Assembly: GCA_964016885.1 (NCBI GenBank)
Contig: OZ024747.1
Location: forward strand, 41,044,001 to 41,108,000
Length of the DNA stretch: 64,000 bases
Direction of reading: 5' to 3'
Source of the DNA: Eledone cirrhosa
Lineage: Eukaryota
Below, piece by piece: positions 1 through 64,000 of this stretch. Below the pieces are notes generated by a model that saw only the letters and a program-made list of their open reading frames with translations, was not told the DNA's origin and ran no database searches. Both the position numbers and the translations under genes were made by a program. How positions within the stretch are numbered: the first letter of the stretch is position 1; every line of letters begins with the position of its first letter.

Positions 1-15
1 GATATACGATTAACG

Positions 16-345
<330 letters not shown>

Positions 346-1125
346 TGTGAGTGCGCGCGTGGATGTGTGGACTACCAAACACAGCAGTAATTCATCGAAG
401 CGTAGCAGACATGCGACAGCGAAATAATACCTGTGGTCAGTATTTATGATGACATAGGCAAACAGCGGCCAATCACTGGACGCGCGAAGAGGATGAAGTT
501 TTTGACAGTACCGGCCCACAGGGTCAGATACCCCAGTGGAAGAATATGCTCCGAAACCATTAGACGTATCCGTCGAAGCTGAGGGTCCAGAATCAGACAG
601 ATCCACACAATGATCGCGTCTCGAACTGTCCGCAGGCGAAACAATTGTAACACACAATAAATTGAATTCAGATGCATCACTGATTTTTCGTTTTATATTA
701 TATCATACTCTGCTCTGTAAGAGCATAGAGTGCTCAACCGGCATACTGCCTATGAAAGCATCTTAGCTACCATCCGACACACACACACACACATATATAT
801 ATATAGTTATTTGCCAATAGCATATGCAAATGTGCTCAATACTTGTACCTGCAGTGTTAAATATTGGAAGTGTTAATATCTAGTGGGCGAGAATATAAGC
901 AGAGCAGATACACGTAAAGAGTGTTCCTACTGCAAAATCAATACATGTGGTTTACGAAGAATGAACTGTGATGTGAATTTATCTTTAAAACTCCTTCTGG
1001 GTCACGTAAGGAACACTCTTTAGTTTTTTATGCCCTTAGGAGCCGTTTCGTACGTAGGTGCTGTTTTAAATAAACATGTTTTAACGGTTTGTTCTCCTTT
1101 ATATACTTCTTCACGTATATATATG

Positions 1126-1207
<82 letters not shown>

Positions 1208-1222
1208 AGTGTGTGTATGTAC

Positions 1223-1259
<37 letters not shown>

Positions 1260-1359
1260 CAAAGTTCTTTCGTCACACATTATGTGACCTCTTCACACAA
1301 AAACAACATGGCGTAGGACAGAACAAAGGAGAGGCACAAAACAAAGAAAAGAATCCCCA

Positions 1360-1402
1360 GTCACTGAAGAGGTCACAGAATGTGTGACGAAAGAAGTTTG
1401 AC
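1360..1402 (+). ncRNA. Type I hammerhead ribozyme motif
   Basis: gtca-CTGAAGA-g gtcaca gaatg tgtgac-GAAA-gaag-TT-tgac; truncated inverted copy at 1257-1294. Confidence 0.75.
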
Positions 1403-1472
1403 AATATATGAACAACTGTCCGGTTGTGGAACCAACCAACCAACCAACCAATTCTTAAATTTATAAATTTAA

Positions 1473-2456
1473 TCTATATATATAAAACTGTGGTTGTCTG
1501 TCTGTCTATCGATTTTTGGCACACATCTCCTCTTAGAATCTCTCACGGAATTGCACCGAAATTGCTATACTTGTACATTGAGCCCTAGCGAAGACATCGG
1601 AAAAAAATATTTCAAATTGACCCACCCTATGTGACGAAATCGAATATAATGTATCGATTTTTGAGCGTAAGTTATCAGTTATTTCCCTTTGTTCTGTTTA
1701 CATTGAGCGTCTTACGTAAAAAATTACGCTGGCTTTCTCAGCGTTTAAAATGACATTAACACAATACACGAACAGTTGTCGAGCCAGCAAAATATTGACC
1801 TGCAAAATTCATCAGTTCGAACACTAAGCTTCCGTTTTGCTTCATTTCTATTTAAAAGCATTTTAAAACAATATTTTTACTTGAAAACAAGTCTATTTAA
1901 AGACTACGTAAAACAAGCAAATATTTCGTCGTTAGGCGTGCAGACAGACAGTCATGCAGACAGACAGTCGTGCAGAGAGGTGATATACGCGTGCAGACAG
2001 ACAGTCGTGCAGAGAGGTGATATAGGCGTGCAGACCGACAGTCGTGCAGAGAGGTGATATAGGCGTGCAGACAGACAGTCGTGCAGAGAGGTGATATAGG
2101 CGTGCAGACAGACAGTCGTGCAGAGAGGTGATATAGGCGTGCAGACAGACATAACTGATAATTTGGTTACGCTAATGTTTTTCTCTGCGTTGCAGTGTTT
2201 ACATTTTCGATCTTTGTTAATAAATAACCAGTGCAGTTTCTATCCCCAGCATCCTCTTTTGTTATAACATTCGGGTTATCGTTATGCTTTCTTAACTTCA
2301 TAAGGCATATTGTTGGTTGAGGGAATATTAATCAAAAACACCACATGCAAGTCTGCACAGTCGACACTACAGTTTTTAAGCCAAGAAAGAAACTTAACAT
2401 TGTAACTTTAACACAGCTACTGAGCGACCCCGAGCAACGCCGGGCTTTACTGCTAG
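1473..2456 (+). mobile_element. Non-autonomous Helitron
   Basis: Starts TC after A, ends CTAG before T, with GC hairpin cccgagcaacgccggg about 12 nt from the end; internal (GTCT)n and minisatellite. Confidence 0.75.
1934..2150 (+). repeat. About 38-bp minisatellite inside the Helitron
   Basis: Unit aggcgtgcagacagacagtcgtgcagagaggtgatat, about 5 copies. Confidence 0.9.
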
Positions 2457-2504
2457 TTTATAATAAAGTGGAGTGAAAGCAACTTGTGCGTGTGTTTCTT
2501 ATAT

Positions 2505-2538
<34 letters not shown>

Positions 2539-2771
2539 GCTATCGCCGTATTTTGACTAAAGAAATTAAAGAAATTATTTAGCCTGATAGTGGGGTTAAG
2601 AACCCTCGGAGAAATGGGTATTGACGTACATGTACGTCAATACTCATCTTTTTCCATTTCTCCGAGGGTTCTTAACCCCACTATCAGGCTAAATAATTTC
2701 TTTAGTCAAAATACGGCGATAGCTTACATTTCTAATAATTTCAAACCCACTCGCTGTTTCGAAAATATTCT

Positions 2772-2799
<28 letters not shown>

Positions 2800-2812
<13 letters not shown>

Positions 2813-3523
2813 TTATTCCGGGTTGAATCGGAGTTAACCACAGTAAGTAAGGTACTCAATATATAGCAGAGTATAAAAGTTTTAATATAGAAGAGCTTCT
2901 ACAGGACTATAAGTTATATACATATATATATAACGAAGGAGGTGTGATAAGGAACCAGATGGACCATAAAGCACCAGAGTACTCAATACTTAGGGTAGTA
3001 GAGTGGGTAATAGGAAAATGTTTAACCCCGACGGCAGAGCTCAAGCCGTTTCGACGGCTATTTCTGGACTAAATTAGAATTTTTAGCGTGGTAATAAATA
3101 GCCGAAATTTTCAAGGGGTAATTCCTTATATGGGAAGATTGTAGTTGTCAAAAGGATTGGTCAAAATTTCTTGTAAACATAATTTAATCATTCATGGCGG
3201 TGGGTGGGAGGTGGGGGTGGCTGAACTTTCCTGTAGAACAATGAGGGAGTGGGTGGAGCCGGTCAAGCGTTGAAAGTGAATTCTATACAGCAAATTCTAA
3301 GGAGTGTGTATGACATTAGGCTAGTTAGAAAGCAGGCGAAAAAGGATTCTGGAGAAAATAGAGAGGGGATGTTATAGAATAGGTTAATACACACTCCTTA
3401 GAATTTGCTGTATAGAATTCCTTTTCAAAGTTCGGCTATTTATTTACCACGCTAAAAATTCTAATTTAGTTCAGAAATAGCCGTCGAAACGGCTTAAGCT
3501 CTGCTGTCAGGGTGAAACATTTT

Positions 3524-3525
<2 letters not shown>
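2800..3525. repeat. (TA)n-embedded fold-back repeat family
   Basis: aggaaccagatggaccat...gagctcaagccgtttcgacggc recurs at 10690-10866, 29420-29640 and 59948-60052; three of the four copies carry an internal inversion. Confidence 0.8.
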
Positions 3526-3580
<55 letters not shown>

Positions 3581-4410
3581 TTTTCTATTGTGTGTTGTTT
3601 AATATGCGCTCTAATACCTGTTATATATTCCCCTCTCATTCACCTATTGAATCGTGCAAGTTATGAAATTGACCGGTTTACGCACGAGGTTGGTCGAAAT
3701 ATCTAGAATTCGAATTCTAACCAGTGTGCTAACTCTATATCGCTGCCTAATCGCCAGTTAGAATTTAATATACGGAAAGGTTCTAGGCACTACCACTGTT
3801 ACTGGCGCACTATTTCTCATCCTGGTACTTGGAGACTGGAGCCAAATACTTCCATTCTATTGTACAGCGATTGGAGACTGATTTTCTCTAATAACAAATT
3901 TTTCACTCACTTGTTAATTTGTGTTTGAGATGGGTTGGCTGAGTGCTTATGGCGGGAACGGAACTATTTGAATTTCGTCTCCTAACGTCACATTAATTTC
4001 TGAAACAGTAGCCAATCGGTTGACGGCATTGTGATGAGGCGTAGAGATTCCAGTTGCTAATGTATTACTGTGTTGACCATTATATTCACTGTCATAGCTG
4101 ACACGGACTGGAATCGAATTCTGTCGATCGATTGGTTATTGAATAGGCAAAACCCGCTGGTGAAGCCACATGCACCGATTGTGCATTGTTGCATAATAAA
4201 TGCAGACAGTGGATGCTGTGCAATCTATTGCTGCATGGGTGTGGCCGAACTCGAGTATGGATATAGATTGAAGGTACCCATTTACGTGTGTTGTATTGAA
4301 GCAAATAACTGTGTCTACTCTGGGATTTTACATAACTTTTCCTCTTGAGTAGAGTGAGATAAAAGTGGTACTAGCAGTGAATCCCATGCTAGTCTCGTCA
4401 ACTTATTATA

Positions 4411-4728
<318 letters not shown>

Positions 4729-4886
4729 ACCAACAACCAACAACTTAATTTATAAAATAATTTTTTTTAAGAAAAATTCTTTTTAGATTTTGTGAAGAAA
4801 ATAAATTTGTTGAAAGCACAAGTGAAGCCATTTTTTCTTCCCCCCTGTCTTAATATACCTAACTGTACCAAGGATTACACACATTT

Positions 4887-4925
<39 letters not shown>

Positions 4926-5795
4926 TTTTGATAGAATATTTTGCAGTATTCGTTCCAGCTCTCTGCTCTCTGAGTTCAAATCCCGACGAGGTCAACTTTG
5001 CCTTTCATCCATACGAAGTCGATAAAAAAAAGTACCAGTCAAATTTTGGAGTCGATTCTTCCTCTATATCTCTTTCTCTCACTCTGTATCTTTCTCTGGG
5101 AGGTGATGGGCTGCGCCAGGTTTTTAGAATCATGCCCTCGAAATGCTGCATGTTAATACACCGCCCAAATGCCTCCCCCAGTAGCAATAGACTGGTGGAA
5201 ATATCAGGGTGCAGATGAAATGACAATTAATATTTATTTCAAAATTCCTTTGGATAAAATTCTTGTTCATTCCTACACAATGTAAAACAATATTGCCTTC
5301 CCTTCCTCTGCTACGTCATCTAATTTTTTTAAGTTGTCAAAACTCGTTTCCTTCGTAAAACGCATTTTATTCCTATTTGAAACTAATGTGTTTTTACATT
5401 TAAAAAATATAAATTAAAGATATATATTTTGTAAAAGCAATAAGAATTCTTTTTAAAATTGTCTATGAAATAGTTTTAAGGAAAAAATTAAACTAAATAT
5501 TCTGCTCAGTATCGAAGAGAAAAATATCTTAGAATAAAATTTAATTTCAACATATAAGATACTTTTTTTGACTTAATATTTATGTTTGATCATTAGTTTT
5601 AGAATGATTCCAGGGAAAATGAAAGCATTCATTACTCTTTAACTGTCACACATCTTTAGTGTACATAGACAGTTCTACCTAATATATTCCTCTTCTTCAC
5701 TGCCTCTTTCTAAATAAATAAATGTACCACACACGCACACATACATATATATAAATATTAATATATATATTATATATATATATGTGTGTGTGTGT

Positions 5796-5837
<42 letters not shown>

Positions 5838-5914
5838 ATGAGTGTGTGTCGGTAGGTGGTGGTTAATGCAATTATTTTAAAAGTAGTCATTGTTATTATT
5901 AACAAATAACAGAG

Positions 5915-6370
5915 GGCGGCGGATTGGCAGTATCGGTAGAGCGTCGGACGCCACGCCATGCTTTGCAGCATAGAGTTACGGCCCTTTGCGTTCTGAGTTC
6001 AAATCCCACCGAGGTTAACTTTGCCTTTCATCATTACGGTGTCAATAAAATAAAGTACCAGTAATGTACTGGGATAATTGACTTTTCCCCTCCCCTTAAA
6101 ATTGCTGGCGTTATTCCTAAATCAGAAACCATTACTAACAAATAATGGGTCGGTGGATTAGCAGTGTCGGTAGATCATCGGACAAAAATCTTTTGCGCTA
6201 TATAGGTACAACTTTCTATGTTCTGATTTCAAATCCCATCGCGGTTAGCTTTGCCTTTCATCCTTAAGGAGGAAGAAAAAATAAAGCACCAGTAACGTAC
6301 TGGGGTTGCTTTAATTCATTGACAACTATATTTCGACCCGGAACCTCAAGGTAACAAGGCCTATGCCACT
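5915..6370 (+). mobile_element. Two tandem tRNA-derived SINEs
   Basis: A-box-like tggcagtatcggtag, B-box gagttcaaatcc, body aactttgcctttcatcc...ataaagtaccag. More decayed copies near 4940-5060, 6850-7350, 14740-14850, 15455-15520. Confidence 0.85.
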
Positions 6371-7900
6371 TATATATTGTGACCCTATTTTTAATACAAA
6401 CTTCTACATACGTACGCAAATAAATTGACAAAGCTTTGTGAATGATATCAGCTGTGATGATCAAAACAATTTTCTGGTTAGTATTACCTGATATTTTAGA
6501 CAGCTACTTGTCAACTCCCTTTTTGATCAGCTCCAAAGCTCCCATCATTACATGTACGGTATAAGTTTTCAGTTGCCACATCCTTATTATTTGTATTTTA
6601 AGAATTGTTCAAATTCTTTTATGCTGATGTTTTACAAAGTCAGCCTATGAACTTTTCAGCCGACCCTCGTAATTTGTTCGCTCTCAGAAGGAATAAAAGA
6701 CAAGGTGTGCTGCAAAAGGAATTGAAGGGTAGAAGCACGAAATCAAATGAATTTGTATTAATTATTGAGACATTAATTTCTAACATTGATTTATTTAGAT
6801 TGACACAAGCCTGGGAATTGTGTGAAAAGGATCACTCGCTTAATTCGATTTAGTACTCAACTGGTAATAGTTTTATCAACTTTGGAAGGATGAAACGTAA
6901 AGTTAACCTCAACAGGATTTGAAATCAGAATGTAAGAGGCCATAACTATATATTGATTTCTAATTTAGGGAAAAAGTCAACAATTTGAGGGAAAAAGAAA
7001 AATCGATTACATCAACCCCAGTACAAGACTGGTACTTTATTTTATCGACCTTGGAAAGATAAAAGACAAAGTTGACTTCAACAGGATTTAAATTGAGGAC
7101 GTAGCCAGACGTAACTAAATGCTGCAAAAAATGTTGTCCAACGCTCTAACAATTCTTCCAATCCACCGCACTATATCAATAAATATTGATTTCTAATTTA
7201 GGCATGAGGCCAGAGAATTCGGGGGAACGACCGCAGTTGATTAAATCAACCCCAATACATGACACGTACTTTAGCAACCCAGGAAGGATGAAATGCAAAG
7301 TTGAGGTTTTATCCGACGCTCTACTAATTCTGTCAACCCACCACTCTGCAGTACCTTACAATGGTCTCCCAATCCCCTACACTAGTTAAATAGAATATTG
7401 ATATTTTTGCCATTGGCAAAAATAAAAGCAGAGAGGTGAAACTCCTGCGGTTGCCACTTCACTTGCATTGGGGAGATTAACCAGGTGCTATGGTTCGCAG
7501 TATTTCGATATCCCATTGGACATGTCCTTATATTAAGAGCTTCTACAGCCTCTAATTGCTGCCTGTACAATAGCCTCTTATCATAAAATGGAATTTTACA
7601 ATTACCTACTTACACGTGATATACAATTATCACAACATATATTTGCACATTGAACCATGGAATAAGTCGGATAGAATATATTTCTAGCTTGGATAAGTTC
7701 AAATATTGCATGACCTCTCAGAAATTCTAAAAAGCAAAAGATTATAGACATTTACAATCATCATTTACTAGTCTGTCGAATGTTATGAGTGAAGCAGTCG
7801 TTATGTCAGTTACACAAAAACTAGCACAATATGTTATGAACGATAATATATTATCAATAAGGGATAATGCTGTCACACACATATACACACATATATCCAA

Positions 7901-7990
<90 letters not shown>

Positions 7991-8034
7991 TATACATATA
8001 TATATATATACATATATATACATATATATATATA

Positions 8035-8067
<33 letters not shown>

Positions 8068-8492
8068 GTATATATATATGTATATACATATATACATATG
8101 TATATATATATGTGTGTGTGTGTGTCTGTATGTAAATATATATGTATATACATATATACGTACATATGTATATATATATGTGTGTGTGTATGTATATATA
8201 TGTATATATATATATAAGAAGGAAATGGTAGTTTAGTTGAAGCATTGCGTAGTCAGGTATAAACGTTTGAGGTTAGAAGGCCAGACCAATGCAAGTTTGG
8301 ATATAGAATATAAATACAAATGCAAAAGATAGCGCTGACAATTAGTCTTTTACCTTAAATTTATTTATATATCCTGATATTTCGAGATGATATCTCTTCT
8401 TCTGAGGAAAGTAAAGGGGTTAATCCAGTGTTCTAATTAGCTTTCCAAATCATGCTGACAGGAAATAGTATAGAAATTCCATTCTATTACTT

Positions 8493-8529
8493 TCCTCAGA
8501 AGAAGAGATATTATCTCGAAATATCAGGA
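8493..8529 (+). ncRNA. Variant minimal hammerhead motif (CAGAAGA core)
   Basis: tcct-CAGAAGA-a gagata t tatctc-GAAA-ta-TC-agga; mirror copy at about 8372-8407. Confidence 0.55.
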
Positions 8530-8633
8530 TATTTAAATCAATTTAAGGTAAAAGACTAATAATTGTCAGCGCTATCTTTTGCATTTATATTCTATATCCG
8601 AACCTGCATTGTTCTGGCCTTCTAACCTCAAAC

Positions 8634-8694
<61 letters not shown>

Positions 8695-8964
8695 TATAGA
8701 TAGGTAAATATACAGGGTGTGTATGATTGTGTATAGAAGATTATATTAATAAGAGGAATTCCAACTTTGTCTGATTTACTCGTTTTATTTACAATCCTTT
8801 AAAATATATATAATGGTATTATAATGAAATAGTATGATAGAATATTAAATTCTAAGTGTTAATTGAACAAGTACTTTCATGCTTTCGCAATCTTCAGGTT
8901 CATGATATGTGGTGACAGTCGAGTTTGCAATGAAAATTGCAAACTCGACTGTCACCACATATCA

Positions 8965-9003
8965 TGAACCTGAAGATTGCGAAAGCATGAAAGTACTTGT
9001 TCA
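8965..9003 (+). ncRNA. Minimal type I hammerhead motif
   Basis: tgaac-CTGAAGA-t tgc gaaa gca t-GAAA-gtac-TT-gttca; palindromic stem III; identical minus-strand copy at 8864-8902. Confidence 0.82.
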
Positions 9004-9117
9004 ATTAACACTTAGAATTTAATATTCTATCATACTATTTCATTATAATACCATTATATATATTTTAAAGGATTGTAAATAAAACGAGTAAATCAGACAA
9101 AGTTGGAATTCCTCTTA

Positions 9118-9166
<49 letters not shown>

Positions 9167-9662
9167 ACAATAGTAACGAGGATATGGTGAGATAGATAAT
9201 ATAAAGGAAAGTACCAGAAGGAAAGACGTTTAACTTAGAAGAAAAGAAACTGGGAGGAAAACTGAATATCGTCAATTGTTCTTTATTTTTGATATTGCAA
9301 CATTAAGACAATGAGGTAAAATTGAATGTCTTGGAAGACGAAAGTATTATCTTTCTAATTCTATTTAGCATTTCTCTCTATTTTTATATCTATACATACA
9401 CACAAACAAATAGGTAAATACATACACACACACACATATATATATTTATATGTATGTGTGTGTGTGTATGTGTGTGTATACATATGTGTGTATATATATA
9501 TATAAATGTATGTATATATTGATACTTATGTGCACAAACACACTCACACACATATATGTGTATATATATATATAGAGAGAGAGAGAGAGGGCGGCGATAG
9601 GTATATATATTTTTTGTGTGCGAGTGTGTCTGTTTATGTTTGTATTTTGTGTGTGTTTCTAA

Positions 9663-9770
<108 letters not shown>

Positions 9771-10957
9771 GTCGACTTTGGTATTATAACGAAAATATTT
9801 CTTGTGTACAAAGTGATTAGAAAGCAACTTAATAAAATTGAAATCACATTATTTAAAATAAAAATCTATACCATGGCCCAGTTAAATCCTGACTTGACGC
9901 TTTTGCAGATATGTTGATGAATGCATCACGTGTTCATATATATCCTATGAATGTCTAGCCGCTAGAAATACATTTCAGACCGAAGACGATATAGAGCCTA
10001 TTATACACGTGTTTCGTTATATAGCTTAATTATATTTTCAAGTATCTTTAATATATTAAGTATCTTTTAAGTGCCTTTAACTGTATATATAATTATACCA
10101 TATTATAGTGTATTATTCTAAATCAGATTATTCTCAATATTTTTGAAATAGACACATTAATATGTGACAATGAAAGAATGACTGTAATCCAATTCACCTC
10201 GGGCGCTTATTTTAAATCATTATGGAGTAGCCTAGATTTCCACATGAGTGATTTTCGCCACCACAAAATTTTTTACTAATCGAATTTAAACGACAATAAA
10301 TTCAATCAAATTAAGAAATTACATACTATTATTGATTTCACTTAATCTGTTTCCCCCATCAATCATCGTCAAGTTTTTTTCTGCACATTTTATTTTTACA
10401 CCCACACAGACTGTCAAGCTCCAATAGATAATAATAGATGATGTATATTTTTCAATTCAATTTCACAGTCCTAAAACCTCTACTGCTTCTAGGTTTTATA
10501 GACACAAATACAAAACAACTCATTGCGTTCAAAAGATCCCCCCTCTCCCACACATATGAGGTAAGTTGGGCACATAACTGGCATCTGTAGCTACATTGTT
10601 CAGATTGTTTACAGACAGACGACGGTGGTCATCGGTGAGGCTTCAGTGTACTCTTTAAAAATTAAAATATACGTGTGTATATATATATACAACGAAGGAA
10701 ATGTGTTAAGGAACCAGATGGACCATAACGCACCAAAGTACTCAATACTTAGGGTAGTAGAGTGGGTAATAGGAACAAGTAGGACCCCGACGGCTGAGCT
10801 CAAGCCGTTTCGACGGCTGCCGTCGAAACAGCTTGAGCTCAGCCGTCGAGGTCCTACTCGTTCCTATATATATATATATATAAACATATATAATATATAA
10901 TATATATAATAGATATATATTATGTTTTTGTATGTGTTTGTCTAGCGCATTTGTTTA

Positions 10958-11087
<130 letters not shown>

Positions 11088-11186
11088 CTTGTGTGTGTGC
11101 AGAGAATTCTCCTCGGAAACAGGTGGAAATAAAGATAAGTTGAATCGAATAGACACTTCAACTTCATTAATTTACTTGCATTAAGG

Positions 11187-11372
11187 ACGGTAGATTGGCA
11201 GTATCGGTAGAGGGTCGGACGCCATACTTTCCAGCATAGTAACGTCCCTTTACGATCTGAGTTCAAACCCCGCCGAGGTTAACTTTGCCTTTCATCCTTA
11301 CGGGGTCGATAAAATAAAGTACCAGTAATGCACTGGGTATTTGATGGCTTTGTGCATAAAGTAGAAACAATT
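11187..11372 (+). mobile_element. tRNA-derived SINE with target-site duplication
   Basis: Same family; attaatttacttgcatta is duplicated on both sides. Confidence 0.9.
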
Positions 11373-11563
11373 AATTTACTTGCATTATCCCAACCGTATT
11401 TACGAGCGGTGCACTAGTATAGATGTAGTCCTACAATTGAAATTGCTAAAAGAATAAAAGAATCGTGAGTCTTACACGGTAAAGACTATTAATTGTTGCT
11501 CGGTATATATATATATGTATATATATATATATGTGTGTGTATATATGTATATATATATATGTT

Positions 11564-11620
<57 letters not shown>

Positions 11621-11752
11621 ATATATATATATATACATATTCTTTTTTACTCTTTTACTCGTTTCAGCCATACATATATACACATATATATATATACATA
11701 TATATATATACATACATATATATATATATATATATACATATTTGTATATACA

Positions 11753-12000
<248 letters not shown>

Positions 12001-13296
12001 GTATTAAGGATACTATTTATGGTTATGTATATACTAAAACCTTTTATAGTTATATATATATTATACCCTAAATAGTGAAAGACAGTAATTTATTACTATC
12101 TTATTACCAGTAAGATAAATAGCTCAATGTAACAACATCAGTTGTTTTACAGAGCAGTTATATAGAGATTACATGAAAGAAAGTTCTGTTTAAATCATTT
12201 ATCTGCTTACAATTGTTTCTTCCAAACCGAGGTTTGAAGTCTTCGGAGCAATTATTCAGTGATTTTTAACATACTTGACCTCCTTTTCAACACAAGAGAC
12301 ATATAGAAACATATGTATATATTGACCCACAGTGGGTTGACATCCATTATAATAATATAGCATGGTAATTTACATACAAAGATTACAGTCATATTAAAGG
12401 ACAAAATTAAAATTAAAATCACTCTATGATAAAAGGTATTCATCCTAATATGAACACCTTTAGTACTTCTCGATAGACTACACTGTAATTTATAGATAAG
12501 ATACATAAATTTAGAAATTGTTTATAACCTTATATGATGGGAACTCATTTGAGACACCATTAATGTACTTTAGGATAATAAATTTAACTATAGAAATCAG
12601 CTAGTTACCTCCCCTTACGCATTAACTCCCCTTAATCACACACACACTTCCGGAATATAATACGATGTCATCGCTCACAACAAAAACAACCTGATCTATA
12701 AATCGAATTAAAGAACGACAAGCTGTGATGTTCTAGCATGGTTCACCGGGCACCCAATATTGAATCATCATAGATTGTGTAATGGACATGTAGTCTATAA
12801 ATTGCGTTTCCTGGATTGTGAGAGTGGTGGTGTGTACGAGGACAGTGGTGCTGTTTTGCTTCTCATTTGTAATATTTTTGATATTTTTGGTGTTTCTGCA
12901 CACACGGGCTTCTATATCGTACAGGTGTGTGTAAATAATGCTTAACCAGTTCACGCCCCATGATGCTCTTGATTGCCTGCTTTGACTGCTTGTTTTACTT
13001 GTAACAATCTGCCGCACTATAATCTTGTATAAATAGGACACGCGTGTATGCCACACGTGTGACTGTTGCATACACTGGCTACTCCAAACTTTCCTTTTGC
13101 TTTATCTTAGTAGACTGCCAATATTTTATTTTTATTTTTATTTTGTCCGTTAATATGACTGTAATCTTTGTATGTAAATTACCATGCTATATTATTATAA
13201 TGGATGTCAACCCACTGTGGGTCAATATATACATATGTTTCTATATGTCTCTTGTGTTGAAAAGGAGGTCAAGTATGTTAAAAATCACTGAATAAT

Positions 13297-13343
13297 TGCT
13301 CCGAAGACTCCAAACCTCGGTTTGGAAGAAACAATTGTAAGCA
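13297..13343 (+). ncRNA. Hammerhead motif (CCGAAGA variant)
   Basis: tgct-CCGAAGA-c tccaaac ctcg gtttgga a-GAAA-caattg-TA-agca; minus copy at 12204-12250. Confidence 0.75.
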
Positions 13344-13378
13344 GATAAATGATTTAAAGAGAACTTTGTTTCATGTAA

Positions 13379-13542
<164 letters not shown>

Positions 13543-13550
13543 CATACATA

Positions 13551-13582
<32 letters not shown>

Positions 13583-13599
13583 CATATATATATATATAC

Positions 13600-13724
<125 letters not shown>

Positions 13725-13728
13725 CATA

Positions 13729-13895
<167 letters not shown>

Positions 13896-14075
13896 CTATT
13901 GGAATTTCGTATTTCTAAAGAAATATGGTATGTTTATAAATAAACATTGAAAATATACCTTTATATATAAAAATATCGTATTTCTTTAGAAATACGAAAT
14001 TCCAATACATATCTGTATACAGCTATGCTCGAAGCTAAATTCTAATCATATATATATGTATATATATATATTATA

Positions 14076-14173
<98 letters not shown>

Positions 14174-14859
14174 ATATTCTTTGTGTCATCCCTCTTTGGA
14201 AGTTAAAGGATTGAGTTTGCTTTTTCTAATGGCTATATATATATATGTATATAGGGGGTGGGGGATAAGGACAGAAAGTAACTAACCACCTTAACAGTGC
14301 TGATGGTGAATGTCATTTCTATAGATTGTCTTAGACAACTGATCTTTTCTAAGTAGTTCTCTGCTAAGAAGACACGACGGGTAAATATAGAAAACATTTC
14401 ACTTCATACTTTTTAATTCTACGTTTTCCATTCCTTCACGTCACACAATCCAACAGTTAACATTTATTTAAAGGTGGTTTGTACTACTTAATAAATAGCA
14501 TCACCTTCTTCATCTGTATTTGATAGCTGGTATTGTCAATACATTGGTACAATAATATATATGGGTCCTGGTGCAGTCATAGGGGCACCGTAGTGGTATA
14601 CAAAGTTTCTTGGGAAGATTTTGAAATTTGGCGGAGTCCATCCCCTTTCTAAGTCGGACCACAGCCGATGTTTTCTTGAGAAGGAGAGAAAGTGACAGAG
14701 AGATGGAGAGGAAGTTAGGAAGAGATGTTGTAGAAGAATCAACCCCTGTACAGAACTGGTACATTCTTATCAACCTTGACGGGGTTTGAACTGAGAGCCA
14801 AAACGAATGACGCAAATCTTTCTATTTAATAACTCTGCCAACTCGCCGCTTATTGGTAC

Positions 14860-15420
14860 AACTGGAAAATATGTTATTTTGGGGAATATTTCTTTCGCAT
14901 AAGCCGAAATATTAAGAAACCAGTATTTGCTTGGTTTTCCCTTCTCGTACTTTTGACAGTGAACAGATGTTCTTTTATTCAATGATAATCCTGTTTGTCT
15001 TATACAATCTTCTGTACACTCGTTACATTTAATAATAGAAATTAAATTTCCTGACGCACAAGCGGACTGATTCTTTACGGTAACTATCTGTCCTTATTTG
15101 AATTCATAAGTTACACTATCAATAATTGTAATATTAATTACAGTTAGAACTTCCACTTTCGTTGACAGTAATGTATTTTCTTTGGATAATTTGATAGTGA
15201 TTAGTAATCTCTTTAAGGATTTCGGTGGCTTTATTTTTATCTTTAATTCTCTTATATTGTGTTATACATTAATATATTCTACTGTATTTATTGGACTGTG
15301 TGTTGTTATGTAAGGCGAAGTACTGAGAATATTTGAAGTATATTTTCTCCTTCGCAATATCTGAATATCTATCGCGTTGCTGCACTTCCTTAATTGATTT
15401 CAAGGAATAACTTCTTAAAC
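14860..15420 (-). mobile_element. Degenerate Penelope GIY-YIG endonuclease relic
   Basis: Minus strand reads CASGNLISIIKCNECTEDCIRQTGLSLNKRTSVH, fitting the PLE pattern NLIYxIxCxxCxxxYIGQTxxxLxxRxxxH. Confidence 0.65.
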
Positions 15421-15871
15421 TTTTCTAGTCGTTAATCCTGGAATCCAGCGAGATCAACTTTGCCTTTCATCCTTTTGAGTTCGATAAAAACGTGTCTGGG
15501 GTCGATTCTTCCTCTATATCTTTTCCCACTTCTTATCCATACACATACACTCGCTCTCTTCTCTGCAAGAAATAGGGTGTGTTCAGATATAGACAGGGGA
15601 TGGGCTCTGCACGATTATATATATATATATATAATCGTGCAGAGCCCATCCCCTGTCTATATCTTGTAGAAATCTTATAATGAAACGAGACGTCCGTCTG
15701 GGAAGAGATATATTTGATATATCTCACATGAAATGATACAGCCAGTTTTCCACACAATACAATTAGTTAGCACCCCGAACGTTTAATTGGGAATATACTC
15801 AGGTATTCCTAATGTTTGTTGAGTGAGTTGCGATTTGGCCGGAGTATCGCTATTAGCTTTCTTCGTTTATG

Positions 15872-15921
<50 letters not shown>

Positions 15922-15949
15922 TATGTATAATAATAATAATTATTATTAT

Positions 15950-18900
15950 TATTATTTCATTTATTGGCCACAAGGGCCGACATATAGGGGACAATACAAA
16001 AGACTGGGGCAGTGGGGTTTTACAGAAAAATCGAGTAAACAATATGAATAACAGTAACAAAGTAACAATAACAAAGTAGAAAATAAAGTAACAAGAAAAT
16101 TACAACAAGAAAAAATTCCCCAATAGGGGGGATGACCACCTAGGGTTCGCTCAGGTACCCCACCAGTCCTGAACGACCCGACTCTTCGAGAGCACTCTGG
16201 AAGGGCACCCCTCTCCTCCTCAAATTTACCTACCTACAGCCGCATGACCAGAGTAGGCCCACTCACACGGGCCATTCTCGCCACATTCACCCACCTTTCA
16301 GCAAATGTACTGTGGGGCAGTACTTCTCTCTCCACCCTCACCTTCCTTTCCAAGTGAAACTTGAAAATGTTGATGAGGGATTGGCCGAAGAGAAAAGTGT
16401 CTGTCTTCAGTCCTTTCAACCTGGTCCACCATACAATCTCTTTCGCTACTGCCACCAGACAGAGGAAAATTGCCTGCCCTTCCTGGCCAAAAGAAGGCGG
16501 CGGGTCGATCTTCACTATGGACTCGGCCGTTAGCCGGATCCGTTCTACACGCGACAACAGCTGTTCAACATAACTCCACAAGTCAGTAATGGACGAGTGC
16601 GTGCAGAACGGTTTCGTCGCTCTGCGCGCATCTTGGGCAGGTCCGTCTGACATCACTTCCGTGTCTGTATAGTTTATCTCTAACCACCAGTGCCCCCCGG
16701 TAGCACTGCCAAGCGAGGGATTTTTGGAAATTATCCAACGTCCCCGGCTCGAAAGTCCTCCAGTACAGACTGGTTAGTTCGACGTCGTTGACTCCCAGAT
16801 CTCTCCGAGTGCGTCGTTGCACTTTGCCACCACTAATCCTCTATAGAACTCGAGAGTTGAAGTTCCACTGACCGCATTGCCCGCCTGGAAGAGGGCAGTG
16901 AGAGCCTGGCAACATTCCAGATGCCAGTCACCCAGTCTCGGTCTCTTCTTGACGCAGGACTGCTGCTCAGTCAAAGAAACGAGCTGCGGAAAGGCTCATC
17001 TGACAAACGGCGACCACACCTGTTCACCGTTTAGGCAGAATATCTGGAGATGCCGCAGCCTCAGCGCGTGCCTGCGCATCATTAGCCACGGCATGCCCAG
17101 TCCTCCACGTAGAGGATGCTGGTAGCAGATGGACCGCCTTACCAGCGGAACCTGACCCTCCACAAGAATTTGAAGAGGAGCCGCTCCAAGATGGCGAGGC
17201 GCGAACGGGAGCAAGGGACGACGGTCAGACGGTAGTAGATGACGGACGCGATGTACGCGTTCGCCACCTCCGCCCGACCTTTCAGTGATAGCTTCATCCC
17301 AGCCCATTTCTGGGTGAGACTGGCTACTCTGCCCGTCACCTCGTCCCAATTCTTATCCACCTGGAGGTCTGGCCCGAACCAAACTCCTAGCAACTTTACC
17401 GGTCCGTCCGTCCAGCGCCTAACGACGCTGTTGGACGGCATGGACTTGCCTCTCCAGGTGCCGAGTTGCAAGCCCACCGACTTTTCCGGGTTAAGTTTTG
17501 CTCCCGTCAACCTTTCATATTCCTTCAATAAGTTGCCGACCACCTCGATTTCTGAGGTGTCCGACACCATCACGGTGATGCCATCCGCATAAGCCGACAC
17601 AGCCTTTCCGCGTCCCGGTTCGAGCGGGATACCCTGCAACAGCTCCAGCTTCTGCAGTAAAGGCTCGAGAGTCAATACGTACAGAAAGGAGGAGAGAGGG
17701 CACCCTTGACGGACCGATCGGGAGACCTGAAACGGTTCCGAGAGGTGGCCATTAATTTTGACCATCGAGCAGGTGCCGCTGTGAATTGCAGCGATCCAGC
17801 TTCTGAAGACGGGGCCGAAGCCAGCCGCCTTGAGGACAGCCTCCAGGTACCGATGGTCGACCATATCGAATGCTTTCGATTAATCTAAATTGATCAGAGC
17901 CCCACCGAAGCCAGGTTTACATCCTACACTCTCTATGATGTATCGCATTAGGTGGAGGTTGTCGTGTATGGACCTGGTTGGGATTGCGCAAGTTTGCGCC
18001 TCCCCAACCAAATCCCCGACGACAAGCGCCAACCTCTTCGCTAACACCCTGGCCAAAATCTTAAACTCTGTGTTGAGCAGAGTTATGGGCCTGAAATTGT
18101 CTAATGTGTCCCTCTTGTTCTCGTCTTTCCTTATCAGCGTCACTACGCCCCATCTCACAGAACTGGGAATACTCCCGTCTTGCTGCCAGTTGCAGTAGAG
18201 GGCTTCGAGGAGATTGGAGACCAAGTCTGGCATATTTACGTAAAGCTCGTAGGGCAGACCATCCAAACCGGGTGATTTGCACCTCATGCAGCCGACAAGG
18301 GCATCCTGAATCTCGGCTGAAGTAATTGGCCTTTCGCAGCGCCCAGCGTCAGCGGTCGAGAGTTGCGGCAAGCCATCTCTGATCCGCCGCTTCCCCCGAA
18401 CAACCGAGCAAAATGTTGGCGAAAGGCCTCACACATCCGCTTGGAATCGTTCAGCTCGTGTCCGTCTCGGTCCGTCAAAGACCGAATCGTGGTTTTATTA
18501 CCACGCTGTGCCTCTGCCACGCGGGCCCATCGAACAGCTTTGGTTCCCTCGTTTTTCAGAGCACGCGCCTTAGCTCTGACAATGCAACCTTCGTGTTTCG
18601 CATTGAAGAAATGGTGTAATGCCATTCTCGCCGCTAGCACGTCAGTTGCAATGCCACTACCAATAGCCTCGTCTAACTTATCTACCAACTCCCCCTCCTT
18701 TCTATTTTTCTCTAACGCTACTTCTTTGCTAAACTCTATCGACATTACTCTAATTTCTCTTTTGAGAGCCCCCCACCATCTATTGTTGACGACTCCCCCT
18801 GTCAACTTTTTCTTAACTAAATTGTTGACCTTGTCCCTGTAAGCCTTACGTGCCGGAAATGACATGTGTAGCTTCCAGTAACCAGGTCCTAACCTACCCG

Positions 18901-21826
18901 TCTTATCTAGGTCAACCATACAGATCACAAACTTGTGATCTGAATAGGCGACTGTTTCAAAACGTAGACAGCTTACACTATTTTTGTCTATTTTCCTAAT
19001 GAATATCCTGTCTATATACGATCTAGATGACCCTATGCGGTTAGCCCAGGTCCACACTGGCGCATGAGGGAAATCTAGTCGGTACCTGTCAGACAGTTGG
19101 AACTGGCTGATCAGGTTCTTGAGGCTTTTGCACCCCCGGCTCCTATCGGATATTCCCACACAGTCCCAGCGTGCGTCTAAGATGCCGTTCCAGTCCCCCC
19201 GCTAACAGTAAAGGGCGAGACGTGCCTAGAAAGGCTTCCAGGCGTCTAAAGAAGTCCGGCCGTCCTGCCCCAGTAGGAGCATAGACGGCCACCAGTCTAA
19301 AGGCACCACCTTCGTTATTGTTCACTCCAGGACCACCAACTTCCCGTCCGAGTCCCGGAAGATCGACCTTACCTCGAGATCCAGGCCTTTCCTAAACAGC
19401 ACTGCCACCCCGCCTCCCATTCCCGGCCGGCTAACAGATGCAAAGATCTGATAGTCGTCGAAAATGGGGGCTAGTGCGCGCGTGTCGGAAATCCTGGTCT
19501 CGCTGACGGCAATTACATCCATTTCTAGAGACCTGAGATCATTGAGCAGGTGACCCTGCTTCCAGAACGATCCCAGGCCTCGAACATTTAAACATCCTAC
19601 TCTTAATACGCCCATGTTGGCAGGTTAAAGAGAGAGAGAGGAAAGGTTTACTTACCTTCCGGGCTCTTGTGAAGGTCGGGTTGTTCGACCTCCATAGTTA
19701 GTGGGGTTTCTTTTGGGAACCCCTTTAAAAGTCTTGAAGTTGGTTTTACGTTCGGGGTTCCCACGTCCCGAGGAAAGCTGTCTCGTATTTCTTTGTATAA
19801 TTCGATCGACATTCGCACCAGAACCAAATCTTCCGGCACGCGAAATGTGCTCGATTTAAAAATGTCCTCCTCTTTTTTGTTTATTTTCACTTCGTGCTAC
19901 GAGGGCCATCAGTTCCTTGTTGGCCCTCCTGACGAGCACGAAGTTTTGTATGTTTTGTTGGTGTGATTTTATTTGTTTGCTTGGCTGTGGTGGTGATGGT
20001 TTTTGGCGGTGTTGTTTCGGTTGTCTGTGTTTGTTGTGAGTGCGGTGTCTGCGGTTTCAGATGTTTGTGTGTATATTTATTCTTGCGTCTGTTTAGGTTG
20101 TTTGCGTTTGGGGGATTCTGGTGATGGTGGTGTTGATGTTGGTGTTGTTGGAGAGATGTTTGTGTGGGTGGTGTCTGCGTATTTTATTGTGGGTGATTTT
20201 GTGCTTTGTTGATTTTTTTTTTCTTTTTGTGTTTCCTTTTTTGTATTTTGGGGGATTTGGGTTTTCCCTCATCTTCACTACTGGTAGATGAGGGGTCTGT
20301 GTCTGTAAGTGTGTCTGTATGTATATTTATGGTTTTATTGGTGTGTGCATTTTTTTTTGGGGGGGGGGATTTGACAGCTTTCCTCCTTTCCCCCCTGGGT
20401 GGTCAATGTTGGTGGTGGTCTTTCTATTGGTGTTGTTGTTGGTGGTTTTGCCGGTTCTGGTGTTGGTTGTGGTCCTCACCCCGGCGTCGGCAGCAGTGGA
20501 GCCTTTCGACCCCTTGCCTCTTTCAGCAGTTGAGGGAAGAAGGCTCACAAATGGGTTTTTTCCCCACAAACAAAACACTGCGGCCTTTTGCCTTCGGTCA
20601 TAATGTGAATGACCGTCCCATTCTGAAGGCGGATGTGGTCCGGGATTGTCTTTACATTCTCGGGCCTGATCTGGAGAAGTATCTCCAGGTCAACCTCGGA
20701 CCAGTCCTCTCTGGCCGTTCTGGTCACTTCTATAGGGATGGTATCCGTCCCCTCCACAATCACACATCCCAGAAGCCACCACATGTCAAGTCCTGGTGGG
20801 ATTCTGGGAATGCGGATACGGGCCGTTCTTTTTCCCATGTGGGAGGGGTACATTATGACCTTGCTGGTTTTGCAAGGAATCATAGCGTGTTTCATAGCGA
20901 GGGATTCTGACTTGAACAACACCGAAATGGTGCCGTACTGTCTGCCCCTCTCTATGTATTCGGTGTCTTCTCTGATGCACCTCAGCGCGACTTCGACATC
21001 TTCTTGTGGGATTAAAGCTGCCATTTTGGTTTGTACTGAGATGCATCTATAATGCACCGTTCTGCGCTCCACTGCCTCAATAGCTTCTACCGGGACAGTT
21101 AAGTTGGCTCAGGTTTGCTCTTGCTTGATGAGTTTCCATGCCTGAGCCAACTTTTCATCTTTGTTTGAGAGGTCCATGTTGAAGCATGGCCTCTTTTTTG
21201 CTACTGCCGCAGCGAAAGTGTTCTTCTTGTTTTCGTTGGGGGTGTTGTTGTCGTTGTCGTTGTTTTTGTTGGCGTTGTTGTTAGCACTGTCGCTGTTATC
21301 ATTGTTGTCTTTGTTGCCACCGTTGTTCTCGGTGCAGTTGGTATTCTTGCTGTTGGTGTTGTCGCTATTTGTTTTCATGTTAGTGGTGTTGATATTGTTG
21401 TTGCATTTGTTATTTTTTTTTTATCTGTATTTACGTTGTCGCTGTTATTGTCATTTTTTTCAAAATTAGAATTCTCATTGGTATCATTGGTGTCTTTGTT
21501 TACATTGTTTGTGGTGGTGTTTATGTTATCAATTTGTGTTAATTTCGCTGTAGCGATCCTCTCAATTTCTTCGTCGTTGTCGCACGACAGCAGACATATC
21601 GCTGTGGGGCGTGGCTCAGCCATGTTTTTTTTTTCTCTGTAAATTTTTTAACATGGAAAAAAAGTTCAAATATTTGGGACAAAAGGCCCAAATATTATAC
21701 ATTCCCCTTCACAGGGCAAAGTCTAAGGGCTTATATCCCTTACACAACAAGAAATATTTAACAACAAATAATTTTAACAGGAAAATAAAGCGACTTACTG
21801 GGAGCAAAAGACGTCCGAACAGACCA
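15950..21826 (-). mobile_element. Near full-length Tx1/L1-clade LINE with frameshifts
   Basis: ORF1 pieces from 21623 (Asn/Asp-rich N-terminus, zinc knuckle CFVCGEKTHL). ORF2 from 19615: APE endonuclease (CLNVRGL, SETR, SDH), RT (KSPGLDGLPYE, RQGCPLS, YADG), C-terminus to 16234. AATAAA plus (TAA)n tail near 15950. Confidence 0.93.
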
Positions 21827-21899
21827 ATAATAATAATAATAATAATAATACATTCGGAGAGTAAGGAGCGTATTAAAGTCACATCTGAACAGTAGGAAT

Positions 21900-23020
21900 G
21901 CCATAAGTGCAGTAAATTCCCGAGCTGCGTCTATTATTAGGTACAGTGCGGGAATTCTGAGATGGAATGTTACTGAACAAAAGAAATGGATAGGAAGACT
22001 AGAAAGCTATTGACTATCTACAACATGTTCCACAAAAGGAGTGATGCCGATAGACTCTACTTATCAGCATAGAGGACTGTGTTCAGATAGAGAAAAACAA
22101 CCTACACAAATACGTGACTGATAGTAGGGAGCCAATGCTCAGAATTGTACTGAAGGAGAGGACAATAGACCAGGGATGTCCAAGGAGGAAATAACAACAA
22201 GGAGAAAGAGCAACCTTCATGAAAAATCCCTTCATAGTGCCTTCTTTGAGAAAACTGAATTTAGAGATCCACAGACATGGAACTGGTTGAAAAGAGGAGA
22301 CCTTAAAAAGGCTACAGAAGGAATGCTAATGGCTGCGCAAGAGCAGGCCCTCAAAACGAAGTGGCTGAAACACCATATTTACAAGGAGGAGGCTAGCCCA
22401 CTGTGTAGGATCTGTGGAGTGAGACTGTGGCTCACATTGTATCCAGACTCACTATAAAGGCTGGAGACATGATGTGATGGGCAGGGTGATCCACTGGCAC
22501 CTATGCAAAGTAAACAATTTACCACATTCTGAGAAGTGGTATGAGCATAAGCCACAGTCGGTGATAGAAGACGATCAGGTGAAGGTGCTATGGGATTTTA
22601 GGATACAGACGGACAAGAAACTGGAACACAATAGGCCTGACCTGGTAGTTTTGGACAAAGAAAAAAGATCGTGCCTGATTGTAGACGTGGCCTGCCCATT
22701 TGACACGAGAGTGCAAAAAAAAGAGAGGGAGAAAATTAACCACTACCAGGACTTAAAGTGGGAGGTAAAAAGGATTTGGAACTGCTATGAAGTCAGAGTC
22801 GTCCCGATTGTCATAGGCGCACTAGGTACTATCTCAAAGAGTTTCCAAGGATGGTTAAAGAAAATTAGTCCAGCCCCGCTTTTTGGAACACTTCAAAAGG
22901 CATGCTTGCTGGGAATAGCAAGAACCCTCCGGTACGTCCTGAATATCTGAGGCTGCAGGTAGTGGCTTGATATTCATTTCAACAAACTTTCCAGTTAAAC
23001 ATCAATGACTGAGACTCAAA

Positions 23021-23025
<5 letters not shown>
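21900..23025 (+). mobile_element. R4/Dong-like non-LTR retrotransposon 3' fragment
   Basis: WLKRGDLKKATEGMLMAAQEQAL, CRICG knuckle, restriction-like endonuclease HNRPDLVVLD...IVDVACPFD...YQDLKWE...VPIVIGALG; ends in (AAT)n. Confidence 0.88.
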
Positions 23026-23085
<60 letters not shown>

Positions 23086-23087
<2 letters not shown>

Positions 23088-23273
23088 TGTTTCTACTTTT
23101 GGCACAAGGCCAGCAATTACTCAGTGCATTACTGGTACTTTATTTTATCGACCCCGGAAGGATGAAAGGCAAAGTTAACCTCGGCGGGATTTGAACTCAG
23201 ATCATACAGGGAGGTAACTCTATGCTTCAGAGCATGGCATCCGACCCTCTACCGATACTGCCAATCCACCGCC
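23086..23273 (-). mobile_element. tRNA-derived SINE
   Basis: Full copy of the same family, inserted in (AAT)n. Confidence 0.9.
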
Positions 23274-23300
23274 TTTATAACACAATAATAATAATAATAA

Positions 23301-23540
23301 TGAAGTCAAAGTGGTCCCGATTGTCATAGGCGCGCTAGGTACTATCTCAAAAAGTTTCCAGGGATGGTTAAAGAAAATTGGCCCCTTCACGCTTTTTGGA
23401 ACGCTTCAAAAGGCATGCTTGCTGGGAACAGCAAGAACCCTCCGATACGTCCTGAATATCTGAGGCTGCAGGTAGTGGCTTGATATTCATTTCAACAAAC
23501 TTTCCAGTTAAATAACATCAATGACTGAAACTCAAAGAAC
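23301..23540 (+). mobile_element. Second, shorter 3' copy of the same R4/Dong-like element
   Basis: Nearly identical to 22788-23022 and flanked by (AAT)n on both sides. Confidence 0.88.
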
Positions 23541-23571
<31 letters not shown>

Positions 23572-23779
23572 TCCCTCCTTGTATTTACATATGCATATGC
23601 ACATGAGTATATATGTATACTGTTTTTTTTGTTTTTTTGTTTTTTTTTAATTATAATCAATGTGCTGTATTAACTGGCTTACCAATGCACACTGAATTTA
23701 TTTGCCCTGGGTGTCGGGAAGACACTCGGCATATATCTCAGAAACAATAATGAAGGAAAATAAAAACATTAATAGTAAT

Positions 23780-23966
23780 AATTGTTTCTACTTTTGGCAC
23801 AAGGCCAGCAATTACCCAGTACATTACTGGTACTATATTTTATTGACCCCGTAAGGATGAAAGGCAAAGTTGATCTCGGCGGGATTTGGACTCAGAATGG
23901 AAAGGGCCGTAACTCAATGCATCAAAGCATGGTGTCTGACCCTCTACCGATACTGCCAATCCACCA
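23780..23966 (-). mobile_element. tRNA-derived SINE
   Basis: Full copy of the same family. Confidence 0.9.
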
Positions 23967-23972
23967 AAGGGT

Positions 23973-24022
23973 GAACTGTACTGATGAAGGGCGGTACCCA
24001 GAAACATTAGTGTCTGCAGTTC
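23973..24022 (+). ncRNA. Canonical type I hammerhead motif
   Basis: gaactgta-CTGATGA-a ggg cggta ccc a-GAAA-cattagtg-TC-tgcagttc; 8-bp stem I, GUC cleavage triplet. Confidence 0.88.
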
Positions 24023-24790
24023 TGTTGCATGCCAACACAAGAGCAAGAATGAAGTGTTCATTCTACTGACATGGCTATAAAATTGAGGCTTGTTTTCGTA
24101 ATTGCAAACGAATCGAATATTATTATTAATATTCGAAAAACTCAGATTACATTTATTGTATTCAGCCATTGGAATATGGCAAAGCTGGCCATTGATCGAT
24201 CGTATACAGGAAACTGACTGGCCAGTCTGCTGATATGCAAATCTGGCTGATTAGTGGATCTGTTAATATGCAGATCTGACTGATCAGCCAGTCCGCTAAT
24301 ATGCAAATCAGGTCGATCAGTCACTGTGTATTTTAGAAAATATCATAAGTAAAGTACTATCTTTACTAATGATATCATATTTTCACTAGCTCTGACAGTT
24401 GGCAGGTGAACAGTTCTGTTTACATGCCAGCACAAGAGCAAGAATGAGGGGCTCATTCTACTTACATGGCTTTAAAAATGAGGCTTGTTTGCATAATTGC
24501 AAACGAATCAAATATTATCATTAATATTCGAAAAACTCTGATTACAGTTATATATATATATATATAGTAATAATAATAAATTTGAAAACTAAAATCCAAA
24601 GCGGGCTCGATAAGGATAAATATATATCAAATATATAAGAACCGTAGAGCAAATATTTATTAAAATAACAGATTACAGTTTAAGCAAAGAATCGCTGCTT
24701 TCACCCTTAACGGGATCTTCAGAAGATCCCGTTAAGGGTGAAAGCAGCGATTCTTTGCTTAAACTTTAATCTGTTATTTTAATAAATATA

Positions 24791-24866
<76 letters not shown>

Positions 24867-25594
24867 AAGAATGAAGATTAACATGGTTGGCTGTACAATA
24901 AGGGCTATATTTAAAGTTTCCTTGATCATGTGGGTCTAGAGTTCGCTAATCGCTTGATGTTGCGTTATTCGATCTCCAATACATTATTCACCTATGGTCA
25001 ACACATCAGAGTATGTAGATATGAAAATAATTCACTCGAGGCAAGACTTATATAGAGAAATAGCGTATAATTAAAACAATAACAGCAAAATAGAAAGATC
25101 TATTTTCTGTAGACATAAAATAGCTACTAGATTCGCAAACTTTAAACCACCATGAACTGAACCAACCATCCGGTCCCTGTATGACCCTCTAGATCTATGG
25201 CAGAAATACTGGTCAATCCAAGTCTCACATCACTATCGCCGAATCTTGAAAGTAGCAGGTCATCGTTGTAGTAACGAATTCTGCAAGTAGCCAGTTTTTT
25301 CAAATGTCAATCAGTGGTTGTTTATAGAAGTAGTAACAGCCATCTCCACCCAACAACTTTGAATAAGCGGTTGGAATATTATAATGCTAGTTAATCTAAA
25401 CTATAATATACTATATAATGCTCCGGCTTGTACTATTTCTACATATGAGCGCTTCATTTTATCTGCATTACAGCCGATTCACCATGATATATATTCTTTT
25501 AATATGGCATAAGTGTTTGTGTATGAGATATGAGATTGTGAACGTACTTATGTGTGCAGCTTTGTATACATGAGTGATAGAACATATATATACA

Positions 25595-25645
<51 letters not shown>

Positions 25646-27372
25646 TTCTTTAGATCTCACTTTACTTAAAGTAAATATTACATAGACGTATGGTAGGATG
25701 GGATTTAATTAATTGGAAAGCAGAGACACTTCTCATCATCATGTAACTGATATTTTGTTGAACGTTAACTATACTTAAGAATTTTAGTGTATATTGTTGT
25801 ATGCGAGCATGGATAATGATTCTAGTAGATATCGCATTCATTTCTGAGCCCGGGAGATATTGGCTATAAATTAATCAAACGTTATCAATGAAACAGAAAC
25901 CTACAATTAAAACCAATGTCATTTCTAATCAATAGATATTTATTTGATATATATTTGATGACATAAAGTCATTAAATGAAGCACTAATCATTATATCGCG
26001 AAAATATTTTAGAAACAAATTGCATGTCAAATGAGGAATATTAATGATTGTAATTAGCCCAGAGATATATACTGTTCGCTTGAATGTATGTAGATATACA
26101 ATACTCGCTTATTCTCACTTTTGCAGGGGTGAATACTCAGGGGTGAATACACCGTTAAACTTGAACTTATAATATTGCTGTATTAGTGTATGTTTGTGTC
26201 GGAAGAGTTTTGCTAGCAGTGAAATGAATCTGCGTTTATGGTTGTTTGACTGGCATTCAAGCTATTGCAAGATTGTGACTTTTACAAGGGAATTCACTAA
26301 AATATAGAGCCTCCTTATTAAAGAAATCTTTATCATATTTCCGAAGAGTCATTATAATTATAGTTTCTTTAAGTTACAAAACCACTGTCTACACATGTTT
26401 AATTTCTCTTATGTCATATTTGCCATTTAGAATGATGCGAATGTGACATAATATGCTATTTACACGTATAATAGAGTCTTATCGAATGCAGTCGAGCTGT
26501 ATTTCTTAACTGGAACTCCTCGAGGTATTTCTAGAAAACATTTACGAAAGACACGAGTCCCATTTTCTCAACTCATTCATCTATTGATTTCAGATGCAGT
26601 TTTTCTTTAGGAAAGAAAAGAAAATTTTGGCTAGAGGAGTTGCGACTTCTTCTAAATTCAATAGATGATTATTCTAGCAGATTTTGTTTGTTTCCCATTA
26701 TTTTTATTGGGGGTGGGGGGGGGGGGGGCTATTTTTTCCTATTTCTATTTCCGTCCACAGACAGTAAATATAGTTTTTCATTGCCCCAACATCAAGCTAG
26801 AACTTCATTGTATTATATAGAATGGTCTTTGAAACTGTTCGTTAACTGAGATCTTAGATAATCTAATCGTAATATTACCACCTTTACTAATCTAATCAGT
26901 TACACAAATAGACCCAAATGCAATTAGATTTTTATAAAATTTTATTTTAGTTTTTTATATTGTAAATGTGGTCTTCGATTACACATTGGCTGCTATACGT
27001 CCTCTCTCGACCAATACTCTTCTCAGTATAATTATTTTGAACACACATGAATCGGTCGTAGTATTTACCTTTCTTTACAATTTTATGAATAAGGAAAACC
27101 TTTTTTTTTTTTCGTTTTAATACTTATCCTTTTGTATTATCTTCACTTTTACTTAAAATCATTTTTCGGCTCCAAATATTTATAATTTCTTAGCTTCTTT
27201 TCCTCTATCGGTATTGTATGATTTTAAGGACTTCATAAAATGTTGTTATTTATGCTATAGAGTTCGATCGACAAGATCAGAAGCCGAGTTGGGGTGGAAC
27301 TCGTCGAATCGCACCAATGTTTCAATTGGTGATCCATTACTGATACTATCTACCGGCTGCAACACCTGGCAG

Positions 27373-27415
<43 letters not shown>

Positions 27416-27949
27416 GTATTTCCGTAGAAAAGGTAAGGGAAGGAAGAGTGCTTTATGTATAGTACAGAGCTATTTGATTGTGTAATGAACAACATAATAC
27501 AATTATTCCATTTACCAAAGGTTTCACGAAGGCAGGTGACCTCAGCAGAGGTGTCCTAAATCGAACGAATTATTACATAATTATATATATATATATATAT
27601 ATTGTTATATTTGGGGGAGAGGATGATGTTGTTCTAATATTGCCAGAAATATATAGTAAAACACACTCACTGTTTGGTTTGGTTTTGGGTTTTGGGTTTT
27701 CGCTTCAGTATATTTTTATATTTCTACAAATAATTCAGCTGGCAATCAATGTTTATCATTGATTGACCAACAGTTAAAAAATATAAATATGAATATAGTT
27801 TCTCAGAGTTCTTTTGTCACACACATCTGTGACATCCTTAGAGATGTTTCTATATTTCCTCCCGTTGTGTTCCTGTAATGTTTCCTTATTCTCTTTTATT
27901 TATTCATTTATTTATTTATTTCCTTGCAAAACAAAAATATATATATAAT

Positions 27950-29400
27950 AAACAGAAAAAAGGAAACGAAATTTCATTTCCCACTCTTAGTACGGCTGTT
28001 ACTTAAATATAAGTATGTACACGTACATACATATATGTATACAGACTTAAAGTAGTATGTATATATATATATTCATACATGCACACATATATATATGTAC
28101 GTATGGATTCACCGAACATTTATTATAATGCTCGGTGTGTTTGTAAACAAACATCCCGTATTAAGCCGTAGTGTCTAGCTACCATCGTTGTTCGTTTGTT
28201 CAACACTGACAAAGGAACGCTGTACTAGTTTCAAGCTTATTAGCTATCGTCAGCAACGTATACCTTCCTGCCAGATTGTTGAACGTATATACTTACCTTA
28301 TGCATATTAACGGCTGAGTAGCACAATTTGCATATCGAGTGGGTTAATCGGCCGGGTGCACCGAAAACGATAAACAGAAAAAATGAAACGAAATTTCATT
28401 TCCCACTCTTAGTACGACTGTTACTTAAATATAAGTATGTACACCTACATACATATATGTATACAGACGTACAGTAGTATGTATATATATACATACATAC
28501 ACACATATATATTTGTACGTATGGATTTACCGAACATTTATTATAATGCTCGGTGTGTTTGTAAACAAACATCCCGTATTAAGCCATAGTGTCTAGCAAC
28601 CATCGTTGCTCGTTTGTTCAACGCTGACAAAGGAACGCTGTACTAGTTTCAAGCTTATTAGCTATCGTCAGCAACGTATACCTTCCTGGTAAGGATATAC
28701 GTTCAACAATCTGGCAGGAAGGTATACGTTGCTGATGATAGCTAATAAGCTTGAAACTGATACAGCGTTCCTTTGTCAGTGTTGAACAAACGAGCAACGA
28801 TGGTTGCTAGACACTACGGCTTAATACGGGATGTTTGTTTACAAATACACCGAGCATTATAATAAATGTTCGGTGAATCCATACGTACATATATATATGT
28901 GTGCATGTATGTCTATATATATACATACTACTGTACGTCTGTATACATATATGTATGTACGTGTACATACTTATATTTAAGTAACATCCGTACTAAGAGT
29001 GGGAAATGAAATTTCGTTTCATTTTACCTGTTTATCGTTTTCGGTGCACCCGGCCGATTAACCCACTCGATATGCAAATTGGGCTACTCAGCCGTTAATA
29101 TGCATAAGGTAAGTATATACGTTCAACAATCTGGCAGGAAGATATACGTTGCTGACGATAGCTAATAAGCTTGAAACTAGTACAGCGTTCCTTTGTCAGT
29201 GTTGAACAAACGAGCAACGATGGTTGCTAGACACTACGGCTTAATACGGGATGTTTGTTTACAAACACACCGAGCATTATAATAAATGTTCGGTGAATCC
29301 ATACGTACATATATATATATATGTGTGCATGTATGTATATATATATATATATACTACTGTACGTCTGTATACATATATGTATGTACGTGTACATACTTAT
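27950..29400. repeat. About 420-bp hammerhead-bearing tandem plus inverted array
   Basis: Hammerheads acgttg-CTGAYGA-t agct aata agct t-GAAA-ctag-TA-cagcgt at 28217-28259(-), 28635-28677(-), 28726-28768(+, stem III ctga) and 29146-29188(+); inversion near 28690. Confidence 0.9.
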
Positions 29401-29637
29401 ATATATAATATATATATATATAGGAACGATTAGGACCCCGACGGCTGAGCTCAAGCCGTTTCGACGGCTAATTCGACGACTAATTTCGACGGCTAATTCT
29501 GGACAGAATTAGCCGTCGAAACGGCTTGAGCTCAGCCGTCGGGGTCCTACTCGTTCCTATTACCCACTCTACTACCCTAAGTATTGAGTACTTTGTTGCG
29601 TTATGGTCCACCTGGTTCCTTACCACATTTCCTTCGT

Positions 29638-29671
<34 letters not shown>

Positions 29672-29879
29672 CGGGGGGATGGTTGTGTCGATGGATAGAT
29701 AGATAAATAGATAGATAGATAGATAAATAGCTAAATAGATAAATAGATAGATATAGATAGATGGATATAAGTGATACTGTGCATGTGTGTATATATTGAC
29801 ACAGATGGGGAATAAAACGATATTAGAAGTATTGAAAAAAGGGTATATATTTGTGCAAGTAAATCATATTTCTACGTAC

Positions 29880-29974
29880 ATCTTCAGGGTCTTGGTGTGA
29901 TACATCTAGGCATCTGTTGTAGTCTGCTTTTGATGCCCATGTGCCATTCTCATTGCATCGTCGTGTCCCGTTTT
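29880..29974 (-). CDS. Class B GPCR ectodomain exon (next exon)
   Basis: Acceptor tatttattccag and donor gtacgt; 95 nt, phase 1-0. Splices in frame to the 47242 exon giving KNGTRRCNENGTWASKADYNRCLDVSHQDPED (RxCxxxGxW...YxxC motif). No TM1 exon found in 1-29879. Confidence 0.92.
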
Positions 29975-30834
29975 CTGGAATAAATAATATATATCTAAAT
30001 GTCATTACATAGATTATTTTGCTCCACGTAATTTTTTTTTTCACCAGTACTAGTTTATTACGAAGAATATTTTGATCGTGCAAGTTTACCTGTTAATAAT
30101 CTAATTTTTATATTCCTAACAGCTATATTATCTCCTTTTATTTTCAAATACATTGCTGACATAAATGCATTTGTAACTATAATTTGAATTACATTTTCGA
30201 TGTGCGACTACTACAAGTAATCGGGTCTGTATTTCCCTGAGAACTGCTTCTTTTGCATCATAATACATGTCACTCTTAATTAAATAAGATCGTAATATTG
30301 TGCTACTGTAAAGGGATTTTAGCACAAGAAAAGAATCAATCAAGCGCCACATTTTTTCATTCCTTATGGGGAGTAATTTTCTACATGCATAACAGCATGA
30401 ATGAATCAACAGAGCCTTCTCCAGCACAGATGTGGAACTATCCCACTCACACACATACGCCCCAGACACTGCAAGAATTCCGTCAATGCCACTGCCCTCT
30501 CGTCAATGTCTGTCCTCCCCACTGTCAATGACGCTACATTATGTCCCGTTACTGACACTACAGTCCCTACTCTCATGAACGCTACACTCTTTTCATTGCC
30601 AATACACCTTACTCAAGCAATAGATACATACGATGTGCAAGAAGCGGATTCGGTAAATATTTCGCTATCGCATGTTATGAGTTCAATCTTCTCACTAATC
30701 TTAATTGAGGACCGTGGGGCAACTATTATATAATGTGCTGTGTAGTTTGCTAGGTTATTTGGAAATTCTAAATCTGAACATTTATTCTATTTTATTCTTA
30801 TTTCGAAATATAAACTATAATTACTATTAGAAGG

Positions 30835-31260
30835 ATCGATCGACTTTCGTCAAATCGGACCGAGGAAACAATGTTTCCATCGGTCTTTCCAGTTGCTAGT
30901 ACTATCTATCGGTCGCAACTCCAGGTAGAAGGAGCAACGTTAAATAAAGTGTCTTGCTCAAGGACATAACGCATCGCCCGGTCCAGAAATCGAATTCACA
31001 ACCTCAAGATTGTGAATACAATTCTCTAACCACTCAGCTACACGCCTTCACTGTGGCTCAGTGGTTAGAGAATTTGATTCACAAACGTGAGGTTGTGAGT
31101 TCGATTCTTGGACCGGGCGATGCGTTATGTCCTTGAGCAAGACACTTTATTTCACGTTGCTCCTTCTACCTGGAGTTGCGACCGATAGATAGTATTAGCA
31201 ACTGGAAAGACCGATGGAAACATTGTTTCCTCGGTCCGATTTGACGAAAGTCGATCGTTC
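30835..31260. mobile_element. Head-to-head pair of a second tRNA SINE family (CORE-like)
   Basis: gtggctcagtggttagag A box, gagttcgatt B box, tgtccttgagcaagacact body. Minus copy 30835-31048, plus copy 31052-31260. Confidence 0.85.
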
Positions 31261-32239
31261 CTAATTTCTATTAATATACTCTAATTACACCATGGATCGC
31301 TGTTTCTCTTCTTGAAAATGTTGATAATCTATATTTTACGTGATTTGAACACCAAATTTTCAAGCTTTCTAATAATAGTTTTCTTGGAGATCCTGTTTGT
31401 ACAATTCTAAATCCTGAACGGCTACACACAAGAACACATTTTGAAGATTCGGTTGCAGATGTTATTGGTGTAGTAGTAGTAGTTGTTGTTGTTGTTGTGT
31501 TTATTGTTTAGCCCCTGAATAGCCCTGATTGAGGAGGCATATATGGTCAAATACATTCCTGCCATGATCATCTATGTTAATTTCAGAAATGGCTCTAAAT
31601 TCAGTATATATCTTTCCTTTTTTTTATATTTAAATGTGATTTGAGGGGGATTTGACTCTATTTCTAGCAACTCAACTAACCACATACAGTGCTTTCAGTG
31701 TTTGATTCATGTTGAATATACGAAATATCAATAGTTATTCTGTTGAAAAATCTGTTTGATGGAAACTAGCAGGGGACAAATGGTTCATTACTACTGGCTC
31801 CTAAAGCATGAAGCTAAGTATTGTGAAATACAAATAGTCGATGAAACTAATTTTGAAAATTTAATTACGTAGACAGTTTCAATGTTTTAACTTTGTTTGC
31901 TTTTTATCTGTATAAATATGTATTAATTCCCTTCTATGGTTTGTTTCATCAAAGTTTGACCTTTCGTTTGAGAAAATTACATTTTGATTAAATAACTGGG
32001 TGCCCAGAAAATAAACTGAACATTTAATAAATGAAAATGTATTTCTATAGCATTAGAGGTCAGAATGTTATTTCTTTTATTGTGATTGATAAATCTACTA
32101 TAATGCCTATCTGTAAGAAAAGCAGAATGAAATGTAGACACATAATCGAATTCTGGCAGCGACAGAAAAAATACGCACATTTGAGAAAAACAATCTACCA
32201 ATCTTTGGTGATGAACTGGTGAAATAGTTAGAGCGTTAG

Positions 32240-33000
32240 AAGAGACACCTTGCAGTATTTATTCCAACTCTTTGAGTTCTGAATGCGTGGCCCTTTTGAA
32301 GATAGTCAATAAGCACAATGCCTTTTGCATCCCAAAAAACTGAGACCATCACCTTCCCTGCAAGTGAAAGGACCTTGGCCTTCTTTTGTATAGGTGAGGA
32401 GGGGTTTTTTCCACTGTATGGATTGTCTCATTGTCTCTGTGTCTAAGTGATAAATCCAGCATTCAGCCTGGCTTAGGAAACATTAAAGGAAACTAATTGG
32501 ATATGCCTCAAACAATGTCAGATTTTCCCTAGATGTGATCAGCCTGGTGCGCTTTTGATCAGGGGTCAGAAGACGTGACACCCACCGAGCAGAAACCTTC
32601 GTCATGCTCAGCTCATTGTACAGACTATTCTCAACTCTTTCACAGGATAAGCTAATAGCAATGGCTACTTGGTTTATAGTCAATCACCTCTCCATCGTCA
32701 TGTGGTGAATACGATCAATGTTATTTCTCGCTGGTGGCAGTTGCAAGATGTCCTGACCTTGGGTCATCTTCAAGATTCCCTTCTCCTAAATTCAGCAGCC
32801 CACTTTTGAACTCTTGATAAAGCTGGAGCGTCATCCCCTAATGTAGCAACTATGTCAATTTGAATGTGCTTGGTGGCTGAACCCTTTTTCTGCTTAATAA
32901 CACCACGATGCAAAGTGTTGTCCATTTTCAAGTTAGGGCACTACTAGTTAATTTTGAAGTCTCCTTTGAACAGTCAGATGTCAGTTTACCTGGAAAGAAC
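32240..33000 (-). mobile_element. Degenerate mariner transposase
   Basis: ELSMTKVSARWVSRLLTPDQKRTR (WVPR-like) and downstream AGKVMVSVFWDAKGIVLIDYL. Confidence 0.85.
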
Positions 33001-33270
33001 AATAATGGTGAGAGAGAGATCATGTTGGTCGTGCTGCAGCTGATGATGATGATGGTGGTGGTGGTGGTGGTGGTGGTGGTGGTGGTGGTGGTGGTGGTGG
33101 TGGTGGTGGTGGTGGTGGTGACAGTGGTGATGATGGTGGTGATGATGGTGATGGTGATGGTTGATGGTGATGGTGGTGATGATGGTAATGGTGGTGGTGA
33201 TGGTGACAACGATGATGATGATGATGGTGGTGATGACGACGATGATGGTGATGGTGATGATGGTGATGGT

Positions 33271-33470
33271 NNNNNNNNNNNNNNNNNNNNNNNNNNNNNN
33301 NNNNNNNNNNNNNNNNNNNNNNNNNNNNNNNNNNNNNNNNNNNNNNNNNNNNNNNNNNNNNNNNNNNNNNNNNNNNNNNNNNNNNNNNNNNNNNNNNNNN
33401 NNNNNNNNNNNNNNNNNNNNNNNNNNNNNNNNNNNNNNNNNNNNNNNNNNNNNNNNNNNNNNNNNNNNNN
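33271..33470. other. Assembly gap (200 N)
   Basis: N run, preceded by (GGT/GAT)n. Confidence 1.
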
Positions 33471-34580
33471 GTCAAAGGGCAAAGGAGCTCTTAAGAGTCC
33501 ATGGCCTTCCAAAATCACCGGGAGAGATGACCCCTTAGCCTTTGTCAAGGCAGAATTCTAGGAGAAGGAAAACTCTGATATAACACCTGCAACCCTGATG
33601 GTATCCAATGATGTTGACATGTTCTTCTTTTTGGTAAATATCATCTTGGTTAAGAGAGTGGGACTGGCTTTGTGCAATGCCTTTGCTCACTATAAAAGCT
33701 TCACGGCACAGGCATTGCTTTATATCTGGAGATCTCTCTGCACTTGTCATCACATGGTACCATGGGCCCAGCACTGTGTGTCAATAATTGTCACAGGTGT
33801 AGTGTTTGTACCAGAGTTTTCAAGTCGTTGGCTGGACTGGGGGGTCACACTCGTTCAGCGCATCGGTGGGGGTCCTCCTACATGGATGTGGGGTGGTGGC
33901 CGTACTCGAAAGCGAGTTGGCAGCCACCATGTATGTATGTATGTATGTATGTATGTATGTATGTATGTATGTCAGGTCACCAGTTGGTGCTACTGGTAAC
34001 ATGTATCCCAGTACAACCTGTCTCATGGTCGGCTCGTTGGTGACTAATCTGGCAACCCCGCCAAGGTTTCCTGGTGAGGAGGGTGACTTTGGACATCCTG
34101 CAGGACTAAAAACAAAATCTGTCAAAGGGAAAAGGAGCTCTTAAGAATCAATGGCCATCCAAAATCACCGGGAGAGATGACCCCTTAGTCTTTGTCAAGG
34201 CAGAATTCTAGGAGAACGAAAACTCTGATATAACACATGCAACCCTGATGGTATCCAATGATGTTGACTTGTTCTTCTTTTTGGTAAATATCATCTTGGT
34301 TAAGAGGGTGGAACTGGCTTTGTGCAGTGCCTTTGCTCACTATAAAAGCTTCACAGCACAGGTATTGCTTTATATCTGGAGATCTCTCTCCACTTGTCGT
34401 CACATAGTACCATGGGCCCAGCACTGTGTTTCAATAATTGTCAGAGGTGTAGTGTTTGTACCAGAGTTTTCAAGTCGCTGGCTGGACTAAAATTCACACA
34501 CATTCAGCGCATCGGTAGGGGTTCTCCTACATGGATATAAAGTAGTGGCCGTACTCGAAAACGAATTGGCAGCCACCATA
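33471..34580 (+). repeat. 650-bp-period tandem duplication with (TATG)n spacer
   Basis: 33471-33930 matches 34121-34580 with many substitutions; non-coding. Confidence 0.88.
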
Positions 34581-34646
34581 TATATATATATTCTTATATA
34601 TATATATACATGTATATATATATGTATATATATATATATTTAATAC

Positions 34647-34684
<38 letters not shown>

Positions 34685-34687
34685 ATT

Positions 34688-34721
<34 letters not shown>

Positions 34722-34739
34722 TATATATATATATATATT

Positions 34740-34811
<72 letters not shown>

Positions 34812-35012
34812 ATATATATATGTATATATATATATATATATGTATATATATGTATGTATATAAATATGTATATATATATATGTATGTATATACATATGTA
34901 TATATATATATGTATGTATATACATATGTATATATATATATGTATGTATATAAATATGTATATATATATATGTATGTATATAAATATGTATATATATATG
35001 TATATAAATATG

Positions 35013-35046
<34 letters not shown>

Positions 35047-35064
35047 TATATGTATATAAATATG

Positions 35065-35119
<55 letters not shown>

Positions 35120-35266
35120 GTATATAAATATGTATATATATATATGTATATAAATATGTATATATATATATGTATATATATATGTATATATATATGTATA
35201 TATATATATGTATATATATATGTATATATATATGTATATATATATGTATATATATATATATATTTG

Positions 35267-35297
<31 letters not shown>

Positions 35298-35298
35298 G

Positions 35299-35330
<32 letters not shown>

Positions 35331-35332
35331 TG

Positions 35333-35365
<33 letters not shown>

Positions 35366-35402
35366 GTATATATATATATTTATATGTATATATATGTATA
35401 TA

Positions 35403-35483
<81 letters not shown>

Positions 35484-35508
35484 GTATATATATATGTATA
35501 TATATATG

Positions 35509-35594
<86 letters not shown>
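34580..35594. repeat. About 1-kb interrupted (TA)n tract
   Basis: Seen directly; similar tracts at about 7904-8215, 11504-12000, 13394-13895 and 53690-54197. Confidence 0.98.
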
Positions 35595-35597
<3 letters not shown>

Positions 35598-35665
35598 AGC
35601 AAGGTGTGTCTATATTTGAGTAGGCTTAGTGAATGTGAGTGTATACACACACACATATACACACG

Positions 35666-35708
<43 letters not shown>

Positions 35709-38459
35709 GTGTATGTGTGTGTGTATGTATGTAAGTATCTGTGTGTGTATCCGTTTCAAACCCATCTGTTCTCTAACTTAGTGTCGTTCTTATACTTTTT
35801 TCTTATTTCATTATTATCCCTTTATTCTCTTACTCTACTTCGGTAAACGTTTTAATCCATTTCTTTAGAGCGCCATATATACTGTATAACCCTACTCTCA
35901 TCTACCTAAAAATATATGTTATTAAGGGAGCTGAGTCTTTGTGTATATGTGTCTGTCTGTCTGCCTGACTGCTTCGGGGTCATGGTATGGATGTGTGCGT
36001 GTAATTATGTTCACAATACATCTTTCGAATGATATTTTTGCGTCAATTTTTTTCTTGTTGTTTTTGCATTAAACTGATCTGCTTTTTTCCTTAGCCACAA
36101 GTTTTTATTTTGGTATATTTCCCGAGCTATTTCGACAAGGTCAAAGTGCTATATTTTTATGTGACTTGTTTAAAAATGTCATTTTATCCCAACTCAAAGT
36201 ATGTAAAGTGTGGAATTTGCCAGAAGCTTTGGCTAAATCTCATAAGGTTTCGGATAAATGTCATGAGATTTCGTTTAGAGCTTTCTAGTCTGGAATATTA
36301 AGTAGGTACGGAAATAATTTTTATGCAGAAATTATTGCTTTTCTGAATCGTTGAGATGATGAAAATCACTGGATGGATTATTAACTCATACGCGTAAGTT
36401 GTGTAAGACAGAACACATGCAATGATTGTAAAGCTAATGATAGTGAAATTAAATAGCTTTCCAAGATCTCAGCCAAACAATGGTTCCTGTCATATAATTA
36501 ACGCTGACAGTGGATAGAAACAACTATGTGATAAAGGTGCATTCCAAGCATTTAAAGCAACTTGATCCCAACAAACTGAATAAAATGTTAGACTTATCAA
36601 TCTGCAAAGGTAAACACGTTTCAAATAGAATCAAGAAACCTGAATGAGATGATAGTTTCAAGTTGACATTTACACTGTGATAGAAAAAATAACTGTTTTT
36701 ACTTTGATAAAGACAACGTTGATTAAATCGATAGAGCTATATCCAATAGTCATGTCCGGCCAGCACGCTTTGCGATTTCTTATGGCTAAAAGTATTAACA
36801 TTCAAATATCCCAGAATTGGAATCGACCTCCATTGGTTTCCAACTCCATGAGTGTTCCAGTTGTTCGATCTGCAGAACTGCCTACTCATGAAATTACCGT
36901 GTAAGTTGGTGAACATTCCTCAGACACGTGTACCTTTAATGTAATTCTCAATCTGATACGGCGTATGACAAGACCTTTTCTAATTACTGTTACATTCCAT
37001 CTGACAATTTCCGTTTACCAAAGACTTGGGTCTACCCGAGGTTATGGTAAATGACACATTCCCAAGATGCTACGCTGGTGGATGGAACCCGGGACCTAAT
37101 GATTGCGAAGCGAACTTCTTAACTATTCGGCCATTCTATCCCAGACTTACTTGCTAGAACCATAGTTTGTATAGCTTACAATTCCATGCGAGGGAAGCGT
37201 TGTTTATTTTGGAGAGCTTTTGTTTTGTTATTTTTTTGTTTTTATGGCTAACGCTTATAGGTAAGTGGGCTTCAGCACGAACACTTAGCCGAGATCTAGA
37301 TACACTATTTGAAGTGAAGTCTTTAAGAAATGATTCGATATTTATGGGGCTTAGCATTTGAAAATTCTGCGATAGATGTATATGTGAGACTGACCAACCT
37401 AAGCGATGTATGGCTTTTGATAGAATATATATGAACACAGAATGTATCCTGAATCCATGTCTTGTCAGTATATTACACGCAACACCGGAAGACTAGTTGA
37501 AATATAGCCTTATCGAATTAAGTTTTAAGTTAATATTAATGGAAAGAACAAAATAATTCACAGTTGCTAGGATTTCTGGCACGATACATGATTAACTACC
37601 AGTATAGTATAACATACGTAAGCATCAGCTGATCACAGTTTCAATATTTTAGCTGTTTTGGGAGCGATTTGGCGCTTATAAATACGTTTTGGTGGTGATT
37701 GTTATAAAGCGAACGTCTCCATCAGGATAAGCACATCATTCAGGTTTGAACACTGCTAATGCCAATTGCAAATTGATAGACGTTATATCTTTCAATGTTG
37801 TAGTTAATAAATTCAATACCTAAAACAGTGAGAACACTATGATGATGATGTTAATGATGATGATGGCGACGACGTTGACCACGCTAAAAGTTATAAATGG
37901 AATAGTTTTAATATTTACTTATTGTATATAAATTAGTTAACGTACACCTAATAAACTACTGCTCTTGCAATTAAGTCCTTTGTATATGTTGTTGCTGCAG
38001 TTGTTGCTGCAGTTGCTATTGCAGTTGCTACTGCCACTACTGTTACTGCTACGGCTGTTGAGAGTTCTCAGATATCTCAACTTTCCATTGGCTATGTTTC
38101 ATTATAAATTTTGTTTTTATTATAATAGTTAAAAGCACATCAACAGATCAAGCCAGGTCTACCACTTCCTCCAAAAGCAGAGACCTGAAAGATATATTTT
38201 ATTAGTAACCTGATGTGGAGACAGCCTAGTTTCCTGCAACAGCATGAAGATAGAATAGCTAAACATATCAGGGAATCAGCCACCTTATCCGCTATAGCCA
38301 TGAACAATGTATAACTAAAACATTGAAATGGGCTACAAATGCTAGGCATTACTGTATGCATGTATGGCCCCATCCCTCTCCAGGCCTGAGTACAGTAGAT
38401 TTGATCCATAGAAAGATAGAAAGTGAGAGAGAGGAAATGAGAAAGAGATATAGAGGAAG

Positions 38460-38619
38460 AATCAACCCCAGTACTAGACTGGTACTTTTTTTATCGACAT
38501 CGAAAGGATGAAAGGCAAAGTTGACCTCGGTGGGATTTGAACTCAGATAGCAGAGAGCCGAAACGAATACAAATAAATCATTCTATCCGACGTTCTAACG
38601 ACTCTGCCAATTCGCCGCC
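38460..38619 (-). mobile_element. tRNA-derived SINE (older copy)
   Basis: ggatgaaaggcaaagttgacctcggtgggatttgaactcag core. Confidence 0.85.
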
Positions 38620-39109
38620 TAGTCACTATCATATCTCAATGTAAACCTGACTGCATGGATTTAGTTTGATTAGTTTGGGTACGTGCAGTTTATTTCAGTA
38701 TGTGTGTGTATTTCGGGCAATGTTCATTGAGGGTATAAGTCGAGGATTATTTCTGGTGGTAATGGTGATTATGTGTGAACGCAATACCAATTACATTATG
38801 TGGTAGTAGACGCTGCTGCAAAGTAATATAGAAACTACGTGATACGACAGCTGCAACTTTATAACGTCTGCCGTCCCCATACGAGTAACTGAAGCAGACT
38901 GGTTGCAGTTTTACAGGGCTGGAGTATGGTTTTGATGGATGTATTTAAATTTATTGTATGTCTTGTGCAGTACCTATATGGTGAGTGGGGCTGATTGTAG
39001 GATTATGGTTTGTGTTTGCTTGAGTTCTTTGGATTAAATTTGTTTATGTTCTAGTTAAGAGAAATAACGGTTATATATATTTATATCTATATATAGATAG
39101 ATAGATAAA

Positions 39110-39633
39110 TTTCTTTATTAGCCACATGGGCAGAAAAGAAGGGGACAAATACAAATAGTGAGTTTACATACAGGTATATGAAAATAAAACTATTAATACA
39201 ATAGCAAATAATAATTGAAATCCCCAATAGGGGGGAGGTGTTACACAGGGCTTGTACACACCCCGAAAAAATGTACAACCCTCATCTCCAGGAGCACCAA
39301 GAGTGAGTACTCCCTTCCTCTCTTCCTCTTTTTCCTCAACCTACAGGCTTATATAGAGAAAAGGCCCAACCACTCAGGCCATCTTTGCCACATTCACAAA
39401 CCTTTTATAAAATTTGCTGAGGTACAGCACCTCTCTCTCCATCCTGATTCTTCTTCCAAAATGATATTTGAAAAAACGAATCAGTTGCTCGCCGGAGAGA
39501 AAGGTGTCTGACCTCAGCCCTTTTAACCTCGTCCACCATATACCCTCTTTCACCATAGCCATAACACATAGGAAAACCGCCTCTCCCTCGTTTTTGAAGG
39601 AGGGTGGCAGTGTGATCATGACAATGGACTCGG

Positions 39634-39634
<1 letters not shown>
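39110..39634 (-). mobile_element. 3' fragment of a related Tx1/L1 LINE
   Basis: PPSFKNEGEAVFLCVMAMVKEGIWWTRLKG is homologous to the 16234-16656 ORF; AATAAA at the 3' end; (GATA)n on both sides. Confidence 0.85.
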
Positions 39635-39717
<83 letters not shown>

Positions 39718-41049
39718 AACTAACTGCATCAGAAACTTACGTTGTACTAATACTCACAACTATGATGATGGGCTGCTACTGCTACTACTACTACTACTAC
39801 TACTACAACTACTGATGATGATGATGATGATGATGATACCTTTAAACATTTTAGACCTTATGCAAAGTTGACATTTATTCAGTCACCAAAAGGTCCGTCG
39901 ATCTGCTATTCTCTCTGTGTCTTCTATCACAACTGTAACATACTAAGCTAGTTAGTATAAATTCTTCTCACATTATCATGCGACAAACAGCTCGCTCTTC
40001 CCTCAGTCAACCTTAGTGGATATTTTTATCTCCTAAAACTCACGCTACATACACTACACTGACCTTATTCCACCGAACTGCAGTTCTGAGGAATTCTCAC
40101 CAATTTTAAAACCCTTGATAATGCCTTAGGTTCTGTCTGCCAATTCCACTCACTTATAAATAAACAAATATTTTACCTCGAAGCCATTTTGCTTCACGTA
40201 CGTCTTTTATTCGCAAGGAAGACGTTACTGACGTGATTTCTTATTTCTCCCTCTTCTACACATCTCAAGATTCTAAGATATGTTTGTGATGATTATGATC
40301 AATGTTATTAACCATTATACCGTACTATAGCAAACCTACATTATCTAGCAATCAGGTTGTGCAGTGTAATCTAGTGTTTACTAACTGATGTCTAGATATT
40401 AGCCTATACTGGAAACGACATGAGACTGAACTAGAATAATTAGTTATATATCCAACTAATTAGATGATTATTTTCGTGTTTACGTCTACGCTTGTCTAGA
40501 CTTTAAATAAAATGGAATCATGTTCCTAAATTATGCTGGGCCATAAAGAGAAAGTTTCTTATTCATACGTCACTATTTTTGATACGAGAAACATTACGCA
40601 GTTGCTAGATATCTGCGTGTTCTTCTAGATTTTGTTTCCAATATTCTCTCCAACCTAAGAACAATGCTCTCTCATTGGAATTTAGCAACATCGTCAATAT
40701 ATGTATCTACACACGTATTTATTTATGCATGCTTCACGTTACATGAATGTATCTATATATTTTGACTTAAGTGTACATACACATGTTTGTTTGTCTATGC
40801 GTGTGTGTGTCTATGTAAGTCTATGCGTGTGTGTGTCTATGTGTGTCTATGCGTGTTTGTCTATGCGTGTGTATATATATATATATACACCAACTACCGG
40901 TTAAACATCTGAAATGTTTTTTTCTTATTTCAACAGTTTCAGTTATATCTTGTAATCCGGACACAGGCATATATAAGATGGAAACGAAGAAGCAAGAGGC
41001 CTTCTACCAAAGTAAATGAATGTAGTAAAATGACAACTAGGTCACTGTA

Positions 41050-44000
41050 ATAATGGCAATAATAATAAAAAAGAAAAGGAAACAAAAGAATAGGGAATAT
41101 AGAATATAGAGAAAAGGAGAAAATGAAAGAAGAGACAGAACGGGAAGGGGATGGGTGGAAAGAGCTCTGGTATTGTAGAAGAGAGGGGAGGGTGATTGGG
41201 CTTTGGGCCTAGGGTAAGGGGGCAGAAGGGCTGCGCCCTTCGGACAGGACCGCAAAAACATTCCCGAGGACGATGGCCAGTGACGCCCGCTGCAACAGCC
41301 ACCCTACATCGTGGGGCTCCTTCTTCAGACGGGTCGCCGACGTTCCGATCTTGCAGAGGAGTTCGGCAGTACGGGGTCCAAGTACGCCTGAGGTCTCGAC
41401 GGCGACCGGTGCGAAGAGGACGCGGCCGGACAATCCCCGGTATTTGTTTATCTTCCTTTCCTCTGGGGTTTGTGGCCGAAGCGACTAAGTTGGAGACGGA
41501 CCGCGTGCCTCAGCAGGTGGCGTCCCAGATGAGGGATCTACCTCCTTCGAATGAGAAGAGGGTGATTTCGTCGGGGCGCTTGCCATCTCAGCGGTCTAGG
41601 CCTGTTGACTCCAGTTGAGATGGAAAGACAGCTGCGTCCAGGCCCCTTCTCAATATGTCCTTGAGAGCGGCGTGTCGGGGGGAACCGGCCTGCGCTCTGG
41701 CGGCAATACAGAGGGTGCAGGCCGAACTTGTCAACAACCGCCCCACAGCGGCATTTATATGGATCACACTCGCCGCTGTTGGGCTGAGAAGCGGAGTCGA
41801 GGGAGGCAAGGTGGTGTTGGTCCAAGTCAGACGTGACCCGCAATTAATTTCGTCCTAGTTACGTTGGACCGTAGTATACTGGGGAATAGAGAGGCCAGAA
41901 CCTGTTCCCTCTCAGGGGCCAGATCAGGTTTGGCCGTCTGACTGAGAACCTCGCTGACGAGAGCACGACAGGAGGAGATAGAGGAAAGGTAGGCAGATAA
42001 AGCTAGGTCCAAAGCTGATCAGAGACCGAGGCACCGAACCTCACTGGGAGTGTCGCCTGTTGCCAGCCTGCGCTGTCGAACCTGACATTGCAGATGAGTT
42101 CCGCATAGCGTCGAATGGTGGCATCAAGTTCCCAGAGAAGATGTGTGTCGGAGTGGCAAGGTGCTCCGCGCCGCGTGAATGTGAATTTAGGGAGAGTGAA
42201 ACAGTTCTTCAAGAGGAAGAGTGTCAATGAGGGGCAGCCTCTCAGCTAATCGGGACAAATCCGCATTCGTCTCCAGGTATTCTCTTATGGCTTTCGGGGG
42301 AATGGGTGGAGGGGGCGAGAATGCATGCAGCGTCCTTGGGTGTCAGCCGTAGCAGATGTTGGTCACCTTAGACTTGGTTGGGTTGATCTCAAGTTGAAAG
42401 ATCTTTAGCGCTGGGATGATTTGTCGAAGGTCCCCAACTACCGTCTCAGCCGGGCTGCTCTAGGTCGCGCCGTCGAGGTACCAGACGTTGAGGGGTGACC
42501 GGACCGCCCGGGCTACATCGTCGATTGCCAGTGCGAATAAGAGCGAGCCGATTGGGTGCCCCTGCTGGACACCTGTGGCGGAAGTAACCTTGTTGTCGGT
42601 GGCCATAAGTGAGCTAGGTCTTCCGTACGAAAGGTGAACGAGGGGGTAGATAGAGGGGAATCGTCTGAAATATGTCTCTAGGACGTGATCCCGTCTAACA
42701 CTGTTGAAGGCGTTAGTCATATCCAGATTTACGAGGAGGTGGGGTGACGAGGGAGGCGCGTGCTCTATGAAGTGTCTAGCCGCATGAGCTGTGGCTTCAC
42801 AACCGCACTTGATTCCCACTCCGAGCTGGACTGGGCTTAGTACCTCACTCATGTCATCTTTGACTGAGTTGCAAGCTCTCTTGCCTGCAAGTCGTCGGAA
42901 GACGTTACCAACCGCGATTGAGCGGACGCCTCCGTCATTCTTCCTCTTGGCGGTCAATCTGTCTGGGAAGAAAAGATCGAGGGCATGGATGGGCAAGTTA
43001 GCGCGGAGGAGACAGTTGGTGAGTGCTGTTAAATACTGGAGTAGTCGGGCACCTGCCTCCACCACGTGAGATCTCGGAGGTGACCTGGGTGCAAGCCGCC
43101 CACTCCGTCACTGTTTCTACCAGGAAAAGATCTTAGGGTGGCTACTACGTCCTCGCTGAACGCTGCCGGAAAAAGATGGCTGGCCAGATCTGGAGTGCCC
43201 CTGATGTCGGCAGGAGGGTCCGGATGTTTGAAGCGTTGACAAAATATCCGGTGTTGGTCGGAGCACAGCATCGCTTGAGGCCAGCACACGAACAACCATT
43301 GATACGTCGCCCTCAATTAGTTTGAGGTTGACTCTGTCCCGGAGACGTTTCGTGCTGCAGTAGGTGAATTGAGGTCGTTGTGTTGGCACTGGTGGACAGC
43401 ATAAGAGTGCCGAGAGGTTTGCGAGAGAAGGTTCACAGAAAGAGGCGACATTGCCCTTGAGCCTCGAAGCCATGGAGGGACCAGACTTGTTTCTCATCGT
43501 AGGGTTCCCCACCAACGGGATTCCGAGTACGACAGTAGCAAAGCTGAACAGTCTGGTCTAGTCCCGTGAATCGTCAGAGTCAAGCGCTCGGTCGATTGAA
43601 GTCGCTAGCGCTTCAGCCACGTGAGTGCGGGCAGACCTGGATATCCTGGTGATGACTCTCCGCGACTGCCTGAGTCGGGAGATCTCCACCAGATACACGT
43701 CCGAGCCGAGTGGGTTCAGGTCCCCGTTGGATCGGGTGCCCGTGACCACCTGTGGTGTCGTGGTGGATAGGAATGATGGGCAGTGCCACCGGTGGAAGGA
43801 ATCCGACGCGCGCCTTATGAGTTTGACGCAAGAAAGGTGGAAGAAGCTGTTACAGTTGGAACAGTACCTTCCTCTCTTGCGTCTGTTGAGCGTGGTGCAT
43901 GAGTGGCACTGGTCAACCTCCCGTGGGGTGGAAAGTTGAGGAGAGGTGGGCATTACGTTCAGAGGTGCGAGAGGTCAAATCTTCCGCCATATGGGTAAGA

Positions 44001-44500
44001 AGAAGAGATGACTGGATCGCACGGAATAGGGGTTGGGAGCAAGCTATAACGGAGGATTGTAAACAGTGCCTAGGGGTGAGTGTACGCATGGTGTTGAGTT
44101 GAATGTCGTGTGTGTCCGGGCATCCAAAGCAGCAAGTTCGATAACAGTGAATTGGGGAAAAAGGGAGAGAAAAAAAAAAGAGAAAAATGTTTTTCTTTAG
44201 AACAGTGAGTCACACAGACGAAGGAGAGAAGAGGTCGAAAATTGAAAAAGAGGTCCTGAGGTCCCGAGATGCACCGAAACGAAGAAGTGCCGAGATGGAT
44301 GCTGTGTGTGTGTGCGCATGCATTCAAAACGGCAAATTCGACAAAAGTGCAAAGTTGGATCCGAAAGATAATAAAGCACCGAAGAGAGGAAGCCGAAACT
44401 GGAGAATTCCGAGAAGTGTCAGAGACTGTGGAGGAAAAAACATGTATATGATGTGTTCACGAGACACGTGTAACGTGTGATTACGAACAAAATGTCAAAT
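41050..44500 (-). mobile_element. CRE-clade-like non-LTR retrotransposon (PHD + RT + RLE), disrupted
   Basis: PHD-like CHSC...CSNCNSFFHLSC...WHCP (43558-43953); RT GGVRSIAVG...DMTNAFNSV...GVQQGHPIG...WYLDG (42460-43065); CRCG knuckle and PVAVETSGVLG RLE tail. Confidence 0.82.
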
Positions 44501-45177
44501 CGAAAGTTCGTTCACTGAATCCCGACACATATTTCCCCCCGGAACCCACCCCCCGTTTAGTACAGGACTGGCGCCAAGCTGAGGCTGTCGATAAAAGAGT
44601 CCTTCTTCAATTCAGGGTGGTGTGACCCGAAAGAGATTTGGTCGCCACCTCCAGCAGGTCAAGCAACCGCATAGAGGTCCTCACTCCCTCGCTTAAAACA
44701 AACACAACTGTTATAGAGATTAAGCATAAGACCCTGTTTTTATACTTTGACCCATTTCACACTCTGTTGTGTTACTGATCTCTGGGAGAATTAGTCATGT
44801 CACTCCGGAGAGGGATTGTGACTCCGTTTGATTGTATTTGCCCAAGATATATTGCATAATGTAGCGTACCCACGACCCTAGAGGGTCAAGGGAAAAGTGA
44901 AGTGAAATGAAGCCATGTCTCCTATTTTGTCTGACTTTTGTGAAGCTCAGCTTCTCAAGATAAGTTCTGAGATTGCTAGTTGTGTCAGCAAGTGTCGCAA
45001 TAGTCAAAGTATTTTTTTTAAATTCGGTTTAGATACTTGTTTTGTTTTCTTGTTTTTTTTTATCTTTAACCTTGAGTTAATGTTTTCTGTACAACTAACA
45101 TCATCCGTGGGGTGTTTACGTTAGCACTTGGGAGAAGTTTTGATGGGAATGTCCCACCAATAATCCTTGTGTTGATA

Positions 45178-45368
45178 TACGAGGGTAGGCTGAAAGGTTC
45201 ATCGGCTAACTATGAAGGAGTGATGTTAGAGCTGAGAAATATTGCATGCATTAATTTCAACTCTTCTTATTAATAACAGCATTGTTTTGATCCAGAGACT
45301 ATGTTGAAAAATAAACCTCATTTTCTCATTCCATGAGAGTATCCTGAATTTTTCAGCCGACCTTCGTA
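45178..45368. mobile_element. Mariner-type MITE
   Basis: TIRs tacgagggtaggctgaaa / tttcagccgaccttcgta with TA ends. Same family at 47407-47607; a lone TIR at 6641-6671. Confidence 0.8.
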
Positions 45369-45498
45369 CGCGTGTATAATCAAAAACAGGGAGATTATTT
45401 AAGTATATCACGAAACAGTCTTTCCGAGGGATGGTATTGCATATTGTTTTACCAACCACCCGCTTCCTCATTAGAAGGTATTATCTTCATAACATATA

Positions 45499-45688
45499 GG
45501 GCGGTGAATTGGCAGTACCGGTAGAGGGTTGGACGCCATGCTTTCTATCATAGTTACGTCTCTTTACCGTCTGAGTTCAAATCCCGTCGAGGTTAACTTT
45601 GCTTTTCATCCTTATGGGGTCGATAAAATAAAGTACCAGTAATGTACTGGGTAATTGCTGGCCTTGTGCCAAAAGTAGAAACAATTAT
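45499..45688 (+). mobile_element. tRNA-derived SINE with target-site duplication
   Basis: attatcttcataacatata is duplicated on both sides. Confidence 0.92.
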
Positions 45689-45986
45689 CTTCATAACATA
45701 TATTTCTAAAAAATCTAGAAGCTGCTCTGATATAATATCTATGGTTGACATAAACCTTGATCATTTTTTGTATCTGAATATTTAACTAAATATTGAAAGA
45801 GAGAGACATACGTGTCCTACAAGCCTATGTCATTAGAATACGATGTTATATATGACAAAATGATAGCTATCTATTAGATATACTCTTGACAAGTAAATAA
45901 TCAAGTACAGTATGTACATATATATGTATAATATTTTAAAATAATGAATTATGTATATAAAAATGTGTATGTGTATGTGTATGTTC

Positions 45987-46024
<38 letters not shown>

Positions 46025-46234
46025 ATATATATATATCTATGGGGATTCGTGATATTGCTATAATGATTTCATTTGAGTGAATTTCAGACGGATGCGCATA
46101 ATTTAAATTTCAAATTACAGAACTGTTATGGTAAGAAAAGCCATCAACAATATAGAACCAAGTATTTGATGACCTGTCACCGCAATATTCTGGTTATTCA
46201 AAGTTACTCAAACTATATCAATATTTTTAAAATA

Positions 46235-46640
46235 AGGAATATAGACGAGAAGGTAGACTAAAATATGTAGAAGAGGAGATAGACTGAAATAAACTATATA
46301 GACAAGGATCGATTAAACTAAGCTGTATAAACGAGAACATAGACAGAACTAAGTTGCATCGATGATAGGATTGCCTGGAATATATTGTATAGACCAGACG
46401 ATACACTAAACTAAACTGTATAGATGAAAACATTAGTTTATATTTTCATCTATACAGTTTTTTTATCTATCTTCTCATTTACACAGCTTGTCTATCTAGC
46501 TGTATAAATGAAAAGATAAGCTAAAAGGCTGGTAGACGAGAAGATAGGCTAAAATAAGTTGTATGATGAAAGGATAGACTAGATAAGCTGTTTAGGCGTG
46601 AATATACACTAAAATAAGCTGTGAGTATAGACTAAAATAA
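46235..46640. repeat. Degenerate minisatellite of about 30-35 bp with a short inverted segment
   Basis: Recurring tagactaaaataagctgtatagacgagaaga-like unit; inverted piece near 46435-46500. Confidence 0.6.
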
Positions 46641-46827
46641 TTGTTTCTACTTTTGGCACAAGGCCAGAAATTAACCAGTACATTACTGGTACTTTATTTT
46701 ATCGACCCCGTAAAGATGAAAGGCGAAATTGACCTCGGCGGGATTTGAACTCAGAATAGAAAGAGCCGTAACTCTATGTGTCAAAGCATGGCGTCCGACC
46801 CTCTACCGAAACTGCCAATTCACCGCC
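46639..46827 (-). mobile_element. tRNA-derived SINE
   Basis: Full copy of the same family. Confidence 0.9.
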
Positions 46828-47241
46828 TAAAATAATAACAGCAACAATAGTAACTACAACAACAAAAACAATAGTAACTACAACAATATTAACAACAGTG
46901 ACAGCCAAACTATAGTAATAACAACAAAAACAAGAATAACTACAATAACAATAGCAACAACAAATATTACGACAGCAATACTTATTAATTTTTTTAATTT
47001 AACAACAACAACAACAGCAGCAGCAACAACAAAAACAACAACAACAATAACAACACCACGCCCGGTAACACTGTATCAAATTTATCTTATCTTAGCAAAA
47101 GTTTATCAACCAATGACACTGGGTCGATGGAGCTATCTAAAATCCACACAGACTTTCATATCCATGCTATAACCCCGAGGATATATCGGTACAGTTTGTT
47201 ACATACGATTTCAATGATAATTTAAATACATGAATACATAC

Positions 47242-47361
47242 TATTAAAATCAATTCCTCTGTGAGGGTGAGGGCAAGGTATATAAGCTTCTTTCCCGACA
47301 GCAGTTCTTGGCCAGCATGAAAGTGTGTCCCACATTGCATTGCAAGACTCGTTTAAATCAT
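47242..47361 (-). CDS. Class B (secretin-family) GPCR ectodomain exon
   Basis: Acceptor tttcgttgcag and donor gtatgt; 120 nt, phase 1-1. Encodes DLNESCNAMWDTLSCWPRTAVGKEAYIPCPHPHRGIDFN, with the CxxxWDxxxCWP...PCP hormone-receptor motif. Not in the ORF track. Confidence 0.93.
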
Positions 47362-47406
47362 CTGCAACGAAACAAAAATTGTATATATTCAATATTATAT
47401 GAAAGT

Positions 47407-47607
47407 ATGAGAGGCGGCTGAAAGGTTCATAGGCTGACTATAAAAGAGTAATGCGTGTGCCATGAAATCTTGCATGCATTAATTTCAACTTTCCTTATCA
47501 ATAACTGCATTGTTTCTTTTCATGGACTATTTTGAAAGCTAAACCTCATTTGGTCATTACATGAGAGTATCTTGGCCAGCCTATGAACTTTTCAGCCGAC
47601 CCTCGTA
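47407..47607. mobile_element. Mariner-type MITE (second copy)
   Basis: tatgagaggcggctgaaaggttcataggctg ... cagcctatgaacttttcagccgaccctcgta; internal similarity to the 45178 copy. Confidence 0.8.
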
Positions 47608-47728
47608 TGTTACTATAGCGAGGAAAACTACAAAAATCACAAAGCGTCAGTGTTTATTTTACAAAGATTGGCCTCCTCATCAAACACAAAATATCGACCC
47701 AAATACATTCATTATCTAGTTATATAAA

Positions 47729-47917
47729 GGCGGTGGATTGGCAGTATCGGTAGAGGGTCGGACGCCATGCTTTGCAGCACAGTTACGTCCCTTTACGGAC
47801 TGAGTTCAAATCCCGCCGAGGTTAACTTTGCCTTTCATCCTTACGGGGTCGATAAAATAAAGTACCAGTAATACACTGGAGTAATTGCTGGCCTTGTGCC
47901 AAATGTAGAAACAATTA
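47729..47917 (+). mobile_element. tRNA-derived SINE with target-site duplication
   Basis: attatctagttatata is duplicated on both sides. Confidence 0.92.
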
Positions 47918-48112
47918 TCTAGTTATATAAATAAGTCAAAATGTAAATGAGAACATATCAGTATGCAAAGCAATTGAGAAATTCCTGTAAACCTCTTAAG
48001 TAAGATAATTAATTTCATATGCCATCGTTAACAAAGCAAGTCATAGAAAATAAAGTTAAGCAACTAAATATTGACAAAAATGTATTTTTTCTGTTTGCCA
48101 ATTGTTACTACA

Positions 48113-48175
<63 letters not shown>

Positions 48176-48425
48176 ATAAATTAACGGAGCCATAGGCCCT
48201 CGCCATTCCCTGTAAATAATGTGTTCAAAGGAGAAGAAATCCTGAGCTCTTTAAAATACAATATGTTGAAAAGGTAACACACCAGAGAGAGATATATAGT
48301 GCGTTATCAATAATACAGGGAAAAAACGACCAGTGTATGGAATCTATAACCTATGAAAGGCAGACTATAGACACGATTATTAAAATATAAATTAAAGCGT
48401 AAATAAATACCTCTATAACTATATA

Positions 48426-48507
48426 ACACACGTACAAATCCAAAGAGATCTATTTCGCCAGTAATTTGTTGACAGAAATGGAATAACCTCGGTTCCTCAG
48501 CGTGTGT
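48426..48507 (-). ncRNA. Type I hammerhead motif with long stems II and III
   Basis: acacacg-CTGAGGA-accg...tggc-GAAA-tagatct cttt ggatttg-TA-cgtgtgt; 7-bp stem I. Confidence 0.75.
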
Positions 48508-48599
48508 AAGGCTATACATTTCAGACAACACTAAGAGAATTTTAAAAGTGACTGTCCAGCTACACGTGGGAGAGAGAAGTCACAGCGTGTTTAAGGGCA

Positions 48600-48636
<37 letters not shown>

Positions 48637-48814
48637 TACAGTATATATATGTGTGAGTGAGAGTGTCTGTGTGTATATATATATATATATATATATACAG
48701 AGAGAGAGAGAGGGAGAGGGGGAGAGAGACGGATCCAGCAAGAATGAAGTGCAATGTATGTGGCCGATTTCTTCTAACAAGAGCTAGTTTTGCTAACTAT
48801 CTGAAATCACACGT

Positions 48815-48861
<47 letters not shown>

Positions 48862-48873
48862 ATATATATATAC

Positions 48874-48937
<64 letters not shown>

Positions 48938-48967
48938 GTATATATATATTTTTTTTTGGGGGGGGGG

Positions 48968-49181
48968 AACGATCGACTTTCGTCAAATCGGACCGAGGAA
49001 ACAATGTTTCCGTTGGTCTTTCCAATTGCTAATACTATCTATCGGTCGCAACTCCGGGTAGAAGGAGCAACGTGAAATAAAGTGTCTTGCTCAAGGACAT
49101 AACGCATCGCCTGGTCCAGAAATCGAACTCACAACCTTACGATTGCGAATCCAATTCTCTAAACACTCAGCCACACGCCTT
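48968..49181 (-). mobile_element. Third copy of the CORE-like tRNA SINE
   Basis: Highly similar to 30835-31048. Confidence 0.85.
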
Positions 49182-49343
<162 letters not shown>

Positions 49344-49586
49344 ATATATATGTGTATATATATATATATATTGCGAGATTTTTTATATGAAATCGTTTGT
49401 CGAAACAAATATTGTTATACTTGGGGAGGGTCATATTGTTGTAATAATATTGCCAGAATTAATAACAGAAAACACTCACTGTATCTTTTATATCAGTTAA
49501 TTCATTTGGTCCTCAATGTTTACCATTGACTGACCAATGGTCAAAAATACAGATATAATATAGACACAAACACATATATATAGTCT

Positions 49587-49628
49587 AACAAAGTTCTTTC
49601 GTTGCACATCTGCAACATCGTCAGTGGT
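49587..49628 (-). ncRNA. Type I hammerhead motif
   Basis: acca-CTGACGA-t gttgca gatg tgcaac-GAAA-gaac-TT-tgtt (stem I imperfect); lies between inverted arms of about 49408-49530 and 49655-49782. A decayed relative is at 27800-27845. Confidence 0.7.
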
Positions 49629-49846
49629 GCTATTATGTTTCTTTTTCAATGGTAAACATTGAGGATCGAATGAATTAACTGATATAAAAGAAACAGAAGC
49701 GAAAACCAACCAAACAGTGAATGTTTTCTGTTATTAATTCTGGCAATATTATTACAATATGACCCTCCCAAGTATAACAATATATATATATATATATATG
49801 TATACATATATATTTATGTATGTATATATATATATGTGTGTGTGAG

Positions 49847-49879
<33 letters not shown>

Positions 49880-49892
49880 GTGTATATATATT

Positions 49893-49980
<88 letters not shown>

Positions 49981-50029
49981 TATGTATATATATAGATAGA
50001 TACAGATATATATATATATGTGTGTGTGT

Positions 50030-50703
50030 GTGGATATAATATAGAAAACGAAGAATCAGCGATGAATCGGAACACAATTTATTAACGTATTACAGTTGTT
50101 TCTCCGGCGAACAGCTCGAGGTGCGATCTATTTGCGGATCAAACCTGACTCTGGATTCGCAAGTTCCTCAGATACGTCTAGTGACTTCGAAGCAGACTCT
50201 CTCTGTTGGACTCCGTCCGACCCTTAGAATTTCTATCATCTACCATCATCCTGTTTGCGCGGCCGGTCGATTGGTCAATAGTTCGAGACGTCATCTGTAT
50301 GTTTGACCATTCAAAGCCTCCCACTGACCATTTCAATTCAGGTGTGAGCTGTCACTCACCTTAATTCTGTCGCCAGAATTACTGCTACATGGGCATGGGG
50401 TTCTGATCTGCCTTGCCTGTACCTAGCTTGCCCGTAGCCCATCACCCACACACCCTTACACACACGCGTACGCTCACACGTGTGCGCACACACATACACA
50501 TGCATATATTCACACCCTCATATATAGGTATACACAGATATACGCACACATGTACACATACACGGACCCTCAGATATACATATATATATATCTCCATATA
50601 TACACACATATACACACACCTATATATACATACACACACACATACATATACCCGCGCGTACGTATGCCCGCAACCAAGCGTACCCATATATATCTATATC
50701 TAT

Positions 50704-50736
<33 letters not shown>

Positions 50737-52270
50737 CATGCACCCATAGACGCGCATGTACAGACACATGGATATAGGCCCACGCGCACACACATATATA
50801 ATTACAGACACTCACAAATGTGCTTCTGTGTGTATACATGTCCCTGCGGGCACTCTTTAACACATAGCATTACATACGCATATAGATACACACATGTGTG
50901 TCGGCACTATGAGTAATCCCATTAGTGTTATCTGTTGCTACTGGGGCTATGCCTATGCTATTGATCCGAGTATTCTCTCTATCTGATTCCACGTCCTGTG
51001 CTGTTTTTACTCTGTCACTATCTCTAGTTCCCCCCATCTCGTTTTGTGTTTGTGTTGAGCATCTGCCTGCGTGGTCTATCGTCCGCGTGTGCCTTCCTCT
51101 GTCTTAGTGTCGGTTTTCTGTCCCTGCGGTAACCTATGTTGCTAGCCCTATTCTTAGATGCGTGTTCCCAGGTGTTCTGCCTACTTATGGAAGTGCTATT
51201 GCTATCCTCGTATGCGCGTTTCTCGCCGCTAGGCCCTTCCCTGTCCGGGATATACACTATGGTTTCTGTGTAACCGGCCCTGTGCAGTACCTCATTATAA
51301 TAATCGGCGTACTGGTTAAACACGTCTGCGTTAGCCGACAGGGTGGATAGGCGATTGGAGACCCCTTTTACTATGGCGTCTATTACAGACTTGGTGTGAT
51401 TCGAGTGACTGCTTACATATTGCAGGTTCTCGTTGGGCTTGTGGTAAGGCCGGTGTATGCCTGTATTCAGTTCTAGAGTTACGTCAATGAAATTCACCGT
51501 CTTAGTGCTAGGTTCTATCACCACGGATAAGCCGTGCTGTTTAAAAAAATGCGATATGCGCTTCCTCATACGCTCCAGCTGGCTGGGCTTTAGGGAGCGG
51601 AAAGTAAATAGTGCGTCGTCTCTATATATTCCTACGCCGATCCCTGGGATCTCCTCTGCTAGCCTTTGGAGGAGATATATTCCCACCAGGTCCGACACCT
51701 GCGCAGAGTCACTCGACCCCATCGTAATATCGCAACTATCGGTTCTGTTCCTCCTTTCCCATAATTTATTGTCGAAGCTAATTAACATCTTTCTCGCTGC
51801 TACTATAATGTCTACTTCTCCTCTAGTGAGGTTGGACTTAGCCATGGCGCTCATGAGAGCCTTGTTCACGATTACTGGTGATACGGACGCGTTGTAATTC
51901 ACTATGTCCAACTGAATGAAATTTACCTGATGTTTGCTATCTAATAGCGAGAACCAGTCTATTACCTCCTTGGTGGAGGTCCATAAGCTAAGCCTAGTTC
52001 TAGTCCTAAGTACCGGTAGGATCCTATCTGTGATATTCTTACTGGCCCTACCTAGGTTTGACTTGGAGCGTGCTATTAACCTAACCGGGAGATTAGTCCT
52101 AAAGTCTAATTTGTGATCCTTAATGGATATCCTCAGTTTTCTGGGTACATAGAGTTCTGTCCGATCATCTATTTCTAGTCCTGTCATTACCCCTATGGTC
52201 GTGGCGTTGATGCTATCAAGGTTGTCTTGTCCTGTGGTCCTATAATTTTTCCTAATCTCTTTCCCGATGC
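50030..52270 (-). mobile_element. Penelope-like element: RT ORF plus 3' pLTR with hammerhead
   Basis: ORF 51024-52298 has PLE RT motifs (IKDHKLDFRTNLPVRLI, QLDIVNY, TMGSSDSAQVSDLVGIYLL, YRDD, FIDVTLEL...PYHKPN); hammerhead at 50085-50177 on the same strand; TA-rich flanks. Confidence 0.88.
50085..50177 (-). ncRNA. Hammerhead motif in the Penelope 3' pLTR
   Basis: acgtat-CTGAGGA-(about 60 nt stem II region)-GAAA-caactg-TA-atacgt. Confidence 0.78.
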
Positions 52271-52679
52271 ATAAATATATATATATATCAGAAGCCACAT
52301 TACATTAGAAGCCACTTACCGTAATTGCCATGCAGTGGGACTGAGTTCGAAGCCACGTGATTATGTAAATCAAATGTCTTGACTACACAATTTTGCCTGC
52401 GCTTATTTGTTAATTTTTTTCATATTTTATTTATCAGCGACATTAAAATCTCCCATACTGCATATCCTATGTCAGAGAAGTAGTATTTACGTGTTTCATG
52501 TGTTGACAACATATATATGTTAATATTCTATCGCTTTGCTTTCAATATTCAATTTCATACACAGTCTATCTCCCGAGACATTTTTATAACGAAAGTGCTT
52601 CAAAAACAACAATGGTGATAATATAATCATATAATATGAATACTATATAATTCAATATTCCTATCAATATAATACTTAC

Positions 52680-52732
<53 letters not shown>

Positions 52733-52772
52733 TATATATATATATATATATATATATCATATATATATATAT

Positions 52773-52879
<107 letters not shown>

Positions 52880-53394
52880 ATAACAGAGATAGTTTAAAGC
52901 TAAACTCTGACTGGTAACCATCTCACTCAACAAACATTAGGTTATATTAAAATATAAACCCAATTTAAGTGTGTGGGGTGCTAACAAAATGTATAATGTG
53001 GAAAAACCAGTTGTATTATTTTATGAGATATAATTAAAGTTAAAGTATATCTCTCTTTCCAAACAATTGTTTCATTATAAGTTTTCTAGAAGTTTGGGAG
53101 AATGTTTCCAGTTTATGTAGAAGCCTAATATATATTCATGTAAGAATATATTTAGGTGGGCACTTATAAATCGTCAGTGGAAGCCCATTAAATATTGATA
53201 TAAGAAAACAATTTCTTACCGCTGTCAAAAATCATGTCCGTAAAGTAGCTCTCTCTCACCTCGAATGACCGCCAAATTTGAAATTCCGGCCGTTTTTGAC
53301 TGAGGAAGTATCATAGCGACACGAAGCGGGAAGGGGAGACAACCCACGAAATGAGGAAAAAAATATAATAATGATATAGATATATCACTGTCTG

Positions 53395-53433
<39 letters not shown>

Positions 53434-53685
53434 TGAGATTGTTATGCTTTGAGAGTCATGTTGCCAATAACACACGTTTTCAACACACCCTCCCAAAGCA
53501 TAACAATATCGGTTTCAACACACGTTTTCAGATACAGAAGCTTGCTAATCAAATTCAGAAACGAAATATATATATGAGGTTGTATACAAACGTCGGACAA
53601 CAGAGGCCACGTACCGTTCCTCCCGTCTAAAAACTTTTCTCTACACACTATACGTCTCATTCTACATTTCCTCTTACACACACAC

Positions 53686-53716
<31 letters not shown>

Positions 53717-53718
53717 GA

Positions 53719-53998
<280 letters not shown>

Positions 53999-54012
53999 TG
54001 TATATATATATA

Positions 54013-54200
<188 letters not shown>

Positions 54201-54231
54201 GATAAATCTACCAAAAGTTTACGGTGTCCAA

Positions 54232-54315
54232 TCCGTATGAAGAACTCAATGTAATCCGGATATCATGAAAAGAGAAGATGCATTCAAAAACTACTTTCGG
54301 TGAAAAATAAACGGA
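54232..54315 (+). ncRNA. Degenerate hammerhead-like motif
   Basis: tccgt-ATGAAGA-...-GAAA-aataa-acgga; 5-bp stem I intact but core mutated. Confidence 0.35.
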
Positions 54316-54610
54316 AAACAGAGTCAAGATAAATTAATAAAATAATGAATAAACAAAGAAACAGTTCCTTATATTAAAAAAAATTCATCATTTTACGATC
54401 GTTTCTAGGATATATATGTGTTAGAGTTGGTATGCATATTCTATAGATCTATGTACAATATTTATACAAACTATCAGAGGGAATATACATACCTACACAT
54501 ATATATGCTGTATTCAGAAATAATTTATATATATATAAATGAAAAGTATAGAAATTATTGTAGCAAGAAGCTATATATATATATATATACTCTATATATA
54601 TATATATATA

Positions 54611-54755
<145 letters not shown>

Positions 54756-56254
54756 CGATCGTAAAGCAGTGAAGTATATTTCTAATGACTTGATTTTTTT
54801 ATTTCATTGTTTTAACTTATATATATATATAAGAAAACTTATAATGAAACAATTGTTTGGAAAGAGAGATATACTTTAACTTTAATTATATCTCATAAAA
54901 TAATACAACTGGTTTTTCCACATTATACATATTGTTAGCACCCCAAACACTTAAATTGGGTTTATATTTTAATATAACCTAATGTTTGTTGAGTGAGATG
55001 GTTACCAGTCAGAGTTTAGCTTTAAACTATCTCTGTTATTGTATTAAATATTTACTCTTGATTGGCCAGAGGTGTTTATTTCCAGGTACCTTATGAATTT
55101 GACTTTCCGAATTTACTACTGTTGTGAAATATTGTGGCTTTTTTTGGTTGTAACTTCTCTGTTTTTTAGCCTAGGAATATATATATATGCCTACGTATAT
55201 AATTACATGCATATATGTATTTATTTTCTTTTATTAATTGAGTTCTTTACACGAGGAATTAATATTGGTTTTGAAATAACTAATTAACCCGCGTGTGCTT
55301 TATATTTTACTCTTAATAATTCGGCCGGAGAATTATATTCCCATTTGCCCTTTATAGCATAACTTTCTGCATTTAATGCGGTTATGAGAAGCGGTTCTTA
55401 TTCGGGTACAACTTCTGATTTAGCCTAAGAAAATATCTATATGCGTGTGTAATTTATACAAGCATATATTTATTTTTTTATTTTCAATTGAGTTCTTAAA
55501 CACGTTGGATTGATAATGTTTACAAAAAAACTAATTAACCCGCGTGTATATTATTTTTTTTTCCTCATTTCGTGGGTTGTCTCCCCTTCCCGCTTCGTGT
55601 CGCTATGATACTTCCTCAGTCAAAAACTGCTGGAATTTCAAATTTGGCGGTCATTCGAGGTGAGAGGGAGCAAATTTAAGGACAAGATTTTTGACAGCGG
55701 TAAGAAATTGTTTTGTTATATCAATGTTTAATGGGCTTCCACTGATGATTTATAAGTGCCCACCTAAATATATTCTTACAAGAATATATATTAGGCTTCT
55801 ACATAAAATGGAAACATTCTCCCAAACTTGTAGAAAACTTATAATGAAACAATTGTTTGGAAAGAGAGATATACTTTAACTTTAATTATATCTCATAAAA
55901 TAATACAACTGGTTTTTCCACATTATACATATTGTTAGCACCCCAAACACTTAAATTGGGTTTATATTTTAATATAACCTAATGTTTGTTGAGTGAGATG
56001 GTTACCAGTCAGAGTTTAGCTTTAAACTATCTCTGTTATTGTATTAAATATTTATATATATATATATTTATATATATATATTTAGTATAACAATATTTGT
56101 TTCGACACACGATTTCATATAAAAAACCTCGCAAAACTAATTCATCGCCGCTATATATATTTATATATATATATATTTATATATATTTATATATATATAT
56201 ATATTTATATATATTTATATATATATATTTATATATATATATATTTATATATAT

Positions 56255-57510
56255 ATGTGAATATAGACATAGAATATTCGAAAATATTCTGTATGTTTAT
56301 AATAAACATTTTGAAGACCTAATCGCTATAGAATAGAATACGTCACGTATTACAATTAGATTCTCGATAAAAGCAAGGGAAGTAATCTACGCGTTTCATT
56401 CTTGTTAGAAATCTTCAGGACTACATATCCAGTGCTTTTATCGAGAATGACACAGCTAGAGACTTATAGAATACTTAGCTGTGTACAGGAACTGGTTTGA
56501 AAGAGCGGTTGCCGGTCCGGCAGAAATTAGAAATTGGAATAAATGCTCTGAAATAGCGATATATATGTGAATATAGACATAGAATATTCGAAAATATTCT
56601 GTATGTTTATAATAAACATTTTGAAGACCTAATCGCTATAGAATAGAATACGTCACGAATACATTCTCGATAAAAGCACTGGATATGTAGTCCTGAAGAT
56701 TTCTAACAAGAATGAAACGCCTAGATTACTTCCCTTGCTTTTATCGAGAATCTAATTGTAATACGTGACGTATTCTATTCTATAGCGATTAGGTCTTCAA
56801 AATGTTTATTATAAACATACAGAATATTTTCGAATATTCTATGTCTATATTCACATATATATCGCTATTTCAGAGCATTTATTCCAATTTCTAATTTCTG
56901 CCGGACCGGCAACCGCTCTTTCAAACCAGTTCCTGTACACAGCTAAGTATTCTATAAGTCTCTAGCTGTGTCATTCTCGATAAAAGCACTGGATATGTAG
57001 TCCTGAAGATTTCTAACAAGAATGAAACGCGTAGATTACTTCCCTTGCTTTTATCGAGAATCTAATTGTAATACGTGACGTATTCTATTCTATAGCGATT
57101 AGGTCTTCAAAATGTTTATTATAAACATACAGAATATTTTCGAATATTCTATGTCTATATTCACATATATATCGCTATTTCAGAGCATTTATTCCAATTT
57201 CTAATTTCTGCCGGACCGGCAACCGCTCTTTCAAACCAGTTCCTGTACACAGCTAAGTATTCTATAAGTCTCTAGCTGTGTCATTCTCGATAAAAGCACT
57301 GGATATGTAGTCCTGAAGATTTCTAACAAGAATGAAACGCGTAGATTACTTCCCTTGCTTTTATCGAGAATCTAATTGTAATACGTGACGTATTCTATTC
57401 TATAGCGATTAGGTCTTCAAAATGTTTATTATAAACATACAGAATATTTTCGAATATTCTATGTCTATATTCACATATATATCGCTATTTCAGAGCATTT
57501 ATTCCAATTT
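56255..57510. repeat. 310-bp hammerhead-bearing tandem array (retrozyme-like) with inverted block
   Basis: gtagtc-CTGAAGA-t ttct aaca agaa t-GAAA-cgcg-TA-gattac at 56382-56424(-), 56687-56729 (cgcc), 56997-57039 and 57307-57349(+); period 310; inversion near 56660. Confidence 0.92.
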
Positions 57511-57593
57511 ATATATATATATATATTTATATATATTTATATATATATATATTTATATATATTTATATATATATATATATTTATATATTTATA

Positions 57594-57634
<41 letters not shown>

Positions 57635-59081
57635 TCTTACATAGAGCACTCTTCACTCCTATGACTTTTTCAATTTTCAACGGAAACTTCAATATATATA
57701 TATATATATAATACAATAACAGAGATAGTTTAAAGCTAATCTCTGACTGGTAACCATGTCACTCAACAAACATTAGGTTATATTTTAATATAAACCCAAT
57801 TAATTGTTTGGGGTGCTAACAATATGTATTATGTGGAAACGCCGGTTGTATTATTTTATGAGATATAATTAAAGATAAAATATATCTCTCTTTCCAAACA
57901 ATTGTTTCATTATAAGTTTTCTACAAATTCGGAGAATATTTCCAGTTTATGTAGAAGCCTAATATACATTCATGTAAGAATATATTTAGGTGGGCACTTA
58001 TAAATCATCAGTGGAAGCCCATTAAACTTTGATATAAGAAAAAATTCTTACCGCAGTTAAAAATCGTGTCTGTTAAGTTGCTCCTTCCCGCATCGAATGA
58101 CCGGCAAATTTGAAATTCCAGCAGTCTTTGACTGAGGAAGTATTATAGCGTCACTAAGCGGGAAGGGGAGACAACTACGATCCACGAAAGGAGGAAAAAA
58201 AATAATATACACGCGGGTTAATCAGTTTTTTCGAAAACATTATCAATCCAACGTGTTAAGAACTCAATTGAATATTAAAAAAATAAATATATGCGTGTAT
58301 AAATTACACACGCATATAGATATTTTCTTAGGCTAAAATCAGAGGTTGTACCTGAATAAGAAACCGCATCTCGTAACCGTAGCAAATACGGAAAGTTATG
58401 CTTTAAAGGGCAAATGGGAATGTAAATCTCCGGCCGAATTAAGAGTAAAATATAAAACACACGCGGGTTAATTAGTTATTTCAAAACTAATATCAATTCC
58501 TCGTGTAAAGAACTCAATTAATTTAAAAAAATAAATGTATGCATGTAATTATATACATAGGCATATATATATTTTCTTAGGCTAAAAAACAGAGAAGTTA
58601 CAACCAATAAAAATCACAATATCGCACAACAGTAATAAATACGGAAAGTCAAATTTATAAGGAACCTGGAAATAAACACCTCTTATATATATATATATAT
58701 TTCTCTTTCAAAATACAGACAGTGATATACCTATATCATTATTTTGTCAAACTTCCATCAACACTACATAATGATGAGCCTGCCGTTAAATTATTGTTCC
58801 TCACAAATAACTACTAATATACTTTAGAAAGCATGGATATTGCAACATCTCATACCTAACAATTGTCGAATAAACCAATAAACCAACCCAAAAGGGAAAT
58901 AAGAGTTAGATACAACAGTTATGCATGATTCTTTACGTGGGCCTGTGAAATCTTGTTAATGGGTCTGGAGTTGACCCAAGGAAAATAGGTGGGCTTTGAA
59001 ATTATTTTTATTTTTATTTTTTTACTGGCGTAAAATTATGAAAATACAAACTACTTTACGTTATTTCTAAAGGCAAATAAA

Positions 59082-59270
59082 GGTGGTGGAATGGCAGTAT
59101 CGGTAGAGGGTCGGACGCATGCTTTTACGCATAGAGTTACGGCCCTTGCTATTCTGAGTTCAAATCCCGCCGAGGTTAACTTTGCCTTTCATCCTTACGG
59201 GGTTGATAAAATAAAGTACCAGTAATGCACTGGGATAATTGCTGGCCTTGTGCCAAAAGTAGAAACAGTT
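59082..59270 (+). mobile_element. tRNA-derived SINE with target-site duplication
   Basis: ttatttctaaaggcaaataaa is duplicated on both sides. Confidence 0.92.
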
Positions 59271-59494
59271 ATTTCTAAAGGCAAATAAAGGATCAGAGTA
59301 GTCAGTGTTTATATATTTTACTACATTTTACTTTTGGAAATAAAATGTATTTCGTGTTACATGAAATTTATATTTGTGCTTATGTGGACCTGAAATTTTG
59401 TTTGACACCAAAATTTGAGCCACAGGATATATAAGGTTGAGAAATACTGTGGTAAACAACCCTTTAACAAATACTTACAACTAATTTGATATTA

Positions 59495-59680
59495 TGTTGG
59501 GAAGTATATACCATGGCCAGTGAGAGATCTATGCAGGCCACCATTTGGCGACAAGAAAGATCCAGAAAGAGACGGCTTGCACCTAGCATATAGGCTGCTG
59601 ATATCTTTAACATCTGTCAACACAATCACGTACTCATACACTGCGAAAGTGACCACGCACCTACCATTTATGAGAATACA
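59495..59680 (+). mobile_element. Possible highly decayed RTE C-terminal relic
   Basis: WEVYTMASERSMQATIWRQERSRKRR...FNIC loosely resembles RTE ORF ends. Confidence 0.3.
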
Positions 59681-59899
59681 GCTGTAAACTCTTACTATGA
59701 AGAGATGAAGGAAGAAAAGAAAATCAGAGATGAATACAAAACATGTAATAGTCAATATTATAGTATACACACACACATACACACACACACGTGTGTATGT
59801 GTGTTTATATACTCGTATAAACGCCTTAAGATAGGTCACAATTTTGACCCCCCCTTACATTTCTGCTTTAGTTCCGTGTATAAACAGAAACAAATAATA

Positions 59900-59951
<52 letters not shown>

Positions 59952-60049
59952 AAGGAGTTGTGGTAAGGAACCAGATGTACCATAACGCACCAGAGTACAG
60001 AAATAGCCCTCGAAACGGCTTGAGCTCTGCCGTCGGGGTCATACATTTT

Positions 60050-60147
<98 letters not shown>

Positions 60148-60887
60148 TATATAGAGAGAGAAAGAGAGAAAGAGAGGGGGGTACTGTTCCGACGTTTGAA
60201 TTGTTGATAGTGAGTGTCATATGCATTGAAGTCTATACATATGAAAGTTAATAGAATCTCTACAACTACAAGTAGACCGACACACTTCTAAATCCTAATG
60301 TCTATATCGTTACAGAAATTGCGTCTGCTCTAAAGTTTTCAAGTTTCCTCACTTCTAACCACCTTTTCCTATCATTCTTACTGTGTCTGTTCGCCCAATC
60401 TACCCCATGTAAAATAGTTTACTCTTTACTACTCTGCTTAAATTTAGTACTCCATTTTCGTCCATGCTTTTTATCATAGCCATTCCTCTTTACATTTTCC
60501 AGCTAAACTGCAATAATCTTAAACTTACAAAATTACACCTACACTGAGTTAGGTTTCTATATTTCTATTTGAGGAGAGAATCTAAATAACGATGATTTGA
60601 TTTGCTATTGCCATTACCATAAATTAAGTTTGCAATAGCTTGCAATGCTCCATGCTTCTGTTCTACCATTCTACAATGAAGTTACTGTGTTCATATTAGG
60701 TTTAGCTTTAAAAATTAAATGAATGAATAATAAAGATATTAAAGTATACGTAACCTCCGCACCGATGATGTAGATTTCATATCCGTTGTCAGTGAGGAGA
60801 TAAATTAGATCATTTGTGTTTAGTTGGTGAAAAGAAAGATTTTTCGAGATGAAAAAATTATATTGATGACTTTGCGTGCCCTTTCTC

Positions 60888-61028
<141 letters not shown>

Positions 61029-61073
61029 AATATATATATAAATTTATATATATATAAATATATATATATAAAT

Positions 61074-61152
<79 letters not shown>

Positions 61153-61310
61153 GCTATATTGGGCTGCGCTTTCTAGCAATAAGCCTACCCGCCGTAAGCA
61201 ACTAATCACATCCTTTCTAATTTGACCACTGCCATGTCACGATTCTTAGCCATTTTTGAATGTATTTTTGGCGCGATCACTTTGGAAATTTAATTGTCTA
61301 ATTTTGAGCT

Positions 61311-61388
61311 CATTCCTGATGAATCCGAAGCTCTGGACATTCCCTGTTATCGGATGTCCTAAAATACAGATGAAACCATGGTAGAGGT
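61311..61388 (+). ncRNA. Hammerhead motif with extended stem II
   Basis: ttc-CTGATGA-atc...gat-GAAA-ccatgg-TA-gag; palindromic stem III, short stem I. Confidence 0.68.
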
Positions 61389-61665
61389 AATTAAATATGT
61401 ACGCATTTCTTTTAAGTTTATTTTACACCTAATTGTGTTTGGTTGACTGTATATCTGGTCGATTTCTACATGCTGTCGAAATGTTCGATAAATACACCAA
61501 CGTAGCCGCCGCGAAGGGGCTGCTTTCGGTTATTTGTCGGAGATTTCTTCATGGGAGCCTTTATTCTTATAGGTTGGTCTAATTGATTTTTTTATATGGT
61601 TAATTATGCTAATTGGGGGAGGAAATGGTATATATTATATCTAGTGATTCTAAAGACATGTTTTA

Positions 61666-61717
<52 letters not shown>

Positions 61718-61810
61718 CAAAGGCACCATAGTAAAAACAAGGTACCATAGTAAAAACTAATATATGGAACATTATATTATGTAACATTATTTTAATTTAT
61801 ATTCCTTTGA

Positions 61811-61931
61811 GTTCCGATGAGCCACTCTGTTTTTTTAAATATGTTAGTTATTTTCAACTGAACCAGATCAATTATGATACATAGTCATCTGATCCAGAAA
61901 TATTATACGGAGTAGCGAAACAATTGTAAAC
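61811..61931 (+). ncRNA. Hammerhead motif (CCGATGA) with extended stem II
   Basis: gtt-CCGATGA-gc c actctgt...acggagt a gc-GAAA-caattg-TA-aac. Confidence 0.7.
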
Positions 61932-62061
61932 GGGCATTATTATTATTAATATTATTATTATTACTATTCTCTACATTCCTGACATCAAACTAAATATGTT
62001 GACAATCTTTTAATAATGTCTTCCTTGTGAAATTTGTGGTCTTGTTTTGCTTAACTAATGA

Positions 62062-62164
<103 letters not shown>

Positions 62165-62252
62165 TATATATAAATATATATAAATAAAAGGTATATATAT
62201 ATATTTATATATATATTCTTCACCCACTTTTATTATTTGATATATCTATATA

Positions 62253-62295
<43 letters not shown>

Positions 62296-62299
62296 TTCG

Positions 62300-62760
62300 C
62301 CCACTTTTATTCCTGAGGGGGTCGTGGGGGCAGAGTCCTCAAACACTCCTTCTTGCGGGACCTGTCTGAAGCAACCATTTCCATTTGATCCGGCTGGATC
62401 CCCAAGCGAGACCAGCCAAGCTCATGGATGTTATCCAACCATCTTGCTTGGGATCTACCCCTTGGTCGACTTCCAGTTGGATTTTTCCGTAAAGTCTGTC
62501 CAGCAATTCTTTCCTCAGACATTCTAACCGCATGCCCGAGGTATCGGAGCTATGATTTCTCAATTCGGAGAAGTAGCGGCTCTACCTGGAGTGACACACA
62601 GATCTCCGCGTTATGCACTCTATCGAGTAATGTTACTCCAAAGACTCTTCGAGGGAATCCCATTTCGGCCGCTTGTATTCGCGATCGTAATCTTTCGGTC
62701 ATTACCCAAGATTCATGACCATAGGTAAGAGTTGGCACGAATATCGAATTGAAGATAGTG
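62300..62760 (-). mobile_element. RTE-clade LINE 3' fragment
   Basis: PTLTYGHESWVMTERLRSRIQAAEMGF.RR...VEPLLLRIEKS and RPRGRSQARWLDNI. Confidence 0.85.
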
Positions 62761-62886
62761 CTTTGCTGAACTCTTAAACCCGATCACCACAGCATCTTCT
62801 GATGTGCACGAGGTACATCTGGAAGCGGTGATTAATCTATCAGAGGCTGAAGTTACAAGAGCAGTTAACTATCGTACTTCTATTAT

Positions 62887-63047
62887 TCGGACGCCATGCT
62901 TTGACGCATAGAGTTATGGCCCTTGCCATTCTGAGTTCAAATCCCGTGGAGGTTAACTTTGCCTCTCATCCTTACGGGGTCGATAAAATAAAGTACCAGT
63001 AATGCACTGGGTAATTGCTGGCCTTGTGCCAAAAGTAGAAACAATTA
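62887..63047 (+). mobile_element. 5'-truncated tRNA-derived SINE
   Basis: Same family, lacking the A box. Confidence 0.85.
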
Positions 63048-63455
63048 TTAAATAAACAAACCGCAAAATCATATACGTCGTTGCAAATTCGTATCGTTGT
63101 CCCGTCGCGAAAGAAGATTTGCCCTTTATTGATAAGTGATTTGCTACACAGCGCCCTTCTAGATTGAGGCTAGAAATATCCGAGAGTCGATTTAAAACGG
63201 TTTCATTGGAAAGTCGGTACGAGTTCGACTCTCTTCGAAAAAATGATGTGCTGGAGTGTTTCAATCACGCCTCTGCTTATTGGTGGTTCGTATCACATCT
63301 TAGCATAAATAAGTTATGTTCACCATTCTGTAGAAAATAAACGTCGTTGTATTAAATTAAATAAACAGCAACACGGAATATGCCGATGTAAGTTCGAATG
63401 AATTGCATGTCAAAAATGTAGTTTTCTCTTTTCATACATTTTATACGTTTCGAAA

Positions 63456-63504
<49 letters not shown>

Positions 63505-63517
63505 GACACATTCTTAC

Positions 63518-63577
63518 TGTAGCAGAAAACCTCCCGGGGTGATGTTTCTTCTAGTGCTATATAAAATAGAAGACCGC
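63518..63577 (-). CDS. Candidate upstream exon of the same GPCR
   Basis: Acceptor ttttctgcag, donor gtaaga, 60 nt, phase 1-1, open: GLLFYIALEETSPREVFCY. Could supply the first ectodomain Cys, but it overlaps a small palindrome resembling 63815-63855. Confidence 0.3.
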
Positions 63578-64000
63578 CTGCAGAAAATACAATGTTCTGT
63601 CACGTTTCACTGTTGAATAAATTTAGATTTTTTTCCATAAATGTTTAGAAGTTACTAAAAAATTGGAAATTGTTTCACTGTTTATTTTATGTATGTTTAA
63701 CTAATGTTTACAGTTTCCTTTCATATTTCACTTCTTCATTTTAATATATGGAAAGCGTATATTGGACAACGCCTTCAAATATAAAAACATATGAGATAAT
63801 ATATACATTAAATATACTAACAGAAACCCGCCGGGAGGACGACGTTTCTACTAGTATATATACACACACACACACACATATATATATATATGTGTGTGTG
63901 TGTGCGTGTGCGTGTGTGTGTGTATGTATGTAGAAGTAGTACGTTGTAGTTGTATTCTCACCTAGGCAACACAAGTAAAAAAAATGAGGTAGTCCCTATA

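What the first reader, a model, noticed from the sequence alone, without database searches (positions are those of the whole stretch)
56255..57510. Near-identical 310-bp retrozyme-like array predicting a 310-nt circular RNA
Three plus-strand hammerheads lie exactly 310 nt apart in almost identical non-coding units, with an inverted block in front and TA tracts on both sides. Cleavage at successive GUA sites would release a 310-nt monomer; the palindromic ACGCGU stem III suits dimeric cleavage between neighbouring units. Concatemers fit rolling-circle reverse transcription of a circRNA (inference). High identity suggests recent activity.
Basis: partly seen in the sequence, partly recalled or inferred. 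Interest (0 to 1): 0.85.

Follow-up and report, generated by a model that had tools for sequence, protein, structure and literature searches.

The report
Two-armed hammerhead retrozyme with Penelope ends
A 310-base protein-free repeat with a hammerhead ribozyme motif lies in about 8,800 copies across this genome as head-to-head tandem arrays, and their fixed ends and shared variants suggest that each array was likely copied from one small, probably circular, RNA by a Penelope-type retrotransposon enzyme working from both sides of the cut.

Summary
The array is real. It is one insertion of a young family: 8,767 exact hammerhead-core matches genome-wide, at least about 1,400 insertions. The 'inverted block' is a second arm. 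Arms lie head-to-head, with 3' ends pointing out into (TA)n and a 12-16 nt target duplication. Ends are not at the ribozyme cut. One arm stops at unit position about 190-201, the other at about 227-234, one of each in 59 of 59 facing pairs. This matches the published 'tail' of Penelope-like elements (PLEs). Both arms share one monomer haplotype (67 of 71; shuffled mean 9), including locus-private variants, yet rare changes are not mirrored (0 of 47). So each array passed through a single-monomer template that was copied twice independently, for several turns. Best reading: a non-LTR retrozyme whose RNA circle is reverse-transcribed by PLE machinery from both cut strands. Not shown: the RNA, its cleavage, circularity, and the autonomous partner. 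Rfam gives no hammerhead hit. One of the three plus-strand hammerheads here is mutated (CUA). The class is known; the insertion-level evidence for mobiliser and template was not found in my literature searches.

The parts
56152..56256 (.). left (TA)n target tract
56243..56256 (+). left copy of the 14-nt target-site duplication (its last 8 nt also match the element end)
   Evidence: read
56249..56660 (-). inverted arm, 1.3 units; its outer end is the 'no-tail' end at unit position 201 (internal TATATAT tract), its inner end near unit position 100
56388..56418 (-). hammerhead core in the inverted arm, intact
56657..56661 (.). head-to-head junction of the two arms with a few filler bases; unique to this locus
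   Evidence: read
56662..57510 (+). direct arm, 2.7 units of 310 nt; outer end is the 'tail' end at unit position 227-229
56693..56723 (+). hammerhead core 1, with G>C at 56721 (triplet CUA, loop palindrome broken)
56973..57061 (+). hammerhead domain of unit 2: predicted 16-bp closing stem 56973-56988/57046-57061, helix I 56997-57002/57034-57039, core 57003-57033, helix II 57011-57014/57019-57022 with U.U at its base, helix III one A-U pair with a CGCG loop; predicted cut after 57033
   Evidence: read from the sequence
57034..57343 (+). predicted 310-nt monomer between two intact GUA sites
   Evidence: fold -72.5 kcal/mol, z -5.2, 0 of 100 shuffles as stable
57313..57343 (+). hammerhead core 3, intact
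57483..57510 (+). 'tail': the stretch between the two fixed end sites (unit 202-229), present at this arm's end and absent at the other arm's end
57507..57520 (+). right copy of the 14-nt target-site duplication (its first 4 nt also match the element end)
   Evidence: read
57510..57633 (.). right (TA)n target tract

Best explanation
This is one of at least about 1,400 young insertions of a 310-nt protein-free hammerhead repeat, built as two head-to-head tandem arms with fixed ends in (TA)n, and it was likely made by a Penelope-like retrotransposon enzyme that would prime from both cut strands on a single, probably circular, monomer RNA. Steps: (1) an array is transcribed and neighbouring hammerheads cut as dimers after GUA, releasing 310-nt monomers that a host ligase closes (inferred from the motif and from other animals); (2) a Penelope-type RT-endonuclease cuts a (TA)n tract with a stagger of about 12-16 nt (duplications seen; enzyme inferred); (3) one DNA end starts cDNA at unit position about 227 with 2-5 nt of pairing, the other anneals to the internal UAUAUAU tract and starts at about 190-201 (end positions and the one-of-each rule are shown; priming is inferred); (4) each cDNA runs several turns on the same monomer sequence and stops at a random point (shared haplotype, arm lengths and independence of the arms are shown; a circle is inferred); (5) the two inner ends are joined, mostly through short overlaps (shown), likely by host repair.
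For: Family size and dispersal: 7,952 + 815 exact cores, controls 0; 1,245 tail ends and 1,426 no-tail ends running into TA. One-of-each rule: 59 of 59 facing end pairs in the first 194 Mb of C1, P about 2e-18. In sequence, 106 of 106 two-armed insertions among 119 read follow it; 52 of these were not picked as mixed pairs. The same layout is published for PLEs: a 30-40 bp tail often at only one end, an inverted 5'-truncated copy, (TA)n targets (PMC8557442), 8-10 bp duplications (PMC3846280), and two internal RT start sites with both strands cut and extended (PMC11167929). Single template: arms agree in 67 of 71 informative insertions against a shuffled mean of 9.4 (maximum 19 in 10,000), 27 haplotypes, 13 insertions with private variants fixed in both arms. 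Independent synthesis: 0 of 47 rare tail-arm substitutions are mirrored, and the no-tail arm is the longer in 45 of 106. Several turns: both arms exceed 310 nt in 91 of 106, whereas a linear monomer offers at most 165 nt upstream of the start site. No pile-up of inner ends at the cut (2 of 162, 5.7 expected). Ribozyme under constraint: 0 of 12 array-fixed variants in the 43-nt hammerhead hit the 12 core positions, P about 0.02. Young PLE families with open RT-GIY-YIG frames and TA ends exist in the genome.
Against: No RNA, cleavage or circle was observed. No Rfam hammerhead model matches. Helix II has U.U at its base and the monomeric hammerhead fold scores +2.1 kcal/mol, so cleavage may be weak; 8 of 9 Xenopus dimers did not cleave in vitro (10.64898/2026.07.22.740005), and the Anolis PLE inserted uncleaved RNA with no need of its hammerhead (PMC11167929). 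No autonomous element sharing sequence with the unit was found. L268 and L279 carry two haplotypes, and some arrays repeat a variant in a few scattered units (L031, L039, L051, L052, L055, L241, L245, L246, L284), so later recombination or multimer templates also occur. Single-unit changes near the cut were 6 against 3.1 expected. Arm concordance shows one source, not strictly one molecule.
Confidence: 0.68

Rival explanations
1. The same Penelope-type double priming, but on long uncleaved concatemer transcripts of an existing array, with arrays lengthened and homogenised later by unequal crossover or conversion (the local-amplification view of 10.64898/2026.07.22.740005). No circle is needed.
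For: The Anolis PLE uses unprocessed RNA in vitro (PMC11167929). A homogeneous source array would also give concordant arms. Repeated variants in scattered units (L031, L245, L246, L241) show some local duplication.
Against: New variants become fixed in every unit of both arms (13 insertions), which needs a one-monomer bottleneck somewhere. Rare changes are not shared across arms (0 of 47). Array length does not rise significantly with the density of single-unit changes (rho 0.13, P 0.25, 85 arrays). Core positions are spared among fixed variants.
Confidence: 0.15
2. The template is a cleaved linear monomer, and the RT jumps from its 5' end back to its own 3' end, mimicking a circle.
For: It explains the monomer bottleneck equally well. 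Six single-unit changes lie within 5 nt of the cut against 3.1 expected.
Against: None of those six changes is an indel scar, inner ends do not pile up at the cut (2 of 162), and jumps between molecules would mix the 27 haplotypes, which is seen in 2 of 71.
Confidence: 0.11
3. One cDNA folds back on itself, or a DNA-level foldback or TIR transposon makes the inverted arm as a copy of the first.
For: Inverted arms with one haplotype; a few near-palindromic junctions (L065, L241, L055); self-priming was proposed for rotifer Penelopes (PMC3846280).
Against: The no-tail arm is longer than the tail arm in 45 of 106, the tail arm is longer in most others, and 0 of 47 rare substitutions are mirrored. 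The two ends differ by 26-35 nt instead of being identical termini, and 12 of 119 insertions have one arm with a fixed 3' end and a variable 5' end.
Confidence: 0.04
4. Assembly artefact or ordinary satellite.
For: Inverted tandem repeats are hard to assemble; two loci break at gaps (L038, L054).
Against: Junctions differ at every locus, ends obey a strict rule, duplications flank the insertions, and run X1 shows TA-joined loose ends at both end sites (57172, 57203), although X1 may be the assembly's own sample.
Confidence: 0.02

Closest known systems
Animal non-LTR retrozymes (Cervera and de la Pena 2020, PMC7229834; parts 2 and 4 of 6 and passages read)
   Same: Non-coding AT-rich tandem units in the 150-450 bp range, one type I hammerhead per unit, weak helix III with palindromic tetraloop, U.U at the base of helix II as in axolotl HHR_Amex2, duplications longer than 4 bp.
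   Different: There the circles were shown and the mobiliser and multi-copy cDNA step were proposed. Here the RNA is unshown, but insertions carry two head-to-head arms with two fixed start sites and one haplotype. The word 'inverted' does not occur in that paper's main text.
Penelope-like elements, Neptune/Nematis/Naiad/Poseidon types (PMC8557442 and PMC3846280, passages; PMC11167929, parts 1-2 of 4)
   Same: Inverted 5'-truncated arm, tail at one end only, (TA)n or AT-rich targets, 8-16 nt duplications, internal RT start sites, type I hammerhead upstream of the ends.
   Different: No ORF; both arms are long concatemers of a 310-nt unit; the tail rule is strict here (59 of 59), whereas it is described as optional or frequent, and in vitro no strand difference in start site was seen.
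Xenopus retrozymes as pLTR derivatives (bioRxiv 10.64898/2026.07.22.740005; parts 1 and 3 of 5 and passages read)
   Same: Non-autonomous hammerhead tandem repeats tied to PLEs.
   Different: That link rests on co-occurrence and sequence similarity, and tandems are ascribed to local amplification. Here no parent was found by sequence, the link is the insertion signature, and arrays appear born multi-unit.
L1 twin priming (recalled, no call)
   Same: Both target strands prime on one RNA and give an inverted 5' part.
   Different: In L1 the first cDNA stops near the internal primer. Here inner ends are spread over the unit and both arms run for several turns.

Membership tests
Animal non-LTR retrozyme | Tandem non-coding units of 150-450 bp, GC under 50% | tested here: met
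   310 nt, 34% GC (106 of 310); no ORF of 150 aa or more in the array
Animal non-LTR retrozyme | Type I hammerhead in each unit, at least two consecutive complete motifs | tested here: met
   Core and helices read; units 2 and 3 intact; matches the description in PMC4209133. Rfam models do not detect it.
Animal non-LTR retrozyme | Dispersed multi-copy, no LTR layout, duplications longer than 4 bp | tested here: met
   duplications of 12-16 nt where the target is not pure TA
Animal non-LTR retrozyme | Self-cleavage of the transcript | not testable with these tools
   Indirect only: fixed variants spare the core, P about 0.02
Animal non-LTR retrozyme | Expressed as linear and circular monomer RNA | not testable with these tools
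   Only contigs of runs of unknown kind could be laid
Non-autonomous Penelope-like element | Inverted 5'-truncated copy joined head-to-head | tested here: met
   106 of 119 insertions
Non-autonomous Penelope-like element | Tail of about 30-40 nt at one end only | tested here: met
   Ends at 189-201 and 226-234; 59 of 59
Non-autonomous Penelope-like element | AT-rich or (TA)n target | tested here: met
Non-autonomous Penelope-like element | 3' end shared with an autonomous partner's pLTR | tested here: inconclusive
   No match among the PLE families sampled in 1.9 Mb of fetched DNA; only 150 of 10,596 GIY-YIG candidates were scored
Autonomous Penelope-like element | RT plus GIY-YIG ORF | tested here: not met
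   No ORF in the array; no PLE frame abuts the arrays at the 39 loci tested
Plant LTR retrozyme | Type III hammerhead in LTRs, 4-bp duplication | tested here: not met
   Type I topology, tandem units, 12-16 nt duplications
Foldback or TIR DNA transposon | Identical inverted termini | tested here: not met
   The two ends always differ by the tail

The most novel reading that the evidence does not exclude
Each insertion is a fossil of double rolling-circle target-primed reverse transcription: two subunits of a Penelope RT-endonuclease dimer, each holding one cut strand, start about 30 nt apart on the same 310-nt RNA circle and spin off two independent concatemers. Recurrent sense-strand A>G changes in predicted helices (unit positions 11, 12, 28, 82, each on 2-4 haplotype backgrounds) would be A-to-I edits of that RNA written back into the genome.
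Probability: 0.4. Interest if true: 0.85.

Novelty: new variant of a known kind. Interest (0 to 1): 0.72.

Why it matters
Which enzyme mobilises animal retrozymes, and whether tandem arrays are born from an RNA circle or grow later, are stated as open in PMC7229834 and 10.64898/2026.07.22.740005; how PLEs form inverted arms and the tail is stated as open in PMC8557442 and PMC11167929. This family gives over a thousand young insertions with readable haplotypes, showing the PLE signature on a retrozyme, a strict one-tail rule and a one-monomer bottleneck. A 310-nt RNA with two mapped start sites is a small substrate for an in vitro test of circle-templated, two-ended insertion. If true, a eukaryotic RT would write multi-copy arrays from a tiny circle into microsatellites, which bears on satellite birth and on RNA-templated DNA writing.

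Tried and rejected
Rfam at gathering score and at E<=10: no hammerhead family. Sequencing runs: no RNA holder listed. Runs X2, X3 and X6 each give one 340-nt contig closing on itself at depth 10-26; their kind is unknown and a tandem DNA array at low depth gives the same contig, so this is not counted as evidence of a circle. Parent search: GIY-YIG search, two protein searches, 104 PLE-bearing loci compared with the unit, end comparison of about eight families and all 1.9 Mb held found only non-coding sister families; sisters beside PLE frames (L070, L125) are separated from them by TA and read as separate insertions. The first 38 loci were biased to the window's minor haplotype (815 of 8,767 cores), so haplotype tests used a position-ordered set from C1 instead. 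L054 (older, diverged) was left out of end and arm counts; L269 was split into two insertions; two fragmentary alignment rows in L233 were dropped; variants within 25 nt of inner edges and 15 nt of outer edges were ignored. L306 and L312 count as discordant but look like tie or junction noise by my reading. The excess of T>C over A>G among single-unit changes (23 vs 5, P 0.004; 14 vs 4 under stricter counting; 18 vs 8) may reflect RT errors but is not relied on. Forty-one unpaired no-tail ends were not read. Earlier findings of the scan: none returned. Eight paper searches listed no report of inverted two-armed retrozyme arrays with tails, nor of editing in retrozymes; supplements of PMC7229834 and of the bioRxiv preprint were not seen and may show such loci. 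The host species was not determined.

Full report
Observation. The window holds a period-310 array at 56662-57510 (2.7 copies, 99%) preceded by an inverted 412-nt block (56249-56660), between TA tracts. Hammerhead cores start at 56693, 57003 and 57313 on + and at 56418 on -. Read from the sequence, the motif is type I: helix I of 6 bp, CUGAAGA, helix II of 4 bp with U.U at its base, GAAA, one A-U pair capped by CGCG, then GUA. This fits the canonical animal type I hammerhead with a weak palindromic helix III that needs a neighbour to fold (PMC4209133, passages); a U.U base of helix II is reported for axolotl HHR_Amex2 (PMC7229834, passage). The self-complementary hexamer pairs at -7.5 kcal/mol, while the monomeric fold scores +2.1. 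The first plus core has G>C at 56721. Rfam detects no hammerhead. The predicted monomer 57034-57343 folds better than all 100 shuffles (z -5.2).

Family. The genome is 3.0 Gb. Exact 35-nt patterns find 7,952 cores of CUGAUGA type and 815 of the window's CUGAAGA type, with 0 for the reversed controls. Among the first 39 loci, 167 of 210 full units equal the window's unit (this set was ranked by identity). Across 85 arrays the rate of single-unit changes is 0.14 per 310 nt, so the family is very young.

Ends. Arms are joined head-to-head with hammerhead-sense 3' ends pointing outward. Ends fall at unit 189-201 (an internal TATATAT tract) or 226-234, far from the cut at 62/63. Genome-wide there are 1,426 and 1,245 such ends running into TA; no two-armed insertion read had two no-tail ends, so there are at least about 1,400 insertions. 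I paired the first 100 no-tail ends with the 84 of the first 100 tail ends in the same 194 Mb of C1: 59 facing pairs, all one of each (P about 2e-18), 66 ends unpaired. Of 20 unpaired tail ends then read, 15 were two-armed with a variant no-tail end and 5 single-armed. In all, 106 of 119 insertions read are two-armed and all are mixed; 54 were picked from the pairs, 22 by a tail end only and 30 by identity alone; 12 have one arm and 1 breaks at a gap. Where the target is not pure TA, duplications of 12-16 nt including end overlaps are visible (window 14, L036 12, L048 16, L058 15, L067 12). Inner junctions overlap by 1-12 nt in 60 of 106, are blunt in 11, carry inserts in 24 and overlap by more than 12 nt in 11. 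Contigs of run X1 show TA loose ends at both sites.

Comparison with PLEs. An inverted truncated copy, a 30-40 bp tail often at one end only and (TA)n targets are PLE hallmarks (PMC8557442, passages; PMC3846280, passages). A purified Anolis PLE cuts and extends both strands, starts at two internal sites that bound the tail, and is predicted to be a dimer; its hammerhead was not needed for insertion in vitro (PMC11167929, parts 1-2 of 4). The genome has many PLEs: 10,596 GIY-YIG candidates (150 scored) and a family with many 775-aa open frames at 97-98% identity (RT below and GIY-YIG above Pfam cut-off in L099), themselves ending in TA at two sites. Calling it Neptune-like rests on my reading of a cysteine motif. 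None shares sequence with the unit, so the partner is unidentified.

Template. In 81 insertions taken in positional order along C1, 71 had both arms covering the informative sites. Arms agree in 67, against 9.4 on shuffling (maximum 19 of 10,000), with 27 haplotypes; 13 insertions carry a variant seen nowhere else in the set yet fixed in both arms. L268 switches haplotype in both arms and L279 gains a variant part-way; L306 and L312 look like noise. The arms are not copies of each other: 0 of 47 rare tail-arm substitutions recur at the mirror unit, and the no-tail arm is longer in 45 of 106. Both arms exceed one turn in 91 of 106, and insertions reach 9.8 kb among those read in full and 15 kb by end coordinates. 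A linear monomer offers only 139-165 nt upstream of the start sites, and inner ends do not gather at the cut (2 of 162). The simplest account is one monomer sequence read twice, independently, for several turns, which is what a circle allows. A homogeneous concatemer transcript could give concordant arms, but not the repeated fixing of new variants in all units without a monomer step. Scattered repeated variants in about nine arrays show that later duplication or multimer templates add to this.

Selection and editing. None of 12 array-fixed variants within the 43-nt hammerhead touches the 12 core positions (P about 0.02); they lie at N7, in loop II, or keep pairing, and one turns the U.U into A-U (17 of 81 insertions). 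Fixed substitutions relative to the window's unit are A>G 11 and T>C 4, against 8 and 18 among single-unit changes (P 0.011). A>G at 11, 12, 28 and 82 recurs on 2-4 backgrounds, all in predicted A-U pairs. This suggests A-to-I editing of the RNA (recalled enzyme preference), but polarity is unknown for some sites and the counts are small.

Sister families. Two older non-coding families of about 315-320 nt share unit 121-297 at 73-80% and carry different hammerheads inside different long closing stems, one with the U3-A8 core. One has 2,816 candidates (40 scored). By eye 12 of 14 readable two-armed loci of it have one tail end and one no-tail end, L177 has two no-tail ends and L169 another end.

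Verdict. The class is known, and circle-templated multi-copy cDNA by PLEs was proposed in PMC7229834; the recent preprint ties retrozymes to pLTRs but ascribes tandems to local amplification. Eight searches listed no insertion-level account like this one; supplements were not seen. The architecture and the one-monomer bottleneck are shown; cleavage, circle and enzyme are inferred.

Noticed in passing
window 54832-56054, 57701-58683 (-), 52865-53370 (-): A separate non-coding family of about 1,000 nt with internal 250-nt repeats, ending in TA; the first copy is a partial tandem (223 nt + 1,000 nt, 100% identical). Two copies face each other around the retrozyme and mimic long inverted termini. 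No hammerhead found by pattern.
   Followed up: partly
window 51024-52304 (-): 426-aa frame of a decayed PLE-like RT; 42,110 candidates in the genome, with a younger related family at about 99% mutual identity that also forms two-armed insertions.
   Followed up: partly
window 8872-8995: Head-to-head pair of hammerhead-like cores; the same motif lies near the 3' end of a GIY-YIG PLE family (L102, L109).
   Followed up: partly
window 28226-29179: Four hammerhead-like cores of another family, two on each strand, about 420 nt apart; a similar motif is in L154.
   Followed up: no
window 1364-1398: Hammerhead-like core also seen at L101, L149, L191, L201 and L110; likely a further small family.
   Followed up: no
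L189 6870-6905, L117 6630-6680, L118: Autonomous PLE ends carry hammerhead-like motifs with a U3-A8 core and a palindromic helix III, read by eye.
   Followed up: no
L108 8500-8706, L110 3629-3826: Short palindromic insertion in TA with a hammerhead-like core about 70% like unit 288-310 plus 1-57.
   Followed up: no
L279: 28A>G is absent from the outer four units of the tail arm, present in its inner two and in the whole no-tail arm; this could time-stamp tail-first synthesis, or be conversion. One case.
   Followed up: no
window 16234-19201, 22423-22950, 42460-43107: Broken frames resembling non-LTR retrotransposon RT and endonuclease, by eye.
   Followed up: no
window 59077-59277: About 200-nt dispersed repeat with over ten relatives in the window at 73-94% identity.
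   Followed up: no
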